A stretch of 59,491 nt of DNA from a virus (Duplodnaviria > Caudoviricetes). The notes under the pieces are model-generated. The model was not told the DNA's origin, did no database searches, and saw only the letters and a program-made list of their open reading frames with translations. Below are positions 1 to 59,491 of this stretch, in pieces. Location: the IMG/VR virus record IMGVR_UViG_3300044691_000368, positions 1 to 59,491 of that record. One strand, 5' to 3'. The position numbers and the translations under genes were made by a program. Position 1 is the stretch's first letter, and the number at the start of each line of letters is the position of its first letter.

Positions 1-215
1 CTGCGGCAGGTTGTGGAGTCATACCGAACTCAGTGCTATCAATGCGAAATAGAGGGAAGGTGTGGGGTCTGCATCAAGGCTGACGCCCTACTTGCAGCAC
101 CCGTAGCTACAAATGCAGGAGAGGAGACGGCTCGCTGCAATTGTAGAACTTTGTGCTCATGCGCCGCCGCCGAAAAGCCACATTGCCATTACTGCAAGTC
201 CAACATGGAGAGCAA

Positions 216-1157
216 GTGATTCACTACCACGGCACGCCTCTTACGCCTGAATCAGCAGCGGCCTCGGTTTTCGCAGGGCGACACGCGATGGTGTCCTTTG
301 CGCACCCTGATCAGTTGCCGTTAGTGGCTGAGGTGTGCCAGTCGTTCGCGCTAGACAACGGAGCTTTCTCTGCGTGGCGTTCAGGCAAACCGATTACAGA
401 TTGGCTACCGTTCCGTGGATGGATCGATGAATGGGCGAGGCATCCCGCCTGCGATTGGTTCCTAATTCCAGATGTGATCGATGGCGACGAACACGACAAT
501 GACAACCTCATATTTGAGTTTCGGGAAGTCAAATCGGGCGTCCCTATCTGGCACCTACACGAGTCCATTACCCGCATCGACAGGCTGATGGAGATGGGAT
601 TCGATCGTATTGCAATCGGGAGCTCTGGCGAGTTCGCAACCATCAAGACAAGCCGCTGGTGGAGTCGTATGGCTGAGGCCATGAAAGCGGTCTGCGACTG
701 CCACGGCAGGCCATACGTGAAGCTACATGGCCTCCGTATGCTCGATCCTGATGTGTTCGGTGCATTCCCCTTCGCAAGTGCAGACAGCACGAATGTAGCG
801 CGTAACGTTGGCCTGGATACGCGATGGCGAGGCACCTATGCGCCAACGAACAAGGCAACACGCGGTCTAGTGTTGGCAAACCGCATCGAAGCGTACCAGT
901 CAGCAGCCGTATGGACGCCTCACATGATTCAAGAAGGCCTAGAACTGTATGACCCCCATCATCAACTAAGTAGCAAGGGAGACAGTGTGAGCATTTACGA
1001 CTATGAAGATTGGGACGTATGCGACAAGCATCGCAAGCTGCATCCATGCCCTGACTGTCGTATTGAATCTGAACGCAGGGAGCACCAGAAGCGGCACGAA
1101 GAATCTGTGGCTCGTCAGCGCAACCAATTGAAGATCGCACCATGGCGAACTAAGTAG
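216..1157 (+). CDS. TGT/DpdA-like (queuine tRNA-ribosyltransferase-like) phage protein with C-terminal Cys-rich extension
   Basis: Motifs IHYHG, FALDNGAFSAW, IPDVIDG, WHLHE, KLHGLRML and ASADSTNVA resemble TGT-fold phage proteins. GTG at 216 overlaps the upstream stop (GTGA). Confidence 0.55.
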   Translation: MIHYHGTPLTPESAAASVFAGRHAMVSFAHPDQLPLVAEVCQSFALDNGAFSAWRSGKPITDWLPFRGWIDEWARHPACDWFLIPDVIDGDEHDNDNLIFEFREVKSGVPIWHLHESITRIDRLMEMGFDRIAIGSSGEFATIKTSRWWSRMAEAMKAVCDCHGRPYVKLHGLRMLDPDVFGAFPFASADSTNVARNVGLDTRWRGTYAPTNKATRGLVLANRIEAYQSAAVWTPHMIQEGLELYDPHHQLSSKGDSVSIYDYEDWDVCDKHRKLHPCPDCRIESERREHQKRHEESVARQRNQLKIAPWRTK

Positions 1158-1166
1158 CAAGGGAGA
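964..1166 (+). repeat. 19-bp direct repeat AACTAAGTAGCAAGGGAGA (964-982 and 1148-1166)
   Basis: Exact duplicate read from the sequence. Each copy contains an SD-like AGGGAG followed closely by a start codon (GTG 987, ATG 1172). Confidence 0.9.
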
Positions 1167-1171
1167 GCACC

Positions 1172-1351
1172 ATGAGCGAATGGATTTCAGTAGAACAGGA
1201 ATTGCCGCCGCTAGACGCTGAAAACTGCTGTATGGATGAAGAGGACTATGGGAGATTCTCTGATCCAGTCCTAGTTTTCGACGAGGACCGCACCCTCTCA
1301 GGCGGTACAGTAGATTTGCAGCAACAGCAACTCCTCGAAGTAACTCCCTAA
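1172..1351 (+). CDS. Small DUF551-like phage protein (59 aa, below the ORF track cutoff)
   Basis: Hand translation MSEWISVEQELPP... gives the typical WISVxxxLP N-terminus; good RBS. Confidence 0.6.
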   Translation: MSEWISVEQELPPLDAENCCMDEEDYGRFSDPVLVFDEDRTLSGGTVDLQQQQLLEVTP

Positions 1352-1426
1352 CGCAGGTATAGCAAGATCGGTAGTTTCGACGATCCGTACTCCGGTGTCA
1401 CCCAAGTCTTTACCCGAGGTACGGCT

Positions 1427-1975
1427 ATGCTCCTAAATGAATCCGCCCTAAGAGACCGGTGCAGCAAAGCGCGGTACAGCATCCTGCAACGCGCGAAGCC
1501 GGTGAAGTGGAAGTCGGGCAAGCGCGAGGGTAAGATCAAGCGCCCTGGCATCGACAAGCTCCCATTCTCAACACAAGATCTTTGGCAACACGCGCTCCGT
1601 CAGGTAGGCGAGGGCGTAAAGCAGTGTCCTTACTGTCGGGAGATCGGGCGGCCGGCGAACCTCATCACCCTTGCAAATTATGTGTGGGACCACAAGGTTC
1701 CTGCGGCCCGCGGCGGTACGCACACACTCGACAATCTCTTTGCGGTTTGCGAAATGTGCAACCGGGAAAAAGGCAATCTCTCTTACGAGTTCTTCATCGC
1801 GGTCATGGCTGCAGTTGAGAAGTGGGACGACCCAAAAGATCGATCGATCTTTCACGCCTGCCTGCGAACGCATGGAATCTCGCAGCGGCTCAGAGGGTTT
1901 CATGGCAAGCCTAAGCCAGAAGCGAAGCCACAGTTACCAACTACCGGAGTCCTTGCCTTACAGGAAGATTTCTAA
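1427..1975 (+). CDS. HNH endonuclease
   Basis: CPYC...DHKVPAARGGTHTLDNLFAVCEMCNREKG. Confidence 0.85.
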   Translation: MLLNESALRDRCSKARYSILQRAKPVKWKSGKREGKIKRPGIDKLPFSTQDLWQHALRQVGEGVKQCPYCREIGRPANLITLANYVWDHKVPAARGGTHTLDNLFAVCEMCNREKGNLSYEFFIAVMAAVEKWDDPKDRSIFHACLRTHGISQRLRGFHGKPKPEAKPQLPTTGVLALQEDF

Positions 1976-2015
1976 AACCACAGCGCACCTATCACCGCCG
2001 TACTGGAGAAGAACG

Positions 2016-2822
2016 ATGAAGCGAATTGTTTTTGCCATGCTGACCGCAACCGTCTTGGTTTTGACGGGCTGCAGTACCGCTACGCCCAATGCAGGATATG
2101 AAGCCGTGCTGGTTGAGAAGCCGTGGGTTTTCGGACACGGGGGCATCGACAATGTTCCGGTTAGGACAGGACAGGAGTACGTTGCATGGTCGACCGACGT
2201 TATTTATGTCAGCATGCAACCGATTCAGGCGCACGTAAAAGCTGACGACATCATGACTAGCGATGGAGTTCCGCTGGGTTTCGATGCGGTGATTCGTGTG
2301 CAAGTTTTAGACAGCGTTGATGTCATCAAGCGTTTTGGCGAAGGCTGGTATGACCAGAACGTTGAACGCCAGTTTTTCAATCTGATCCGCCAGCAGGTTC
2401 GTCAGCACGGAATGAACGAGACCGCTATCCAGCCAACAGCGATTGAGGACATCGACAACAATGTTGCACAGGGCATGGAGAAGTATTTCAAGGATATCAA
2501 CATGCCCGTAAAACTGATTGCCGTCACGGTAGGCCGCGCAAATCCACCAGACTCCATCAAGAATCAGCGTATCGAAACCGCTGCGCAGCAACAGCGCATT
2601 CTCACGGAAGGTCAAAAGAAGCTGGCCGAGGACGCGCGCAAAGCTGCGGAAACGTCTCGCGCCGAGGCGGACAATGCCTTCAGGAACGCCATGCAGATGA
2701 GTCCAGATCAGTACCTAACGCTGGAAAACATCAACATGATCCACGACGTTTGCAAGTCTGGGGCTAAGTGCACCTTCATCTCTAACGGCAGCAAATCTCA
2801 ACCGATTCTGGACGCTCGCTAA
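2016..2822 (+). CDS. SPFH/band 7/prohibitin-domain lipoprotein
   Basis: Lipobox LTGC after MKRIVFAML..., band-7 core (IMTSDGVPLGFD, PPDSIKNQ) and coiled C-terminus; RBS GGAG before ATG 2016. Confidence 0.8.
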   Translation: MKRIVFAMLTATVLVLTGCSTATPNAGYEAVLVEKPWVFGHGGIDNVPVRTGQEYVAWSTDVIYVSMQPIQAHVKADDIMTSDGVPLGFDAVIRVQVLDSVDVIKRFGEGWYDQNVERQFFNLIRQQVRQHGMNETAIQPTAIEDIDNNVAQGMEKYFKDINMPVKLIAVTVGRANPPDSIKNQRIETAAQQQRILTEGQKKLAEDARKAAETSRAEADNAFRNAMQMSPDQYLTLENINMIHDVCKSGAKCTFISNGSKSQPILDAR

Positions 2823-2936
2823 ATGGGCGTGCATGCGGCAGTGCTGCTATTTCTCGCGGCACTGCTCGTACTCCTGATTGCGATACGCCCTCGCTAACAC
2901 CCCACGCACCTCTCACCAGATCGGAGAAATAAAACA

Positions 2937-3500
2937 GTGCCCAAACGAATTGAGAAGTCTACCGAGTACATCCGCCACACCTTCACGCCGGATGAGCGCC
3001 TGAAGATGGGCGACGAACTGGCGCAAGGCCACAACCGCATGGAAGACATTACCGATGAAGAGACGGTAATCAAGGCCCAACTCAAAGAGAAGAAGTCGCA
3101 GGTGGAGGCAACCGTATCGCGCCTGTCTCGCGAACTTGCCAACGGCTTCACCATGAAAAACGTGGAATGCCGTTTGGAGTGGGACAAGCCGAACGTCAAC
3201 GAAGTCTCCTACATCCGCATCGACACCGGAGATGTGATCAAAACGCGGGCATTCACGGAGGCAGAGCGCCAGCAGGATTTGCCGCTTGCTGGTGAAGTCG
3301 TGTTCGTTCCAGCGGATGAGTCTGAGGCGAACATCGCCAAACACTTCGGCTCGGTTGACGGAACGATTGCCATTGATGCCGCTGGTCCGGAAGATGCTGG
3401 CAACTCTGCGGTCGTCGATGCAGCGGAGGAGCGCACCTCAAAGAAGGACAAGGAAGCGAAGGCCGTCCGCGCTGCCACGATCAAACTCAGCAAACTGTAG
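2937..3500 (+). CDS. Hypothetical phage protein
   Basis: 187-aa ORF with GGAG RBS and a coiled-coil N-half. Confidence 0.6.
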   Translation: MPKRIEKSTEYIRHTFTPDERLKMGDELAQGHNRMEDITDEETVIKAQLKEKKSQVEATVSRLSRELANGFTMKNVECRLEWDKPNVNEVSYIRIDTGDVIKTRAFTEAERQQDLPLAGEVVFVPADESEANIAKHFGSVDGTIAIDAAGPEDAGNSAVVDAAEERTSKKDKEAKAVRAATIKLSKL

Positions 3501-3558
3501 CTCACCCTGGCGGCGGGTCCAATCCACTCGCCGCCACCAATTTTAGAAAGAAGATTTC

Positions 3559-4005
3559 ATGACCACTTTGGAAGAGGCCGTAGAAGCTGGCAGGACGCTA
3601 GGTAAAAAGGCTTTGTATTTCGGATGCTGGGATTCGGCGGGACATTATTTGCACGATGTCAGAGGTAGTACGGTCTGGAAGAATCATGGATGGCCCAGTG
3701 ATCTTCCGTGGGATGAATCCATCATGGATGGAACACTTCTCAACAATGGGAAAGTGCCAGACATTCCTTCCGGGAAGGTTTATTGGACGAGCGGAGGGCG
3801 CGACGCATTTTGGTACGCCTTCTACTGGTGGGACCGCTCAGTTGATAAGCGCGGCGCGTGCAACTCCGGTTTCTATGTCCGAGGTTTCGGATACCCAGAG
3901 GCTCAAGATGCTTTTGACTGGGCCTGCTCTCAATTCCCTCATGTTGTCGAAAGGCAAAAGCACCCACTCGTACTACAAAATGCCGTGAGGGGCTCAAGTA
4001 AATGA
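3559..4005 (+). CDS. Hypothetical phage protein (Trp/Tyr-rich)
   Basis: 148-aa ORF in operon orientation, ending next to the dnaB start. Confidence 0.55.
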   Translation: MTTLEEAVEAGRTLGKKALYFGCWDSAGHYLHDVRGSTVWKNHGWPSDLPWDESIMDGTLLNNGKVPDIPSGKVYWTSGGRDAFWYAFYWWDRSVDKRGACNSGFYVRGFGYPEAQDAFDWACSQFPHVVERQKHPLVLQNAVRGSSK

Positions 4006-5405
4006 ATGCTGCCCCCGAGCTAAACCGCCCCACATCCATCCATGCTGAGATAACGATCCTTGGGGCCATGCTGGTGGCACCGGAGAGCGTGCAGGATGCC
4101 CTCGACCTCCTGGTGGCAAGCGACTTTTCTCTTGACAGTCACCGGCGCATCTTTGCCGCGATGGAGCGCCTAGCGAAGCTCTCACAGCCCATCGACATCG
4201 TAACCCTCACGGATGAGTTGAAGCGGAAGAAGGAACTCGACTCCGTTGGGGGCCTGTCCTATATCGCTTCCCTAAGTGAAGGTCTTCCTCGAAAGCTCAG
4301 CATTGAAAGCTACGTCCGCATCGTGCGAGACAAGTCACGGGCGCGGTCGCTCATCAATCTGGCAGAGAGAGCAGCAGAAGAGGCGAGCGACGGGCAGGAA
4401 GAGGCCCAGGTCGTCATCGAACGGGCTATCGAAGACTTCCGTGAGTTGGCAGAGCAGCACCCCGACACGGACATGGAGAGCGTCGGCACCTACCTCGCCA
4501 CCCAGGGGGACGACTCAGAGGCACTGGAGGCCATGGCGACCACTGGCGGCCTGATGCTGGGCTGGACACAGTGGGATGACGTGACAGGGGGACTGCAGCC
4601 GGGGGAGTTGATCGTACTGGCAGCCATGGCAAGTTCTGGCAAGACGGCGTGGGCCTGCAATGCCGTCTATTACACGTCGGTCGTCCTCGGAAAGGTTACC
4701 GCCTACTTCCCTCTTGAGGATGGCCGGGGAGCCGCCGTTCGAAGAATGATCTCCGCAGCCACCGAGGTAGACCACCGCGCCATCCGAGACGGGAACCTTG
4801 GCCCACGCGACCAGTCTCTCATTCTGGAGTGCCGCGCCCAGCTCGCAGCAGCCCCGCTGTACCTCGATGAGACGCCAGAGATGACCATGACGCGCATCAA
4901 GGCGAAGTGCGCCAAACTGAAGCGCCAGAAGCTTGCCGAAGGCCATCCCACCGGCCTCGACTTTGTAGTTATCGACCAGTTGAGCCACACCGAAAACACG
5001 GACGTCTACGAGAGGGGCGTCAATCCAGAGGAGATAATCGGCCGTCAGGCGAAAGCAGCGAAGAAGATGGCCAAAGAACTAGGCGTCCCAGTCGTTTTGC
5101 TTGTCCAGTTGACGCAGGAGGCGGCGAAGCGTACCGACCCAACCCCGAAGATTACGGACATTGCAGGGTCAGGGAAGGTGAAGAATCACGCGGACATCGT
5201 GGCATTCCTGCACCGGCCGGAACTCTTCGACAAGTCCGACGAGGCACTCAAGGGCCAGGGTCACATGATCTTCGCGAAGAATCGGCAGGGCGAGACGAAG
5301 ACCTGCATCTGCACCTACAAGGGGCGCATCCTGAAATGGGAGGACGACACCCCGCCGAGGGCGAAGCAATCATCCTTCGATGCCTACCACGAGGTATACC
5401 GGTGA
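4002..5405 (+). CDS. dnaB: Replicative DNA helicase, DnaB family
   Basis: N-domain AEITILGAML/DFSLDSHRRIF, GLQPGELIVLAAMASSGKT (Walker A), VVIDQL, AKELGVPVVLLVQL, AKNRQG. Confidence 0.95.
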   Translation: MNAAPELNRPTSIHAEITILGAMLVAPESVQDALDLLVASDFSLDSHRRIFAAMERLAKLSQPIDIVTLTDELKRKKELDSVGGLSYIASLSEGLPRKLSIESYVRIVRDKSRARSLINLAERAAEEASDGQEEAQVVIERAIEDFRELAEQHPDTDMESVGTYLATQGDDSEALEAMATTGGLMLGWTQWDDVTGGLQPGELIVLAAMASSGKTAWACNAVYYTSVVLGKVTAYFPLEDGRGAAVRRMISAATEVDHRAIRDGNLGPRDQSLILECRAQLAAAPLYLDETPEMTMTRIKAKCAKLKRQKLAEGHPTGLDFVVIDQLSHTENTDVYERGVNPEEIIGRQAKAAKKMAKELGVPVVLLVQLTQEAAKRTDPTPKITDIAGSGKVKNHADIVAFLHRPELFDKSDEALKGQGHMIFAKNRQGETKTCICTYKGRILKWEDDTPPRAKQSSFDAYHEVYR

Positions 5406-5620
5406 AATAAAACCTCCTGGGTTAGTGGTACTGTAGCGGAGCGAGAAAGTGAGGAGAATAAGTGACGAATCGTTTTCGAGGTAGGCGGTCCGTTCCAGTC
5501 GATGCCGGGTGTTTTCAAAAGTCGCCTAATTTATAGAGCATGGTGGTTGTGGTTTGCCATTGCATTGCTTCGCGTTCCCTTCGACGAGTTCTGTCTAACC
5601 GAAAAGGACTGGAGAGCCAA

Positions 5621-6016
5621 ATGAACCTTGCTGACGAACAACTGGTAGCAGCATCGAAGGCGATGTTTGCATCGAGCCCACAATCAAAGCAATGGCGGGA
5701 GATCGGAAGCCTTGAGAAGCAAATTTACCTCAGCCAGGCCCTTGCCGCCGCTCCCTTCCTGCAGATGCCGTGGGATGAGCCGACAAGAAAGGAGGCGACG
5801 GAATGCTGGCAAGAGACCAAGCATATTAACCCAGTGGGAGTGGCGGTACAAGCGCAAATGGTTGTGTTCGTGCGTCGCCGCAACGCCTCCCTCATCCCCA
5901 AGCCGGTAGACCCAAGGCGGGAGAAAATTCTAGGCGCGATGAGAGATTCGCGACTGGCCATCATCCGCGAATTGCTGGCCGACCGCATCCTCGCCGCTCT
6001 GGACGCAAAGGAGTAG
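5621..6016 (+). CDS. Hypothetical phage protein
   Basis: GGAG RBS before ATG 5621 (MNLADEQ...). Confidence 0.5.
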   Translation: MNLADEQLVAASKAMFASSPQSKQWREIGSLEKQIYLSQALAAAPFLQMPWDEPTRKEATECWQETKHINPVGVAVQAQMVVFVRRRNASLIPKPVDPRREKILGAMRDSRLAIIRELLADRILAALDAKE

Positions 6017-6314
6017 CGCGTGAAGGTTTGGGTCTGCAACCATTACATATCGTTTGAAGGTGAAATTGGCGAGACTCGCGTGTTCGATAGCAAGGAGAAG
6101 GCCGACGCATGGGTAGCTGAGTTTACAAATGAAACTCAACATGAGTGGCGAGAAATCGAAGAACATGAGGTTGGGTAAATGAAGCTCAGCGATTTGGAAC
6201 TCGGAAGTATGCCCGGCATCTCATCGATAGAGAACATCTGGATAGACGGCGTGCATTACGAATTGGCCGATGATGGAGATACGTTGATCGAGACGCCTGA
6301 GATTGGAGAACAGC

Positions 6315-6611
6315 ATGAAGAGATTGGATCCAGAGTTTCAAGCGATGCTTCGTGAGCAGAAAGAATGCAGTGATTTGCTTTATCATGCCAACCGTTCGGT
6401 CATCGTTTTGCATCCCAGGGGCGGAAAGGGTCACGTTCTCATTGACTGTCAAGACGCGGGCACTCGGACAATCCTGACGAGTGTCTTTGATTCCATCGAA
6501 GAGGCAATCCCGCTGATCAAGGCTTGGGCCGCGCATCCTCCCGAAAAGAATCCTGATTTTTTTGGGGCGTGGTTCGATTCTGAGCTTAAACAACAAAAGC
6601 CCACCGCCTGA
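6315..6611 (+). CDS. Hypothetical protein, last gene of the plus arm
   Basis: GGAG RBS; converges on the minus arm ending at 6659. Confidence 0.5.
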   Translation: MKRLDPEFQAMLREQKECSDLLYHANRSVIVLHPRGGKGHVLIDCQDAGTRTILTSVFDSIEEAIPLIKAWAAHPPEKNPDFFGAWFDSELKQQKPTA

Positions 6612-6658
6612 TAGCGATGGGCTCCGTTGGCTCTGGCGATTCTCCGCGACCTCCTCTC

Positions 6659-7135
6659 CTAGTCTGTTTTGTAGGTACACTTCCCGATGAACAGCGGGCT
6701 CAGGTGCAACGTCTCCGGTGTAATGAGCGAAGAGTATTGCGGAAGACAGTTCAGAGGCTCCAGCCCTGATTGCTGCATGAATTGGAGCATCAGAGCCGAG
6801 CAGATAACCTCGTGCTCGGAAACTCCAATCCGGGCATGCAGGGTCAAACCGAGAATGTCTGCGTAGTTGTAGGGAGTCCCAAGCTTGCTTTCCAACCACG
6901 TATAAGCAGCATCAGCCGCTCGATCTAACACTGGAATCGCGTACTGGCGTTCCCGTGTCGGCTTGCAGTAATTCAGCGGCCGGGGCTGCACCCCGGTACC
7001 AGCATGCGCCCCGATCCACGATTGACCATCGCGACTAAGGGCTTCCGTGTGGCACCAAAGAGAATTCGTCTCCCACCCAATCAGGCGAGAGACGAAATCG
7101 GGTTCAAAGATGAAACGGATGGTTAGGTCTGCCAT
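6659..7135 (-). CDS. Permuted papain-like (YiiX/YebB, NlpC/P60-type) peptidase/amidase
   Basis: His motif (SLWCHTE) precedes LGTPYNY and ICSAL (catalytic Cys); ITPETL near the C-terminus. Confidence 0.75.
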   Translation of the reverse strand: MADLTIRFIFEPDFVSRLIGWETNSLWCHTEALSRDGQSWIGAHAGTGVQPRPLNYCKPTRERQYAIPVLDRAADAAYTWLESKLGTPYNYADILGLTLHARIGVSEHEVICSALMLQFMQQSGLEPLNCLPQYSSLITPETLHLSPLFIGKCTYKTD

Positions 7136-7154
7136 TGCCCCTCCGAGTTGAAAA

Positions 7155-7514
7155 CTACAGGCTGGTGGGCAGTGGTGTGAGGTTGCTCGGATCGGTCTTC
7201 ACCAGTGAATCCTGATAAGCCGTGATAGCGTCCGAGATGCCGGAGTCGAGTGCATTGATCTCATTCGCCTGGTTGAGGGTGAAGAGGACGCCTGCAGTTT
7301 TGAGCGCGGCAATCTCAGAGAGGACCGCCTGCAATCCAGCCAGCGCATCGGCGGTCACAGTCTTGTTACCCGAAACCAGCTGAGAGATGAGCGTTGCGAC
7401 CGTCGCCGCGGACGTGCCGACGAGACCGGTGAGGCTGGGAGGGATGACGCCAGCGACGCCGAGGCCGGAGGTGATGATGGGCAGAAGGAGTTGAATGATG
7501 GATGCGATTTCCAA
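7155..7514 (-). CDS. Hydrophobic lysis-region protein
   Basis: TTG start; hydrophobic N-half; follows the lipoprotein gene. Confidence 0.5.
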   Translation of the reverse strand: MEIASIIQLLLPIITSGLGVAGVIPPSLTGLVGTSAATVATLISQLVSGNKTVTADALAGLQAVLSEIAALKTAGVLFTLNQANEINALDSGISDAITAYQDSLVKTDPSNLTPLPTSL

Positions 7515-7522
7515 GGGGTTGC

Positions 7523-7915
7523 CTACTTTCCTGTTACTGGGATGGCCGCTTGAGCAGCGGAGAATGCCGTGTAGACCTTCGCCGCCGCCGCCTGCAGCTG
7601 GCTGGCAGTGTTGGAGGTTGGGAGCGCGTGGTAAGCCTGCTCCAGCGGGTCCGCGAAGTTGAGCGCCTTGTTCAGCGCGACCAGAACGGACTTCTGTGTC
7701 GGTGTCAGTTCGATATGGACTTGCGGGTCGGTCGAGAGCACTGCTTTCGTCAGGGCCGCTGCGAACGCGTGGGCTGGTTGGAGGATCGAGTTGGCGTCCG
7801 CGTCGATCTGGTCCACTGCCATTGCTGGGAGAGGTGCGTGGACTTGTTTCGCGCAGCCAACCATCACTGGCAGGATGCACAGACTGGCTACTAAGGCTAG
7901 AAAAGCTCGCTTCAT
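7523..7915 (-). CDS. Lipoprotein, possible spanin component
   Basis: MKRAFLALVASLCILPVMVGC signal peptide with lipobox-like Cys; lysis-cassette position. Confidence 0.55.
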   Translation of the reverse strand: MKRAFLALVASLCILPVMVGCAKQVHAPLPAMAVDQIDADANSILQPAHAFAAALTKAVLSTDPQVHIELTPTQKSVLVALNKALNFADPLEQAYHALPTSNTASQLQAAAAKVYTAFSAAQAAIPVTGK

Positions 7916-7942
7916 TGTTTGCTCCTTGGGTTGTCCCCGCGG

Positions 7943-8260
7943 CTACTTCGCCGAGGGTTGGGTAGGGTCCGGCACTGCCGGCGTTACGGTGCTGTTGATG
8001 GTGGTATCGGTTTGGACCTTGGTGCCGTCGGGCGCAATCGAGGTCTCGGATGCCTGGAGTTTTTGGATAACCGGGTTGGCCTTTGCATAGTTACCCGCGT
8101 TCGCGCCGAGTGCCTGAAACGCATTGAACATCCACGTCTTCCAGAACCCCCACCATTTCGGGGTTTCTTTCGGTGCCGACGACATGACGGTCGCGAAGAT
8201 GAAGCAAAGCAGAATGACCAAAAATCCGTGGTGGTCCACCCACGCTGTAAAGTTGTCCAT
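7943..8260 (-). CDS. Holin-like membrane protein
   Basis: N-terminal TM (GFLVILLCFIFATVM); downstream of the endolysin. Confidence 0.45.
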   Translation of the reverse strand: MDNFTAWVDHHGFLVILLCFIFATVMSSAPKETPKWWGFWKTWMFNAFQALGANAGNYAKANPVIQKLQASETSIAPDGTKVQTDTTINSTVTPAVPDPTQPSAK

Positions 8261-8272
8261 TGTTTTCCTCGC

Positions 8273-8431
8273 TTACTGTCGAAACCCTCTTCCACCGCAC
8301 CCCTGACACTGATATCCGCCGTACATCCCACGACCGTCGCACGCACTGCATTTCTGCGGTCCAAAGAACCACTTCCCGCCAAGCAGAAGCACGAGGACAA
8401 AGCACAGCACAAACTTCTCTTCGTTTGTCAT
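8273..8431 (-). CDS. Small membrane protein with DnaJ-type zinc finger
   Basis: TM FVLCFVLVLLLGG followed by CSACDGRG and CQGCGGRG; ATGA coupling with the upstream gene. Confidence 0.55.
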   Translation of the reverse strand: MTNEEKFVLCFVLVLLLGGKWFFGPQKCSACDGRGMYGGYQCQGCGGRGFRQ

Positions 8432-8994
8432 TTTGTTATCGGGATGTGCGTAAATACCCACCATGCCATGCCACCGATAAAGGTCAACGCTGCTATGCCG
8501 AACCCTCCAACAAGCACAACGATATTGATGAAGATGACCACGCCAATACCACGCTGCACGAACTTCTCATGCCGGGAAAATGATTCTCTTAGGTGGCCGA
8601 CTTCAGATTCAGTCTTCTCGGATGTCCTTCGGTTCTCTAGGTGCATCCGGTTCTGCTCTCTCTCCGCATCTTGGAGAGCTTCTTTGGCCATCGTCTTCGC
8701 TTCAGCCACGGCATTCAACGCCAACTCCTTCGCGTCTACTACCGCCTGATGAGCGTTATTTTCGATATGCGCTTTGCGCCTTGGTTCGTCCTTGATAAAC
8801 TCCGATACCGGCGCGAAATAGAACTCAATCTTCTCTATGAGCGCGTTGCGAATCTGCGACAGCAACCCCGGATGCCCGTTGTCAAAAAGGCTGTCGACCT
8901 GCTGCGCCATCGCCGCATAATTGACTTCAAGCGTTCTCACTCGAGGCTCCATCGCTTCGTCCTCACACTGCTCACTCGGAACTCGTCTTGACAT
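8428..8994 (-). CDS. Coiled-coil protein with C-terminal membrane anchor (lysis cassette)
   Basis: GGGGAG RBS before ATG 8994; long hydrophobic C-terminal stretch. Confidence 0.55.
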   Translation of the reverse strand: MSRRVPSEQCEDEAMEPRVRTLEVNYAAMAQQVDSLFDNGHPGLLSQIRNALIEKIEFYFAPVSEFIKDEPRRKAHIENNAHQAVVDAKELALNAVAEAKTMAKEALQDAEREQNRMHLENRRTSEKTESEVGHLRESFSRHEKFVQRGIGVVIFINIVVLVGGFGIAALTFIGGMAWWVFTHIPITK

Positions 8995-9463
8995 TGGTCT
9001 CCCCCGGCATAAAAACATCTGAATGAGCGTGCAGGATTGCAATGCACTCAGCGCCGCGCGTTGGTCCCGTCGACCATGTGCGCGAGACCTGAGTTAGAAA
9101 ATCTTCCGGGTTGGTTGCGACAAGAGCGGCGGCATAGTGCGGGTAGTGCGGTGCCAGCGCTCGCAAAGTGTTCATGCGATCGGCAAAGCAATCCGCCATC
9201 GTTGGATATTTCACAAAGTCATCATGCTGCACGACCCACTTACCGTTGAGGAATTCCTTTGTCGGGAGGTTCACTGTGCCGAAGATTGGGTGCTGATGCT
9301 GCTTCATGCCGAAGCCGTTCCAATCCTCGCGGAAGAGTTGGGATGTTCCCCACGTGGTCTCCACCATCACTTCGCAGGCCTGCGCTTGAGGGAAGAGGCA
9401 ACCGGACTGTTGCGCTGACGCGTAGACCTGCGCCAGCGCTGCTATCTGCTGTGGGCTTGCCAT
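8972..9463 (-). CDS. Endolysin, GH73 glucosaminidase/FlgJ-like
   Basis: VETTWG (catalytic Glu), NGFGMK, LPTKEFLNG, FVKYPTMADCF, WSTGP; GAGG RBS. Confidence 0.85.
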   Translation of the reverse strand: MASPQQIAALAQVYASAQQSGCLFPQAQACEVMVETTWGTSQLFREDWNGFGMKQHQHPIFGTVNLPTKEFLNGKWVVQHDDFVKYPTMADCFADRMNTLRALAPHYPHYAAALVATNPEDFLTQVSRTWSTGPTRGAECIAILHAHSDVFMPGETNVKTSSE

Positions 9464-9590
9464 GAGTTGTCCTCTTATTTGGTGGTAGTCTGTGGGTGCG
9501 GCGGCGTAATTCGGGAGTCTCGACACGGACTTGACTGACGCCAGTGCGGAGCAGGCACGTAAACCATGCCACCGCCGCGAGTGTTCAGAT

Positions 9591-9612
9591 AGGCTCCTTC
9601 GGGAGCCTTTTC
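9591..9612. terminator. Stable hairpin / intrinsic terminator
   Basis: AGGCTCC-TTCG-GGAGCCT followed by Ts on the + strand; lies just past the stop of the 832-aa minus-strand gene. Confidence 0.6.
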
Positions 9613-9621
9613 TGTTGTCCC

Positions 9622-12120
9622 TTATTTACAGGTCCAAACGACTGTGGAACCCGATGCCGCAGGCGTGCAGGTGAAGGTTTTGGTGAAGGTGAAGGCCTTC
9701 GGCAGCACGACAGGCGCGGTCACCAAAAGCGATGCTGACCCGGTTGCGCTGGTGAAATGGACGGTATCGGTTGGAGTGAAGGCAACGGATAGATTCGCCG
9801 TTCCGGCCGTCGCCATCACCGTCCCCAGCGCGGGCGTGTAGACAAACGTTCCAGGCGTCGATGCAGTGGCGTTCATCTGGGTCGAAGAGAGCGCCGTTCC
9901 AGAGACGATCGAGGCCGGGTTGCTCCATGTGATCGTTGGGGCGACTGGAACCGGTGGGGGCGGTGGAGGTGCTGTTCCGGCAAGAGCGGGCACCGTCACC
10001 GTAGACGTAACTCCATTGCTGACCATCTTCACCGTCTGGACACTGGCTACCTGCTGGATCTCAAGCTGCTTCATGACGCCAGGGCAGGGGTCTGATCCAG
10101 CCCATGCCGTTCCCACTGCTATGGTCGTTGCGGTAATCGTCACCGAAGGCAACCAGCATGCAGGGGAAGGTTGGCCCGCAACGCAGCTCATGAAACTAGC
10201 CAGGCATGTCGACGCGTCCTGCCCGTAGCGCACGGTGGCTGTGGATGTGAACGTCACTACACTGCCGTCAACAATCTGCGGTGTAGCAAAAAACCATGTC
10301 GAGGTGGGTGGCGGAGGTGGAGGCGGTGGGGGTGGCGGCTGGGCGGTCGAAGACGCAACCTCAACGGCTCCAATTGTCGGTGAGGGAGATCGGGCCGCGC
10401 CGTAGTAGTCGACCGACAGCGAAGGCAAGGGCACGCCCGCGCCAATCAGCGGAGATCCGGATGCCGGGTTGAAATTGAAGGCGTCGAGGTCCGACTCCGC
10501 CGAGAACGGCGATGCGGGCTGGCCCGCGAGCTGAGGAGAGACGCAGACTTCCCCCACGCCTGTAGGGCAAGGCCCGTTGATGTTGTAGTAAAGATTGTGG
10601 TCAGAGCTGATCGCCAGGGTTGCATCGCTGGCTGTGTAGTAGGGCGTGGGGAGATGACTGCTGTAGTTGCTGTCAAAGTATCCGAGGAACACGTTGTCGG
10701 TGAACGTGATCGGAACGCCAGTACAGTTATTTGGTTCCCCGCATCCGAAATCTATAGCAACGTTAGACACACCCATGATCGTGTTTCCAGCGAATAGGTT
10801 CGTAGAACCTGCATCAGTCTGGACGTTGAAGGCATCGCCCGACGCACGGCAAGCGGCGGAAAGAAATGCACCCGGATTGTTGGAGCCCATCCAGAAGCTT
10901 GAAACTGCGCCGGGAAGGGCTTGGGACTGACGGAAGCAATTATTGCCTGCGTAGTTGTTTGTGAAGATGACCGTCGCGCCGGTGGTAGTGTTCCATTTCC
11001 ACTGCTGGCCCATGTTGCCGTACGACGTTGACTGAGTGATGGTCAGGTTCTTGATCTTGGTGTGCGGCCCGATGAACCCGTCTTTGGTATTCCAGTGAAA
11101 ATCACAATGGTTGCAGGTCAGCGCGTCCAGTTCGGTATCCTGTCCGCTGAGAGCATCGCCGAATCCACCGCTGGAGAGGTCGTAGCACGAGGCGGCGGGA
11201 AAGGCCGTATGCACGATGGGGTACTCTTCGTTGCACCCGTTCCCGACCATCGTCAGGTAATTCAGCGTGAGCGACGAGCCAGGCCCGTCGGGCGTGTCCA
11301 CTCCATTGTCAAAGTTCCATCCGGCGAAGGCGTTGAAGTTCGATATCACGCGGGTGAGCGTTACAGGCCCTCCGATGGGACCGGAAAACCCGGCACCCAC
11401 CAGGCCGTGCACATAGACATCCTGGAACAGGACATTCGATGTGCCGGTGCCGGTCTGGATTCCGTTTGAAGCGAAGTCATCAAGGGGCGCGTTGGTGGCA
11501 CATCCGCTGGGGTAAGCGTTAGCGCCCCCGGACTTGGTGCAACTCGAATGATCGGTAACCTTGATGCACTGGAAATCAACATAGGGCGATCCCATGCTGA
11601 CGACACTACCAACCGCGAATCCGCCGAAGATCTCGGTCATGGCGGAGAGGTTCGGCACGTTGCCCGTACTGCACGCGGCGAAGTGCTCGCCGAGGATGCG
11701 GGTGTGTCCCGCCGCCGTGCCAGAAGGTGGATTAGGTGCCCCCGATGCATAAGGGTTCCCCGCGATGCCGAAGCACCCGCCAGTACCGCAAGAGTTAGTA
11801 TTGGTGGCCCAGCCGACTCTCCATGGCCCACCGCGAATGATAACGGTGTCTCCGCCTGCAATTACCCAACCCCATCCTGGGAAGGTCGTGCTGTCCGTGT
11901 AGGAGCCATCCTGCCAGAGATAGCGCACATCGCCGAAGGCGCAGCGCTGCTTCGGCGCGGTCCCGACCGGGGCCGAGTCGCCCTTGCCATCGCACAAGCC
12001 GGTGGTGACGTTGGTGGAGTAGCGCGTGCCTCCGTCCGGACGCACGTAGTACGTAGTTTGCGCGAAGGCGGGCAGGCACAGGCAGGCCAGAGCCGCGACG
12101 AAACAGGCTGTCTTTTTCAC
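9622..12120 (-). CDS. Large secreted protein: beta-helix-like domain, poly-Pro linkers, lectin-like and Ig/MBG-like C-terminal modules
   Basis: Sec signal (AFA-Q), TYYVRPDGG N-terminus, Asn/Thr/Gly-rich beta repeats, DYYGAARSPSPTIGAVE, two poly-Pro linkers, SDPCPGVMKQL, PTITWSNPASIVSGTALSSTQMNATA. Confidence 0.75.
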   Translation of the reverse strand: MKKTACFVAALACLCLPAFAQTTYYVRPDGGTRYSTNVTTGLCDGKGDSAPVGTAPKQRCAFGDVRYLWQDGSYTDSTTFPGWGWVIAGGDTVIIRGGPWRVGWATNTNSCGTGGCFGIAGNPYASGAPNPPSGTAAGHTRILGEHFAACSTGNVPNLSAMTEIFGGFAVGSVVSMGSPYVDFQCIKVTDHSSCTKSGGANAYPSGCATNAPLDDFASNGIQTGTGTSNVLFQDVYVHGLVGAGFSGPIGGPVTLTRVISNFNAFAGWNFDNGVDTPDGPGSSLTLNYLTMVGNGCNEEYPIVHTAFPAASCYDLSSGGFGDALSGQDTELDALTCNHCDFHWNTKDGFIGPHTKIKNLTITQSTSYGNMGQQWKWNTTTGATVIFTNNYAGNNCFRQSQALPGAVSSFWMGSNNPGAFLSAACRASGDAFNVQTDAGSTNLFAGNTIMGVSNVAIDFGCGEPNNCTGVPITFTDNVFLGYFDSNYSSHLPTPYYTASDATLAISSDHNLYYNINGPCPTGVGEVCVSPQLAGQPASPFSAESDLDAFNFNPASGSPLIGAGVPLPSLSVDYYGAARSPSPTIGAVEVASSTAQPPPPPPPPPPPTSTWFFATPQIVDGSVVTFTSTATVRYGQDASTCLASFMSCVAGQPSPACWLPSVTITATTIAVGTAWAGSDPCPGVMKQLEIQQVASVQTVKMVSNGVTSTVTVPALAGTAPPPPPPVPVAPTITWSNPASIVSGTALSSTQMNATASTPGTFVYTPALGTVMATAGTANLSVAFTPTDTVHFTSATGSASLLVTAPVVLPKAFTFTKTFTCTPAASGSTVVWTCK

Positions 12121-12197
12121 GGTAGGTTCCTTTATTTGGTTGGTTTATTGAGAGTCCGGTGGTAGGGTGTTAGTTTTCATGTCCCAGGAGAGTAACC

Positions 12198-12311
12198 ATG
12201 ATTGCAATTCTGTCTGCCTTGCAGCATCACCCTTGGTTTGTGCTTATGTTCCTTGAGACCGCAGTCTTTCTCGTCACTGTGCGCCAGATTCTCAAGAACC
12301 CTAATTTGTGA
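12198..12311 (+). CDS. 37-aa membrane peptide on the opposite strand
   Basis: AGGAGA RBS; MIAILSALQHHPWFVLMFLETAVFLVTVRQILKNPNL. Confidence 0.45.
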   Translation: MIAILSALQHHPWFVLMFLETAVFLVTVRQILKNPNL

Positions 12312-13536
12312 TCTTGATGCCGAACTCGGCGGCGTTGACTGCCGCTAACGTCCATGCCGCGCCCGTGTTTGGATCGGTGAGCGATTGGAGCATGTTCGAC
12401 TGGTAGTTGGTTCCAAGGGCAACGTCGGTTCCGCTCGTCCCTACCGTACCCCCACTCTTGATGGATGCCTGGATGGTCCTGAGACCACCATCATCTTTGC
12501 GACCGAAGACCCACACAATCACAGCAAGGACGCTGGAGCCAGTCACAGCCGGGTAGGTGAACCGGCTGATGTCGTTCAGCGTGTTTGAGGAGATGTACGA
12601 CGAATCACCATCGGGGTCTGACTCGCTCACCAACTTCCACTGCGACACCGCGCCAAGGTTCGTCCACGTGACATGGTTGTCCGTCGTTGGATTACCCGCA
12701 ACCGTGGCCCACGTCGGAGCTACTGCCCCAGTCTTGAAATCTCCGGTGATCGCCGTAGCTCGCTGCAAGTTGCCGTTGCTGTCAACGATGGTGGTCTGAA
12801 GGCGGGTGATAGTAGATAGAACCCAACTAGCTTCTACGTTGGAGAAGTTCTGCGTGCTGCCGTTACCGGAAGGCACCTGACCATTGACCCGCACATCACC
12901 GTTGAAACCGGAGGTGTCGAAGTACACGTCATCTAAATATCCTACGAACGTAACGAGGTTCGAACTTGTAAAGTTCATCGACCCCACGTGAATCGCTGTA
13001 AAGGTGCTATTCCCTGTCGCTTGAGTGTTGACCCCGGTGATGTTCAAAATAGATGTCTGGTCAATCTTTAGCTGACAAACACCGACTGAGCCGCTGATAG
13101 AAACCCCCACCTCGACATAGTGATAGCTGTTGGTGGGGTAGGAGACGGACGCATGAGGGCCTAGAGCGGCGGTGTTATCCCCCCGATTGAAGTAAAACAC
13201 TCCGGCTGCTGTGATCCACAGCGAAACCTGACATAAAGACCCGTCCATAAACCTGGCTACTTCAGCATCCCCCGTCTGTCCGGTTGGGTTGAAATAGAAG
13301 GCAAACCCCACATACGTGGTGGTTCTAGCACCAACGTTTTTTATCACCCCAGATCCGTAGTTATTGTTCGCAACGGTAGCGGAGAAGAGTTGTAGGGCAC
13401 CGGCTCCGCCTCTTCCTACCCCAGGAACAATAGCAACTGGAGCACTAATAAAACTCCCTACCGGTACGATACCGTCCCACTTATCTAAAACGGTTGTGTA
13501 GGTGTCGAATCCATCGGCAAAAATAATAGCGGACAT
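12301..13536 (-). CDS. Virion structural / tail-associated protein (beta-sandwich-like)
   Basis: FADGFD N-terminus, YHYVEVGV, YLDDVYF, TDPNTGAAWT C-terminus; tail-module position. Confidence 0.6.
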   Translation of the reverse strand: MSAIIFADGFDTYTTVLDKWDGIVPVGSFISAPVAIVPGVGRGGAGALQLFSATVANNNYGSGVIKNVGARTTTYVGFAFYFNPTGQTGDAEVARFMDGSLCQVSLWITAAGVFYFNRGDNTAALGPHASVSYPTNSYHYVEVGVSISGSVGVCQLKIDQTSILNITGVNTQATGNSTFTAIHVGSMNFTSSNLVTFVGYLDDVYFDTSGFNGDVRVNGQVPSGNGSTQNFSNVEASWVLSTITRLQTTIVDSNGNLQRATAITGDFKTGAVAPTWATVAGNPTTDNHVTWTNLGAVSQWKLVSESDPDGDSSYISSNTLNDISRFTYPAVTGSSVLAVIVWVFGRKDDGGLRTIQASIKSGGTVGTSGTDVALGTNYQSNMLQSLTDPNTGAAWTLAAVNAAEFGIKITN

Positions 13537-13546
13537 GAAGCCTCTT

Positions 13547-14230
13547 TTACGGGAGCATGAAATTTTGGATAGGCACTGGGCCTGGATTGGGGATGAAGGG
13601 GTAGATCAGTTCCACGCATACCTGGCTGGCTTTTACGTGCGGCATGGCGTTTATCAAATACTCTGTTACCACCTGCGAAGCTATTGCGTGGGCAGAAGGA
13701 TTTATCAGTGTTTCTACGGCTATCTGCGATGCCCTTGCATGAGGAGATGGGAGTAACGTTGTGTCTACCGCTACCTGCGAGACCCTAGCATTGCCCACAA
13801 CGGTAGACGCGGTGAAGTAAGCCGTCTGCCCGGTGCTGGTCCAAGTGAACCCGGTCACCGTGTTCTGGGTTGTCCACGTTGTTCCATCAGGTGAAGACTG
13901 GATTAGGAACGTTGGCGGCGACTGCGAAACCACGCCGATTGTAATCGCGATGGCAACTACGGGTACCGCCCCGGTGAATTGAAGCTGCAACCATTGCGGA
14001 GAGCCGGAACTTGGGTTGGCGTTTGATGACCAAACCGTTGAAGGGTTGCCGTCGAAGGCATTTGAAGCGGGGTTGCCGCTGAATGCGCTTGACGCGCTTG
14101 CCGTGCCGCCGCTGGTGGAGATGGCAGCGTTGTTCGTGTCTAGGAACACCGCCTCATTCAAGGTAACCAAGGAGGCTCCGGAGGTGGGGCCGTTGACGAA
14201 GATTCTCCAATACTGTTGAGTGACTGGCAT
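13547..14230 (-). CDS. Discoidin/F5-8 type C domain tail protein
   Basis: ASASSAFSGNPASNAFDGNPSTVWSS, QWLQLQF, IQSSPDGTTWT. Confidence 0.8.
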   Translation of the reverse strand: MPVTQQYWRIFVNGPTSGASLVTLNEAVFLDTNNAAISTSGGTASASSAFSGNPASNAFDGNPSTVWSSNANPSSGSPQWLQLQFTGAVPVVAIAITIGVVSQSPPTFLIQSSPDGTTWTTQNTVTGFTWTSTGQTAYFTASTVVGNARVSQVAVDTTLLPSPHARASQIAVETLINPSAHAIASQVVTEYLINAMPHVKASQVCVELIYPFIPNPGPVPIQNFMLP

Positions 14231-16236
14231 TAGTGAGCCACCCCGTAGATTCTCACGATTCCAGAAGTTATGTTTCCACTCGACATGATGATGCGGAAGG
14301 CATTCACGGCAGCAGTATTCAAATAAAACCCACCAATTGACTCGTGGATTATCCCAACAGTGGCGTGCATTTCTATAGAATGCCCTACCAGCGCCTTATA
14401 AACGGTAGTACTGCCGGGAGACGTGAGGTTGTAGGTGCCGGTTATACCGTAATTGGCGTTGTTTGACGTAGACCCGTTGGCCAGCATAATACCCGGAACT
14501 GCTGCCCCACCACTTCCATCAATATTCGTGGCGCTGTTGTAAGCATAATCTCCAACTGCCGAGTAGTTGTTCCCAGTGTCATAACTTGCCCCGCCGTTGG
14601 TTGAAAATTGCATCCGGGCAACGATGCTGTTGGTCGCGGGAACGAGGGCTTGCACCGTAATGTGGTAATTGTCGTAGGCGGAAGAATACCAAGACGTAAA
14701 ATCTAACTCCGTGGAATTGCTGGCGGTATGGGCTTCCAAAAACACCAGCCCACCTCCACCACTAGAAGCCGCTCCCCCTGATACCATCTGCCAATTAGTG
14801 CCGTCAAAGATCAGGTCCAGCATCTGATTAGCTAGAATGTCCCCTGTGGCCAAAGCAGTGCTTACCTGCTTTTTGATAGGGGTAGCTGTGCCACCATTTA
14901 CTGCAAGAGTGGACGCTCCAGTGTTAGCGTGTGCCGCAATCAATTGCACACGAGACCCGGCCGCAAGGGTGGGTGCGGGTGACAGAGTTATTGCGTAGGC
15001 ATTGGCGGCCCCCATGTCAGCGGCATACGTGAACGCCTCTTGCTGCACCTGCGCCGCGGTGGTAGTCCCATTGGTGCCATTGGCCCCAGCCTGAGCTACT
15101 AAATTCCAAAACGAGGTATTAGTTGGCAAATTACCTGTGGTGGCGGCTATGCAGATGTAGCTCGATCCAAGGTAAGAGACCTCATCATAAAGGTTGTAGG
15201 CAGTGCTGCCGCTATAAACTCCCCGCCACGTGATTACCGGAGGCGGGGCTGAGATCGACGCCGACACTGCGCCTCGCGTGCCCACCAATGTAATACTCAC
15301 GTCTGAAAGTGTGGTGTCCTGAGTACCAGGAGCTACCACGGTGAACCTATCGCCAGCGTTCAGCGTGAAGGCAGCGCCGGATGTTGTGGTGAACGTGAAC
15401 ACCCCAGACGTAGAGATGGAGACCGTGCCTACGTTGCTGGCGTTCTTGAATACCGTGTAAACCGCAGTAGCGGTCGGAGTGACTCCCAGAGAACCGTAGG
15501 ACTGAGGTGCCGTAAAGTTTGGGGGAAAGGTCTCGGTTGCTTCTGCCGTGTAGATCAACACTAGTTGACCAGCCGATGGCTTGCCCACTACCGAGGACAC
15601 TGGGCGGGTGGCACGGTCGAACACCGGCAACCATTTACCGCTGGAGGCGTTGTACTGCCACGTCATCCCATCAATCAGCGTTACGGATGTATCTAGGGGA
15701 ACAGTGTTGAGACCCACAACCTTCTGGTGGGTTGCGTCAACGGTGGCCACGTCTCCACCAAATGTAGAACCGCCTGCAGGCACCGCAAATGTTCCATCAG
15801 CCTTCAGGAACTTGCCAAGGGCCGCCGAGCCGGCCGGTGGAGCAGGGACCGCACCCGCCGCCCCGCCTGAACCCGCATCCCCTGTAAATGCGCTGATTGC
15901 CAGCGTCCTATTCGCTGAAAGGTCTCCGCCGCCCGTAAGAGGCGCAGTGGTTGTGATTGTTCGGCTGGTAGGCACCTTGGCGGCAAGGTCTGTGACGAGG
16001 CCGGTTACCTGCGACTCTGCGATGTTCCCCACAGAGATCACGCCAGAGCCGTCCACGGTGGTCGTTGTGCCATCCGGCTTCACTGTGCCCCGTAGCGAGG
16101 CTGTGGCCTTCTGCGGGTAGAAGCTGATCGACTGTAGCGGTGCAGCGCCGTCGGTCTGCGGCTTGACGTTCTGATCGCCCGTTGGTGCCGCGGGCGTGGT
16201 GCTGTTGAGCAGGATGCTTACTGTTGGAGTGGGCAT
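14230..16236 (-). CDS. Tail fibre / receptor-binding protein
   Basis: Gly/Thr/Ala-rich fibre segments (TTAPLTGGGDLSANRTLAI); carbohydrate-binding-like module WRGVYSGSTAYNLYDEVSYLGSSYIC; start abuts the upstream stop. Confidence 0.7.
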   Translation of the reverse strand: MPTPTVSILLNSTTPAAPTGDQNVKPQTDGAAPLQSISFYPQKATASLRGTVKPDGTTTTVDGSGVISVGNIAESQVTGLVTDLAAKVPTSRTITTTAPLTGGGDLSANRTLAISAFTGDAGSGGAAGAVPAPPAGSAALGKFLKADGTFAVPAGGSTFGGDVATVDATHQKVVGLNTVPLDTSVTLIDGMTWQYNASSGKWLPVFDRATRPVSSVVGKPSAGQLVLIYTAEATETFPPNFTAPQSYGSLGVTPTATAVYTVFKNASNVGTVSISTSGVFTFTTTSGAAFTLNAGDRFTVVAPGTQDTTLSDVSITLVGTRGAVSASISAPPPVITWRGVYSGSTAYNLYDEVSYLGSSYICIAATTGNLPTNTSFWNLVAQAGANGTNGTTTAAQVQQEAFTYAADMGAANAYAITLSPAPTLAAGSRVQLIAAHANTGASTLAVNGGTATPIKKQVSTALATGDILANQMLDLIFDGTNWQMVSGGAASSGGGGLVFLEAHTASNSTELDFTSWYSSAYDNYHITVQALVPATNSIVARMQFSTNGGASYDTGNNYSAVGDYAYNSATNIDGSGGAAVPGIMLANGSTSNNANYGITGTYNLTSPGSTTVYKALVGHSIEMHATVGIIHESIGGFYLNTAAVNAFRIIMSSGNITSGIVRIYGVAH

Positions 16237-19200
16237 TAGGTCCCTACCTCGAAACCCTGCGGTGCAGGCCATCCGCCGGGTAATGGATTGGCCGATGCTC
16301 CAGCCGCGTGTGTGACTTGAATCGCTCCCATGTAGGTGTAACCGGCGATGCCGACCTTAGCCGTCGTCGTTTCGGCGAAGACTGCGAGCTGCGGGCTTTG
16401 ATCGCCCAGATAGTCTGGGTCTTGGATCGTCACGTAGTACCAAGTAGGCGAGCCGCCCGGGTCGGTGATCGCAATGGAGCGCGCGTTGTACGTCACCGTC
16501 CTACTGGTGAATACCGTAGTGACCGCTGCAAGCGCGATATGCGTGGCATCAGGCTGCGATAGCGATATTGCTGGAGTGTTCGCATAGTTCGTATTGTTGA
16601 CCAAAGTCGAACCTCCACCATCGATGGAGCCGGGAATCGTCGGCTGCTGGAAGCCCTGCGCCGTCAACTCCTCAGTTGCACTCCAGTCGTAAATCGATGG
16701 GTCGGTCTCCTGCACATCGATCTCGGTTCCGAGCAGGGTTACCTCGTTGCCGTCCACCTGCTGCTTATTGATCGTGAATCGGTGTGCTGCAATCTCCAGA
16801 TACTTATTCACCCAGCCGAGCAGCGGTAGGGTCATCTGCACAACGTCAAGGGCGGTTGTTTTGTACATCGCCATGTTGTAGGAGAAGGTGCCTGTTCCCT
16901 GCTGCCGCCGTCGCATCAACTCAATCTTGCAAAGCCGCTGCGCAGTCGCTACTTGGATGGTGAAGGGTAGCTGGATATCGAGCCAGCGCCGGTCCCCGCC
17001 ATCCGCGAACAAGTTGACATCGCCGAACGGAATCATGGGAGAACTTGGACCTGTATAGCCGTGGTCGACGTCTTGCGCATACGGAGGGATGTCGCTTGAC
17101 TGCCAGTTGTTCGCCGGGCTGACAAAGGTGCCCTTCACGCCGTTGTAGAGGTCGCGGATGGAGACCTTCTGGCGCCAGCGGAAGGGACCGGAGGCAATCG
17201 CGAGGGTTTCTGGCGTGTCCCCGAACGGTACTATCTTGCTGCCGCCTACAGGCATATCGAAATACACCGCCATGCCGACGAAACTAATACCCAAATTCAA
17301 AATCGCGCGCCCTGGAACCGAGTTTTCTACCGTCGCACTGATGGACTGGCCCGTGAGCGATGTTCCTATGCTTCCACCAACATGTGCTCCCGCCGCTATG
17401 CCCAAGGAGCCTAAGCTTGAGGAAGCTATATCCATAAAGCCGCCAGCTTTTAGGTTGGAGACTATGACAACCGGATAAATTCCGGTAATTGTTGCCCCGA
17501 TTGGTAGTGTTGGCACTGCAAAATTGAACCACCCCACGGTCACGGTATTTGTTCCCAGCGAATCGCCGTTCAGCATCTGAATTGCGCCGAAAGTGAGGCC
17601 CATAAACGCGCCTCCGGTGCATCCGAGTCCAGCATTGAAAATGCTAGGCGAATTGGAAAAGGATGGTGGTTTTGGTGCTGAAGTGGCAAACGCCCAGACC
17701 ATAGATTGCCCTGCAGGCGGCGGAAATGGCGGAGATGGTATGAAGTTGCCCGATGCCCATGCCGCAGGCCAAATCACGAACTGCCCTTGCGTGTAGGTAA
17801 GCCGCCCACCGCATGATGTCAGAAGGTTTTGCAGCACCTCGCCACGTTTCACCGTCAGTGGGAAGCCGCCGTTGCAGTCATAGCGCGGCACTGTTCCGCC
17901 CGCCGCTGTTGGCACGGCTTCATCGCAAATATTCGCTGCGGATATCAGCTTGTCGAGCGGGATTTCGGTGCCGTAAGCGGCATTGAAACCGAACACCGGA
18001 TGCGCCAGATAGTCGGCTATGCAGAGAGCCGAGTTCTCGGTATAACCGGTTCCGTCCGCATTCGAGGTGCCTGGGCCCGTCGAAAGTTGAATATCGTAGA
18101 CGTAGTGCCCCATGTCGTCATGGGCATCCGTGAATGCCATCACCTGAAGTTGGCTCGTGTCGGTGGTCGGAGAGAGCGTGATGCTATCCCACCCTTTCGG
18201 ATGGTCAGGAGAGTTATAGATTTGTGTCCAAGTGGTTCCGTTGTCCAGCGAATACCAGATGCCTGCAGAGCGGCCGGTAAAGCGGAACGGATCTACCGCA
18301 GAGAAAATGTTGAGATAGAGCGTGCCTGGAACCGGCGATGCGGGTAACGCTGCGAACTGCCAGACGCATCCAGCGTATGTATGCGTCGCGCGATAGACGG
18401 CCACGGCGCAGGTAGTCAGGCGCGCATCTATTGCGAAATCTGGATTCACGTATCCATCGGTGACATCGTTGTTCAGCCCGAAATTGAAGCCCTGATCCAC
18501 CCCTAATTCGTATGCTCCGACGTGCGCATTGTTCCCCCAGCCGTTGAGTAGCGTGGTGGGACGCTGGAGGATATTCGAGACTGCCGAGGCTCGGGGATCG
18601 TAGATATCGTTCTTCCCGGAGATGCGGAAAGCGATCGTTGGCAGACCATTCGCAAAGATTTCATCGTTGTAGTGCAGCCGCAAAAACGCGGATGTTTTGC
18701 CGAGGAGTTTGTGCTGTGCTGTCCAAGGATTGTTCGGGTAGGTGACAAGGTTGCCGGGGTCGCCATCGTAGGGCGTTCCGTTGATCATGCCGGGGAAGGT
18801 CTCCGTGTGATCGCCGAGCAAAACCTCCATGTGAATCTTAGCCTTATAGTTCGGCCATACCGTCACGGCCTGCCCAGAGCTCGAGACCGTCGTTGCAGCG
18901 CCTCCACAAATATAGGTGAAGGTGTCAGGGTTGACCAGCGTCACCGCATAGCGCCCGTTGAACGTGTGATCTGAGACGTTCTGGATGATGAGCGAGTCGC
19001 CCGTCTGGAGGTCGGTTATTGCGGATGCCGATACCGCAGTAACGACGTCATTCACCCGCGTTACGCTGACAAAGTTGATCGTCTGTTGGGTGGGTTCAAA
19101 GCTGCAACCGTTACTGTCCAGCCGCACCCGCTGGCCGTCGAACAGTAGAGCATCCACGCTCTTGGATGTATGGCAGTTAAGTACAGCCACCAAATCTAGG

Positions 19201-19478
19201 TACTTGTTGGCATCGTCGTGTTCGCTGATGTGAACAAGGATTCCGCCGACTTTTTGACGGCCGTATACGACGTTCCACGGCGCGACAGGATTGCGCGACA
19301 TAGTGGCTGTGCCGGTAAGGGGCCCCTGCGCGAGCAGGGTTCCGATGCCAGAGAGCGTCATACCGATGCCAGCTACGATGAGGTAGGTGCTGAGCGGATT
19401 GCCGGGGGCGATAAACTCAAGGGCTATGCCCACGATAAGCTCTGTGATGCCAAGAATGAGGGGGATGACTTTAGACAT
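16236..19478 (-). CDS. Tail tip / host-specificity protein (lambda gpJ-like hub)
   Basis: PWNVVYGRQKVGG, ISGKNDIYDPR, YTENSALCIADYL, AANICDEAV, YNGVKGTFVSPANNWQ, DIQLPFT. Confidence 0.85.
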   Translation of the reverse strand: MSKVIPLILGITELIVGIALEFIAPGNPLSTYLIVAGIGMTLSGIGTLLAQGPLTGTATMSRNPVAPWNVVYGRQKVGGILVHISEHDDANKYLDLVAVLNCHTSKSVDALLFDGQRVRLDSNGCSFEPTQQTINFVSVTRVNDVVTAVSASAITDLQTGDSLIIQNVSDHTFNGRYAVTLVNPDTFTYICGGAATTVSSSGQAVTVWPNYKAKIHMEVLLGDHTETFPGMINGTPYDGDPGNLVTYPNNPWTAQHKLLGKTSAFLRLHYNDEIFANGLPTIAFRISGKNDIYDPRASAVSNILQRPTTLLNGWGNNAHVGAYELGVDQGFNFGLNNDVTDGYVNPDFAIDARLTTCAVAVYRATHTYAGCVWQFAALPASPVPGTLYLNIFSAVDPFRFTGRSAGIWYSLDNGTTWTQIYNSPDHPKGWDSITLSPTTDTSQLQVMAFTDAHDDMGHYVYDIQLSTGPGTSNADGTGYTENSALCIADYLAHPVFGFNAAYGTEIPLDKLISAANICDEAVPTAAGGTVPRYDCNGGFPLTVKRGEVLQNLLTSCGGRLTYTQGQFVIWPAAWASGNFIPSPPFPPPAGQSMVWAFATSAPKPPSFSNSPSIFNAGLGCTGGAFMGLTFGAIQMLNGDSLGTNTVTVGWFNFAVPTLPIGATITGIYPVVIVSNLKAGGFMDIASSSLGSLGIAAGAHVGGSIGTSLTGQSISATVENSVPGRAILNLGISFVGMAVYFDMPVGGSKIVPFGDTPETLAIASGPFRWRQKVSIRDLYNGVKGTFVSPANNWQSSDIPPYAQDVDHGYTGPSSPMIPFGDVNLFADGGDRRWLDIQLPFTIQVATAQRLCKIELMRRRQQGTGTFSYNMAMYKTTALDVVQMTLPLLGWVNKYLEIAAHRFTINKQQVDGNEVTLLGTEIDVQETDPSIYDWSATEELTAQGFQQPTIPGSIDGGGSTLVNNTNYANTPAISLSQPDATHIALAAVTTVFTSRTVTYNARSIAITDPGGSPTWYYVTIQDPDYLGDQSPQLAVFAETTTAKVGIAGYTYMGAIQVTHAAGASANPLPGGWPAPQGFEVGT

Positions 19479-19481
19479 AGA

Positions 19482-19910
19482 TCAAACCCGCCATGCTCGT
19501 ACTGCGAGATTTAGAGAAATGCGGGAGAGACCACGAGCTCGACATGCGATAATCTCGCTCCAATTCAGCGCGATCAGACCAAGGGAATAGTCATTTGGCC
19601 GTTCGATAAGAACGAGGTCGCCATATTGAGCGCGGCGCACCGGAATTTCTGGCATCTGAAATTTAGCTGTAATGCTTGCAGCGATGGCCTGTACCGACGC
19701 GGTGCCGATAGCGGCCTTTATCAAAGCGTAGGCTTCCTTCCGCGACCGATACTTGCCGCGAAAGTCCGATGCTGGATCGATGCCGGTCATCTCACGTATC
19801 GCATCGCAGACGAACAGACAGCAGTCCCACGAACCGTAAACAAAGCGGTCTTGCGCATGGGCGTGAAGGAAGGAGTCCATGCGAGCCTGCCAATCGGGTA
19901 AGCGTGTCAT
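19482..19910 (-). CDS. Tail tip assembly protein, NlpC/P60-like
   Basis: MTRLPDWQARM...FVYGSWDCCLFVCDAIREMTGIDP...AQYGDLV...AWRV. Confidence 0.8.
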   Translation of the reverse strand: MTRLPDWQARMDSFLHAHAQDRFVYGSWDCCLFVCDAIREMTGIDPASDFRGKYRSRKEAYALIKAAIGTASVQAIAASITAKFQMPEIPVRRAQYGDLVLIERPNDYSLGLIALNWSEIIACRARGLSRISLNLAVRAWRV

Positions 19911-20488
19911 TGATTGTTGATATTGGAAGGCGTGCGCCCCCAGTAGATCGTCACGTCCTGAATGCTTGACACGAACTCCATGCCGCGGTCGCCGGGATAG
20001 TCGAGTTGCTGGTCTTCGTTGGTGTAGCGCCGGTCCACTGCGACGTTCATCTCCACCAGCCGGTTTTCGCAGTTGATGGAGATGGTGCAAGTCTGCCCGT
20101 CGACGTCGATGGTGGGCTGGTCCATGCGCCCTGCCCATGAGATAACCGGGTCGTCGATCAGCGTAAGAGTTGCATCGAACAGGCCCAGTCGCACTAGCAC
20201 GGGAAGGCCGACCTGAAACTCTGTCAATATATCTGCCAACAGGGTGGAGTCGATGCCGCTCATGGTCAGCGTGATGCCCTTGGCGTCAATGGTTGCGCCT
20301 TCTTCAATAGTCGAGATGGAGCCGAGCGTGCCAACACCAAGCCACGTGTGACCGCCCCATGTAATCGAGCCGCGCCCGGTCCATACGTAGATCGGCCCGT
20401 TCACGAAATGAGCCTCGACGAAGAAGGCCGGCCGGAGATTGGTTGATTGAATCGCCGCAAGTTGCCCTGCGGTAATGGCGCGCGGCAT
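19907..20488 (-). CDS. Minor tail protein
   Basis: WTGRGSITWGGHTWLGVGTLGSI and RRYTNEDQQLDYPGDRGMEFV; synteny. Confidence 0.8.
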   Translation of the reverse strand: MPRAITAGQLAAIQSTNLRPAFFVEAHFVNGPIYVWTGRGSITWGGHTWLGVGTLGSISTIEEGATIDAKGITLTMSGIDSTLLADILTEFQVGLPVLVRLGLFDATLTLIDDPVISWAGRMDQPTIDVDGQTCTISINCENRLVEMNVAVDRRYTNEDQQLDYPGDRGMEFVSSIQDVTIYWGRTPSNINNQ

Positions 20489-21112
20489 CTAGAGAGCCTC
20501 GCGAATATCGAATTGAATGCCGTAGACCCGCGCGGTCGTCTCGGACCACTTCCGCGCATTGCTCTTCAGCCGCCACAGGCCTTTGGTGTTGTTCAAGATC
20601 AGCGCATCGCCATCGGCGGGCGACTCGCGAAGACTTGGCCAGATATTGATCGCTGCGTTGCCGCTTCCGTCTGCATCAACATCGGAGATGGTGACGCTGT
20701 AGAGGCGATAACCGATTTGTAGGTAGTCATCCAGCAGGAGCACGCCGCTTGCTCCCGGCGTCAACCCTCTGACGTTGAGCGTGAATCCCTTCTGACCAGC
20801 CCCGTTGACTACTGGAGTACCCGCACCACTTCCCCGTGGCGCCACCGCCAACGGCTCGCCAAGCTGGAAGACGTTGACCTGCCCACGCAGCCCCTTGAGG
20901 AAGGCTACCCATGCCCTCGCGGACGCAGGCGGCAGCGGCGGCATCGAGACCGATGCTTCGAGCCATCCCTGCTGCCAATCCTGTATCTGCTGTTGGCCCG
21001 TAAACGGCGATATGCTCACTGCTGCAATATCTGTCGCAGTGAACTCAATCGTTGCCGGTGCCGAGGGCGTAGTCGGCATCGAGATAATGTTCCAACCGTT
21101 GAATGTGGGCAT
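20489..21112 (-). CDS. Distal tail protein
   Basis: Directly after the tape measure; SPFTGQQQ, WVAFLKGLRGQ, IWPSLRESP. Confidence 0.75.
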   Translation of the reverse strand: MPTFNGWNIISMPTTPSAPATIEFTATDIAAVSISPFTGQQQIQDWQQGWLEASVSMPPLPPASARAWVAFLKGLRGQVNVFQLGEPLAVAPRGSGAGTPVVNGAGQKGFTLNVRGLTPGASGVLLLDDYLQIGYRLYSVTISDVDADGSGNAAINIWPSLRESPADGDALILNNTKGLWRLKSNARKWSETTARVYGIQFDIREAL

Positions 21113-21115
21113 GGG

Positions 21116-24100
21116 TTACCGTTGCGGCGTGCGCTTGACGCGCTCCGCGCTGACCTGCACGGCGTTGCTGATCGCCGAATTGTGCGCAGCCATGATTGCA
21201 GTCCGGGTCCGCTGTTCGGTCAACACTGGATCAGTGCCGCGTGCGTCGATGGTGTAATAGAGATTCGGTCCAGTTGAGCCCTGACCGCGCCGTGCGGCCG
21301 TGGTGCCCGCAATCTGGCCTGATGCCGTGGCCATGCTCGATGTGGTCTCGCCCATCGTGTAAGCGGTGCTCGGTGCAGTTACGGTGCCACCATTGGCATA
21401 TCCAACGAACCCGCCCGCCGCAAAGCCTGGCGTTTTGTGGACGTTGCCGCCCTTATTGATGTGCTGCAGAAGCCCCTTGTATTTAGCCGCCGGAGTAGCC
21501 CGCACAACGAACTCTCCATTGGAGAGCCTTGCCGGAATGCTGTCGCTCGTTCCGGTGCCTGGGCCGGAGATGGGGCCGCCATCGGCATGGGGGATGAGAC
21601 CGCTAAAACTGCTGACCATGCTTCCGAGAAACGTAAAGGTCTTACTGGCAGTACTGTTCTTGTTACTGCCACTGAAGAGGTTGACGAGGCTGCCGATCAT
21701 TCCTGTTATTGCAGAGAGTCCAGCGCCCCCGCTGCCGCCACCATTTCCGGTCTGGTCCGTGCTGCCACCGTCACCGAGAGCGTCAACGCCCACGCCGCCG
21801 CTACCACCGCTTCCTCCGCCAGCCATCTGCACAAAGAGCGGACTACCCTTCGAGCCGTCCGGCTTACCCTTATTGCCACCACCGAAGATGCCGCCAATCA
21901 TCGATAGCAAGCCGCCGCCAATACCAGCAACTGCACCACCAACGCCCCCGCCACCGCCTTCGCTGTCGTTTTGATCTGGTCCGATGCCCGTAATGGCATC
22001 ACCGAGACCACCACCAAGAGCGCCGCCGCCCTCGCCGTCGCCGGGCGACCAGCCGCCAAGAAGATCGGTAGGATCGTTGCTGTACTGGGTTGGTAATAGA
22101 CCGCCCAGTCGTCGTCCGTAGTTGTTCGTATTCTCACCGACGAAGCCCTCGGGCATCGGAAGAATACGGCGACCGCTGGTATCGCCGCCCTCACCATCGC
22201 CGGGGGCATCGCCTAGAATATCGACACCGAGCGCGCCAACACCCAACCCGGCAATATTGGGGATACCGGGGATGCCGTGGCTGCCACCGAGACCAAGAGC
22301 GTCGCCACCGCCGCCGAGAGAGGTAACGCCGGTGCCCATGACGCCGGTGCCGACGCCAAGAGCGCTGCCACCCACGCCACCCAAACCGCCCTTGCCGCCG
22401 ATACCGCCCGCTCCGCCGAAGTTCGGAAGTGTTGATCCGCTCGCAGAGGCCATGCGCACCCAGAGCGCCCTCGAAGCGTCAGAGCCATCGGGCTTGCCCG
22501 CGATTGCTTTATTGAGATTTCCGAGAGGGCCGGAGAGGGAAGGGAAAGTCTTGCCGAGCGCGCCGAGGCCCTTTTGCATGGCGCTCTGGATGGACTGGTT
22601 GACCATCTGCCTGCCGATGTCCTGAAACATCTGCGCGAAGCTCGTCTTGCCGCCTGTGACCAACTGGGTGAGGTTTTCAGAGAGCTTCGTGAACGCTGAG
22701 TGCAGCGCGTCGTAGATGGCCTGCGCGGCCGTGATGGCCGACTTCTGCATGTCGAAGAAGAACGCCTTCACCCCGTTCGCCGCGTTGTTCTCGGAGAGTA
22801 GGCCCTTCACCGTGGCATCGATGAGGCGATTGAAGTTCTCCTGATGCGCCATCGCGATCTGGAGAGTTTGGCCATACGTGAGCATGTTCCCCTGGAACAG
22901 ATACAGCGCCTTTTCCGCATCGCTGATTGATTTCTCTTGGTCCTGATACTCCTTGGCGGGATCGTATTTGCGGGCGTTCTCAAGGTCTTTCATCTGCTTG
23001 TTCGCTTCAAACAGATCAGTAATGGCTTGCTTCTGCTTCAGCAAGCTGTCTCGCAACTCTCCCGCCGCCGCCGTGTCGATCTGGAGCTGGAGCGCATACA
23101 GTTGGGCCTTGAGTGCCGCTTCATCCTGCGCGTCGGCGGAGTCGAGTATCGCAGCGTTGACGATCCTGCGCATCGCAAGTTCATTTTGCAGATTGATGAT
23201 GTTGCCGTGAATGGCTTGGCTTTCCTTCGCCACCGCCTCCGCGTAGATTTCCTGCGAGCGCGCGAGAATCTCCGTCAGACTGCCACCCTTCGCCCTCAGT
23301 TCGTTCCATGCCTGAGTGACTGCCGCCTGACGCATGACCGCATCGGAGCCTTTGTCCATCGCTTGGACCATGAGGCCAGACTGGGCGATGCTCAAGGCCG
23401 AGGCGCGCGAGGTGGTGCCGAGCAGGTTGAGAAGCGTAGTCTTCGCTTCGATGTCCGATATCTGCGCGTTCTTTTCCCGGATGATCGCTTGCGTTGCTCC
23501 ATCCACCAGCGAGGCGTAGTCCTTGGTCCTTGCGCCGGTCTGCTTGGCAATCTCTTCCCCGAGCTTCATGATTTCGTTACTGGCTTTGTTGGCGGCCGCT
23601 ACCTTGCGTTGCGCCTCCTCCTCGAGGCCGGCTGCGGCAAGCGTCTGCTTGGATTCGTCCAACTTCTCTTGAAGGTTCGCGAGCAGCTTGCCAACCGGGC
23701 TTTCCTTCTCTTTGCCCAAGCCGGAGGTGTCGGGAGGAGGCTTCTCGTCGCCTTTCTTTTCAGAGGGTGGCGTGATGTCCGTGGCGGACAGTTTCAGGAA
23801 GCGGGAGGTCTCACGCTGGCCCTTCGCCTCATTCAGCGCCTTGATTGCTATTTCGGGCGTCAAATGACCGGCAAGCCTGCTATTCGCGTCCTTCAGTCTT
23901 TCGATGGCCTTCTCAACGAACTTTCCAACGTAGCCCTCGAGCCTCTCATTCGCCCCCGAGAGGTCGTCGCCGAGGAACTTCCCGATAGGGTTCTCGGATA
24001 GCCACTTCGTGAGTCCGCCCCAGATCGACTTGAGGTCCGTGGCCAGCGTGCTGAAGTGGTCCTTGATCCAAGTCAGTCCCCAACCCATCCCAATCCATGC

Positions 24101-25387
24101 AGCGTTCCAGGTGTCGCGCAACTTGTAGGTTGTGCCGCCGAGGCTGAAGGTGGCATCCCGAAACTTGTAGATGGCGACACCGAGGCCGACGATTGCGGCG
24201 ATAGCCCCGACAACGGCTCCCGTGATAGCGACTGCCGGAGCACTAACCACCGCCAACGCTCCATCGAGAACGTAGGTCGCCGCCGCCGCGACGCCTTCCG
24301 CGCTTGCCAGCGCCAGGACTTTGGTGGTTGCGGCAGCAATCCAAGCGCCGAATTTCATCAGTTGCGGGACCACCTTGCCGAGACCGGCGAATCCGAGCAG
24401 CATCTTCGTTATGCCCTCGCCCAGCTTGTTGATACCGCCGCCTGCGAGGTCACCGATGATAGGAATGGCAATCTTTGCGACCTGTATCCCAGCTAGCGCC
24501 ACCAGCGCAGCCTTGAGTAATCCGACATGCGTCGTCGCGAAGTCAAAGGCGCGCACCATGCCATTGATCGCCACGGTAACCTTCGCCCCGAATGCCTCGG
24601 CCAGCTTCGCGATGTCGAAGCGCGAACCCAACTCCTGCAGTCGTTCGCTGAGCGCGGTCAGTGCAGGCAGCACGGCGACAGTGAGTTGCATCCCGAAGCC
24701 CTCTTGCGCTGCGTGAAGCTTCACCAGCACCTCGTGATAGGCGCGCACCTTGGCGGGAACATCGTTGCCGATCACCAGGCCGTATTTCTTGGCCTCTTCT
24801 GTTATCTCCGCCTGATGCTTGCCGAGGTCATTCAACAGCGGAATCAGTTGCGCCCCAGCCTTGCCGAACAGCGCCATTGCCAGCGCCGGTTTCCCCGCAG
24901 CGGTTCCCATCTGCGAGAACTTCACAGCAACGTCGTTCAACATATCCGACGAGTCGCGTAGATGGCCGGTCGAGTCCTTAGTGGCAACGCCGAGCTTATC
25001 GAAGATTCGCCCCAACTGCGCGTTGCCGTTCTGCGCCTTGAACGCGCTTTGGCTGAGCTTTTCCAGGCCCTTCGCCAAGTCCTCCATCGGGGTATGGTTC
25101 AGCTTGGCGGCATAGGCGAGGACCGAGAACTTCTCCGCCGTGGTTCCTGCCGACTGCGCCAGGCGCGACATCGAGCCAATCGTTGCGACGCTCGATTCGA
25201 TCAAGGCTGCCGTGCCAGTGACAAGAGCGGCTCCCATCGCAATCCCGGCAGCGCCGATCCTCTCCAGTGACCGCTTGATGTCGTTAGCCGACTTCGCAGA
25301 CAGCGCACTCATCTTGTCCATTGACTGCGAGAAGGAGGCAGTATTTGCGCGGAGGTCGATGAGAAGGGTCCCAACTACGACTGACAT
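21116..25387 (-). CDS. Tail tape measure protein
   Basis: 1423 aa, Ala-rich helical; VGTLLIDLRANTASF N-terminus; ALFGKAGAQLIPLL; ADGGPISGPGTGTSDSIPARLSNGEFVV. Confidence 0.95.
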   Translation of the reverse strand: MSVVVGTLLIDLRANTASFSQSMDKMSALSAKSANDIKRSLERIGAAGIAMGAALVTGTAALIESSVATIGSMSRLAQSAGTTAEKFSVLAYAAKLNHTPMEDLAKGLEKLSQSAFKAQNGNAQLGRIFDKLGVATKDSTGHLRDSSDMLNDVAVKFSQMGTAAGKPALAMALFGKAGAQLIPLLNDLGKHQAEITEEAKKYGLVIGNDVPAKVRAYHEVLVKLHAAQEGFGMQLTVAVLPALTALSERLQELGSRFDIAKLAEAFGAKVTVAINGMVRAFDFATTHVGLLKAALVALAGIQVAKIAIPIIGDLAGGGINKLGEGITKMLLGFAGLGKVVPQLMKFGAWIAAATTKVLALASAEGVAAAATYVLDGALAVVSAPAVAITGAVVGAIAAIVGLGVAIYKFRDATFSLGGTTYKLRDTWNAAWIGMGWGLTWIKDHFSTLATDLKSIWGGLTKWLSENPIGKFLGDDLSGANERLEGYVGKFVEKAIERLKDANSRLAGHLTPEIAIKALNEAKGQRETSRFLKLSATDITPPSEKKGDEKPPPDTSGLGKEKESPVGKLLANLQEKLDESKQTLAAAGLEEEAQRKVAAANKASNEIMKLGEEIAKQTGARTKDYASLVDGATQAIIREKNAQISDIEAKTTLLNLLGTTSRASALSIAQSGLMVQAMDKGSDAVMRQAAVTQAWNELRAKGGSLTEILARSQEIYAEAVAKESQAIHGNIINLQNELAMRRIVNAAILDSADAQDEAALKAQLYALQLQIDTAAAGELRDSLLKQKQAITDLFEANKQMKDLENARKYDPAKEYQDQEKSISDAEKALYLFQGNMLTYGQTLQIAMAHQENFNRLIDATVKGLLSENNAANGVKAFFFDMQKSAITAAQAIYDALHSAFTKLSENLTQLVTGGKTSFAQMFQDIGRQMVNQSIQSAMQKGLGALGKTFPSLSGPLGNLNKAIAGKPDGSDASRALWVRMASASGSTLPNFGGAGGIGGKGGLGGVGGSALGVGTGVMGTGVTSLGGGGDALGLGGSHGIPGIPNIAGLGVGALGVDILGDAPGDGEGGDTSGRRILPMPEGFVGENTNNYGRRLGGLLPTQYSNDPTDLLGGWSPGDGEGGGALGGGLGDAITGIGPDQNDSEGGGGGVGGAVAGIGGGLLSMIGGIFGGGNKGKPDGSKGSPLFVQMAGGGSGGSGGVGVDALGDGGSTDQTGNGGGSGGAGLSAITGMIGSLVNLFSGSNKNSTASKTFTFLGSMVSSFSGLIPHADGGPISGPGTGTSDSIPARLSNGEFVVRATPAAKYKGLLQHINKGGNVHKTPGFAAGGFVGYANGGTVTAPSTAYTMGETTSSMATASGQIAGTTAARRGQGSTGPNLYYTIDARGTDPVLTEQRTRTAIMAAHNSAISNAVQVSAERVKRTPQR

Positions 25388-25686
25388 ACGGTTCCTCCAG
25401 TCTTTGGAAAGCTTGCGAACGCGGCCATGATGTCTTCGCCGGTGAGTGGTTTTAGGGGTTGAGGTGGGAAGGGATGCAGCATGAAGGTTTCGGGACTCAG
25501 CGGTTTATCTGGTGCACAGAAAGAGAAGTTGGCCGTGGTCGCAGAGATGATGCCGACTAGCAATTCTTCCCGTTGCATCCGTTCAATCTGGCGCTTACGC
25601 AACGCGTGCAACATGCGCGGCGTGTACTCCAGCCACTCCTCATCTGAGAGCTTGAGTTCTTCGCGTGCGATGGACCACGCTTCCAT
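25375..25686 (-). CDS. Tail assembly chaperone, T part (reached by -1 frameshift)
   Basis: Lies between the G chaperone and the tape measure; the -1 frame from GGGCCCT is open into MEAWS... Confidence 0.8.
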   Translation of the reverse strand: MEAWSIAREELKLSDEEWLEYTPRMLHALRKRQIERMQREELLVGIISATTANFSFCAPDKPLSPETFMLHPFPPQPLKPLTGEDIMAAFASFPKTGGTVCQS

Positions 25687-25703
25687 CCAGGTGAGAGGCG
25701 GCC

Positions 25704-26057
25704 TTACTCGACCGCCTCGGTAGGGCCCTCACCTTCATCCTCCTCTTCAGGCATGGATGCAGCCCACGCGTTGAGTAGGCCCTCCTGAACCATGACAAGA
25801 TTCTGTGGACCGATGAGCTTGCCAACTTGCTCTAGCGTATAGGGAGCACCGGCACGCTGGAGGCATAGGAAGAGCAAGGCGCGGACCAGTTTCGCTGACG
25901 GGCGGAGCAGGTTCGCTTCGCCCGTCAGCATATTCAAACCGGTCAACTCCTCGCATTCGATCAAGACGTTGTGATCGACAAGGAGTGGCCACTTCTTCCC
26001 TTTGAGTTTTACTTCAACTTTTTGAATCAGTTTGTCAGCAATCTTGCGTGGTGCCAT
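25704..26057 (-). CDS. Tail assembly chaperone G
   Basis: Follows the major tail gene; acidic C-terminus EEEDEGEGPT. Confidence 0.8.
   Translation of the reverse strand: MAPRKIADKLIQKVEVKLKGKKWPLLVDHNVLIECEELTGLNMLTGEANLLRPSAKLVRALLFLCLQRAGAPYTLEQVGKLIGPQNLVMVQEGLLNAWAASMPEEEDEGEGPTEAVE
25722..25728 (-). promoter_or_regulatory. -1 ribosomal slippery heptamer G GGC CCT
   Basis: X XXY YYZ pattern in the correct phase, followed by the stem GAGGCGGTC-GAGTAA-GGCCGCCTC. Confidence 0.75.
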
Positions 26058-26115
26058 GAATACCTTCTTTTTTGGATTTGCTTGAATCGGAGGGAGGCTG
26101 GGGAGGGATGCTCGG

Positions 26116-26559
26116 TTATACGACGGTTTCGGTGATGTCGCCGGCGATCTCGATCGTCATCGCGAAGGAGATCAGCGCGCTGGGTTCGAATGGCCCGTTG
26201 TCATACTTGGAGATGAAGCCGCTGCCGGTCTGCGTGTAGACCTGTGTTCCGTTGTTGCAGGGCGCCGTGATTTTGTAGGGGAATACGGTGCGGAGTTTGG
26301 CCAGCGAGAGGATGTTGAGCTGCGTGGCATCGCCGATGAAGTTTCCGCCAACATCAACCGTTCCCGGCAGGATCAGCCCAGGGATCTTCTCCTCGGTAGC
26401 ATTCGGGCTTTGCAGGTGGGTAGCGTTGACGACCGGAACGGTCATGATGTTGGGCTTGACGGTCTTCACTTCAAGCATCGCGGTGTAGGTGGTCGGGCTG
26501 GACGAATCGCCAACCGAGAATGTCGCGAGATAGCCAATAGTTGCTTTCGTTTTTGCCAT
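26116..26559 (-). CDS. Major tail tube protein
   Basis: VNATHLQSPNATEEKIPGLILPG; 147 aa; synteny. Confidence 0.85.
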   Translation of the reverse strand: MAKTKATIGYLATFSVGDSSSPTTYTAMLEVKTVKPNIMTVPVVNATHLQSPNATEEKIPGLILPGTVDVGGNFIGDATQLNILSLAKLRTVFPYKITAPCNNGTQVYTQTGSGFISKYDNGPFEPSALISFAMTIEIAGDITETVV

Positions 26560-26603
26560 GGGAATGCTCCTTCAGAAAGATGCGTTGGTGGGATGGGGTA
26601 TTA

Positions 26604-26996
26604 CTAGTTGAACCAGATTTTGTAGTCGAGCATCCTTCGAAACGTGCGGCTATCTGGATCGAAGAAATCCATCATGTTGCCGCGAAAACAACCTTGGACG
26701 AACGTGGCGTCGGGGTCCGTCAACGTGCCCCGGAAGCCACTCAGCAGTGCGTCGATGGCGTTAGCCAGCCGGATCACATCGGCGGCATTGGCTCCGTAGC
26801 AATCGATCTGCACACGGCGCTCCCCAACGGTCTCCGGTTGGCTGAGAACATAGCCAGCAACGTCAGAGATGGTCTGATAGGTCCACGACGGCAGAGTGTA
26901 GTCTTTCGGCAGTTGCGCGAAGAATCCACCTGTCGGCGCAATCGCCCGCACTCCCGCATTGCCCTGCACCAGCAGTACGACTCCGAGTTCGATCAC
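26604..26996 (-). CDS. Tail completion/terminator protein (DUF3168-like)
   Basis: LPSWTYQTIS, RVQIDCYG, LLSGFRG. Confidence 0.8.
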   Translation of the reverse strand: MIELGVVLLVQGNAGVRAIAPTGGFFAQLPKDYTLPSWTYQTISDVAGYVLSQPETVGERRVQIDCYGANAADVIRLANAIDALLSGFRGTLTDPDATFVQGCFRGNMMDFFDPDSRTFRRMLDYKIWFN

Positions 26997-27421
26997 TTGG
27001 CACCATCGACTGCGGCGCGGAGAACGCCTGCAAACGCATCCACCGCTTGGCCGGTCGTCTCATCGAAGGCCGGTCGGAGATATGCTTGAGCCGGGCCGTG
27101 AATAGATCCGAACTCCACCATCAGGCCCCATGCCCCAGGAGTTTGATTCGACTCGCCCTTGACTCGCCGCGGACCGACGCGCGCGCGCACGCCGCGTTTG
27201 CTGAGCGCAACGGTGCCTCCGATGGAGTCGCGTAGGTCGCCGGGCCGGCGGCCTTTGTGTGGCTTCTTCAGCAGCGGCGCCAGCGCCTTTGCGGCTCTGA
27301 TCTGCGGCGCGATGGCGGCCCTGGCTGCATCCCTAAAAGACTTCTTGACCAGTTTGGGCGCAAACTGGGCGAGCGCGTCCTCGATGCCCTTCAAGCCTTC
27401 GACTTTGACGGTTGTGTTCAT
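26993..27421 (-). CDS. HK97 gp10-like neck/tail component
   Basis: VKVEGLKGI, GDLRDSI, VEFGSIHGPAQAYLRPAFD. Confidence 0.85.
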   Translation of the reverse strand: MNTTVKVEGLKGIEDALAQFAPKLVKKSFRDAARAAIAPQIRAAKALAPLLKKPHKGRRPGDLRDSIGGTVALSKRGVRARVGPRRVKGESNQTPGAWGLMVEFGSIHGPAQAYLRPAFDETTGQAVDAFAGVLRAAVDGAK

Positions 27422-27759
27422 TGGTTCAGCCCCAGTGCAAGGCAGTTCAAGACGAGAATGACGTTGCGCTCGCCAGGATTCTCGACGGTCTGGATGATGT
27501 ACAGGCCGTTGAGCGACTGAAGTTGCATGCTCGAAAGGATGCCAGTCTGCCAGCGAATCTTTACCGTAAAAAATAGTTGCGCCGTATCCTGCCCTGACCT
27601 CAGCACCTCTAAGCTCCGCACCGGATCGATCTGCGCCCACGTGTCGACGAACGGCACCCATGCGGTGGCAGTGCCGGAGACGTCCGTTACCGTCGCCTGC
27701 TGCAATATCCTCACCCGGTGGATCATCTTGCCGGGGTCGAGCTGCGGCCATGAGGACAT
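27418..27759 (-). CDS. Head closure / head-tail joining protein
   Basis: PGKMIHRVRILQ, WAQIDP, VKIRW; synteny. Confidence 0.85.
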   Translation of the reverse strand: MSSWPQLDPGKMIHRVRILQQATVTDVSGTATAWVPFVDTWAQIDPVRSLEVLRSGQDTAQLFFTVKIRWQTGILSSMQLQSLNGLYIIQTVENPGERNVILVLNCLALGLNQ

Positions 27760-28463
27760 TACCGCGCCCTCGTCAGCGCGCCGTAGGTGAGGCAGGACGT
27801 CACAGTGTAGGGGTATTCCTGCGCCGGTCCCGCACCCTTTTCAAACGGCAACCGGTTGTTGTACCAGGCCGAGATGAGCAGCAGCATTCCATTCTTGATG
27901 CGCGCTCCCGGGCCGTTCCAGAATGGATCAGTGTTCGAATAGCCGCTGGTGAAGCGCAACAGGATCGATGACGATGGCCATGGTGTGAAGATTGGCCAGG
28001 TTTCGTTGTAGGGCGGCGCGACGATGGCCGGCTGCTTCGCGACGTCCACGATGTAATCAGTATTCTCCACCATCGTTGTGAGCGCGCCGTTCGAGTCTTT
28101 GTATCGCAGGAGATCGACAGAGATCGTGGGCGTGCGCATCTCCAGCCGATAGAGCGGCCAGTAATCCATGCTCAGGTCCCATTGCTTGCGGACGAGATCG
28201 CGATTCTGCAAAATCTCCGCCTGCTCCCGCGCGCCCGAGATGTACATTTCGATCTGCATGTCTTCGAAGGAGTCTGCCGGTGAGCGCGCCGGTATTTTCA
28301 GATAGTCTTTGACGAGGTTGACGTCCAACGGTTCGACGAAGGATTGCTGCGGCGAAGCGTCGGTGAGATTGAGGCTGCCGTAGGCGACAAGCGCGCCGTA
28401 CAATCCGAGATTGCCGTAAGTTCCGTAGGGGCCCACCCCGCCAAATGGAAACCAGCTGCTCAT
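27759..28463 (-). CDS. Head-tail connector (gp6-like)
   Basis: EPLDVNLVKDYLKI, ISGAREQAE, MLLLISAWYNNR. Confidence 0.85.
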   Translation of the reverse strand: MSSWFPFGGVGPYGTYGNLGLYGALVAYGSLNLTDASPQQSFVEPLDVNLVKDYLKIPARSPADSFEDMQIEMYISGAREQAEILQNRDLVRKQWDLSMDYWPLYRLEMRTPTISVDLLRYKDSNGALTTMVENTDYIVDVAKQPAIVAPPYNETWPIFTPWPSSSILLRFTSGYSNTDPFWNGPGARIKNGMLLLISAWYNNRLPFEKGAGPAQEYPYTVTSCLTYGALTRAR

Positions 28464-28579
28464 AGGTACGCCGCCTCTACGAGTCCGATTGCAAGCACGA
28501 TTATGGTGCCAAGAAAGAGACAGCCAACGATGATGGCTAGCGCCTCCAAGATGTCCGTAGGCCTATTCCACTTGCTCAT
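28460..28579 (-). CDS. 39-aa single-TM peptide
   Basis: MSKWNRPTDILEALAIIVGCLFLGTIIVLAIGLVEAAYL; ATGA overlaps at both ends. Confidence 0.55.
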   Translation of the reverse strand: MSKWNRPTDILEALAIIVGCLFLGTIIVLAIGLVEAAYL

Positions 28580-29292
28580 AGCGGCTGCACCTCAAGCGGT
28601 CCAGCCCAGCGGAACGAGGAATTTGCCGGAAAGATATCGCCTACTACCATATGTTTGTAGTGGTCTTCGAGCGTGTTGTTCGGGTCTATTTTGTTGTACC
28701 AGTGGTATTTGCGCACGCGGTCCTCTTTGTACAGGTAGCCGTAATGCAGGAGTCGCACTGGCAAGGGCTTGATCTGGTCGAGTAACTGAGCAGGTGCCGA
28801 TGAGCAATGAAAGTTTCCGCCGTTCGCCGTGCGCATGAAAGTCAAGTTGCGTGCGGTGAGTTGAAAGATCGACGGCCGCCGGAACTCTTTGTACCAGCGG
28901 TCCACTCTGATTTGGTCCTCTTTATCCCAGAGGTAGACGATGTGCATTGAACCGCACACGATGCCATCCGCTATGGCCTTTTGGAGCGCGGGGACATCGC
29001 GCGAGTCAAGCTCCTCATCTCCGTCCAGGCATAGAACGTGATCACCTACCTGCGCGCCAGCGGCCCAGACCTGCTGTAGCAGCCAGTCTTTGTCTTGCCC
29101 CTCATGAATGAACCCGCGCGCGGAGAATGGCGTCGGCAGAACTGTCGCGCCGTGCGCCGCCGCGACCTCTCGCGTGTCGTCCGTGGAATCGTCGTCCATC
29201 ACCAGAATCTGAGAGCACACAGGCTTGAGCGAGTCGATCACACGCCCGATCCAGCGGCCCTCATTCTTCACGCGCAACATTCCGTAGGTCAT
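28576..29292 (-). CDS. Glycosyltransferase, GT2/GT-A fold (no. 4)
   Basis: RVKNEGRWI, VMDDDSTDDT, LCLDGDE, LLHYGY. Confidence 0.9.
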   Translation of the reverse strand: MTYGMLRVKNEGRWIGRVIDSLKPVCSQILVMDDDSTDDTREVAAAHGATVLPTPFSARGFIHEGQDKDWLLQQVWAAGAQVGDHVLCLDGDEELDSRDVPALQKAIADGIVCGSMHIVYLWDKEDQIRVDRWYKEFRRPSIFQLTARNLTFMRTANGGNFHCSSAPAQLLDQIKPLPVRLLHYGYLYKEDRVRKYHWYNKIDPNNTLEDHYKHMVVGDIFPANSSFRWAGPLEVQPL

Positions 29293-29846
29293 CAGTTGTG
29301 CATCCAGAGATACCCTGGCGCTTTGGTATGGGTGGCGCCGGTTTTGATGAGAGCTTCGATGAGCCATGCGTCGGCAGCGCGGTCCAAGCCTGCAGGACCG
29401 GCAAAGCCTGTAAACTTCTCGCGCTTGAGCAGGAATCCGCCCTTGTCGATTTGTCCACTGACGGGGGCTACATCCATCGGCGCGTAATGAATGCCGTGTC
29501 CGTCGTAGATGCAGTCGCAATAAATCAGATCAGCGTCCCAGCCTGCGAGCATCGTCTGTAAAAAGCGCGGTCCATAATATCCGTCGTCACTCGGGAAGCT
29601 CAGATATTCGCCGGTCGCCATGCTCGCGCCATAGTTCGCAGACAGGTAGCAGTCTGGCAATCTGGTATTGAAGTAACAGAAACGCGGGTCGTTCATCTCC
29701 TGCACGATGGCCTGGTTATGGAAATCCGTGGAGTTATCCGTCACCAGCACCTCGAAATCTGGCTCGCTCTGAACTTGCAGGGACCGCAACAGGCAGGCTA
29801 GATGCAGAGGCCGGTCAAATGCGGAGACGACAAAGGAGCACTTCAC
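29292..29846 (-). CDS. Glycosyltransferase, GT2/GT-A fold (no. 3)
   Basis: SFVVSAFDRP, EVLVTDNSTD, ANYGASMATGEYLSFPSDD. Confidence 0.9.
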   Translation of the reverse strand: MKCSFVVSAFDRPLHLACLLRSLQVQSEPDFEVLVTDNSTDFHNQAIVQEMNDPRFCYFNTRLPDCYLSANYGASMATGEYLSFPSDDGYYGPRFLQTMLAGWDADLIYCDCIYDGHGIHYAPMDVAPVSGQIDKGGFLLKREKFTGFAGPAGLDRAADAWLIEALIKTGATHTKAPGYLWMHN

Positions 29847-30505
29847 GCGCTCATGCCCCACTTCTGGCAAAAGAGGCTCCAATTGCGCGCATAAGAGCGG
29901 GAAGCGGTTGGCTCACCACGGAAAGTGCTCTTGAGTTGCGAGTGGTCTACGAAGCAATGATCATAGACGCCGCATTTGAGACCCATGCGCCTAACAGCTT
30001 CGCAGTAGTCCCGGTCCTCCACTCCGTAGTCGAGGCAGTAACGTTCGTCGAGCAGGCCGACCGCGTTGATGGTGCGGCGCGGAATCAGTACGCAGACGAA
30101 AGCGAAGTGCTCAACCTCGCGCAATCCGATGCCTTGGGGCTGCTGCAAGGGTTGGCCGGTTACGTTCGTTACAGCTCCGATGATGCCGAACTCGGGATGC
30201 TCTTGCGCCTGCCTCTGCATGGCAGTGAATCCGTCTGGAGTCCGCAACAGCGCGTCATCGTTGAGCAGGATTACGTCGTTGTCCCCGGCGCAGGCCATGC
30301 CAATGTTGCAATTGCGGGCATAGATGAAGGGCGTCTCGACCTCGCGCACGCGGTAGTCAGGCGTCGGTGGTAGCCATTCGTTGCCGTTGCTGCGGTCCCA
30401 TGCCACAATCGTGTCAACGCTCTCTTCATGGCGTGCGACGGCTTCGGCGCATGGCGTCAGATTCGAGAGTGTGCGGCTGGGGATGATGACAGATAGATTA
30501 TTCAT
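29843..30505 (-). CDS. Glycosyltransferase, GT2/GT-A fold (no. 2)
   Basis: LSVIIPS, YARNCNIG, ILLNDD, VGLLDERY, EDRDYC. Confidence 0.9.
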   Translation of the reverse strand: MNNLSVIIPSRTLSNLTPCAEAVARHEESVDTIVAWDRSNGNEWLPPTPDYRVREVETPFIYARNCNIGMACAGDNDVILLNDDALLRTPDGFTAMQRQAQEHPEFGIIGAVTNVTGQPLQQPQGIGLREVEHFAFVCVLIPRRTINAVGLLDERYCLDYGVEDRDYCEAVRRMGLKCGVYDHCFVDHSQLKSTFRGEPTASRSYARNWSLFCQKWGMSA

Positions 30506-31097
30506 TCAATGGTTTCCAGTTGTCGCCCATGCAGCGCGGGCTTGTGTTGCCGGGGTGAATCGTTGCGTGCATCAACTCGCCTGCATCGACGCTGACGAGC
30601 TGCTGGGCTGCGCTTGCAGCCGCGACGAAGATGTTGTCCTCGCCGATGTTCTTTGCTTCGAACTGATGCGACTGCCACCACTCCCGCCGATAGCAGAGCG
30701 AGGTGCCGAGCGCGTAGTTCCTTGTGCCTTCGTACTTCCACCACGTTTTGCCATCCGTGAACCGCATCGAATGGAAGCCGACGACAGAACGCTTGCTCTC
30801 GTTGAGCATGTCGACCTGACACGCGAGGCGCCCTGGGCCGCTCCAGTCGTCGTCGTCCCAATGGCAGACGACCTCGCCGATAGCCTGAGTGCAGCCAAAG
30901 TTGCGCTTCTCTCCAATGTTGCGCTGCTCGGCCAGGTGGATGATGCGGATTCGCTCATCGGCCGGAACGAGATCCTTGACGTCCTCCCCGTCTGCGAGAA
31001 TCAGGAGTTCCGCCCGGGGGTACGTCTGTTGCTGGAAGCACCGGATAGATTCTGGTAACCACTTTCTCCTGTTCCGTGTGAGACACAAGCACGTCAC
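30498..31097 (-). CDS. Glycosyltransferase, GT2/GT-A fold (no. 1)
   Basis: CFQQQTYP, ELLILADG, IGEKRNFG, HWDDDDW, GEDNIF; no good RBS at GTG 31097. Confidence 0.85.
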   Translation of the reverse strand: MTCLCLTRNRRKWLPESIRCFQQQTYPRAELLILADGEDVKDLVPADERIRIIHLAEQRNIGEKRNFGCTQAIGEVVCHWDDDDWSGPGRLACQVDMLNESKRSVVGFHSMRFTDGKTWWKYEGTRNYALGTSLCYRREWWQSHQFEAKNIGEDNIFVAAASAAQQLVSVDAGELMHATIHPGNTSPRCMGDNWKPLNE

Positions 31098-31293
31098 GAA
31101 ACGGTTGCCGCGCGCTCACCTCGGGAGCTTCCGGGACGATGATCTTGGTTTGATATTCAATGCGTGGCGGCAAGGCGCGCACCATCCCTTTTTCACGCAA
31201 TGCTTCGACGATGTCATCAGGGCACTCAAACTCCTGATTCTGAGCCACAGTCCCGTACTCGCCAATCAGTTGGCGGTTTGCGATTACTCTCAT
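30955..31293 (-). CDS. Small capsid-adjacent protein, overlapping GT no. 1 by 143 nt
   Basis: MRVIANRQLIGEYGTV...GMVR resembles small head-associated proteins encoded after HK97-type capsid genes; ATGA coupling. Confidence 0.6.
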   Translation of the reverse strand: MRVIANRQLIGEYGTVAQNQEFECPDDIVEALREKGMVRALPPRIEYQTKIIVPEAPEVSARQPFRDVLVSHTEQEKVVTRIYPVLPATDVPPGGTPDSRRRGGRQGSRSGR

Positions 31294-31466
31294 GCGACGA
31301 CTTCTCGGATGAGCATCCCGGGAGCATGAATCAATACGGCGACGGTGCACGCGGATATGTCGTCTTTTTTTCTGAACCTCGTTCGACCATCCTCGGTGAG
31401 CATCTCATCTGCTTCGATAATTAACGGATTGCTAAGCGAATCGCGGAATACTTGAAATTTTGCCAT
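31290..31466 (-). CDS. 58-aa hypothetical protein
   Basis: Hand translation MAKFQVFRDSL...EVVA; GGAAGG RBS. Confidence 0.5.
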   Translation of the reverse strand: MAKFQVFRDSLSNPLIIEADEMLTEDGRTRFRKKDDISACTVAVLIHAPGMLIREVVA

Positions 31467-31492
31467 GCGAATAACCTTCCTGTCAGCGATTA

Positions 31493-31528
31493 GAAAAGAG
31501 AGGGCACCGCCTATTGCAGCGGTGCCCT
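31493..31528 (-). terminator. Intrinsic terminator after the major capsid gene
   Basis: 10-bp stem AGGGCACCGC/GCGGTGCCCT followed by CTCTTTTCT on the minus strand. Confidence 0.75.
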
Positions 31529-31553
31529 GGAGGCAACTAAGGCAACTTGTGGA

Positions 31554-32777
31554 TTAGGAGAAGGTTCCCGTGATGAAGGCTTCTGCCCGGCGGACTGCCA
31601 TGCCGATACGCTCTTCACACAGAATCGTCGCCAGGTTGGAGGTGAAGTTCGAGGCATGCTCCCATGAGATTTCGATCATGGCTTCCATGCGATCGATCAA
31701 CTCTGCGCCGACGCCGAAGGAGCCGACAAGGAACGTTCCGGAGGTGATCGAATCGCTCTCGACCACCGGCAGGCCCCAGAGCAGCTTGACCACTGGACCA
31801 GTCCGAGGATCGCCGATGATGTAGACGCCTTTATTCGCGCCTCCCTCTTCGGTCTTGATCAGCTCGATCTTCTCCATGTCCACCGGATTGAGAACAAAGC
31901 CGTCCGGCGCGAAGGTGCCCAACCCGGCCAGGCGCGCCTGCAGTTTCGCATGGCGCAACTGATCGAGACGCTGATCACTCGCGACGTTCGCCCCGGTGTT
32001 GTAGGCAGTGGCTTGATGAAGCAGCCCATTGAGATGCTGCCCGGTTCCATCACCGGAGAGAATCTCGCCCTCTTCCTTGAGTTTCAAGCCATACATCAGC
32101 TCACCGTTGATCGTGCCCTGCATCCATGGAATGTCGTCCAGGGCCTGCCGGGATGCGTTCACGAAGTGAGCAATGGTCTTGACAGTGTCGCTTGCCGAGG
32201 TCCACGTGTAGGTTGACTCGCCCTTGAGCGTTCCTTCCACCTGGGGCGAGGCGTTGTTGGTTCGCCCATTCTGCTTCACGTAGTCGAACGAGTTGCCGGT
32301 GGTCATCGTCCGGACAGTCATCAGATCGCGGATGCGAAGTTCCTGCATCGGCAAACCGGTGATGCCGGGAAGGCGGAAAGGCATTTGCACGCCGGTCGTG
32401 CCAGTCCCCACGCCTACAGTGGTGATGACCGACTTGCGCGAGAATAGCTGAGGAATCGCGACGCGAACCCGGCCATCCTTGCCACGCAGACTGAGGAATC
32501 CGTTGCTCTTCTGAGCCTTGATCTCGTCCGACTCAACGAATACTTCACCGACGCTCTTCTCCTGGTGACCTTCGCCAGTGAATCGAGCCTCGTTCAGCTT
32601 CAGGTCGATGGCGTCGGCCTGCTTCTGGATCTCGTCAATCTTTCCCTTGATGCCTTCGAGCGCGGTCTTTGTTTCGGTTGTAGACGTGCCGAGCGTCTTG
32701 AACTCCTCATCGGCCCGAGCGATGAACTTCTTCTGCTCGGTAACTAGTTCTGCTAGCTGGATTTCTTGGGTTTCCAT
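31554..32777 (-). CDS. Major capsid protein, HK97 family
   Basis: Coiled delta domain, LRIRDLM, VKTIAHFV, ILSGDGTG, LWGLPVVES, LCEERIGMAVRR. Confidence 0.97.
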   Translation of the reverse strand: METQEIQLAELVTEQKKFIARADEEFKTLGTSTTETKTALEGIKGKIDEIQKQADAIDLKLNEARFTGEGHQEKSVGEVFVESDEIKAQKSNGFLSLRGKDGRVRVAIPQLFSRKSVITTVGVGTGTTGVQMPFRLPGITGLPMQELRIRDLMTVRTMTTGNSFDYVKQNGRTNNASPQVEGTLKGESTYTWTSASDTVKTIAHFVNASRQALDDIPWMQGTINGELMYGLKLKEEGEILSGDGTGQHLNGLLHQATAYNTGANVASDQRLDQLRHAKLQARLAGLGTFAPDGFVLNPVDMEKIELIKTEEGGANKGVYIIGDPRTGPVVKLLWGLPVVESDSITSGTFLVGSFGVGAELIDRMEAMIEISWEHASNFTSNLATILCEERIGMAVRRAEAFITGTFS

Positions 32778-33739
32778 TGGAAACTCTCCTTCAAAACTGA
32801 TTTGATCGCCGAGTGGTCTTTATCCGGCTCGGGAATTGTCTCGGCGGCTTTCGCTTCTGCAGTGGCGGCGGCGGACTTGTCTAAATCGTCCTCCTCGTCG
32901 GCTGTGTCGTCGAAAAGTGCTCCGAAAATGTCGTCGAGGCTTTTCACGTGATCGTGAGCCTCTTTCAATGTCTTCATATTGGCGGCGCTGAATTCGCGGC
33001 CTGACTTCTTCTCGATCTCCTCACGCGACATGGTCTCCATGTCGCCATACTGTTCGGTGAGATAATCGATGTAGAGCGGGAGGAAGGCTAGATATGCTTC
33101 AGTGAATTGCTGCAAGGTTGTCTCGGCTGCGCTCACCTTCTGGTCTTTGCTCATGCCGCTCTGCCACGGCAAGGAACAGGTTGCATAGCGCAGCGCGCAG
33201 AAGAGTTGATCTCCAGTGTCACGAAGTTGAATCTCCGCAAGCTCCGTATTGAAATCATCCTTCTTCTCTCGGAGCGCTTTGATCGCCGTCACCATCGCCA
33301 GTTGGTTCATCGGAAAAGTTACAACGCTGCCTTCCCATAGGCGAATCTCTTTCAGTTTGCGAACGCCGGCCTCAGTGTCTTTCTTGATGGTGTCGTAACC
33401 AATAGATAGACCTTTAATTATTTGGCTCTTGAGTAGCAGATACGCCTTTTGCGCCATCGGCAGATCCATAAGCAATTGACCTTTGACGAGCAGGGCGTCA
33501 GGGCTGTCGGTGACGGTAAGCTTGCCTATCGGCTCGTGGGTGTCGTGCTGCCAGAGTAGTGGAACCTCGGAGCCGTGCTCCTGAATCGTCTTCGTGAACG
33601 CGCCGGGCAGGATAGAGTCGCCGCCGAGGTCGACGTTGTTATAGACCGCGAGGATGCCCTCGAATGACCCGTCTGGCGCAATTTCCTTTACCTGAAGATT
33701 GAAGCGCTGCTTTGCCGCGTTCTTGTTGTTGATTGGCAT
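32753..33739 (-). CDS. Prohead protease, HK97 family
   Basis: DLGGDSILPGAF, LLWQHD, GLSIGY, LWEGSVVTFPMN. Confidence 0.95.
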   Translation of the reverse strand: MPINNKNAAKQRFNLQVKEIAPDGSFEGILAVYNNVDLGGDSILPGAFTKTIQEHGSEVPLLWQHDTHEPIGKLTVTDSPDALLVKGQLLMDLPMAQKAYLLLKSQIIKGLSIGYDTIKKDTEAGVRKLKEIRLWEGSVVTFPMNQLAMVTAIKALREKKDDFNTELAEIQLRDTGDQLFCALRYATCSLPWQSGMSKDQKVSAAETTLQQFTEAYLAFLPLYIDYLTEQYGDMETMSREEIEKKSGREFSAANMKTLKEAHDHVKSLDDIFGALFDDTADEEDDLDKSAAATAEAKAAETIPEPDKDHSAIKSVLKESFQWKPKKSS

Positions 33740-33752
33740 GGTTTCCTTTCGG

Positions 33753-35120
33753 TTACTCGCTGATGCGCACGAGCGAAGGCGACTCAGTTATGGGCGCCTT
33801 CCCATCAGTCGGAAGTGACTGCATGTTGAGTTGAATATGCTTGCCGTCGCCGCCAGGGAACGGGTTCATGTCCTCTTGATCGCGGACTTCGTTCTGGGAC
33901 CAGACGCCGTTCTGCAGGCCGATAGCATTGCCCTGCATGCGGGTCAGGAAATCGCCCTTGAGCAAGTCTGTTACGTTGTGCCTGAAGTAATACCCTTGTT
34001 CCTTCTCGTCGGGAGTGAGCACGCAACGCCAAAGGTCTTGCTCCCAGCGCGTGAACCAGGGCTGCATCGTCACCTTGACGAATTCCAGAGCGAGTTGCTC
34101 GATGTTTGAAAAAGTGGCTCGACTCAGATCTCCCACGAGATGCGGAGACATCAAGAACCAGCGACAGATTTCGTGGATATCAAAGAGCCGCGTCTCGATC
34201 ATTTGCTGATCGATGGCGCTTAGGCCGGTCTGCTGATACTCCCCTCCCATGCCCTCGAGGATGGGGACCTTGTGCGGCTCAGCATAGGTCGTTTCCCAAT
34301 CAGATCGGAACTTGTCGAACGCGGCATTATTTTCAAACTTCTTATCGAACTTCAGTATGTACGGAACCCGGCCACCATTTGCATAGAAGCGCGCGACGTT
34401 CCGTTCGACCGCAATCGAGGTGCCGATGCTCTGCCGGGCCATCGTAATGACCGAATAGCCGCGGAGGCCGTCCCATCCCAGACCCCGAAGATGGAAGATG
34501 TCGTGAGGCTTGCCGGGCTGCACCGTGAACGTCGTCTCATTGGCAACGCCAGGCCCATCCTTGACGACATACACGAGGCGCTTCTTGCCGGTCTTCTCGC
34601 GATCGATCTTTACGTGGGCAGGATCGAGCGCATGTAACTGCAGGGCGGTCCCATTGCTCCGGCGGACGATCAGCGCAAAACCGTTACCATGGAGAGCACA
34701 GTGGCTGGTCCGCGTCTCCTGAAAACTCATGGCTGACATTTCTTCGTTAGGCGCGTGCCGGAGCGCGTTGAACATCGGCTTATCGTCAGCAAGCCTCTTC
34801 GCACCATTCTTTCGCTGAAGCATCACCAGCGGCGTAGAGCCTTGCGTCTCACTGATCAGCCGATTGCAGGCCCACACTACCGAATGATTGAGCGCACTCT
34901 CAAGCGATACCGATTCACCGGACCAAGCGGGCGCTCCACGCGCCCATGCTGCATAAATGTTCCGAAACCCGTTTTGGGCATACCAGCCGGCATTGATCGC
35001 GTCGAGCGGTATTTCCATTGCCTTCTGCTCACCGATTTGGAGAGAGAGAGTCTCGTCTCCCATGCCCCCCTTGACCGCTTTATATGCTCCCTTGACCGCA
35101 TCTACGATTGCTGGAAACAT
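33753..35120 (-). CDS. Portal protein, HK97 family
   Basis: VWACNRLISE, PNEEMS, HGNGFA, IFHLRG, ATFSNIEQ, NEVRDQED. Confidence 0.97.
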   Translation of the reverse strand: MFPAIVDAVKGAYKAVKGGMGDETLSLQIGEQKAMEIPLDAINAGWYAQNGFRNIYAAWARGAPAWSGESVSLESALNHSVVWACNRLISETQGSTPLVMLQRKNGAKRLADDKPMFNALRHAPNEEMSAMSFQETRTSHCALHGNGFALIVRRSNGTALQLHALDPAHVKIDREKTGKKRLVYVVKDGPGVANETTFTVQPGKPHDIFHLRGLGWDGLRGYSVITMARQSIGTSIAVERNVARFYANGGRVPYILKFDKKFENNAAFDKFRSDWETTYAEPHKVPILEGMGGEYQQTGLSAIDQQMIETRLFDIHEICRWFLMSPHLVGDLSRATFSNIEQLALEFVKVTMQPWFTRWEQDLWRCVLTPDEKEQGYYFRHNVTDLLKGDFLTRMQGNAIGLQNGVWSQNEVRDQEDMNPFPGGDGKHIQLNMQSLPTDGKAPITESPSLVRISE

Positions 35121-36812
35121 TTAATTGAGGCTCCGCAGTCCGGTGTAGCTGATAGTGTTCGATTCGGCCACCAATGCAGGTGCGAGCAGGGTCACAGTCG
35201 CCGCCAATCCGTCGATACGCTTCGACGACTTCAATCTTTCTGGTTTCGTGGGCTGGCAGTTGTCTTTGCGGTCGTACTGAAGTTGCATACAGGCCGCGTT
35301 CCAGTTGTAAACAGGGTTGTTGCCATGGCGAATCTTCTGGTCGAGATAGGAGCTGAGGATGAACTTGGTCGGGTAGCTCAACTGCATGAAGTTCTGCTGC
35401 ACCTCGATGGCGTTGATTCCCTCGTCGTTTAGCTCCATGGCCTCAGTGCGGAAGTTGCAGCGGTCGAAGGCTAGGTCTTGCAAATCAAACATTCTCTTAC
35501 CCCAGCGAATCTTTTCTTTCACTTCCCGCAGATCGATCGCGTTGCCAGGGGTCGCTATCACGAAGCCCTTCTCCACCCAATCGGCAAACGGAAGCCGACA
35601 GATGCGCTCAAGCTCCGGCACTCTCTCCTCCGGCACAAAGAAGAATGGCAGGAAGGTCCATACGCCGTTTCCGCCGAACGGCTCAAAACCAAATACAACC
35701 GCGGTAAAGTCTGTGGTCCAGGAAGCGTCGACGCCCACATGGCACTTCCTGTCGATCAGTCCCCATTTGCGAATCAGCAACTCGACATCGTATTCCGGCC
35801 AGGTCCGAAGATCCACTTCGCCACCGCACGCCTGCCACTTCGCCATATCGATGATCGGCTCTTGCTGGCTGGCAATCGGAACGTTGAGGTGGTAGCGCAG
35901 AAACTTGGACTTGTTCGCCGGCTGTGCGATCGCCTTGTCGAGCTCGACCACGATTGCGGCATCTTTCAGAAACCCGCCCAGGTCCTCGTGGCTTGGGTTC
36001 GCCAGGACGCGGGCCTCGCGCGATTTCCAGTATTCTGGGTCGCTCTTGATCTTCGCCTTGTCGGCTTCCCAGATGGCTGGATAGAATTGTGGGGATTGGA
36101 CTGACCCCTCGAGGACCTTTACTGCAAACTCATACTCCCCGAACCACAGCGGCGATTCGTACTCGGCGCCGGCAGTCGTGATTGCTATGTCCAATGGCTC
36201 GTCGCGGCTGATCTGCCCCTTGGTGGTGACGTCGTAGAGGGTTTCCGCTTTCGCATTCTTCCAGCGGTGCATCTCGTCCCTGATGTTCAAGCTCGGCCGG
36301 ATGCCGTCCTGCACGTCGCCGTCTGCAGAGAGCACCTGGTAGGTCCCCCCGCCGTCGCGACGGATGATTCGCTTAGTGCTCGGCAGGACCTTCAGCCTGC
36401 TGCGGAGGTCTGGGTTCGCATTCACCAGCATGGCGGCAGCCTTGAACACGATGCCGGCTTGCTCCTTCGCCGCCGCCGAACCGTAAGCCTCCGGGTTTAG
36501 CTCGTCCTCCATGAGGATGTGGTAGAGCGGAAGCCCGGCAGTGATGAACGACTTGCCGTTTTGCTTGGCCGTCGAAATGTAGGCACGCCTGAACTGGCGC
36601 TGTCCGTTCGCCGGTTGCACCTTACCGAACAGGTTCCTGAGGACCTTGCGGTGCCAGCCCATCAGGGAAAGATTTAGCGGCGGATACAGCACCCGCTCAT
36701 AGAACGCCTCGACCTTGCACCCGCGGCACTGTGGTTTCCCGTTCGACCTCGTCTCGCACCACGTATCCGCATTGCAATAAGCGCAGGTATCGGGACGGTA
36801 GTTGCTACCCAC
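35121..36812 (-). CDS. terL: Terminase large subunit
   Basis: AKQNGKS (Walker A), IRDEMH (Walker B), ITTAG, GVDASWTTDFTA, RIDGLAA. Confidence 0.97.
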   Translation of the reverse strand: MGSNYRPDTCAYCNADTWCETRSNGKPQCRGCKVEAFYERVLYPPLNLSLMGWHRKVLRNLFGKVQPANGQRQFRRAYISTAKQNGKSFITAGLPLYHILMEDELNPEAYGSAAAKEQAGIVFKAAAMLVNANPDLRSRLKVLPSTKRIIRRDGGGTYQVLSADGDVQDGIRPSLNIRDEMHRWKNAKAETLYDVTTKGQISRDEPLDIAITTAGAEYESPLWFGEYEFAVKVLEGSVQSPQFYPAIWEADKAKIKSDPEYWKSREARVLANPSHEDLGGFLKDAAIVVELDKAIAQPANKSKFLRYHLNVPIASQQEPIIDMAKWQACGGEVDLRTWPEYDVELLIRKWGLIDRKCHVGVDASWTTDFTAVVFGFEPFGGNGVWTFLPFFFVPEERVPELERICRLPFADWVEKGFVIATPGNAIDLREVKEKIRWGKRMFDLQDLAFDRCNFRTEAMELNDEGINAIEVQQNFMQLSYPTKFILSSYLDQKIRHGNNPVYNWNAACMQLQYDRKDNCQPTKPERLKSSKRIDGLAATVTLLAPALVAESNTISYTGLRSLN

Positions 36813-36821
36813 ATCTCACGT

Positions 36822-37310
36822 TCAGTTCGGTAGGTTTCCGCATAATGCCCGCTCTAAGGGGTCCATAGGCTTTGTTGCATGTGCCGGCATGCTCGCACCC
36901 GACGGAAGCGCATCCCCGTCCACCCGGCTGCGGCTGGATGCCGTCAGGCCCAACTCTGAGTCATACCGCTGGATTGAAACGCGATATGTTCTCGCGATGC
37001 GAATAGACGGGTTCGCAACCTTGCCGTTTCGAGTCCGCACAATCGTGCCGCGGTCCCGAATATCCTGCTCTGCCTCAAGCAGCCGCTGAAAACATAGGCA
37101 CCGGTCGGCGACGGCGACTGAGTCCGTTTCGCGAAGCCAGAAAGCGGCCGCGACGATCCGCTCCCATTCGACAAGGGCGATGCCATCCAGGGGAAACGGT
37201 GGCTCAAACGGTCCCACTGGCAGGTCCACGCCCGGCTTGAGCTTGCGCCTGCCACGGTTTCCCTCTGCGAGCTTCAGCAAAAACGGTTTGGGCTTGCGTC
37301 CAGTTCTCAT
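36822..37310 (-). CDS. terS: Terminase small subunit, P27 family
   Basis: GRKPKP...EGNRGRR, NPSIRI, ELGLTASSRSRV. Confidence 0.92.
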   Translation of the reverse strand: MRTGRKPKPFLLKLAEGNRGRRKLKPGVDLPVGPFEPPFPLDGIALVEWERIVAAAFWLRETDSVAVADRCLCFQRLLEAEQDIRDRGTIVRTRNGKVANPSIRIARTYRVSIQRYDSELGLTASSRSRVDGDALPSGASMPAHATKPMDPLERALCGNLPN

Positions 37311-37314
37311 GGCG

Positions 37315-37400
37315 GAAAATTATTCTCGTTTCGCGAAAGTTTGCGGATGACTTGGCTACGGTACGCAGGGCGTTTACGCCAGAGATTGCCATCCCCCTAC
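37315..37400 (-). other. Probable cos / packaging initiation region
   Basis: Non-coding gap between the HNH genes and terS, with a G-run and the TTTCGCGAAA palindrome, as in HK97-like cos phages. The exact cut site cannot be determined. Confidence 0.5.
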
Positions 37401-38263
37401 CATGTACCTGATAACAAAGGAGATACCATGGTAAGCATGAGTTGACCCTTGTACTCGTTGCCTCTCAAGCTGTTGCATCGATGGTGAGCCGGTCTGACGT
37501 TGGTCAGGTTATGCCAGCCGCCGAGCGAAAGCGGCACTACATGGTCGAGGCTGAACGATTCAGCAAGCGACTCCGGTTTGACCTGTATCAATCTCCTACA
37601 TATCCAGCACTTGCGCCCGTACTTTGCAATGACAGCAGCACGGCTCACGGATACGTAAGGAACGTTGGCTTTGCGGGCTCGATCTCGATGGGTCTTATTA
37701 TCCCGGTGAGATATCCAAGCATTCGCCTTCGCGCACGAACTACACAGCTTGCAACCGCAACCGTTGGTCCGTTCGACCGTGAAGGGTAGTGCGCATTGCT
37801 TGCATTGCTTCGTCAACGTTGGCCCTAGTGCGGCGCGTTCAATGCGGTAGAACGCTAGACTCTTGCGCCTTCCATCCTCGAGACTGCATTCCCTTCGTCC
37901 GCATAGCCGCTGATTGGTTTGGACTGGTTCGAAGATACCTTCACATATTGCGCATGGTCGAGGTGCGAGTGCTTGCTCGCGTAACGTCGCACGCTTCTGT
38001 CTGCGCTCTTGCTTGCATCTAGCCATATGCGCGAAGCTGCAATCCCGAGAGCAGAACGTCGCGCATCGTTTCCATGCGTTGAATATCTTCCCGCACTGTT
38101 TGCAGGTATAGTCTGGTCTTCCCGCCAACTTGAGTGCGCTCTGATACCGTCGCTTGCATTCGTCAGAGCAGGTCTTCCTCTTTGCATTGGGAAGAAAAGG
38201 AACTCCACACTGGAGGCAATCGCGCTTGTTTAGGGTTATCGACACCGCATACAATACCACCAT
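37397..38263 (-). CDS. HNH endonuclease with multiple CxxC zinc-finger repeats (homing-type)
   Basis: Repeated CxxC...CSxxC; CWIC...DHVVPLSLGGWHNLTNVRPAHHRCN. Confidence 0.85.
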   Translation of the reverse strand: MVVLYAVSITLNKRDCLQCGVPFLPNAKRKTCSDECKRRYQSALKLAGRPDYTCKQCGKIFNAWKRCATFCSRDCSFAHMARCKQERRQKRATLREQALAPRPCAICEGIFEPVQTNQRLCGRRECSLEDGRRKSLAFYRIERAALGPTLTKQCKQCALPFTVERTNGCGCKLCSSCAKANAWISHRDNKTHRDRARKANVPYVSVSRAAVIAKYGRKCWICRRLIQVKPESLAESFSLDHVVPLSLGGWHNLTNVRPAHHRCNSLRGNEYKGQLMLTMVSPLLSGTW

Positions 38264-38278
38264 TCGTGCGGATTTTAT

Positions 38279-38713
38279 TCACCTGGAAGGGTTGCCGTTC
38301 TGCTCTCTCATGGTCTTGGCACTGTGGCACTCATTGCAGCGCGTCCGGTAGTTGTCGAGGTCGAGCCGGAGGTCTGGGCGCTCTTGTATGGGGATGTCGT
38401 GGTCACCGTGCAGGTGTCTCTCGTTCCGGTTCCATCTTTGCCGCAGCTCATCAAGGATTGCTTCAGTCTGTGGCTCGCCAAGTTCGTACACCCTGAAGTC
38501 GCGGACAGCGTCAGGCTCCCACCCGCAGTCAACGCACTTCCATCCATCACGTTCGAAGCACTGGATCCGGAGCCGCTGGTGATTGGCGTCGTATCCTCGT
38601 GAGTGGGGTGAGCCGCGCTGTTGGCTCTGTTGCTGCCTGCACTGAGAGCAGCGCCCACCGTTCTCGGACTGTCTGCCGCAGGCGTTCGAGCAGTTACGCT
38701 TTGTGAGTCGCAC
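38279..38713 (-). CDS. HNH endonuclease, HK97 gp74-like terminase accessory
   Basis: RGYDANHQRLR, CVDC, DHDIPI...LRLDLDNYRTRCNECHSAKT; upstream of terS. Confidence 0.85.
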   Translation of the reverse strand: MRLTKRNCSNACGRQSENGGRCSQCRQQQSQQRGSPHSRGYDANHQRLRIQCFERDGWKCVDCGWEPDAVRDFRVYELGEPQTEAILDELRQRWNRNERHLHGDHDIPIQERPDLRLDLDNYRTRCNECHSAKTMREQNGNPSR

Positions 38714-38967
38714 GTTGTGGTGGCGTCTCAGGTCGTGGCCACACCACATCGTAGTTGCGGCACGCCTTGCAGATGCGGCATTCGCCGGTCATGTGACAGA
38801 TGTCGCCAGTGTACGAGCGCCAACGGAACCAATGGCCGAACAGTTGGCATACCCAATACAGCCGTGTTGCTTCGCTGACCTTTGTGTACATGCCGAATCC
38901 TTTTTCCGCTGGGCCGCGCGTCCCCTTGGATGAATGCGCGGCCCATGCTGTTGCCGTTGCGGAAACT

Positions 38968-39249
38968 CTACGACTTCGGCGTAACCGTAATGTTTACGGA
39001 CTGATAGCAACCGGTCTTCTTGTCCCAATCCGCAAAGCCCATGTGGCCATTAGCAACGATAGCCACTTGGTTGTCAGGATCGAAGGTCGATAAAATCTGC
39101 TCGCAAAGGTCGGACACTTGCTGGACGGTCTGCTTCTCGCCAGCATCGCTAAGTCCGGCGTCGCCTTCAGCCAGCGGATACGTGAACTGCTGTGATAACT
39201 GACCGCGAACTTCTGCCGGTGTTCCTGATCCACTTACGCTCCAACTCAT
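38968..39249 (-). CDS. Hypothetical protein
   Basis: MSWSVSGSG...; GAGGG RBS. Confidence 0.55.
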   Translation of the reverse strand: MSWSVSGSGTPAEVRGQLSQQFTYPLAEGDAGLSDAGEKQTVQQVSDLCEQILSTFDPDNQVAIVANGHMGFADWDKKTGCYQSVNITVTPKS

Positions 39250-39328
39250 TATTTCCCTCTTTCTCTCCCCATTGGGGAGCCATGCAATTGCGGAACTTTA
39301 CAGGCTCCTGAACCAATTCAGGATTGCG

Positions 39329-39673
39329 CTAATTAGCCGTTCCAGCCAACCCGGTCGGTGGTTGAAGAGGCACCGTGGAGGTCAGGGTGATCTTGTTGGA
39401 TGGAACTGATTCCACACCACCCAGAGCGGCTGTGACGTAATAGCACTGCACGCCCACCAGGGGAGAAACGTCAGTGTAAGGTCCACCAGCCACCACGCCC
39501 GTTGCGATCTGCACGAACGCAGTAGGATTCGAGGCGCATGAACCAGTGGCGCGATAGACGTTGATCGTGGTTCCGTTGGTGGGCGATGCCGTCCAGGTCA
39601 GAACGTCAGTGTGCGCCGTCTGGCCGAAGGCGGAGGCGGTAAGCAAAAGTAGCGCTGCAAGTTTGATCTTCAT
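39329..39673 (-). CDS. Small secreted fibronectin type III-like protein
   Basis: Signal peptide MKIKLAALLLLTASAFG; LTWTAS, NVYR, YYVTA, ESVPSN. Confidence 0.8.
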   Translation of the reverse strand: MKIKLAALLLLTASAFGQTAHTDVLTWTASPTNGTTINVYRATGSCASNPTAFVQIATGVVAGGPYTDVSPLVGVQCYYVTAALGGVESVPSNKITLTSTVPLQPPTGLAGTAN

Positions 39674-39681
39674 GAAACTCC

Positions 39682-40056
39682 TCACTGACACCGTGCGTAC
39701 CGCGTGATCTCGTGGCGCTTCTTGTTAGGGTTGAGCGAAACGCCTTTGAACATCAACTCTGCCGTAAAGTCTTGGATGGCCCACTGCATCTGCATGTCGT
39801 CGCTTACCTGCAAGAGGTACCGGGCCACATGCTCATGTTCCCCGAACACAAGTTTGAATCCCCAGCGCAACTGCTGATTGAGCCAGAACTGCCGAGGCGT
39901 GCGGGTGGCGAGATGGAATCCCTCGGGAAGTTCGCAGTCGCACAGGCGCTTCGTCTTGCAGCGCATCTCCACCTGTTCGTCCATGGTGCGAGCGGTGGGA
40001 TCGGGTGCATTGTCGACGTCGTTCCACATCGGGCCGGTGGCCTTCGAGACTGTCAT
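39682..40056 (-). CDS. Hypothetical protein
   Basis: 124-aa ORF coupled to the upstream HTH gene. Confidence 0.5.
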   Translation of the reverse strand: MTVSKATGPMWNDVDNAPDPTARTMDEQVEMRCKTKRLCDCELPEGFHLATRTPRQFWLNQQLRWGFKLVFGEHEHVARYLLQVSDDMQMQWAIQDFTAELMFKGVSLNPNKKRHEITRYARCQ

Positions 40057-40304
40057 GCGGCCCTCTTGGGGAGATTGAGCTTAGGATGGAGCTCGCGGGA
40101 GTGATATTGCATGGCAAGTTCTAGCCGGGAGCTGACACCGAGGAGATCGAAAAGCGCTTGAATATGCGTATTGACTGTATGGTGGCTCATTCCTAGATTC
40201 AGTCCTACGTGGCGGACTGGTAGAGCCGTTGAAACCAGCACTAAATAGACCTCAAACTGCCTCGGCGTAATTGTTCTCAACTCCATGATGTGGAGCGCTC
40301 TCAC
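40053..40304 (-). CDS. LuxR/GerE-type HTH regulator
   Basis: ITPRQFEV...LGMSHHTVNTHIQALFDLLGVSSRLELA. Confidence 0.85.
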   Translation of the reverse strand: MRALHIMELRTITPRQFEVYLVLVSTALPVRHVGLNLGMSHHTVNTHIQALFDLLGVSSRLELAMQYHSRELHPKLNLPKRAA

Positions 40305-40714
40305 GCCAGCACCAACTCAGGCTCTCTTTGCCCTGCTGGTACGTGGCGACCCTTGAATCCCACTCTCAACTGCATGGTGCAGACCGGACCGCTTTGGGTC
40401 TTCTGCCATGTGCCAGCGGCTTGCTCAGTGAAAGTGGCCAGAGTGGTGAAACGCTTTGTCTGCTCACCGGTCTCGGGATCAAGGAAGGCCATTTCGCCCG
40501 TGGCCTTCTTTTCTGCAACAGTATGTTGGGCATAGTGCGTATGCAGTCTGCATTTATTCGCGAAGATGTGCCAATGCCGCGCTTGGCTCACCGACAAGAC
40601 GCAAACGTTCCTATTTTCGTAGGGTTTGGCCTGTAGTGGTTTGGGTCGATGGCTTACGTGCACGCAGGGGCGTGACCACTTGGCAGAAGGACGTGCGATC
40701 ATCCGGCGCTCCAA
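40301..40714 (-). CDS. Hypothetical protein (true start probably internal)
   Basis: C-half fits the operon and overlaps the HTH start. Confidence 0.35.
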   Translation of the reverse strand: MERRMIARPSAKWSRPCVHVSHRPKPLQAKPYENRNVCVLSVSQARHWHIFANKCRLHTHYAQHTVAEKKATGEMAFLDPETGEQTKRFTTLATFTEQAAGTWQKTQSGPVCTMQLRVGFKGRHVPAGQREPELVLA

Positions 40715-40946
40715 AGATTGAAATTGGGTGACACCGGAAAACGAGAGCGGGTAGCTCTGATGTTGTTTTGGTTATTTCGGGGGTGGGTCGGCTGTACTGC
40801 TCGAAGATCAGGTCAGTCTTGCGCGGCTGACTCGCAACATCCACTCCGGCTCTTCGGGGCTGGGAGTGAAGTTTGGTTTCACTGTTCGGTTTTGAATATA
40901 ACATGACACGTGCGATTACTGAACACGTTACTCAGAAGGTACGCAG

Positions 40947-41147
40947 CTAGTACTTGCCGCTGATATCCCGCAACCAAAACAATTGCTTCACACTGACGAA
41001 GCTGGAAGACTCCATCTTTGTGGCGAACTCGCGCTCTTTTGCCGTCATCTCGTCTTGAATTCCAGTGAGTCGCGAAACGATGCGGTCCTTCTCGGCTACG
41101 CGCTCATCCTGCGTCAACGTGCATTCACTCAAGTCGTTGTATCCCAT
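40947..41147 (-). CDS. Hypothetical protein
   Basis: 66-aa ORF in operon. Confidence 0.5.
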   Translation of the reverse strand: MGYNDLSECTLTQDERVAEKDRIVSRLTGIQDEMTAKEREFATKMESSSFVSVKQLFWLRDISGKY

Positions 41148-41344
41148 TACTTGGCAACCTTTATGCGGTGCGGCGCGAACAAAATAAATCCGACAACCAG
41201 AACCATGCCAGCAACAATGCTTGGCCCAAAGTATGGGTGCGCCATGTTGAACTCCCTCGATTGCTCCGGATGTTGAGCGCTGTGCTTCTGCACCATCCGC
41301 GCTCCTGCTGCTACTGCTACCGCTCCTCCAGCCATTTCTCTCAC
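41147..41344 (-). CDS. Small membrane protein
   Basis: GAGGTG-associated start; C-terminal TM. Confidence 0.45.
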   Translation of the reverse strand: MREMAGGAVAVAAGARMVQKHSAQHPEQSREFNMAHPYFGPSIVAGMVLVVGFILFAPHRIKVAK

Positions 41345-41395
41345 CTCTCGGTTTTGAAGTGCCGACGCTATGGGAGCCGTCGGCGCTCAGGGTTA

Positions 41396-41581
41396 CTAGA
41401 CTTTCTTGATGGGTTTCAGCACTATGCGGGACTCGCCCACCTCATGCACATTGAACGAGATTCCCTTGAGGTCGACGGTCTCGCCTTCCTGAAAGCGTGT
41501 CCAGTCGCGCTGTGGATGGGGCAGTGTTGCGATGGCGCTTTCGTCTACCGCGACGAACTTGTTCTCGTGTGGGTCGTACAT
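41396..41581 (-). CDS. Hypothetical protein
   Basis: GAGGTG RBS before MYDPHEN. Confidence 0.5.
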   Translation of the reverse strand: MYDPHENKFVAVDESAIATLPHPQRDWTRFQEGETVDLKGISFNVHEVGESRIVLKPIKKV

Positions 41582-41674
41582 GCTCACCTCTTTCGTTTGG
41601 GAAGCTGGGGCGCTGTGTGAGCCGCCCACGCTTGAACTTGCTCAATTGTGTGATTCTGTGATTTTGGTGCGCTG

Positions 41675-42013
41675 TTAGACCGCCGGTGCCGGGGTGGGAG
41701 CCGGTGCGGCAGCCTTCAGGCCAGCATCGACCGCAGAGAGACCGCTCTGGATCGCCTGAGCCTTGGCAAGGACGCCGGTGAGGTCTACGCCGGGATTGGC
41801 AGCTTGCAGTGCAGCGACTTCGGTTTCAATGCTCTGAGCGTCGGTCGCTACGGTGGAGAGCGTGGACGAGATGCCGTCCAATAGGGTGTTGAGGTCGTCA
41901 AGCTGGGACATGATTTTCTCCTGGTTGTTCAAAATCAGGCGTAGCAGTCGCAGTGTTAGTTTTTGCTCTGCGCTGCAGTGCTCCTCGAATACTTCAATTT
42001 CGATTAGGCTCAC
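41675..42013 (-). CDS. Hypothetical coiled-coil protein
   Basis: GGAGG RBS before GTG 42013; heptad pattern. Confidence 0.5.
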   Translation of the reverse strand: MSLIEIEVFEEHCSAEQKLTLRLLRLILNNQEKIMSQLDDLNTLLDGISSTLSTVATDAQSIETEVAALQAANPGVDLTGVLAKAQAIQSGLSAVDAGLKAAAPAPTPAPAV

Positions 42014-42063
42014 TGGTCTGCCTCCTGTGCCGCATACAGTACAACAAAATGTGCGGAAATTAT

Positions 42064-42345
42064 TCACGCGAACAATTCGAAGATGTGCCATACGAACACA
42101 CGGTCAAACACTGTTCCCAAATAGCAGGGATTCTTTGGCAGGCAGTGACCGGTGCCGGCGATATGAAAACGCCGCTCGATTGGCGCTGCATCGGCATCGA
42201 CGAGGCACCAGAGGGTGACGACGCCCTTCTGCATCCCTACGTGCTGTATGCCCGTAGAAGGCGGGAGTTGTATGCTAACCGTGTCATCGAATACGGCGCC
42301 ATTTACGTCGAACAGCGGGTATTTGTACATCCTCAGATCAGCCAT
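42064..42345 (-). CDS. Conserved small phage protein
   Basis: MYKYPL...LWCLVD...GTGH...YLGTV...VWHIFE. Confidence 0.65.
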   Translation of the reverse strand: MADLRMYKYPLFDVNGAVFDDTVSIQLPPSTGIQHVGMQKGVVTLWCLVDADAAPIERRFHIAGTGHCLPKNPCYLGTVFDRVFVWHIFELFA

Positions 42346-42974
42346 TACGCTGCCTCCCTCTTGAATCCCTCAGCCTTGCGCCGCGTATAAAACTCCACCC
42401 ACTTCCGCTCAATCTTTTCTCCTGCCACTGCTCGGAAGGATTCCAGTTCATCCAACTCATCTGGAGGCCGCACCAGGTCCAAGGCAGGATGCGCCCAGAT
42501 CGCCTGTAAGCCGGTGCGCTCATCCCCGAAGCCGAAGTCGCATACTGTGGCCTTGACGACGCCTGAGAGTACCGGCGGTTCGATCGGTGGCGTGCCGCGG
42601 TTGGTGAGCTTGCGCCCGTGGTGCCGTAGCAGGGGGATGAGGGTTGCGAACTCGCGCTTGGCCTCCTGCTCGACGGGCGCGGCGGTGACCAGGCCGGCGA
42701 ACCGGCGAATCTCCGCGATGTCGGGCCGGTACACCGAGGCATTCAGCGCCAGGCGGAAGGCTTCATCGAAGCGCACCTCACCGATTTCGCTGAGCGTCTG
42801 CTGCCAAAGCTGGACCATCAGCGCCTTCGAGAATTTGTCCAGCGTGGGGCCGGGCTTGAGCGCCTCCCCCGCCGAGATACGCTGGAGTATCCATATCGCC
42901 GAGGAGTTCGAGAGCGCCGCGGCTTGTGTTGGCGATGTCGGCGAAATTGCGCTGTTTCCCGTTGGTGTTTCCAT
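42345..42974 (-). CDS. Replication accessory protein (helicase loader/inhibitor-like); start uncertain
   Basis: Follows the initiator; W...L...F...YRPDIAEIR pattern. Confidence 0.45.
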   Translation of the reverse strand: METPTGNSAISPTSPTQAAALSNSSAIWILQRISAGEALKPGPTLDKFSKALMVQLWQQTLSEIGEVRFDEAFRLALNASVYRPDIAEIRRFAGLVTAAPVEQEAKREFATLIPLLRHHGRKLTNRGTPPIEPPVLSGVVKATVCDFGFGDERTGLQAIWAHPALDLVRPPDELDELESFRAVAGEKIERKWVEFYTRRKAEGFKREAA

Positions 42975-43671
42975 GTGTACTGCCTCCCTTGTCCTGCTCT
43001 TTGCCCAACCATCGGGCGATTCTCTGCTTTGACCCGTTCACCGACTGGCTGCACTTGTCGGGGTGCGCGTCGAGCCATACGCACACCTCCCGCAACTGCT
43101 GGCTTACGTCGACCGCCGGGTACGATTGCTCGTAGACCACCACGTCGGCCTGGGTGATGATGTGAAACTTCTTCCCCGTGAGCGGCAGTGCGATGAAAGT
43201 GGGGCTGGCGGGAACCGCGACAGCGGTGGACGCTTCCCTGTTCCCTGTTCCCTGTTCAATTCCATTCCCTGTTCCCTGATCAGGGCGGAGAGACTCCGGA
43301 GGTTTCACGTAATTCTCCGGAGGTTTCCGTGAGCCTTCATTGAATCTCTGTTTTAGCCTTGATTCTGAAGGGTGTGACACCTTTTGGTGTGAGTTGAAGT
43401 TGACGATTCGCCCGATCATCTTGCCGTCCGCACACGAATGAATCTCGATGTACCCCATGGCTAAAAGTTGGGCGAGTTGGGCGACGATGGGAGTTGGATC
43501 GTCCCTCAGTGGGTGCGTGCCGGCCCTGACGAGTCCAGGGTTAGCGTTGAAATATCCCTCGTCGTCGGCGTAGTTGGTGAGTGCGCCGGCGAGGAGGTGC
43601 GTCTCCGCTGGCAACGCTGACAACTCCTCGTGAGAGTGGAACTCGGGCTTGATTGTGCGTATGCGTCCCAT
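42778..43671 (-). CDS. Phage replication initiator
   Basis: MGRIRTIKPEF, NYADDEGYF, NFNSHQKV, YPAVDV...WL...RWLGKEQ. Confidence 0.8.
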   Translation of the reverse strand: MGRIRTIKPEFHSHEELSALPAETHLLAGALTNYADDEGYFNANPGLVRAGTHPLRDDPTPIVAQLAQLLAMGYIEIHSCADGKMIGRIVNFNSHQKVSHPSESRLKQRFNEGSRKPPENYVKPPESLRPDQGTGNGIEQGTGNREASTAVAVPASPTFIALPLTGKKFHIITQADVVVYEQSYPAVDVSQQLREVCVWLDAHPDKCSQSVNGSKQRIARWLGKEQDKGGSTHGNTNGKQRNFADIANTSRGALELLGDMDTPAYLGGGGAQARPHAGQILEGADGPALAADAQRNR

Positions 43672-44243
43672 TAGAAGGGGATTTCCTTATCGCTCACTGC
43701 GAGCGTGAAGATGCGGTGACGGGCATAGAGTTGAGCCATTGCGTAAAGTTCAACACCCAACGAATCCCTGATTCGTTCTGGGGGCGTTCCTTCCACAGCG
43801 ACCATCTGAAATACCTGCCAGAGAATCGTCTGGAGCCAAAAGGGATCCTGACCATCCACTTTCTGGTCGAGGCGAAACATAGCCTTCTCGAATTCTTCAC
43901 GCAACTCTAGGCATGCGCCACAATAGCGCGATCGGTAGTTCCAATGGGGGGCGTAGCATCCCTCACATTTGGCCTTCTTTACTTCCCTCAACTCGCTGCG
44001 ACCGTATGTCTCAACCTCATGGCAGCGCCGGCACAATACCTCAAGGTCTTCGGGTTGCTCATTGCCCTTGTTCGCGTAGGTCAAGTGATGAACATTGAGG
44101 TCCTGGTCGTAGGCGATTTCAGCTAGCCACCGCGGCAGTTCGCAGCGCTCGCACTTATCGCCGGCATCTGCGATCGCCTCTTTACGCTTCTCCTGCCAGT
44201 TAGGTCCCTGCAGGTACTTCCTGTATTCAGTTTTAGTCGCCAT
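43671..44243 (-). CDS. HNH-like protein
   Basis: YRKYLQGPNWQEKR, CERC, LNVHHLTY, DLEVLCRRCH. Confidence 0.8.
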   Translation of the reverse strand: MATKTEYRKYLQGPNWQEKRKEAIADAGDKCERCELPRWLAEIAYDQDLNVHHLTYANKGNEQPEDLEVLCRRCHEVETYGRSELREVKKAKCEGCYAPHWNYRSRYCGACLELREEFEKAMFRLDQKVDGQDPFWLQTILWQVFQMVAVEGTPPERIRDSLGVELYAMAQLYARHRIFTLAVSDKEIPF

Positions 44244-44345
44244 CTACGTCCCCTACACTTTCTAAAATCTCTTCGGTCAAGCAAAGCTCCAGAGGGAGGT
44301 CTGTGAGGACTGGAGGAGGTATCAACCATTGCGGCGCCGGCTCGC

Positions 44346-44591
44346 TCACGCTTCACCCCAGAATGGACGCACAGAGTAAACCCGCTCGGGGTGACCTGGG
44401 TCCGGACTCGCCTTGCAAATGCCAACCATTCTCTGAGCACCGGCTTTGGTGTTGTAAACGAACATTTGGCCCGCGTAGCTGTGATACAGCCACTTCTCCT
44501 TGGTCATGCCGACGCCACGCTTCTTTGGCGCACGGAAGACCACTGCGTACATCACGCGAGGCCTCGGCAGAATGCTCAGGTCTTGAATCAC
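44346..44591 (-). CDS. Hypothetical protein
   Basis: Coupled small ORF. Confidence 0.4.
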   Translation of the reverse strand: MIQDLSILPRPRVMYAVVFRAPKKRGVGMTKEKWLYHSYAGQMFVYNTKAGAQRMVGICKASPDPGHPERVYSVRPFWGEA

Positions 44592-44851
44592 GCCACCCTC
44601 TCAGCCTGGGACCGGACACCGGGAACGCCAGAAATCATCTTCCGTGCAGCCATGCCGCCCACGGCGACAGTCTGGGAGTTTGGATATTGGGAGAGTTTGA
44701 GGATTACCGCACGCGCCTGAGAATCCATCGATCGCAAGCGTGCCTCACCGCCCAACATCCTCAGCCGCCTAATGGTGATTCCAAGCTCATCCGCGTAGAC
44801 CGATGCCGTGCTCCTCTTCCTGCCAGCACGGTTCACCATTGTTTGCTCCAA
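44588..44851 (-). CDS. Hypothetical protein (possible HTH)
   Basis: YADELGITIRRLR. Confidence 0.4.
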   Translation of the reverse strand: MEQTMVNRAGRKRSTASVYADELGITIRRLRMLGGEARLRSMDSQARAVILKLSQYPNSQTVAVGGMAARKMISGVPGVRSQAERVA

Positions 44852-45042
44852 AATGGCTCTGCCTTCCTTGTGCGGGAAGCCGCATAATCCAAATCCTTCA
44901 GCGACGTAACCTCAATGAGAGACATGGCAATTCGTACAGCCGCCTCCTCGCCGGGAGTTCGAAAGCATTCGATTCCCCGATACTCGCCCAACTGCTCAAG
45001 CATCCTGAGCAGTTGGGCCTTGCGTGATTTCAACTTTGCCAC
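44833..45042 (-). CDS. Hypothetical protein
   Basis: Small ORF in operon. Confidence 0.4.
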   Translation of the reverse strand: MAKLKSRKAQLLRMLEQLGEYRGIECFRTPGEEAAVRIAMSLIEVTSLKDLDYAASRTRKAEPFWSKQW

Positions 45043-45227
45043 TCGACACTTCCCTTCCTGTTGCGGTCCAAATCATCTGCCAGTTCTTGCATCTTGATTA
45101 CGAGTCCCTGAGAGCGGAGCTTGCGTAAGGCACGCCGAAGGCACATGTTGACAGCGGCCTTCGACATGTCCATCTCTTCTGCTATCTCTGAAACGGACAT
45201 GTGAGCGTTGGTGGGGAGGTTCCTCAT
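45030..45227 (-). CDS. Sigma-70 region 4-like HTH protein
   Basis: MSVSEIAEEMDMSKAAVNMCLRRALRKLR. Confidence 0.8.
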   Translation of the reverse strand: MRNLPTNAHMSVSEIAEEMDMSKAAVNMCLRRALRKLRSQGLVIKMQELADDLDRNRKGSVEWQS

Positions 45228-45680
45228 TTAGCAGCCTCTCTCTTTGAAATAGGACTGCCATTGTTTCCAGCCCTTAGAAGTGAAGAATCCCCACTCGCGG
45301 CGACGAGTCCCCATGAAGACGAGCGTTACCGCCTTCTTGCCGTCGATAAGCTCCACGCGGTGTGCATGGGACGCCCTTCGGAACAAGAGCATGCCGGGCC
45401 ATATCCGCTTACGCTGACGAGCCCAGCAGATGCCTTCGGAGCGTTCACTTTCGCGCGTACCGCAGACTAAGCACGGTGTCACCTCGACATAGCCACGCCA
45501 AAGAATCAGTGAAGCGAAGGGCCACGGATGATCGTGCAGTTCGTCAGCATCGCTGCGATGAAAGACGTGCAGGCATACCCTGACAGGTCCGAGTCTAGGG
45601 AATGCGTACCGCGTCATGTAGGGCGAGTTTCCATCCCCGCGAGACTCGCAACCGTAGATAATCTGTTTTGCAACGATCAA
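45228..45680 (-). CDS. Cupin-like phage protein
   Basis: LHVFHRSDADELHDHPW...GYVE...HRVEL...RRREWGF; GGAGGTG RBS before TTG 45680. Confidence 0.7.
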   Translation of the reverse strand: MIVAKQIIYGCESRGDGNSPYMTRYAFPRLGPVRVCLHVFHRSDADELHDHPWPFASLILWRGYVEVTPCLVCGTRESERSEGICWARQRKRIWPGMLLFRRASHAHRVELIDGKKAVTLVFMGTRRREWGFFTSKGWKQWQSYFKERGC

Positions 45681-45718
45681 AGTTTCACCTCCACAGGAAA
45701 ACCGCCTAAAATCCCACC

Positions 45719-45892
45719 ATGGCAAAGAAGCCACGAACTCCAAAAGTCGGCGACAAGGTCATCCCCAAAGGCTCCGAGTTGGTCTACACCATCTGGCAGG
45801 TCTATGAAGATGGAGAGGTCAACATCCACGTCGAGGGGACACTCGTGGAGCGCTACCGGGTGCAGGTTAGAGACCTTACTTGGGTGGAGTAG
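45719..45892 (+). CDS. 57-aa small beta-barrel (SH3/KOW-like) protein on the opposite strand
   Basis: MAKKPRTPKVGDKVIPKGSELVYTIWQVYEDGEVNIHVEG...; fills the gap between two minus-strand genes. Confidence 0.55.
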   Translation: MAKKPRTPKVGDKVIPKGSELVYTIWQVYEDGEVNIHVEGTLVERYRVQVRDLTWVE

Positions 45893-45894
45893 GG

Positions 45895-46935
45895 TCATGC
45901 TGGCACCTCGGCCAACTCTGGCACGTTGTAGAAAAGGCCTAGCTGAGGCCGTATACAGTGAGGCGAAAACCAGATCCGCTCACGCGCGGCATTCTCCCGG
46001 CCAGTTCCCTCACCCTGCGACCCGTAGCCGCCGCGAGATTTCCACGCGACACACTCCCAACTATCCGGCATCTCGTGTTCGCCGTCGTAACCGCACAATG
46101 CAATCCGTAGCTCACGGTTGTCGCCGTTCTCTATCGCCCAGCGGCGAACATCGTGCGCGACGGCCGAGGAATCTGAGGCGTAGAGGTCATCCTGCCGCCC
46201 TGCGGTATCAGCGTAAGGCGGATCGAGGAAGACACCCGTGATGCCATGCTTGAAGGTCACAGAAGGGCCGCAGATGCGTTCCCAATCGCCACAGCAGACA
46301 CGCACCTTGCGGAGCCTCTCTGCCAGTGCAAGCATGTACGCGGAGAGGGGCGATTGCACGGTGCGGTTGATGCCCTTGCCCTTGGTTGCTAGATGGGGAC
46401 GCTTTTGATCTAGGCACGACTCCTCCGTGCCCGCGTCCCCGAGGTGAGGTAGCTTACGGTGTACGCCCGTGCCCGCGCCCCCGAGGTGAGGTAGCTGCCT
46501 GTTTACTCCTCGGCCCGCGTCCCCGAGGTGAGGTAGCTGCACCGAACACCATCCCGAGCCAATCCAGATACACTGTCCCCATACCCACCATCCTGCAATC
46601 TTGGCATCATAAAACTCCGGATCAACCTTCATTCGTTCGCGAAACTCTTCCTGAGAGCAGAGCCATAAATGCTTGGCGTGCTGGTCTGCTTCGTTCACCG
46701 GTTCATCGGCGTAGCGCGTCACGGACTCGGGATCGTTCTGCAACGCACGCCAGAAGTTGGCAACCATGCAATCCAAGTCGTTGATCGTCTCGGTGCCGGG
46801 GTCAGTCTCGCGCCCTAGCAGCACCGCGCCAGATCCGAAGAAGGGTTCGACATAGTTCGGGACGTCGCCGAGGCGTGACCATACGAGGTCGCTCACGCGA
46901 GACTTCCCGCCAAACCATGGAAACGGTGCTTTCAT
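45895..46935 (-). CDS. DNA adenine methyltransferase (Dam/D12 class)
   Basis: PFPWFGGKS, YVEPFFGSG, ETINDLD, FLDPPY. Confidence 0.92.
   Translation of the reverse strand: MKAPFPWFGGKSRVSDLVWSRLGDVPNYVEPFFGSGAVLLGRETDPGTETINDLDCMVANFWRALQNDPESVTRYADEPVNEADQHAKHLWLCSQEEFRERMKVDPEFYDAKIAGWWVWGQCIWIGSGWCSVQLPHLGDAGRGVNRQLPHLGGAGTGVHRKLPHLGDAGTEESCLDQKRPHLATKGKGINRTVQSPLSAYMLALAERLRKVRVCCGDWERICGPSVTFKHGITGVFLDPPYADTAGRQDDLYASDSSAVAHDVRRWAIENGDNRELRIALCGYDGEHEMPDSWECVAWKSRGGYGSQGEGTGRENAARERIWFSPHCIRPQLGLFYNVPELAEVPA
46429..46538 (-). repeat. 42-bp-period tandem repeat inside the methyltransferase (LPHLGxAG x3)
   Basis: GCCCGCG(T/C)CCCCGAGGTGAGGTAGCT at 46429, 46471 and 46513. Confidence 0.9.
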
Positions 46936-47150
46936 CTGGCTCCCTTACACCAAGCCAGCAAAGACTCGCGCCGGATCGTCAAGCTCTCTTCCATGCCGGG
47001 AGTCCAGCGTTTTAGAAGGTAGTCGTATGCGGTGATGGTCTCGGCATACTCCCGCTTACACCTTGTGCATCCCATCTTTTGGGTGTAGCGAGATAAGGAC
47101 TCAATAGGTTCGAGGTCGTGGCCTGAGAGCAGGCAGAGGAGGAGGTTCAC
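46932..47150 (-). CDS. Hypothetical protein
   Basis: LCLLSGH...CTRC. Confidence 0.5.
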   Translation of the reverse strand: MNLLLCLLSGHDLEPIESLSRYTQKMGCTRCKREYAETITAYDYLLKRWTPGMEESLTIRRESLLAWCKGAR

Positions 47151-47980
47151 GCCTTAGCGTCCTTGTCTAGCGTGACGATAACCGTGTTGACGAGCGTCCC
47201 CGATTCCTTGAACGAGCCGGTAGGCAGGTCGATGAGTTCGCCGCAGCCCTCAATCAACGAACGGACGGACTCGTATTCTGTTTCCCGTCGGAACTTGACG
47301 CCCGCACCCATGATGCTGACAAGTCGCCCGCCCGGCTTCAGCAATGAATAGGCGTGGAGGACGTGCTTTGCGTCAGCCCTATTCTCAAATGGAGGGTTCA
47401 TGACGATGCGGTCGTAGAGATATTCCGGAGCCTCGACGGTCCATTGCGTAAAATCCATACATTCGATCAGAACCACAGCCTGAGACTCGTACCGCGCCTG
47501 CATGGCCCCCGATAATTCTGAGTTCAACTCAACTGCGCGAATCGTCGTTGCAATGAGCGGCGGCCCTCCGTCCCGAGCAAGCAACACCCGAAGAGCGGCA
47601 TCGATCAATGCTCCGCTCCCCGCGCTCGGCTCAAGTATTCTTTGGCCGCGCTTCAGATCTGCCATCTCTACGAGCCGGTCGGCTAGACCCCCTGGGGTTG
47701 GGAAGTATCCGTTTTTGGAGAGTGGGGTAATCTCTCCAGAGACGATGACGCCCTCAAGCCTCTCCGTGGTCTGGTGAGGCTGGGAGGCGAACAGATGCGC
47801 CTTTGCCTTCGTGTTCCACTTGCCGCCGATCTCCACCAAGACTCGATTCACCGTCTCATAGAGTTTGCGGTCGAGTTGACCCGCAACGATTCGAACCTCC
47901 GCGCCACCGTTGGTACCGCCGTGCACTGTGCATGCACTCAAAACTGCCAATGCTTCTTCTGGTATTTGAATCGTTCTCAC
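47147..47980 (-). CDS. SAM-dependent amino-methyltransferase (probable N6-adenine DNA MTase)
   Basis: YFPTP, ILEPSAGSG, MNPPF, LKPGGRLV, FKESGT. Confidence 0.88.
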   Translation of the reverse strand: MRTIQIPEEALAVLSACTVHGGTNGGAEVRIVAGQLDRKLYETVNRVLVEIGGKWNTKAKAHLFASQPHQTTERLEGVIVSGEITPLSKNGYFPTPGGLADRLVEMADLKRGQRILEPSAGSGALIDAALRVLLARDGGPPLIATTIRAVELNSELSGAMQARYESQAVVLIECMDFTQWTVEAPEYLYDRIVMNPPFENRADAKHVLHAYSLLKPGGRLVSIMGAGVKFRRETEYESVRSLIEGCGELIDLPTGSFKESGTLVNTVIVTLDKDAKA

Positions 47981-48405
47981 GCAGCCTCTTTCTTCACGCC
48001 CACGGCCGAGCAGATGTCAATCACCACCTGGGTCTGCACTTCGTTGAAATTCCCTATGTGGCAGTTCCCTGCCTCGATTCCCATCTCTTGCGCCAGCCAG
48101 AGGTAAGCTGCATGTCTGGCCTTGTGCTCATCCCACCCGCTCATCACTGCAGCAGCACGCCAGAGCTGGTCGAAGAAGAAGTTTGCTTTGACCTTCAGCG
48201 CCCTCAATTGCCCGTTCGCCAGCCTGCCCATTGGTTTGTGTACCGGGGAGTTCCTGTGTGCTGGCACCCATGCATGGCACGGAAGGCAGATCCAAATCAG
48301 TCCATCACGGTTGGCACGGTTGACGTTGTAGACGAACCCTTTGTCGGCAAGCTCCGCGTCTTTATGGCAGTAGGGACACTCTGGGGCAACAATAACGCCC
48401 GTCAT
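47977..48405 (-). CDS. Zinc-finger protein (DUF3268-like)
   Basis: CPYC, WICLPCHAWV, GRLAN, FDQLW, AYLWLA, CHIG. Confidence 0.8.
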   Translation of the reverse strand: MTGVIVAPECPYCHKDAELADKGFVYNVNRANRDGLIWICLPCHAWVPAHRNSPVHKPMGRLANGQLRALKVKANFFFDQLWRAAAVMSGWDEHKARHAAYLWLAQEMGIEAGNCHIGNFNEVQTQVVIDICSAVGVKKEAA

Positions 48406-48589
48406 CGGGCCGCACCCACGCGGTCCACAAGCCTCTCAAACCGCTTGCGCCGCACATATTCGAGGATTCTTTGGCCTATGAGAGGGACTGACACGCAAAG
48501 GCAGGCTAGGAGCAGTACGACAAGATCGAAGAACATCAGTTTGCTCCAAGGGGAATGAGAACCGACAATAGCACCAAATGAAGAGGAAA

Positions 48590-48650
48590 GTACAGACATA
48601 ATTATCTCTAAAATTATGTCTGTACATAAGTGTCCATAGATTGGTACTAT
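48590..48650. promoter_or_regulatory. Divergent control region: 14-bp inverted repeat operator and extended -10 for xis-int
   Basis: GTACAGACATAATT-N8-AATTATGTCTGTAC (48590-48625); TGGTACTAT at 48642-48650. Confidence 0.7.
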
Positions 48651-48668
48651 TCGCCAGAGGTAATAACA

Positions 48669-48884
48669 GTGACCCAAGCAAATAAGAACGTCCCAGCGAA
48701 TAAGCGCGTGGCCGACAGGCTCTCCGGCGAGATCATGACCCCCAGTGAAGCCGCAGACTTACTGCGCGTTTCGCGACAAACAGTAGTTAGACTGTTCGAG
48801 CAAAAGAAGATACCGGCGCAAAAGATTGGTGTCCTCTGGCGTTGTAAGCGTTCAGAGATTGACAAATTTATGTCCCCAGCCTAG
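48669..48884 (+). CDS. xis: Excisionase-like HTH protein
   Basis: MTPSEAADLLRVSRQTVVRL...IPAQKIG..WR....IDKF; AGAGGT RBS; directly upstream of int. Confidence 0.8.
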   Translation: MTQANKNVPANKRVADRLSGEIMTPSEAADLLRVSRQTVVRLFEQKKIPAQKIGVLWRCKRSEIDKFMSPA

Positions 48885-48914
48885 CATCGGTCAACCGTCC
48901 ACAGGGAGACATAA

Positions 48915-50159
48915 GTGTCCACATCTCGCTATCAACTCGGCTCGCTAGAGAAGCGTAAGTCTGCGCAGGGATTGACTTGGTACCTGCGCTTCCACCAGAC
49001 GGAGGGCGAAGCTGTCCAACGTCCTCGGGTAAGAGTCGGGCTGGTCGCTGAGTTTTCCACAAAGGCCGAACTGAACCGCGCCCTTGAGAAGGCCAGACGT
49101 GAATTCAACACGCCGGAAGCCGACAAGCCCAAGCCTGTCGCGCTATTCCGCCACCTCGTCGAGCAGTACGAGTTGAAGGAGATGCCGGAGCGCTACTCCA
49201 CCTCGCAGAGCTATCAGTCCATGGTGCGGGTGCACATCCTTCCGAAGTGGGGCCACATGCCTGTAGCCGAGGTCAGGCCGGGCGCCGTGAAGGATTGGCT
49301 GTTGGGCCTGCATACCGTCCCGCGCAAGCCGCATCATGCTTCGCGGCCGCTGGCGCCCAAGACTATAGGGCATGTTCGGGGGCTGATGAGCGTGCTGTTT
49401 CGCTATGCGATGCTGCACGACTACATCCCGGCGGCAGTGAATCCCATGACGCTCTTCCCGTTATCCACGGCGCGATTGAAAGAGCCTCGCATCCTGACCG
49501 TTGTCGAGTTCAAGAATGTCGTCATCGAACTGACCACGGAGCCATTCCGCACCATGGTCATCACCGCCGGATGCCTGGGCCTCAGTTGCTCTGAGCTTAT
49601 CGGCATCCGATGGGAGGATGTGGACTGGATCGGCAAGAAGGATGGACCCGCTGTCAGTATTCGCACCGGCGTGGTCAATGGACGGGTCGGGGGAGTCAAG
49701 AACAAGTTCCGCAAGAAGCCCCTGCCCCTACACCTGATCCTCGTCAAGGTGCTGCAGTCTCACTTCCAGAGTTCCGAGTTCCGCAGGCCGGATGACTGGG
49801 TCTTTGCCAGCCCCCATGCCGTCGGCGAGAGCCCGTACAATCCCGGCGACGTTCTGAAAAAGTACATCCGCCCCGCTGCGATCGATATGGAAATCAAGCG
49901 CATGAAGGCCGAGAAGGGTAACTCCCACCTCACCTCAGCGGAATACGCCCACGCCATCGCCCTCGGCAAAGAGATCGGCTGGCACACGTTCCGGCATTCC
50001 TACCGGGCCTGGCTGGGCGATAGCGGAGCCAAGATGGAGATCCAGCGCGATCTCATGCGCCATTCAAACATCAGCACCGCAATAGACACCTACGGGGGAA
50101 CCTTCCCCGAAGGGCTGAGAGAAGCGAACGCTAAAGTCGTGGAAGGATTGCTGCAGTGA
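48915..50159 (+). CDS. int: Tyrosine integrase
   Basis: N-terminal arm-binding domain, SELIGIRWEDVD, GWHTFRHSY, MRHSNISTAIDTY. The usual first catalytic Arg position reads GLSCSE. Confidence 0.93.
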   Translation: MSTSRYQLGSLEKRKSAQGLTWYLRFHQTEGEAVQRPRVRVGLVAEFSTKAELNRALEKARREFNTPEADKPKPVALFRHLVEQYELKEMPERYSTSQSYQSMVRVHILPKWGHMPVAEVRPGAVKDWLLGLHTVPRKPHHASRPLAPKTIGHVRGLMSVLFRYAMLHDYIPAAVNPMTLFPLSTARLKEPRILTVVEFKNVVIELTTEPFRTMVITAGCLGLSCSELIGIRWEDVDWIGKKDGPAVSIRTGVVNGRVGGVKNKFRKKPLPLHLILVKVLQSHFQSSEFRRPDDWVFASPHAVGESPYNPGDVLKKYIRPAAIDMEIKRMKAEKGNSHLTSAEYAHAIALGKEIGWHTFRHSYRAWLGDSGAKMEIQRDLMRHSNISTAIDTYGGTFPEGLREANAKVVEGLLQ

Positions 50160-50160
50160 A

Positions 50161-50340
50161 AATTGCCCCCCAATTGCCCACCAAATCAAATAAGGCTTTT
50201 GATTTCAATACTAACTATCGCCTCATAACCCAAAGGTCGAGGGTTCAAATCCCTCCCCCGCAACCAAACCCCAATAAAATTGACCATCCGCGTCCTCCGC
50301 AGATATCCCTCAGCGGTCGAATTGCCCCGCAATTGCCCCA
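50161..50340 (+). mobile_element. attP: core = 3' half of tRNA-fMet (50222-50266) flanked by paired AATTGCCC(C) arm-type repeats
   Basis: CTCATAA-CCCAA-AGGTC-GAGGG-TTCAAAT-CCCTC-CCCCGCA-A-CCA; arm repeats near 50161, 50172, 50320 and 50331. Confidence 0.88.
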
Positions 50341-50567
50341 AGGGTTTTCCACACCATGCACCGCCTATCTCACGTTGGCAAGTGGTTTACCACTTTGTGG
50401 TGTAGCAGACAAAAGACTTCCGAGTCATCGAAAATTCTTATTGTCTTTTTCCGTAAGTGCGGTTACTGTTTTGGTTCGTCGGCTACTCGACTCAAATGTT
50501 ATTCCTTGCAGGCCATTTTCCCTTCGTAAGCTCTGTGTAGCGCATTCACGCGCCAAAGGAGCTTTCA

Positions 50568-50759
50568 ATGAAAACTCGTCTGGCTTTATTCTTCGCCTTT
50601 GTTCTGTTCAGCCTCTTCGCGTCTATGCAGGTTGCCACGCGCAACCATGCGTCCGTTCTCGCGCAAGCCGGCCCGGTTGGAGATCCAACTCCGTGTCCCC
50701 CCGCCTGCAGCTCCCTCAAGGCGCCGGCCCCGTTGCCGGTCAAGCCTCACAAGAAGTAG
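50568..50759 (+). CDS. Secreted Pro/Cys peptide precursor (63 aa)
   Basis: AAGGAG RBS; MKTR plus hydrophobic core; VLA-QA cleavage-like site; GPVGDPTPCPPAC. Confidence 0.75.
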   Translation: MKTRLALFFAFVLFSLFASMQVATRNHASVLAQAGPVGDPTPCPPACSSLKAPAPLPVKPHKK

Positions 50760-50770
50760 TCCTCTCGCAG

Positions 50771-50792
50771 GGCGCTTCCTCATGGGGGCGCC
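50771..50792 (+). promoter_or_regulatory. Hairpin covering the RBS of the 7-TM gene
   Basis: GGCGCTTCC-TCAT-GGGGGCGCC ends immediately before TTG 50793. Confidence 0.6.
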
Positions 50793-51641
50793 TTGCATAC
50801 TAAAATCACCCACCTCCAGCTTGTCATCTGGATTGCCGTCATAGTTGGTCAACTGGCAGTCGGCCTGTGGTCCTATAGGCGGCGCAACGCCGTCCTTGTG
50901 GTTTATCTTGGCGTCGAGGTTGTCCGCGCCGTCTGTGTCTTCACTGTGGCCCACCTAGCCTCAGCACATGCCTACTACATCGCCTATTGGATAGGATGGT
51001 TTGTCGATTACGCCGCCCAAGTCTATCTCGTGGTGGCCATCTTCCAGACGATCCAGAAAACCGGTATCCCCAGCCGGTATCCTATGCTCCTTCATGTCTT
51101 CGCCGGCTGCATGTTCGCGCTTGCCATATTGACCTTGCGCTTTCCACTGCTAAGCAACATCGACCCAGGCTGGAAGTGGATGCTGACGATTGACCACGTG
51201 GCGCTCTATTGGCTCTGCCTGATGCTCGCCGTGGTGCCGTTCTATGCGTGGATGGTCGACTCCGCGAAAGATACCCGCCTGTTGCTGATTTACCTAGGAT
51301 TCGCACTCTATGTTGCAGTTCGCTCCAACGCGGTCGATACCGCCATCGGAACCCATCTGGCTGTTCGGCCCACCCACATCACCGAAATCGCATACCTCGT
51401 CTCCCTCGTTCTATGGATCATCTCCTCCAACTACCAAGTCGCTAGTCATCAATGGGACCCCGCCCAGACGGAAGCTCTGAAGACGGCCCTCCGCGCAAAA
51501 CACCGGAGCAATCTCCACGAACTCTCAGCCCTGGAAAGGTCCCGCACACATGAATTCCATTTATTCCGGAGCAGCAACTCTCCTGGCCGGAGCCCTCATC
51601 GCCAACATGGCTCGTCGAAACTCAAGCGGCAAAAGCGTTGA
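50793..51641 (+). CDS. Polytopic membrane protein with about 7 TM helices and no catalytic domain
   Basis: Seven hydrophobic segments counted by eye; YYIAYW, GFALY, AYLVSLVLW; short polar tail. Confidence 0.8.
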   Translation: MHTKITHLQLVIWIAVIVGQLAVGLWSYRRRNAVLVVYLGVEVVRAVCVFTVAHLASAHAYYIAYWIGWFVDYAAQVYLVVAIFQTIQKTGIPSRYPMLLHVFAGCMFALAILTLRFPLLSNIDPGWKWMLTIDHVALYWLCLMLAVVPFYAWMVDSAKDTRLLLIYLGFALYVAVRSNAVDTAIGTHLAVRPTHITEIAYLVSLVLWIISSNYQVASHQWDPAQTEALKTALRAKHRSNLHELSALERSRTHEFHLFRSSNSPGRSPHRQHGSSKLKRQKR

Positions 51642-52065
51642 AACCTTCATCCGCAGCATGCGTACCCTATCCAAAGCCGGAGAGGAGTCTATGAACGAAG
51701 TCAACTGCGGCAAGGATCCGAACAAGGATCTGACGCCCGTGCATCTCTCAAGATATGACATCTGGACGCTGTTCTGGAATTCGAGGTTGAATGTGTGCAT
51801 CGCCAACCTAATGCGGGTTTCTGAACCGGACAATCCAGCGTGGGAGTTGATCCTGCGCAAGATGCAAGCCGGCCACGGAGAGGTTTGCCGGCTCGCTCGT
51901 CAGATGATTCTTCTTTCCGCAATCAAGCCCATTGTTGGTAGACTCGGGTTGGGCATGTACGCCCACGTTCTTCTATGGACGTATGGAGAGGAGTTGGAGC
52001 TCCTGAGCCAAATCTCAGAAAGATGTAGTCCTCTGGAGGGAACCGCCATTCGGGCGATCTTGTGA
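51550..52065 (+). CDS. Hypothetical protein with N-terminal hydrophobic anchor
   Basis: Overlaps the 7-TM gene end; GAAAGG RBS. Confidence 0.65.
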   Translation: MNSIYSGAATLLAGALIANMARRNSSGKSVETFIRSMRTLSKAGEESMNEVNCGKDPNKDLTPVHLSRYDIWTLFWNSRLNVCIANLMRVSEPDNPAWELILRKMQAGHGEVCRLARQMILLSAIKPIVGRLGLGMYAHVLLWTYGEELELLSQISERCSPLEGTAIRAIL

Positions 52066-52442
52066 CTATGGATTCACGCGAAGTAATGGACGATTTAGAT
52101 CGTCAGATAGAACGGATGGAGGCTCAGCTCAAACTCCTCAAGTCTCTGCGCGCCGGCCACAAAAAATTGGTCGACATGCCCCAAGGAGAAAGCTCTCCAG
52201 CCACCCGTTTTTACAACATGAGACCCCTGATCGCCGTGCGTCAGATATTGACGGAACGTGGCAAGCCGATACCTTTAGACGAATTGCGCCAGATCCTTAT
52301 CGAGGGCGGAATTACGATCGGGAAGAAGCGCGGCGTCCACAACATCAACAAGGGCATTGAGATAAGCGTTGGCATAGACGAGTTGACCAGCACCGGCAAG
52401 AATGAGTTGATCGGCCTGCCTGAGTGGCAAAAGAAAAAGTAG
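52062..52442 (+). CDS. Coiled-coil plus winged-helix-like putative DNA-binding protein
   Basis: LDRQIERMEAQLKLLKSL, then AVRQILTERGKPIPLDELRQILIEGG...IGLPEW; GTGA coupling. Confidence 0.6.
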   Translation: MTMDSREVMDDLDRQIERMEAQLKLLKSLRAGHKKLVDMPQGESSPATRFYNMRPLIAVRQILTERGKPIPLDELRQILIEGGITIGKKRGVHNINKGIEISVGIDELTSTGKNELIGLPEWQKKK

Positions 52443-52466
52443 TTCGACACGCGAGCCGGTAACAGA

Positions 52467-52495
52467 AAAGCCCTCTTTCGGAGGGCTTTCCGTTT
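52467..52495 (+). terminator. Intrinsic terminator closing the four-gene cassette
   Basis: AAAGCCCTC-TTTCG-GAGGGCTTT followed by CCGTTT. Confidence 0.75.
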
Positions 52496-52703
52496 GTAAT
52501 GGGCAGCTTTATTGGCTCGTTTGAGACGGTGGCCTTGCACTCCATAAAATACCGCCCCCATCACAAATCTTTTGTGCCAGCCGCCCCCGTGGTTGGAGTG
52601 CTCCTGCGAACAGGAAGCAGCACGGGAGGCGACCGGCGAGGCTCAACCGCTTTGCGCGGGAACCCAGATGTCACAATAGCACTGAGTTGACAGGTTTTAT
52701 TCA

Positions 52704-52768
52704 AGACATAATAAAAGACATAAATTGAGAGATAAATCTTGACTTAAATAAGTCTACAGGACTATGGT
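52704..52768 (+). promoter_or_regulatory. Rightward early promoter with operator-like repeats
   Basis: TTGACT(52739)-N18-TATGGT(52763); AGACATAA at 52704 and 52716; palindrome GACTTAAATAAGTC over the -35. Confidence 0.6.
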
Positions 52769-52798
52769 CTCGTTATCGGCTGTTGGAGGCTGATAACG

Positions 52799-53011
52799 AT
52801 GTCAAATAACCCACGCATAGCTAGGGTTCAATGGAACCCCCGCATGAGCAGCAAGCGCCTGAACGAGCTGCTCAACACCCCAAACATCACCGAAGACGAT
52901 GAGGACGCCATCATGGGCGAACTCTGGTTGCGGGACGCTGAGGAGCTTCCGTATGACTCTCCGTGCCTTGACTACTCCCTTCAGCAGCATGAAGCGATGG
53001 GAGGCCGGTAA
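52799..53011 (+). CDS. Hypothetical early protein
   Basis: GGAGG RBS; first gene after the promoter. Confidence 0.6.
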   Translation: MSNNPRIARVQWNPRMSSKRLNELLNTPNITEDDEDAIMGELWLRDAEELPYDSPCLDYSLQQHEAMGGR

Positions 53012-53400
53012 TGGGACATGCAGCTTACATGCGAGGCTCCAAGGCGCTGAGGGGCAGGATCGACAGCGATATCCAAGAGGCACGCGCCCGTGGAGTTATG
53101 TTCATGGTGGCAGTTGAGCACCCGAAATTCCTCCCCTCTCCAGTAGTGGTCCCCGTTGTGGCCACGTCTGCTCCCTCTCTCCCGGCTCGGGTCTGGGTGC
53201 CAATTCTTGATCGTTGCATGCGCGTAGGTCCGGCGAATCGCCATCAGTGCGAGGTTTGCCACAAGCCCACCGGCGTGCAGCTAAACCGTGGATTTCACTG
53301 GTCGGACAGACTTCGGGTTTGGATCAATACCTGCCTCGTTTGCTCCGACTACGTTCGCATGGACAACCAACAGCAGCAGCACTACAAGGGAGGCCGCTAA
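53011..53400 (+). CDS. Hypothetical zinc-finger protein
   Basis: CEVC...CLVC; TAATG coupling. Confidence 0.55.
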   Translation: MGHAAYMRGSKALRGRIDSDIQEARARGVMFMVAVEHPKFLPSPVVVPVVATSAPSLPARVWVPILDRCMRVGPANRHQCEVCHKPTGVQLNRGFHWSDRLRVWINTCLVCSDYVRMDNQQQQHYKGGR

Positions 53401-53615
53401 TGGCTAGAACTCTCCCTTGGGATCCGAACAGGCTCGGCAAGTGCGAGTTCCCCGACTGCAACGGCACGGGGAAGCTCGTCCTGATGCGCCCCTCCAAGCT
53501 CTACGGCTGCGGCACAGAGACCTACGCAGTTGATTGCCCTTGCTGCCTCGGCTCTGGGCGCAAGCCTCCAACCGTGGCCGATGGAAAGATGGCTGCTTCT
53601 GGAGGTGCCCGATGA
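53400..53615 (+). CDS. Small zinc-finger protein
   Basis: CEFPDCNGTG...CPCCLGSG; GGAGG RBS. Confidence 0.55.
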   Translation: MARTLPWDPNRLGKCEFPDCNGTGKLVLMRPSKLYGCGTETYAVDCPCCLGSGRKPPTVADGKMAASGGAR

Positions 53616-53907
53616 GCACACGCGCCTTCATGTTTGCCATTCCCCTCAGCACCGCGGCATGGGCCTGCATTTATCTCGTCGTGCGGATGGTGACGGCATG
53701 ACCTTCCACCACCTCTTATTCGGCTACTTGGTCCCCGCATGGCTAATTGTTGGGGGACTTCTCTTGCTCCGTCGGATGTTCATCGATGGAAGCCCGTTCA
53801 GTGGAGATCGCACATGAGAATCATCTACTCGCTGCTCCAAGTTTCCCGCAATGTCTGGCAGTTCAACATCCACGAAGTTCCAGCCAAGCCTAAGACGGCG
53901 GTGACCT

Positions 53908-54159
53908 ATGTCAATTAGCCCCTGCCGGATGATCGACCATCTCTGCCTCGCCAATCGCGCCTACCAGGTCTTGTACGCGCTCGGGGAAACATCAAGCACG
54001 GTGCGCACCTTGGAGCCGAGTGAAGCTGCCTGTCTCGTCGGCATCGTGCAGGACTTGCTCGCGCCTGACAAGGAATTTACTGAGCTTGATTGCTTCCTGT
54101 TTGGCGCAATGTCGCGCGGGATGATCGCTTACGTTGCCGGATCGGAGGCTGCGGCATGA
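53908..54159 (+). CDS. Hypothetical protein
   Basis: Small ORF ending EAAA, typical of coupled early genes. Confidence 0.45.
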   Translation: MSISPCRMIDHLCLANRAYQVLYALGETSSTVRTLEPSEAACLVGIVQDLLAPDKEFTELDCFLFGAMSRGMIAYVAGSEAAA

Positions 54160-54319
54160 TGAACACTCGTCCGGTATTCAAGGCCCAATTCTCAAGAGGA
54201 TTCGTTGCAGTCGGGCCGTGTAAGCGCTGCGGTAAACCGGTAGGCTCCCACGGCCAGCACCAGTTCTTCATCGGGCTTCGGTTCTGCATTCGGAAGTACA
54301 TCGCAGATCGGAGGGCCGC

Positions 54320-54517
54320 ATGAGCGACTTGACCATCATCGACGGCCTCCGCATCAGAACGAACTTCGTTCACCCGCCAATTCCAGACCGCAGCTTCGAC
54401 TGGGCAGCATGGATCGACGGCGAAGAGGAGGGCAACATCCAAGGGCGCGGACGCACTGAGTCTGACGCTGTTGCCGAACTGCTGGAGACTCTGGCAGAAC
54501 GCGACGGTGGCCTATGA
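54320..54517 (+). CDS. Conserved small phage protein
   Basis: PPIPDRSFDWAA...GRGRTESDA. Confidence 0.6.
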   Translation: MSDLTIIDGLRIRTNFVHPPIPDRSFDWAAWIDGEEEGNIQGRGRTESDAVAELLETLAERDGGL

Positions 54518-54677
54518 ATCAGACCATCGCCCAAAACCTCCGCCACAACCGGCTCATCCTCATCCGCCAGTTGATCGATGCTGCGATTGCAGATCCCGGT
54601 CCTCTCAACTCCACCGTTTACTCCAACCTAAACGCTGCGAAAGCTTTGATTGTCGCGGCAACCATGAAGGTGGCCGC

Positions 54678-55007
54678 ATGAATATTGAACTTCTACGCAA
54701 GATCGCAGCAGTGATACAGGAGAAGCCCGCGGAATTCGATATGGCCGACTTCACCAAGTACACGACGTGCGGGACAGCCCATTGCATTGGCGGATGGGCG
54801 CACGTTCTTACTGGCGGCGACGAGGAAAAGGCGTGTTCTAGGGGTGGAAGGTTGGCGCTCGAACTAAGCGAAACCGAGGCTTATAGGCTCTTCTACTGCG
54901 ATCAGTGGCCACCACGGTTTCAATCTGGTGAGACCGGCTGGGAGGTTTCGCCGGAACTTGCTGCAGCCCGCATTGAACACTTCATTGCAACGGGCGGTGC
55001 GGAATGA
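54678..55007 (+). CDS. Hypothetical phage protein
   Basis: MNIELLRK...FDM...CGTAHCIGGWA. Confidence 0.6.
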   Translation: MNIELLRKIAAVIQEKPAEFDMADFTKYTTCGTAHCIGGWAHVLTGGDEEKACSRGGRLALELSETEAYRLFYCDQWPPRFQSGETGWEVSPELAAARIEHFIATGGAE

Positions 55008-55264
55008 ACTACTACGGCATCTGCGGCTGCACCTTCATCCTCCTCCTCTGCGTTGCGATCCTCTGGGCCTCAGAGCATGAGCAGCAGGTAAGAGACTTCC
55101 TCTTCGGCGTACGCGCCTGCCTTCGCTATGCACGCGCAAAGGAGGATGACGGTGAATAACCTCACGCTCGGCCAATTCATTCTCGGAGCCATGCTCACCG
55201 TCGGCTCTGCCTACATGCTCTGCGCTTTGGGTGTCAGCACTCTGCGCTGGTTACGGAGGCGGCG

Positions 55265-55507
55265 ATGAGCGTAGACGTCCGCGCCCTTCCTCCGATCGCT
55301 TACGACACCCAAAGCAATCGGGCGATCTACACAAGAATTCCGATTCAGCAGCGCGAGAAGTGGTTCAAGCGGTGGGCGCAGATGGACGCCGAGGGCAAAG
55401 AGCAGAAGCACTACACGCGCTACGAATGGCAGCTTCGCAAGAGCCTCGAAGAGTTGGAGATTCGCGAATCGCAGCTATTCGATTGCATACGAAAGGGACA
55501 CCAGTGA
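55265..55507 (+). CDS. Hypothetical protein
   Basis: GGAGG RBS. Confidence 0.5.
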   Translation: MSVDVRALPPIAYDTQSNRAIYTRIPIQQREKWFKRWAQMDAEGKEQKHYTRYEWQLRKSLEELEIRESQLFDCIRKGHQ

Positions 55508-55839
55508 GAAAGATCAACGTGTTGAAAACCCTAAAGGCAACGCGAAAGCTGCTGACGCCGAAGAAGAATTGGTGCAAGAAGGTATACGCCAAGAGGTCGC
55601 AGCGCTCGGTCTTAGCTCTGTATGGCAATGATCCGGGGGCTACGTGTTGGTGCATGGAAGGCGCAATGCAGAAGGTGCTCAATGTCCCCGGCGTCTACAG
55701 CCTTATGGACCAGTTTGAGCCCTTTTTCCCTGCCTACGCGAGAAATTTCCCATACTACAACGACCACGCCACCCATGAACAAATTCTCGGTGCTCTCGAC
55801 CTAGCCATAGCCAACGCCACTGCGGCGGAGGCCCACTGA
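55504..55839 (+). CDS. Hypothetical phage protein
   Basis: WCK...CWCMEGA...YNDHATHEQI. Confidence 0.55.
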   Translation: MRKINVLKTLKATRKLLTPKKNWCKKVYAKRSQRSVLALYGNDPGATCWCMEGAMQKVLNVPGVYSLMDQFEPFFPAYARNFPYYNDHATHEQILGALDLAIANATAAEAH

Positions 55840-56114
55840 TGGAGACCCGCCGCGTCCGCGAAGTCTACGTGCGAAGCCAGGAAGAGGTAGCCATGCTTAT
55901 GGGCATATCTCAGGTCGCTGTATTGAGGTTGGAGCGGTCTGCGCTGAGGAAGCTGCGGGCGTTACCAGAGGCGAAGGTGCTGCTTCGGTACGTGTGCCAG
56001 CAGAACGCCCAGCCCTTCACTCCTGCAGTTGAGCCAACCATTCTTCGCAAGCTCGGCACGGCGCCGGGGGATGCGAGCTTTATGACGATTTCTGGATTCT
56101 CACCCAACCTCTGA
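55839..56114 (+). CDS. Sigma-70 region 4-like HTH protein
   Basis: SQEEVAMLMGISQVAVLRLERSALRKLR. Confidence 0.8.
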   Translation: METRRVREVYVRSQEEVAMLMGISQVAVLRLERSALRKLRALPEAKVLLRYVCQQNAQPFTPAVEPTILRKLGTAPGDASFMTISGFSPNL

Positions 56115-56133
56115 TTTACCGAAAGGAATACCC

Positions 56134-56865
56134 ATGAGCACAGCACTCGCAAGAGAAGAGCGCCACGATATAGCCACTCAGCCCACAGTGATGGAGATTC
56201 TAAGCTCTGCCGTCCTGTCGGGGAAGTGTGATGTAGACATTGTCGAACGCCTGACACGGTTGCAGCGAGAGCAGGTTGAATATCAGGCGATGGTGGAGTT
56301 CAACGAGGCCATGCACCGTTGCCAACAGCAAATGAAGCACATCAACACAGATATGCAGTCCGACAAGGGCAGGTACGCCAGCTATAAGCAGGTGGATAAG
56401 GCTATCCGGCCAATCTACACCGGCGAAGGAATATCACTCTCGTTCTCTGACGGTGAGCCTATAGCGCCCGACACCCTGCGTCTTCTCTGCTACGTCTCTC
56501 GCGGTGGCTTCACCCGCGTCTACCACAAGGATATGCCGATCGATACGAAGGGGGCCAAGGGCAATGACGTGATGACGCGCACCCACGCACAGGGATCGGC
56601 TGATTCGTATGCGAAGCGCTATCTCGTCAAAGACATCTTCAACCTCGCGGTTGGGGAGAATGACGACGACGGAAACGGCGGCGCGCCGATGGAAGACACG
56701 GAGTTTGTTTCCTGGCGTGACAACATCCTAAGCGCTGCTAACGAGGATGAACTGCGCAAGTATTTCAACGCAGCTTTCCAGGAGGCGACAAAGGCCAAAG
56801 ACAAACTGGCCCTCCAGTCGTTCCGTGATGCGCGCGATAAGCGGCGGAAGGAGCTAGGCCAATGA
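56134..56865 (+). CDS. ERF-family single-strand annealing protein
   Basis: YASYKQV, GISLSF, GSADSYAKRYL...DDDG. Confidence 0.85.
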   Translation: MSTALAREERHDIATQPTVMEILSSAVLSGKCDVDIVERLTRLQREQVEYQAMVEFNEAMHRCQQQMKHINTDMQSDKGRYASYKQVDKAIRPIYTGEGISLSFSDGEPIAPDTLRLLCYVSRGGFTRVYHKDMPIDTKGAKGNDVMTRTHAQGSADSYAKRYLVKDIFNLAVGENDDDGNGGAPMEDTEFVSWRDNILSAANEDELRKYFNAAFQEATKAKDKLALQSFRDARDKRRKELGQ

Positions 56866-57590
56866 AAATCGTCCGCTGCTCACAACATTCCCCGGAATGG
56901 TTTGAGGCGCGTATTGGCCATGTCACCGGCTCAGAGATGGCCGCAGTGCTCAATTGCCTGAAGAGAGGTGGAGAGTCAGCAGAGCGGCGTAACTATCGGT
57001 TCAAGATCGCATCCGAACTTCTTACCGGCGTGGGCCAAGGTGAAGGCTATGTCTCTGCCGCTATGGACTGGGGCAATGAGCAAGAGCCTTTCGCCCGCGG
57101 TGCCTATGAGGTACGAACAAACTCGCAGGTCGGACAGATAGGGTTCGTCCTCCACGACACGATACCTTTCTTCGGCGGCTCACCTGATGGCCTGGTCGAC
57201 GAAGATGGGGGCTTGGAATTGAAGTGTCCTGAGACCACCACCCATCTGAAGTGGATGCTTGCTGACGAGGTTCCCGAAGAGCACCGGGACCAGATGTTCA
57301 GCTACATGGCACTGACAGGGCGCCGGTGGTGGGACTTCGCCTCATTCGATCCACGCCCGATGGACCCACGCTACCACCTCTTTATCAAACGCCTCGCGTG
57401 GGACGACAAACGCATCGGCGAAGTCGAGGAGGGCGTGAAGCAGTTTCTATCCGAGGTGCACGACATAATCGAACGGCTCAAGGGAGTTTGCCCTGTACTC
57501 GAGCAGTTGCGGAAATCAGTTGCAGAAGAGGACGAACTCGGCATCACCGACGATGACATTCAGTGGATACGGGAGCAGGTGGGCAAATGA
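56862..57590 (+). CDS. YqaJ / lambda-exonuclease family protein
   Basis: QHSPEWFEARIGHVTGS, WGNEQEP, GSPDGLV, LELKCP, DFASFDPR. Confidence 0.92.
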   Translation: MKIVRCSQHSPEWFEARIGHVTGSEMAAVLNCLKRGGESAERRNYRFKIASELLTGVGQGEGYVSAAMDWGNEQEPFARGAYEVRTNSQVGQIGFVLHDTIPFFGGSPDGLVDEDGGLELKCPETTTHLKWMLADEVPEEHRDQMFSYMALTGRRWWDFASFDPRPMDPRYHLFIKRLAWDDKRIGEVEEGVKQFLSEVHDIIERLKGVCPVLEQLRKSVAEEDELGITDDDIQWIREQVGK

Positions 57591-57729
57591 ATAGTGCGCA
57601 GCGTTTGGTAGCCGAACTCCGATGGCTCGCGGTAAGTTTCATTCTTCGCGCCTTGCCGAATATCACTCCTAAAGACGCGCGCGGCCTGCAGTTGATTGCG
57701 GTCATATGCGAGTGGATAAAGGAGTCCCG

Positions 57730-58101
57730 GTGAACATCTTCCGCGTCCCCAAGCCCATCCGCAAGGTGTCGAAGACGCGCAGAAAGCGCTCTGGTAAGCC
57801 AGGGAAGCTCGGCATCGTGCGCGTGGTCGGCAAAGATATGGAGGCTGTACGTCGTGAAGTGTTCGAGCGCGATGGGCACAGATGCCAGCATGACCTCGGA
57901 GACGGTGTTATTTGTTTGTCGGCAGTCGTCTTCGAGCGCGGTGAATGGAACTCCGGCCATCTGGCTCACGTTCGGGCCAAGCGGAACAATGGGGATCTCG
58001 CCAGCAACCTTTTGACGAAGTGCCCGCACTGCCACTTAGTGCTCGAGCATAACCCCAAGAGTGTCCCACGCAAGGTACCAGCCCCACCTGAAACCACCTA
58101 A
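57730..58101 (+). CDS. HNH-like protein
   Basis: RREVFERDGHRC...HLAH...NLLTKCPHCH. Confidence 0.7.
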   Translation: MNIFRVPKPIRKVSKTRRKRSGKPGKLGIVRVVGKDMEAVRREVFERDGHRCQHDLGDGVICLSAVVFERGEWNSGHLAHVRAKRNNGDLASNLLTKCPHCHLVLEHNPKSVPRKVPAPPETT

Positions 58102-58122
58102 CCACCAGAAAGGGTAATTGAA

Positions 58123-58386
58123 ATGAGCACTAAGACAACTTATACGTGCGACCGATGCAAGGGCGACTTCTCTGATCGCAAGGCAATAAAGTGCGTGTCC
58201 GCTGGAGTAGGCGACTTCTCCGGATCGGATAGTTGGTTCAAGTCGTTCCGTCAAGACTGGTGTCACAACTGCTTGAAAGGTTTCGGCTTGCCCTGCGAGA
58301 GCGCAAAAGCGACAGACGTTCCCCCGAACCCGCCGCCGACACTAGAAGACATGATCCGCGAAATTGTCCTCCGCGAGTTGCATTAG
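58123..58386 (+). CDS. Hypothetical zinc-ribbon protein
   Basis: TCDRC...DWCHNC. Confidence 0.55.
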   Translation: MSTKTTYTCDRCKGDFSDRKAIKCVSAGVGDFSGSDSWFKSFRQDWCHNCLKGFGLPCESAKATDVPPNPPPTLEDMIREIVLRELH

Positions 58387-58439
58387 CGAGGCACCACCTG
58401 AAGCAGAGTAGACCATTTTTGATAACTGAAAGGGAGATT

Positions 58440-58769
58440 ATGAGCGAACTGATTGAAGTATTGAGGTTAGCTTTTGTGGCAGCAGACAATGCCCGCGACT
58501 TGGCATGGAGCGAGTTTCAGCTTCGCGCCGTTGAAGAGGGGCCGTGCCATGTTGGAGACGTCGTTACAGTTTCTCCGTACGGAAGAAGTGTGACGGTGCG
58601 GGTGACTAAATCCTCACTCAAAAAGACATATTCTTCCAGTCGATTCTATGTTCAATACGTCGGGTTTCCATTGAAGAAGGATGGCGATACAGCACTGGTC
58701 GGAGAGAAGGTGTTCATAGATTCCGACCATATAGAGATCGTCTCGCGGGCAACACTTGAAACCAAGTAA
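58440..58769 (+). CDS. Hypothetical protein
   Basis: AGGGAG RBS; VGDVV...LKKDG. Confidence 0.55.
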   Translation: MSELIEVLRLAFVAADNARDLAWSEFQLRAVEEGPCHVGDVVTVSPYGRSVTVRVTKSSLKKTYSSSRFYVQYVGFPLKKDGDTALVGEKVFIDSDHIEIVSRATLETK

Positions 58770-58795
58770 CCCAATTTCCACCTCTAGGAGCAAGT

Positions 58796-59281
58796 ATGAG
58801 CACTATGGCCACATCGAAGGCGGCAGGTTTCACCCATGGCGACGTGGTTCGGTACAAGCCATCGCATGACTGGTGCCACCACGGTATCGCGATTGTCCAC
58901 GTCCTAGATAGCGGAAAGGTATTCGCTGCGGATACCTACTGGGGTTCGTCACCTACCGATAACAGCTATGTGGACATCAAAGAGTTGGACTCAGCCAACA
59001 TCATCGGCAACGTCATCACCTTTGGCGGGGTTCCTTATCCACACCACTATGACGATTTTGCCGATGCGGACAAGTATTACGTGCCCATGGGCGGCGGGTC
59101 AGCATACCGGAGGGTGAGGATCGGGGCCGTACCTGTGCCAGAGCAAGCGCGGCACAGGCTCGCCTACGCGGTGGAGAGGGCTGAATCCGCCGTACGTTCG
59201 ACTGGCTGGAATCTGGAACAAGCGAAAAAGGATCTAGCGGCCTTCGATGAAGCAATAGCAAAACTGGAGGCCCAACAGTGA
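58796..59281 (+). CDS. Hypothetical protein
   Basis: AGGAG RBS; 161 aa. Confidence 0.55.
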   Translation: MSTMATSKAAGFTHGDVVRYKPSHDWCHHGIAIVHVLDSGKVFAADTYWGSSPTDNSYVDIKELDSANIIGNVITFGGVPYPHHYDDFADADKYYVPMGGGSAYRRVRIGAVPVPEQARHRLAYAVERAESAVRSTGWNLEQAKKDLAAFDEAIAKLEAQQ

Positions 59282-59491
59282 AACCCCTTAGCGTAGAAGA
59301 TGGGACCGCAAGCGAACTAAAGCCGCTCATTGAGCAGGTGAAGGCTGTAAACACTAGCCACATTGTAGTGTTCATAAGCGATGCGGGGATTCATTGGCGC
59401 GGCGAATCCGAGGCAGCTTGTGAAGTCATGGCGAACATTATTGGGAATTGCAAGGTGATGCCCCGCGAGAAGTTTATTGAAGAACTGGAGA
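59278..59491 (+). CDS. Hypothetical protein, open at the window end
   Basis: GGAGG RBS, GTGA coupling, no stop before 59491. Confidence 0.45.
   Translation, partial: MKPLSVEDGTASELKPLIEQVKAVNTSHIVVFISDAGIHWRGESEAACEVMANIIGNCKVMPREKFIEELE

What the first reader, a model, noticed from the sequence alone, without database searches (positions are those of the whole stretch)
50568..52495. Candidate phage peptide-signalling system beside attP: secreted peptide, 7-TM receptor, partner and wHTH regulator
Seen: a compact four-gene unit closed by a terminator, between attP and the early promoter, where an immunity/decision module is expected. Gene 1 is a 63-aa signal-peptide precursor with a strong RBS and a GPVGDPTPCPPAC core whose two Cys could form a disulfide ring. 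Gene 2 has about 7 TM helices and no kinase or enzyme domain. Gene 3 is a membrane-anchored partner that overlaps it. Gene 4 is a coupled coiled-coil/winged-helix protein. Established: arbitrium (AimP/AimR) uses a re-imported peptide and a cytoplasmic RRNPP receptor in Bacillus phages; nothing here looks RRNPP/TPR-like or like a histidine kinase. Inference: a different communication system that senses an exported peptide at the membrane and relays to a DNA-binding regulator of lysis/lysogeny. I recall similar small-peptide plus membrane-protein pairs in Acidobacteria genomes but cannot verify this here.
Basis: partly seen in the sequence, partly recalled or inferred. Interest (0 to 1): 0.9.

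Follow-up and report, generated by a model that had tools for sequence, protein, structure and literature searches.

The report
Phage peptide–7TM membrane gene module
A soil phage carries four linked genes (a small exported proline-rich peptide, a seven-helix membrane protein, a membrane-tethered helper and a DNA-binding protein) whose peptide/membrane-protein core is a common, undescribed gene pair of Acidobacteria, most simply read as a peptide-sensing switch.

Summary
Between integrase/attP and the early promoter lies a four-gene operon closed by a conserved terminator. It encodes a 63-aa Sec-type precursor with a Pro-rich CPPxC core, an orphan 7-TM protein (N-out/C-in), a 171-aa tethered helical protein and a coiled-coil plus HARE-HTH-like protein.

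The same order recurs in two other viral contigs, in metagenome fragments and, 27-37% identical, at a prophage end in a bacterial genome.

Distant 7-TM homologues occur in 32 of 401 sampled genomes of the phylum of a Bryobacterales MAG. In 27 of the 36 loci I fetched they sit within 1 kb of small Sec-signal, Pro-rich, mostly two-Cys ORFs, 80-fold over the flanks. Thirteen loci add a coupled anchored protein. Nine add an XRE-like HTH gene, and two bacterial loci a g4-like gene.

No component belongs to a Pfam, NCBIfam or PADLOC family, and PHROGs gave only one weak holin match to g2. My searches found no paper describing the module.

A peptide-sensing 7-TM module with transcriptional output is the best reading (about 0.4). 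Cell-to-cell communication and lysis/lysogeny control are not shown. Its place at prophage ends, the tandem peptide genes and the outer-membrane barrier keep exclusion, bacteriocin/immunity and periplasmic roles open.

The parts
48915..50159 (+). Tyrosine integrase, preceded by an HTH_17 excisionase-like gene at 48630-48884. Context for the cassette, not part of it.
   Evidence: Pfam Phage_integrase E 6.3e-07 and phrog_1 E 2.6e-40. HTH_17 E 9.7e-15.
50161..50338 (+). attP region. The 3' half of an initiator tRNA-fMet gene (50222-50266) is flanked by two 19-nt direct repeats, AATTGCCCCnCAATTGCCC, at 50161-50179 and 50320-50338. These may be integrase arm sites.
   Evidence: Sequence. The exact 45-mer occurs in at least 120 genome contigs of Acidobacteriota/Bryobacterales, Nitrospirota and a few Clostridia. 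Repeats. ARAGORN finds no complete tRNA in the window.
50522..50601 (+). An 80-nt stretch (5' leader, RBS and the first 11 codons of g1) that is 97-100% identical in three phages which are 40-95% identical over the rest of the cassette. It can form a hairpin pairing AAGCUC with the GAGCUU of the Shine-Dalgarno region.
   Evidence: Sliding identity and alignment A4. Fold: -20.8 kcal/mol, z -1.37, not significant. All copies are identical, so covariation cannot be tested.
50568..50759 (+). g1: a 63-aa precursor with a Sec-type signal, then a Pro-rich mature part with a P-C-P-P-x-C loop and a basic tail ending PHKK.
   Evidence: Orthologues are in L002, L007 and L003. Indels preserve the frame. 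It passes the same filter that finds the peptides beside the bacterial 7-TM genes. The only other hit in the 59-kb window is an antisense shadow ORF.
50767..50796 (+). A 13-bp hairpin directly after the g1 stop. Its 3' arm holds the g2 ribosome-binding G-run and the TTG start. It could act as an attenuator or as a translational brake that favours the peptide over g2.
   Evidence: -26.1 kcal/mol, z -4.85, 0 of 200 shuffles fold as well. The stems are conserved and the loops differ (TCAT, ATCC, GTAT) in three phages.
50793..51641 (+). g2: an orphan 7-TM protein, N-terminus outside and C-terminus inside. Conserved cytoplasmic motifs are TGIP, VDSAKDTRLLL and the tail HQWDPAQTExLKxALR. The last 30 codons are a window-specific read-through.
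   Evidence: AlphaFold2 model. K+R per sequence is 13.5 on the inside against 4.4 on the outside. Alignment A1. The 1-nt deletion is shown. 35 close homologues, from metagenomes only. 38 representatives among 1.84 billion proteins.
51550..52065 (+). g3: a 171-aa all-helical protein with an uncharged N-terminal anchor followed by Arg, so the body is predicted to be cytoplasmic. Conserved motifs are FWNSR..ANR.R and LLWTYGEELELL..ISEKC.P.EG.AIRAIL.
   Evidence: 34 homologues, on contigs of the same lengths as those of the g2 hits. Alignment A3. AlphaFold2 pLDDT 72. Anchor statistics. No fold match above background.
52068..52442 (+). g4: 124 aa, an N-terminal coiled coil plus a C-terminal HARE-HTH-like winged helix (RFYNxRP...ILxxxGKPI...GLPEW). 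Its start lies 2 nt after the g3 stop.
   Evidence: Alignment A2. Pfam HARE-HTH in 1 of 11 members, E 0.02, below the cut-off. Atlas feature score 0.92 to a cluster with 28% HARE-HTH, and structure TM 0.46 to a 99% HARE-HTH cluster, both leads only.
52466..52496 (+). Intrinsic terminator that closes the cassette: AGCCCUC-UUUCG-GAGGGCU followed by a U-rich tail.
   Evidence: One search lists an overlapping site. The CCCUC/GAGGG core pairs in 4 of 4 loci, and the flanking stem letters differ between loci.
52739..52768 (+). Promoter-like site ahead of the early rightward operon (Erf-like annealing protein, exonuclease). A candidate target of g4, untested.
   Evidence: TTGACT-18-TATGGT. TTGACTT is invariant in 4 loci.

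Best explanation
g1-g4 form a self-contained signal-transduction module that temperate phages of Acidobacteriota-like hosts carry at the end of the prophage. Its core, the peptide gene plus the 7-TM gene, is a host-type gene pair.

Proposed working. Only the gene content, the gene order and their conservation are shown; every step below is inferred.
1. The operon is transcribed from its own conserved leader. A strong hairpin after g1 keeps the peptide in excess over g2-g4.
2. The precursor is exported by Sec and cut after VLA or AQA. This releases a Pro-rich peptide of about 30 residues whose two Cys close a small loop.
3. The peptide, in the periplasm or coming from neighbouring cells, binds the outer face of the 7-TM protein.
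4. The 7-TM protein passes the state on through its highly conserved cytoplasmic loops and tail to the tethered helical protein g3.
5. g3 holds or releases the coiled-coil/winged-helix protein g4.
6. g4 acts on DNA, at the cassette's own promoter and/or the adjacent early promoter.
For: 1. Linkage over deep divergence. The order g1-g2-g3-g4 is kept in three viral contigs and in metagenome fragments. It is also kept in a prophage of genome G964 at 27%, 33% and 37% identity for g2, g3 and g4.

2. Peptide and 7-TM go together. Distant 7-TM homologues occur in 32 of 401 sampled genomes of the phylum. I fetched 36 loci.
- Strict filter: 18 of 36 loci, with 24 ORFs, have a same-strand small Sec-signal Pro-rich ORF within 1 kb. 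Only 5 such ORFs lie in the remaining 644 kb of strand space. That is 44-fold, Poisson 5e-31.
- Relaxed filter: 27 of 36 loci, with 44 ORFs, 80-fold.
- Most carry a Pro-containing loop between two Cys, like CPPAC of g1.

3. Peptide types follow the 7-TM clades on a quick tree, as expected of cognate pairs.

4. The 7-TM protein is not enzyme-like. Across the broad family only W208 is invariant, and Y58 and L205 nearly so. No Pfam or NCBIfam family matches. Its predicted bundle has the N-out/C-in seven-helix arrangement of receptors.

5. The cytoplasmic side is the better conserved: loops 0.80 against 0.73.

6. A coupled tethered cytoplasmic protein recurs. g3 is present in all phage-type loci, and 13 of 36 bacterial loci have an anchored protein of 173-192 aa whose start lies within 82 nt of the 7-TM stop, overlapping or abutting it in 12.

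7. DNA-binding partners of two unrelated kinds recur.
- g4-like genes are found in the phage clade, in G964 and in G870.
- An XRE-like HTH gene of about 245-340 aa is found in 9 bacterial loci.

8. The peptides have ordinary Sec signals with AXA sites, so no dedicated exporter or processing enzyme is needed.
Against: - No binding, expression or phenotype data exist.
- The likely hosts are diderm. A Sec-exported peptide of about 3 kDa stays in the periplasm unless something carries it across the outer membrane, which weakens the cell-to-cell reading.
- 23 of 36 bacterial loci lack an anchored partner by my rule. Two of these, L161 and L167, have one about 350 nt downstream.
- A 12-member clade has only tandem peptide genes plus a longer 7-TM protein. 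This looks as much like a bacteriocin/immunity pair as like a receptor.
- The cassette lies at prophage ends, next to attP here and after tail-fibre genes in G964. That is where lysogenic-conversion and exclusion genes usually lie.
- The fold match to GPCR/rhodopsin bundles (best Z 12.6, rmsd 4.5 over 194 residues; Foldseek best E 0.13) is below the level at which a helical bundle means more than a common arrangement.
- The winged helix of g4 is sub-threshold.
- Homology between g3 and the bacterial anchored proteins is not shown (hhalign probability 8%).
- The XRE-like domain reaches a Pfam cut-off in only 1 of the 5 proteins scanned.
- The 36 loci are not independent, and the filters are my own, not SignalP.
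Confidence: 0.4

Rival explanations
1. Lysogenic-conversion membrane module. The prophage expresses g1-g3 to alter the envelope and block superinfecting phages (exclusion or abortive infection). g4 serves as the cassette's own regulator.
For: The cassette sits at the prophage end in both known positions: beside attP in the window, and after tail-fibre genes, convergent and next to host genes, in G964. It has its own leader and terminator. Small membrane and periplasmic proteins are the usual exclusion agents of prophages (my knowledge, not a call).
Against: There are no PADLOC matches for 10 proteins of the module. Homologous peptide/7-TM pairs are chromosomal in 32 of 401 genomes, often 2-3 per genome, with conserved regulators, which points to a cell-physiological role. 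Exclusion needs neither a diversifying secreted peptide nor tandem peptide genes.
Confidence: 0.2
2. A secreted peptide toxin (bacteriocin-like) with the 7-TM protein as producer immunity. g3 and g4 (or XRE) are regulators.
For: Up to four near-identical tandem peptide genes, or repeat-unit precursors, lie next to a polytopic membrane protein. Many loci hold only the minimal two-gene form. A hairpin after the peptide gene fits a high peptide-to-partner ratio. Polytopic immunity proteins are known for class II bacteriocins (my knowledge, not a call).
Against: The mature parts are short, Pro-rich and mostly not amphipathic or strongly cationic (sequences). Sec export into the periplasm of a diderm gives no route out. 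No lysis or export genes lie in the cassette. A phage gains little from killing potential hosts.
Confidence: 0.15
3. A periplasmic metal- or redox-handling peptide (Cys, Met and His in a Pro-rich frame). The 7-TM protein is its membrane partner or sensor, and the regulators respond to metal or envelope stress.
For: Two Cys, with Met or His nearby, occur in many peptides, for example ...MPVPMCPPSDPNGC and ...KPHKK. Sec-signal Cys peptides acting as copper-binding RiPPs exist (bufferins, PMC11626156; I saw the search listing and the start of the abstract only). Five loci have a thioredoxin-motif neighbour.
Against: There is no modifying enzyme (MNIO/DUF692 type) in the cassette or in the loci I read. 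Many peptides have no Cys at all (repeat-unit types). The thioredoxin neighbour is confined to one clade of related loci.
Confidence: 0.08
4. The 7-TM protein is a maturation enzyme for the peptide (AgrB-like cleavage or cyclisation, or a sortase-like transfer) rather than a receptor.
For: The precursor plus polytopic-protein layout resembles agrD/agrB. In the phage subfamily H135 and C142 are nearly invariant and 7 residues apart. That AgrB shows the same spacing is my recollection, not a call.
Against: C142 and most polar residues are not conserved in the wider family, where only W208 is invariant. There is no Pfam AgrB match at E up to 1. The precursor has a normal Sec signal, so signal peptidase suffices.
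Confidence: 0.05

Closest known systems
Arbitrium (AimP/AimR/AimX) of Bacillus phages
   Same: It is phage-borne. A small exported peptide gene is linked to a DNA-binding protein, near the integrase in the window. The peptide sequence differs between related phages.
   Different: There is no RRNPP/TPR receptor. Here the candidate receptor is a 7-TM membrane protein with a tethered partner. The peptide is about 30 residues with a Cys loop, not a hexapeptide. The host is probably diderm. Control of lysogeny is not shown. The arbitrium features named here are from search listings and abstract starts only and from my own knowledge.
Agr quorum sensing (AgrD/B/C/A), including the agr cassette carried by Clostridioides phage phiCDHM1 (PMC3901668; search listing and abstract start only)
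   Same: A peptide precursor, polytopic membrane proteins and a DNA-binding output sit in one operon. There is precedent for a phage carrying a host-type peptide-signalling cassette.
   Different: There is no histidine kinase or response regulator and no AgrB family match. Export is by Sec signal. No sequence relation was found.
Bacterial 7-TM receptors (7TMR-DISM and the like) and GPCR/rhodopsin-type bundles
   Same: Seven helices, N-out/C-in, and the best structural neighbours are GPCR, LYCHOS and rhodopsin bundles (Z 10-12.6).
   Different: There is no Pfam match to any 7-TM receptor family. There is no extracellular sensor domain, no fused output domain and no retinal lysine in TM7 (sequence). 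The Z-score is below the level that indicates kinship for helical bundles.
Membrane-tethered control of a DNA-binding protein (anti-sigma/sigma pairs, BlaR1/BlaI)
   Same: A tethered cytoplasmic protein is encoded directly before a small winged-helix protein, with coupled translation. This suggests sequestration or release.
   Different: No sequence or fold relation of g3 to anti-sigma factors was found. g4 is not a sigma factor, and no protease is evident.
HARE-HTH winged-helix domain (PF05066)
   Same: The C-terminal 80 residues of g4 resemble it.
   Different: The match is below Pfam's cut-off, and g4 has an added N-terminal coiled coil. Known HARE-HTH proteins are mostly parts of RNA polymerase delta, restriction or modification-sensing proteins (listings), not partners of membrane proteins.

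Membership tests
Arbitrium / RRNPP peptide signalling | A cytoplasmic receptor with an N-terminal HTH and C-terminal TPR repeats | tested here: not met
   No TPR or RRNPP family was found in g2, g3 or g4 at E up to 1 in Pfam or at 0.01 in NCBIfam for g2 and g3.
Arbitrium / RRNPP peptide signalling | A short mature peptide re-imported by an oligopeptide permease | not testable with these tools
   This needs mass spectrometry and uptake assays.
Agr-type peptide signalling | An AgrB-family maturation protein, with a histidine kinase and response regulator | tested here: not met
   No AgrB, HisKA, HATPase or response-regulator match in g1-g4. The wider 7-TM family has no conserved His/Cys pair.
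Sec-exported secreted peptide | A positive N-terminus, a hydrophobic core of 10-20 residues and a small-x-small cleavage site | tested here: met
   MKTR, a 19-residue core with KD 2.19, then VLA|Q or AQA|G. This is a rule-based reading; SignalP was not available. The cleavage site lies 9-11 residues after the core, which is longer than usual.
HARE-HTH winged helix (PF05066), for g4 | A match to the family profile at the gathering score | tested here: inconclusive
   1 of 11 family members matches, at E 0.02. Atlas leads: 0.92 by features and TM 0.46 by structure. The profile search against PDB sequences found nothing relevant.
GPCR / microbial rhodopsin 7-TM fold, for g2 | A seven-helix bundle that superposes well above background; for rhodopsins, also a retinal-binding Lys in TM7 | tested here: inconclusive
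   Best Z 12.6 (rmsd 4.5, 194 aligned), with a flat list of 50 rows at Z 10.2-12.6. Foldseek best E 0.13. There is no Lys in TM7, residues 194-212.
Phage lysis genes (holin, spanin) | Holin family membership, or an o-spanin lipobox with Cys at +1; position in a lysis cassette | tested here: not met
   The only hit is a weak, local one: phrog_1299 holin at E 9.7e-05 over 39 residues of g2. g1 has no lipobox; its Cys residues are at positions 43 and 47, far from the signal. No endolysin lies nearby.
Known anti-phage defence systems (PADLOC) | A match to any of 5027 defence protein models | tested here: not met
   0 matches for 10 proteins of the phage, prophage and bacterial modules at E up to 0.01. 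The library dates from 2023.
New family proposed here: secreted Pro-rich peptide + 7-TM gene pair | A 7-TM homologue with a same-strand small Sec-signal Pro-rich ORF within 1 kb | tested here: met
   The window, L002 and L007 all pass the filter. So do 27 of 36 bacterial loci, and by eye G964 and G870.

The most novel reading that the evidence does not exclude
A phage communication system of a new kind. Each phage lineage exports its own Cys-looped Pro-rich peptide. The peptide is sensed at the cell surface by a phage-encoded 7-TM receptor with GPCR-like topology. Through the tethered adaptor g3, the receptor sequesters or frees the winged-helix protein g4, which sets the adjacent early promoter. 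Lysogeny or induction would then depend on the density of related lysogens. This would be arbitrium-like behaviour outside the Firmicutes, through a membrane receptor, built from a host signalling family that is itself undescribed.
Probability: 0.2. Interest if true: 0.95.

Novelty: categorically new. Interest (0 to 1): 0.78.

Why it matters
If the reading holds, bacteria of a major soil phylum have a peptide-signalling system built on a free-standing 7-TM protein and a tethered adaptor, not on kinases or RRNPP receptors. Their temperate phages have captured it together with a DNA-binding output.

That would widen the known means of phage and bacterial communication. It would give Acidobacteriota, which are hard to study, a testable signalling pathway. 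It would also give a rare prokaryotic case of a peptide ligand paired with a seven-helix receptor.

Even if the function proves different (exclusion, immunity or metal handling), the tight, phylum-wide link between a family of small secreted Cys-loop peptides and an orphan membrane family is a new, well-defined gene pair without annotation.

Tried and rejected
- RNA evidence: the look-up of sequencing runs listed two soil DNA runs and no RNA holder. I did not use read laying, so nothing can be said on expression.
- Complex prediction of g2+g3+g4, with g4 as partner: 'no answer', score 0.02 against a mark of 0.32. This is neither for nor against binding.
- Rfam on 48000-54000 gave only a chance-level match to asX2, E 0.8, at the terminator.
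- Sequence search of PDB with the g4 and g3 profiles found nothing meaningful.
- The g3 model has no fold match above background: best Z 6.5, Foldseek E 1.8. The Atlas gave no usable hit for g3.
- The genome-contig scan with the g2 alignment found none among 24 candidates.
- The metagenome scan gave only 3 short loci.
- Viral scans with g2, g3, g4 and the leader found only the same two contigs.
- The phage-type g2 was not found in 401 sampled genomes of the order of G001.
- The SD-sequestering leader hairpin is not significant (z -1.37).
- The consensus fold of the 250-nt spacer after the terminator has only weak support.
- The AgrB idea was dropped, because H135/C142 are not conserved in the wider family.
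- The spanin and holin ideas were dropped: no lipobox and no lysis context.
- The careful tree did not finish, so I used the quick tree with its long-branch warnings.
- Literature: six searches found no paper on a peptide/7-TM module in Acidobacteria or phages. I read only listings and abstract starts, and supplements were closed.

Rows dropped:
- A1 uses 29 of 35 hits; the six shortest (174-227 aa) were left out.
- A3 uses 31 of the 34 hits plus the window's full-length g3. Dropped: P0080, the window's own short gene call, and P0087 and P0105.
- A6 uses 30 of the 32 distant representatives P0041-P0072 plus 6 close ones. P0068 and P0071 (partial matches) were left out, and so was the 108-aa fragment P0040, which is not a distant one.
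- Of the 47 places I fetched 36. The other 11 were weak, partial or on very short contigs.
- L157 was dropped from the anchor count, because its downstream gene is a second 7-TM gene.


Full report
**What the window is.** The window is a complete or nearly complete viral record: 59,491 bp, linear, 98% complete by CheckV. PHROG scans show that it is a temperate phage. They find an excisionase-like HTH_17 gene and a tyrosine integrase at 48630-50159, a rightward early operon with Erf-like and exonuclease genes, a DnaB-like helicase, a replication initiator and methyltransferases. Structural genes lie on the minus strand.

Directly after the integrase, 50222-50266 is the 3' half of an initiator tRNA-fMet gene. 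This is my reading of the sequence, since ARAGORN finds no whole tRNA. The exact 45-mer occurs in at least 120 genome contigs, mostly Bryobacterales and other Acidobacteriota and Nitrospirota, with a few Clostridia. This is attP. The host is probably an acidobacterium, but that is not proven.

**The observation.** The four ORFs exist as described.
- g1 (50568-50759) has a strong RBS, a Sec-type signal and a Pro-rich mature part with P-C-P-P-A-C. Among three phage copies, 4 of 4 indels are multiples of three, so it is translated.
- g2 (50793-51641) folds as seven TM helices plus a C-terminal amphipathic helix (pLDDT 77). K+R counts of 13.5 inside against 4.4 outside put the N-terminus outside.
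- g3 (51550-52065) has an uncharged N-terminal segment in 32 of 32 relatives and an all-helical body.
- g4 (best start 52068) has a coiled-coil N-terminus and a C-terminal domain that resembles HARE-HTH only below threshold.
- The terminator is conserved, with differing stem letters, in four loci.

One correction is needed. The 92-nt g2/g3 overlap comes from a 1-nt deletion peculiar to this window. In four relatives g2 stops at or next to the g3 start: TGA overlapping the ATG in three, and TAA directly before it in L005.

**RNA-level features.**
- An 80-nt stretch (leader, RBS and the first 11 codons of g1) is 97-100% identical in three phages whose cassettes are otherwise 40-95% identical. 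This points to a nucleotide-level constraint such as an operator, a leader structure or an sRNA target. I could not tell which.
- A 13-bp hairpin right after g1 covers the g2 start (z -4.85). Its stems are conserved and its loops vary. It would favour the peptide over the downstream genes.

**Relatives of the cassette.**
- Close g2 homologues number 35, all from metagenomes. A profile search of 1.84 billion representatives gave only 38 hits.
- g3 has 34 homologues, on contigs of the same lengths as those of the g2 hits. g4 has 7.
- Complete cassettes in the same order are found in two other viral contigs, L002 and L007, and pieces in three metagenome contigs.
- L002 has two g4 paralogues. L007 has an extra secreted protein after g4.
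- Neither Pfam nor NCBIfam nor PADLOC names any of the proteins, and PHROGs gave only one weak holin match to g2.

I used a Bryobacterales genome reached through the tRNA match as centre. A profile of the broad 7-TM family then found homologues in 32 of 401 sampled genomes of that phylum, often two or three per genome. I fetched 36 of the 47 places with 5-kb flanks and screened all ORFs with a simple filter of my own: a positive N-terminus, a hydrophobic core and a Pro-rich mature part.
- Strict filter: 24 such ORFs lie on the same strand within 1 kb of the 7-TM gene, in 18 of 36 loci. Only 5 lie in the remaining 644 kb of strand space. That is 44-fold, Poisson 5e-31.
- Relaxed filter, which also admits Pro-containing Cys-x(2-10)-Cys loops: 44 ORFs in 27 of 36 loci, 80-fold.
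- Five more loci have an upstream small ORF with a hydrophobic N-terminus that fails the filter.
- The same filter, run on the whole window, returns g1 and one antisense shadow ORF.

The peptides are diverse. Some are single genes and some are two to four tandem copies. Others are precursors with three to seven repeat units. Most have a loop such as CPPGRKC, CDPADPKC or CAPNDPNAC, and the phage has CPPAC or CPPLC. On a quick tree the peptide types follow the 7-TM clades (the careful search did not finish and there are long-branch warnings). The loci come from different species-level genomes but are not independent, so the P-values overstate the case. The size of the effect does not.

**Further recurrent partners.**
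- In 13 of 36 loci a protein of 173-192 aa with an N-terminal anchor starts within 82 nt of the 7-TM stop, overlapping or abutting it in 12. This is the architecture of g3. Homology to g3 is not shown (hhalign probability 8%).
- Nine loci, all of them with such an anchored protein, have one family of HTH proteins of about 245-340 aa nearby. XRE-type Pfam matches are weak: they occur in 4 of 5 proteins scanned, and one reaches a cut-off.
- A search with the phage-type profile in another order found 9 of 301 genomes with a match. One of them, G855, is unpublished and I did not read it.
- G964 holds the whole cassette (peptide ending ...GIPCPPCIPPVGH, 7-TM, g3 and g4) at 27-37% identity. It lies directly after prophage tail genes (central tail fibre J, phrog_31, E 1.7e-81), convergent with them and next to host-like genes.
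- G870 has a peptide, a 7-TM gene, a coupled soluble helical protein and a g4-like gene (hmmsearch E 1.4e-07).

The output partner is therefore a DNA-binding protein of one kind or another in several lineages.

**Interpretation.** Several observations point the same way:
- the deep conservation of the four-gene order;
- the near-universal peptide partner;
- the lack of conserved catalytic residues in the 7-TM family (only W208 is invariant);
- the better-conserved cytoplasmic face;
- the tethered partner;
- the recurrent DNA-binding genes.

Together they fit best a ligand-sensing membrane module with transcriptional output. I put this at about 0.4.

It is not shown that the peptide is the ligand, that it leaves the cell, or that the output bears on lysogeny. 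In a diderm host, Sec export ends in the periplasm. The peptide may therefore be an autocrine or periplasm-confined modulator rather than a pheromone.

The cassette's place at prophage ends fits an accessory module expressed in the lysogen. Exclusion (0.2), bacteriocin/immunity (0.15), metal or redox handling (0.08) and peptide maturation (0.05) remain open.

**Comparison and novelty.** In function the nearest known systems are arbitrium and Agr. For Agr there is the precedent of a phage carrying an agr cassette (phiCDHM1, PMC3901668; listing only). None of the defining parts of those systems is present, so this is not a member of either.

The fold of g2 resembles GPCR/rhodopsin bundles only at the level of a common arrangement (Z 12.6).

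Six literature searches found no description of the module. I saw listings and abstract starts only, and supplements were closed. I therefore rate the module as categorically new in its parts, with the function still to be shown.

Noticed in passing
window 51540-51552: A 1-nt deletion relative to four relatives shifts the end of g2. It then reads 30 codons into g3 instead of stopping at or next to the g3 start, as it does in the relatives. This could be a natural variant or an assembly error. The extension is modelled at pLDDT below 50.
   Followed up: yes
window 52497-52738: A spacer of about 240 nt, with no conserved ORF, lies between the cassette terminator and the early promoter. It has invariant blocks (CACAATAGCAC, GGGGAACCC, CAGCCGCC) in four loci and a promoter-like site at 52521-52550. 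It could be a small RNA or an operator region. The consensus fold is weak and Rfam finds nothing.
   Followed up: partly
window 52770-52799: An 11-nt inverted repeat, TCGTTATCGGC / GCTGATAACGA, overlaps the RBS and start of the first early gene. Some paired changes occur in relatives. It may be an operator or a translational hairpin.
   Followed up: no
L002 7267-7674 and 7710-8078: The related phage has two tandem g4 paralogues of 135 and 123 aa. The second is the closer one to the window's g4 (49% identity to it, against 47% for the first).
   Followed up: partly
L007 2729-3493: In the third phage, a 254-aa ORF containing a signal-peptide-like segment is inserted between g4 and the terminator.
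   Followed up: no
window 153-1157 and 45895-47980: A queuine tRNA-ribosyltransferase-like gene (phrog_887, E 1.1e-67) and two DNA methyltransferase-like genes suggest that the phage modifies its DNA. This may bear on g4 if HARE-HTH domains sense modified DNA, as papers listed suggest.
   Followed up: no
window 45228-45743: A cysteine dioxygenase-like gene (phrog_4786, E 9.5e-35) lies in the phage's leftward early region.
   Followed up: no
L153, L156, L158, L160, L170 (about 1.5-1.9 kb downstream of the 7-TM gene, opposite strand): The clade whose peptide lies downstream (…CPP…C type) has a conserved neighbour of 715-773 aa with a thioredoxin-like WCHWCH motif. This may be mere synteny among related genomes.
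   Followed up: no
L154, L159, L168, L175, L177, L182 (between the XRE-like gene and the peptide gene, opposite strand): A conserved ORF of 135-258 aa (…FEDFV.RT…L.Y.A.LR…HWGL.R.HG…) has no Pfam or NCBIfam match. It may be a fifth component of the bacterial loci.
   Followed up: partly
L013, L042, L050, L076/L077: Several genome contigs hold two copies of the tRNA-fMet 3' half, 1.3-7 kb apart. These could be att sites flanking small integrated elements, or duplicated tRNA genes.
   Followed up: no
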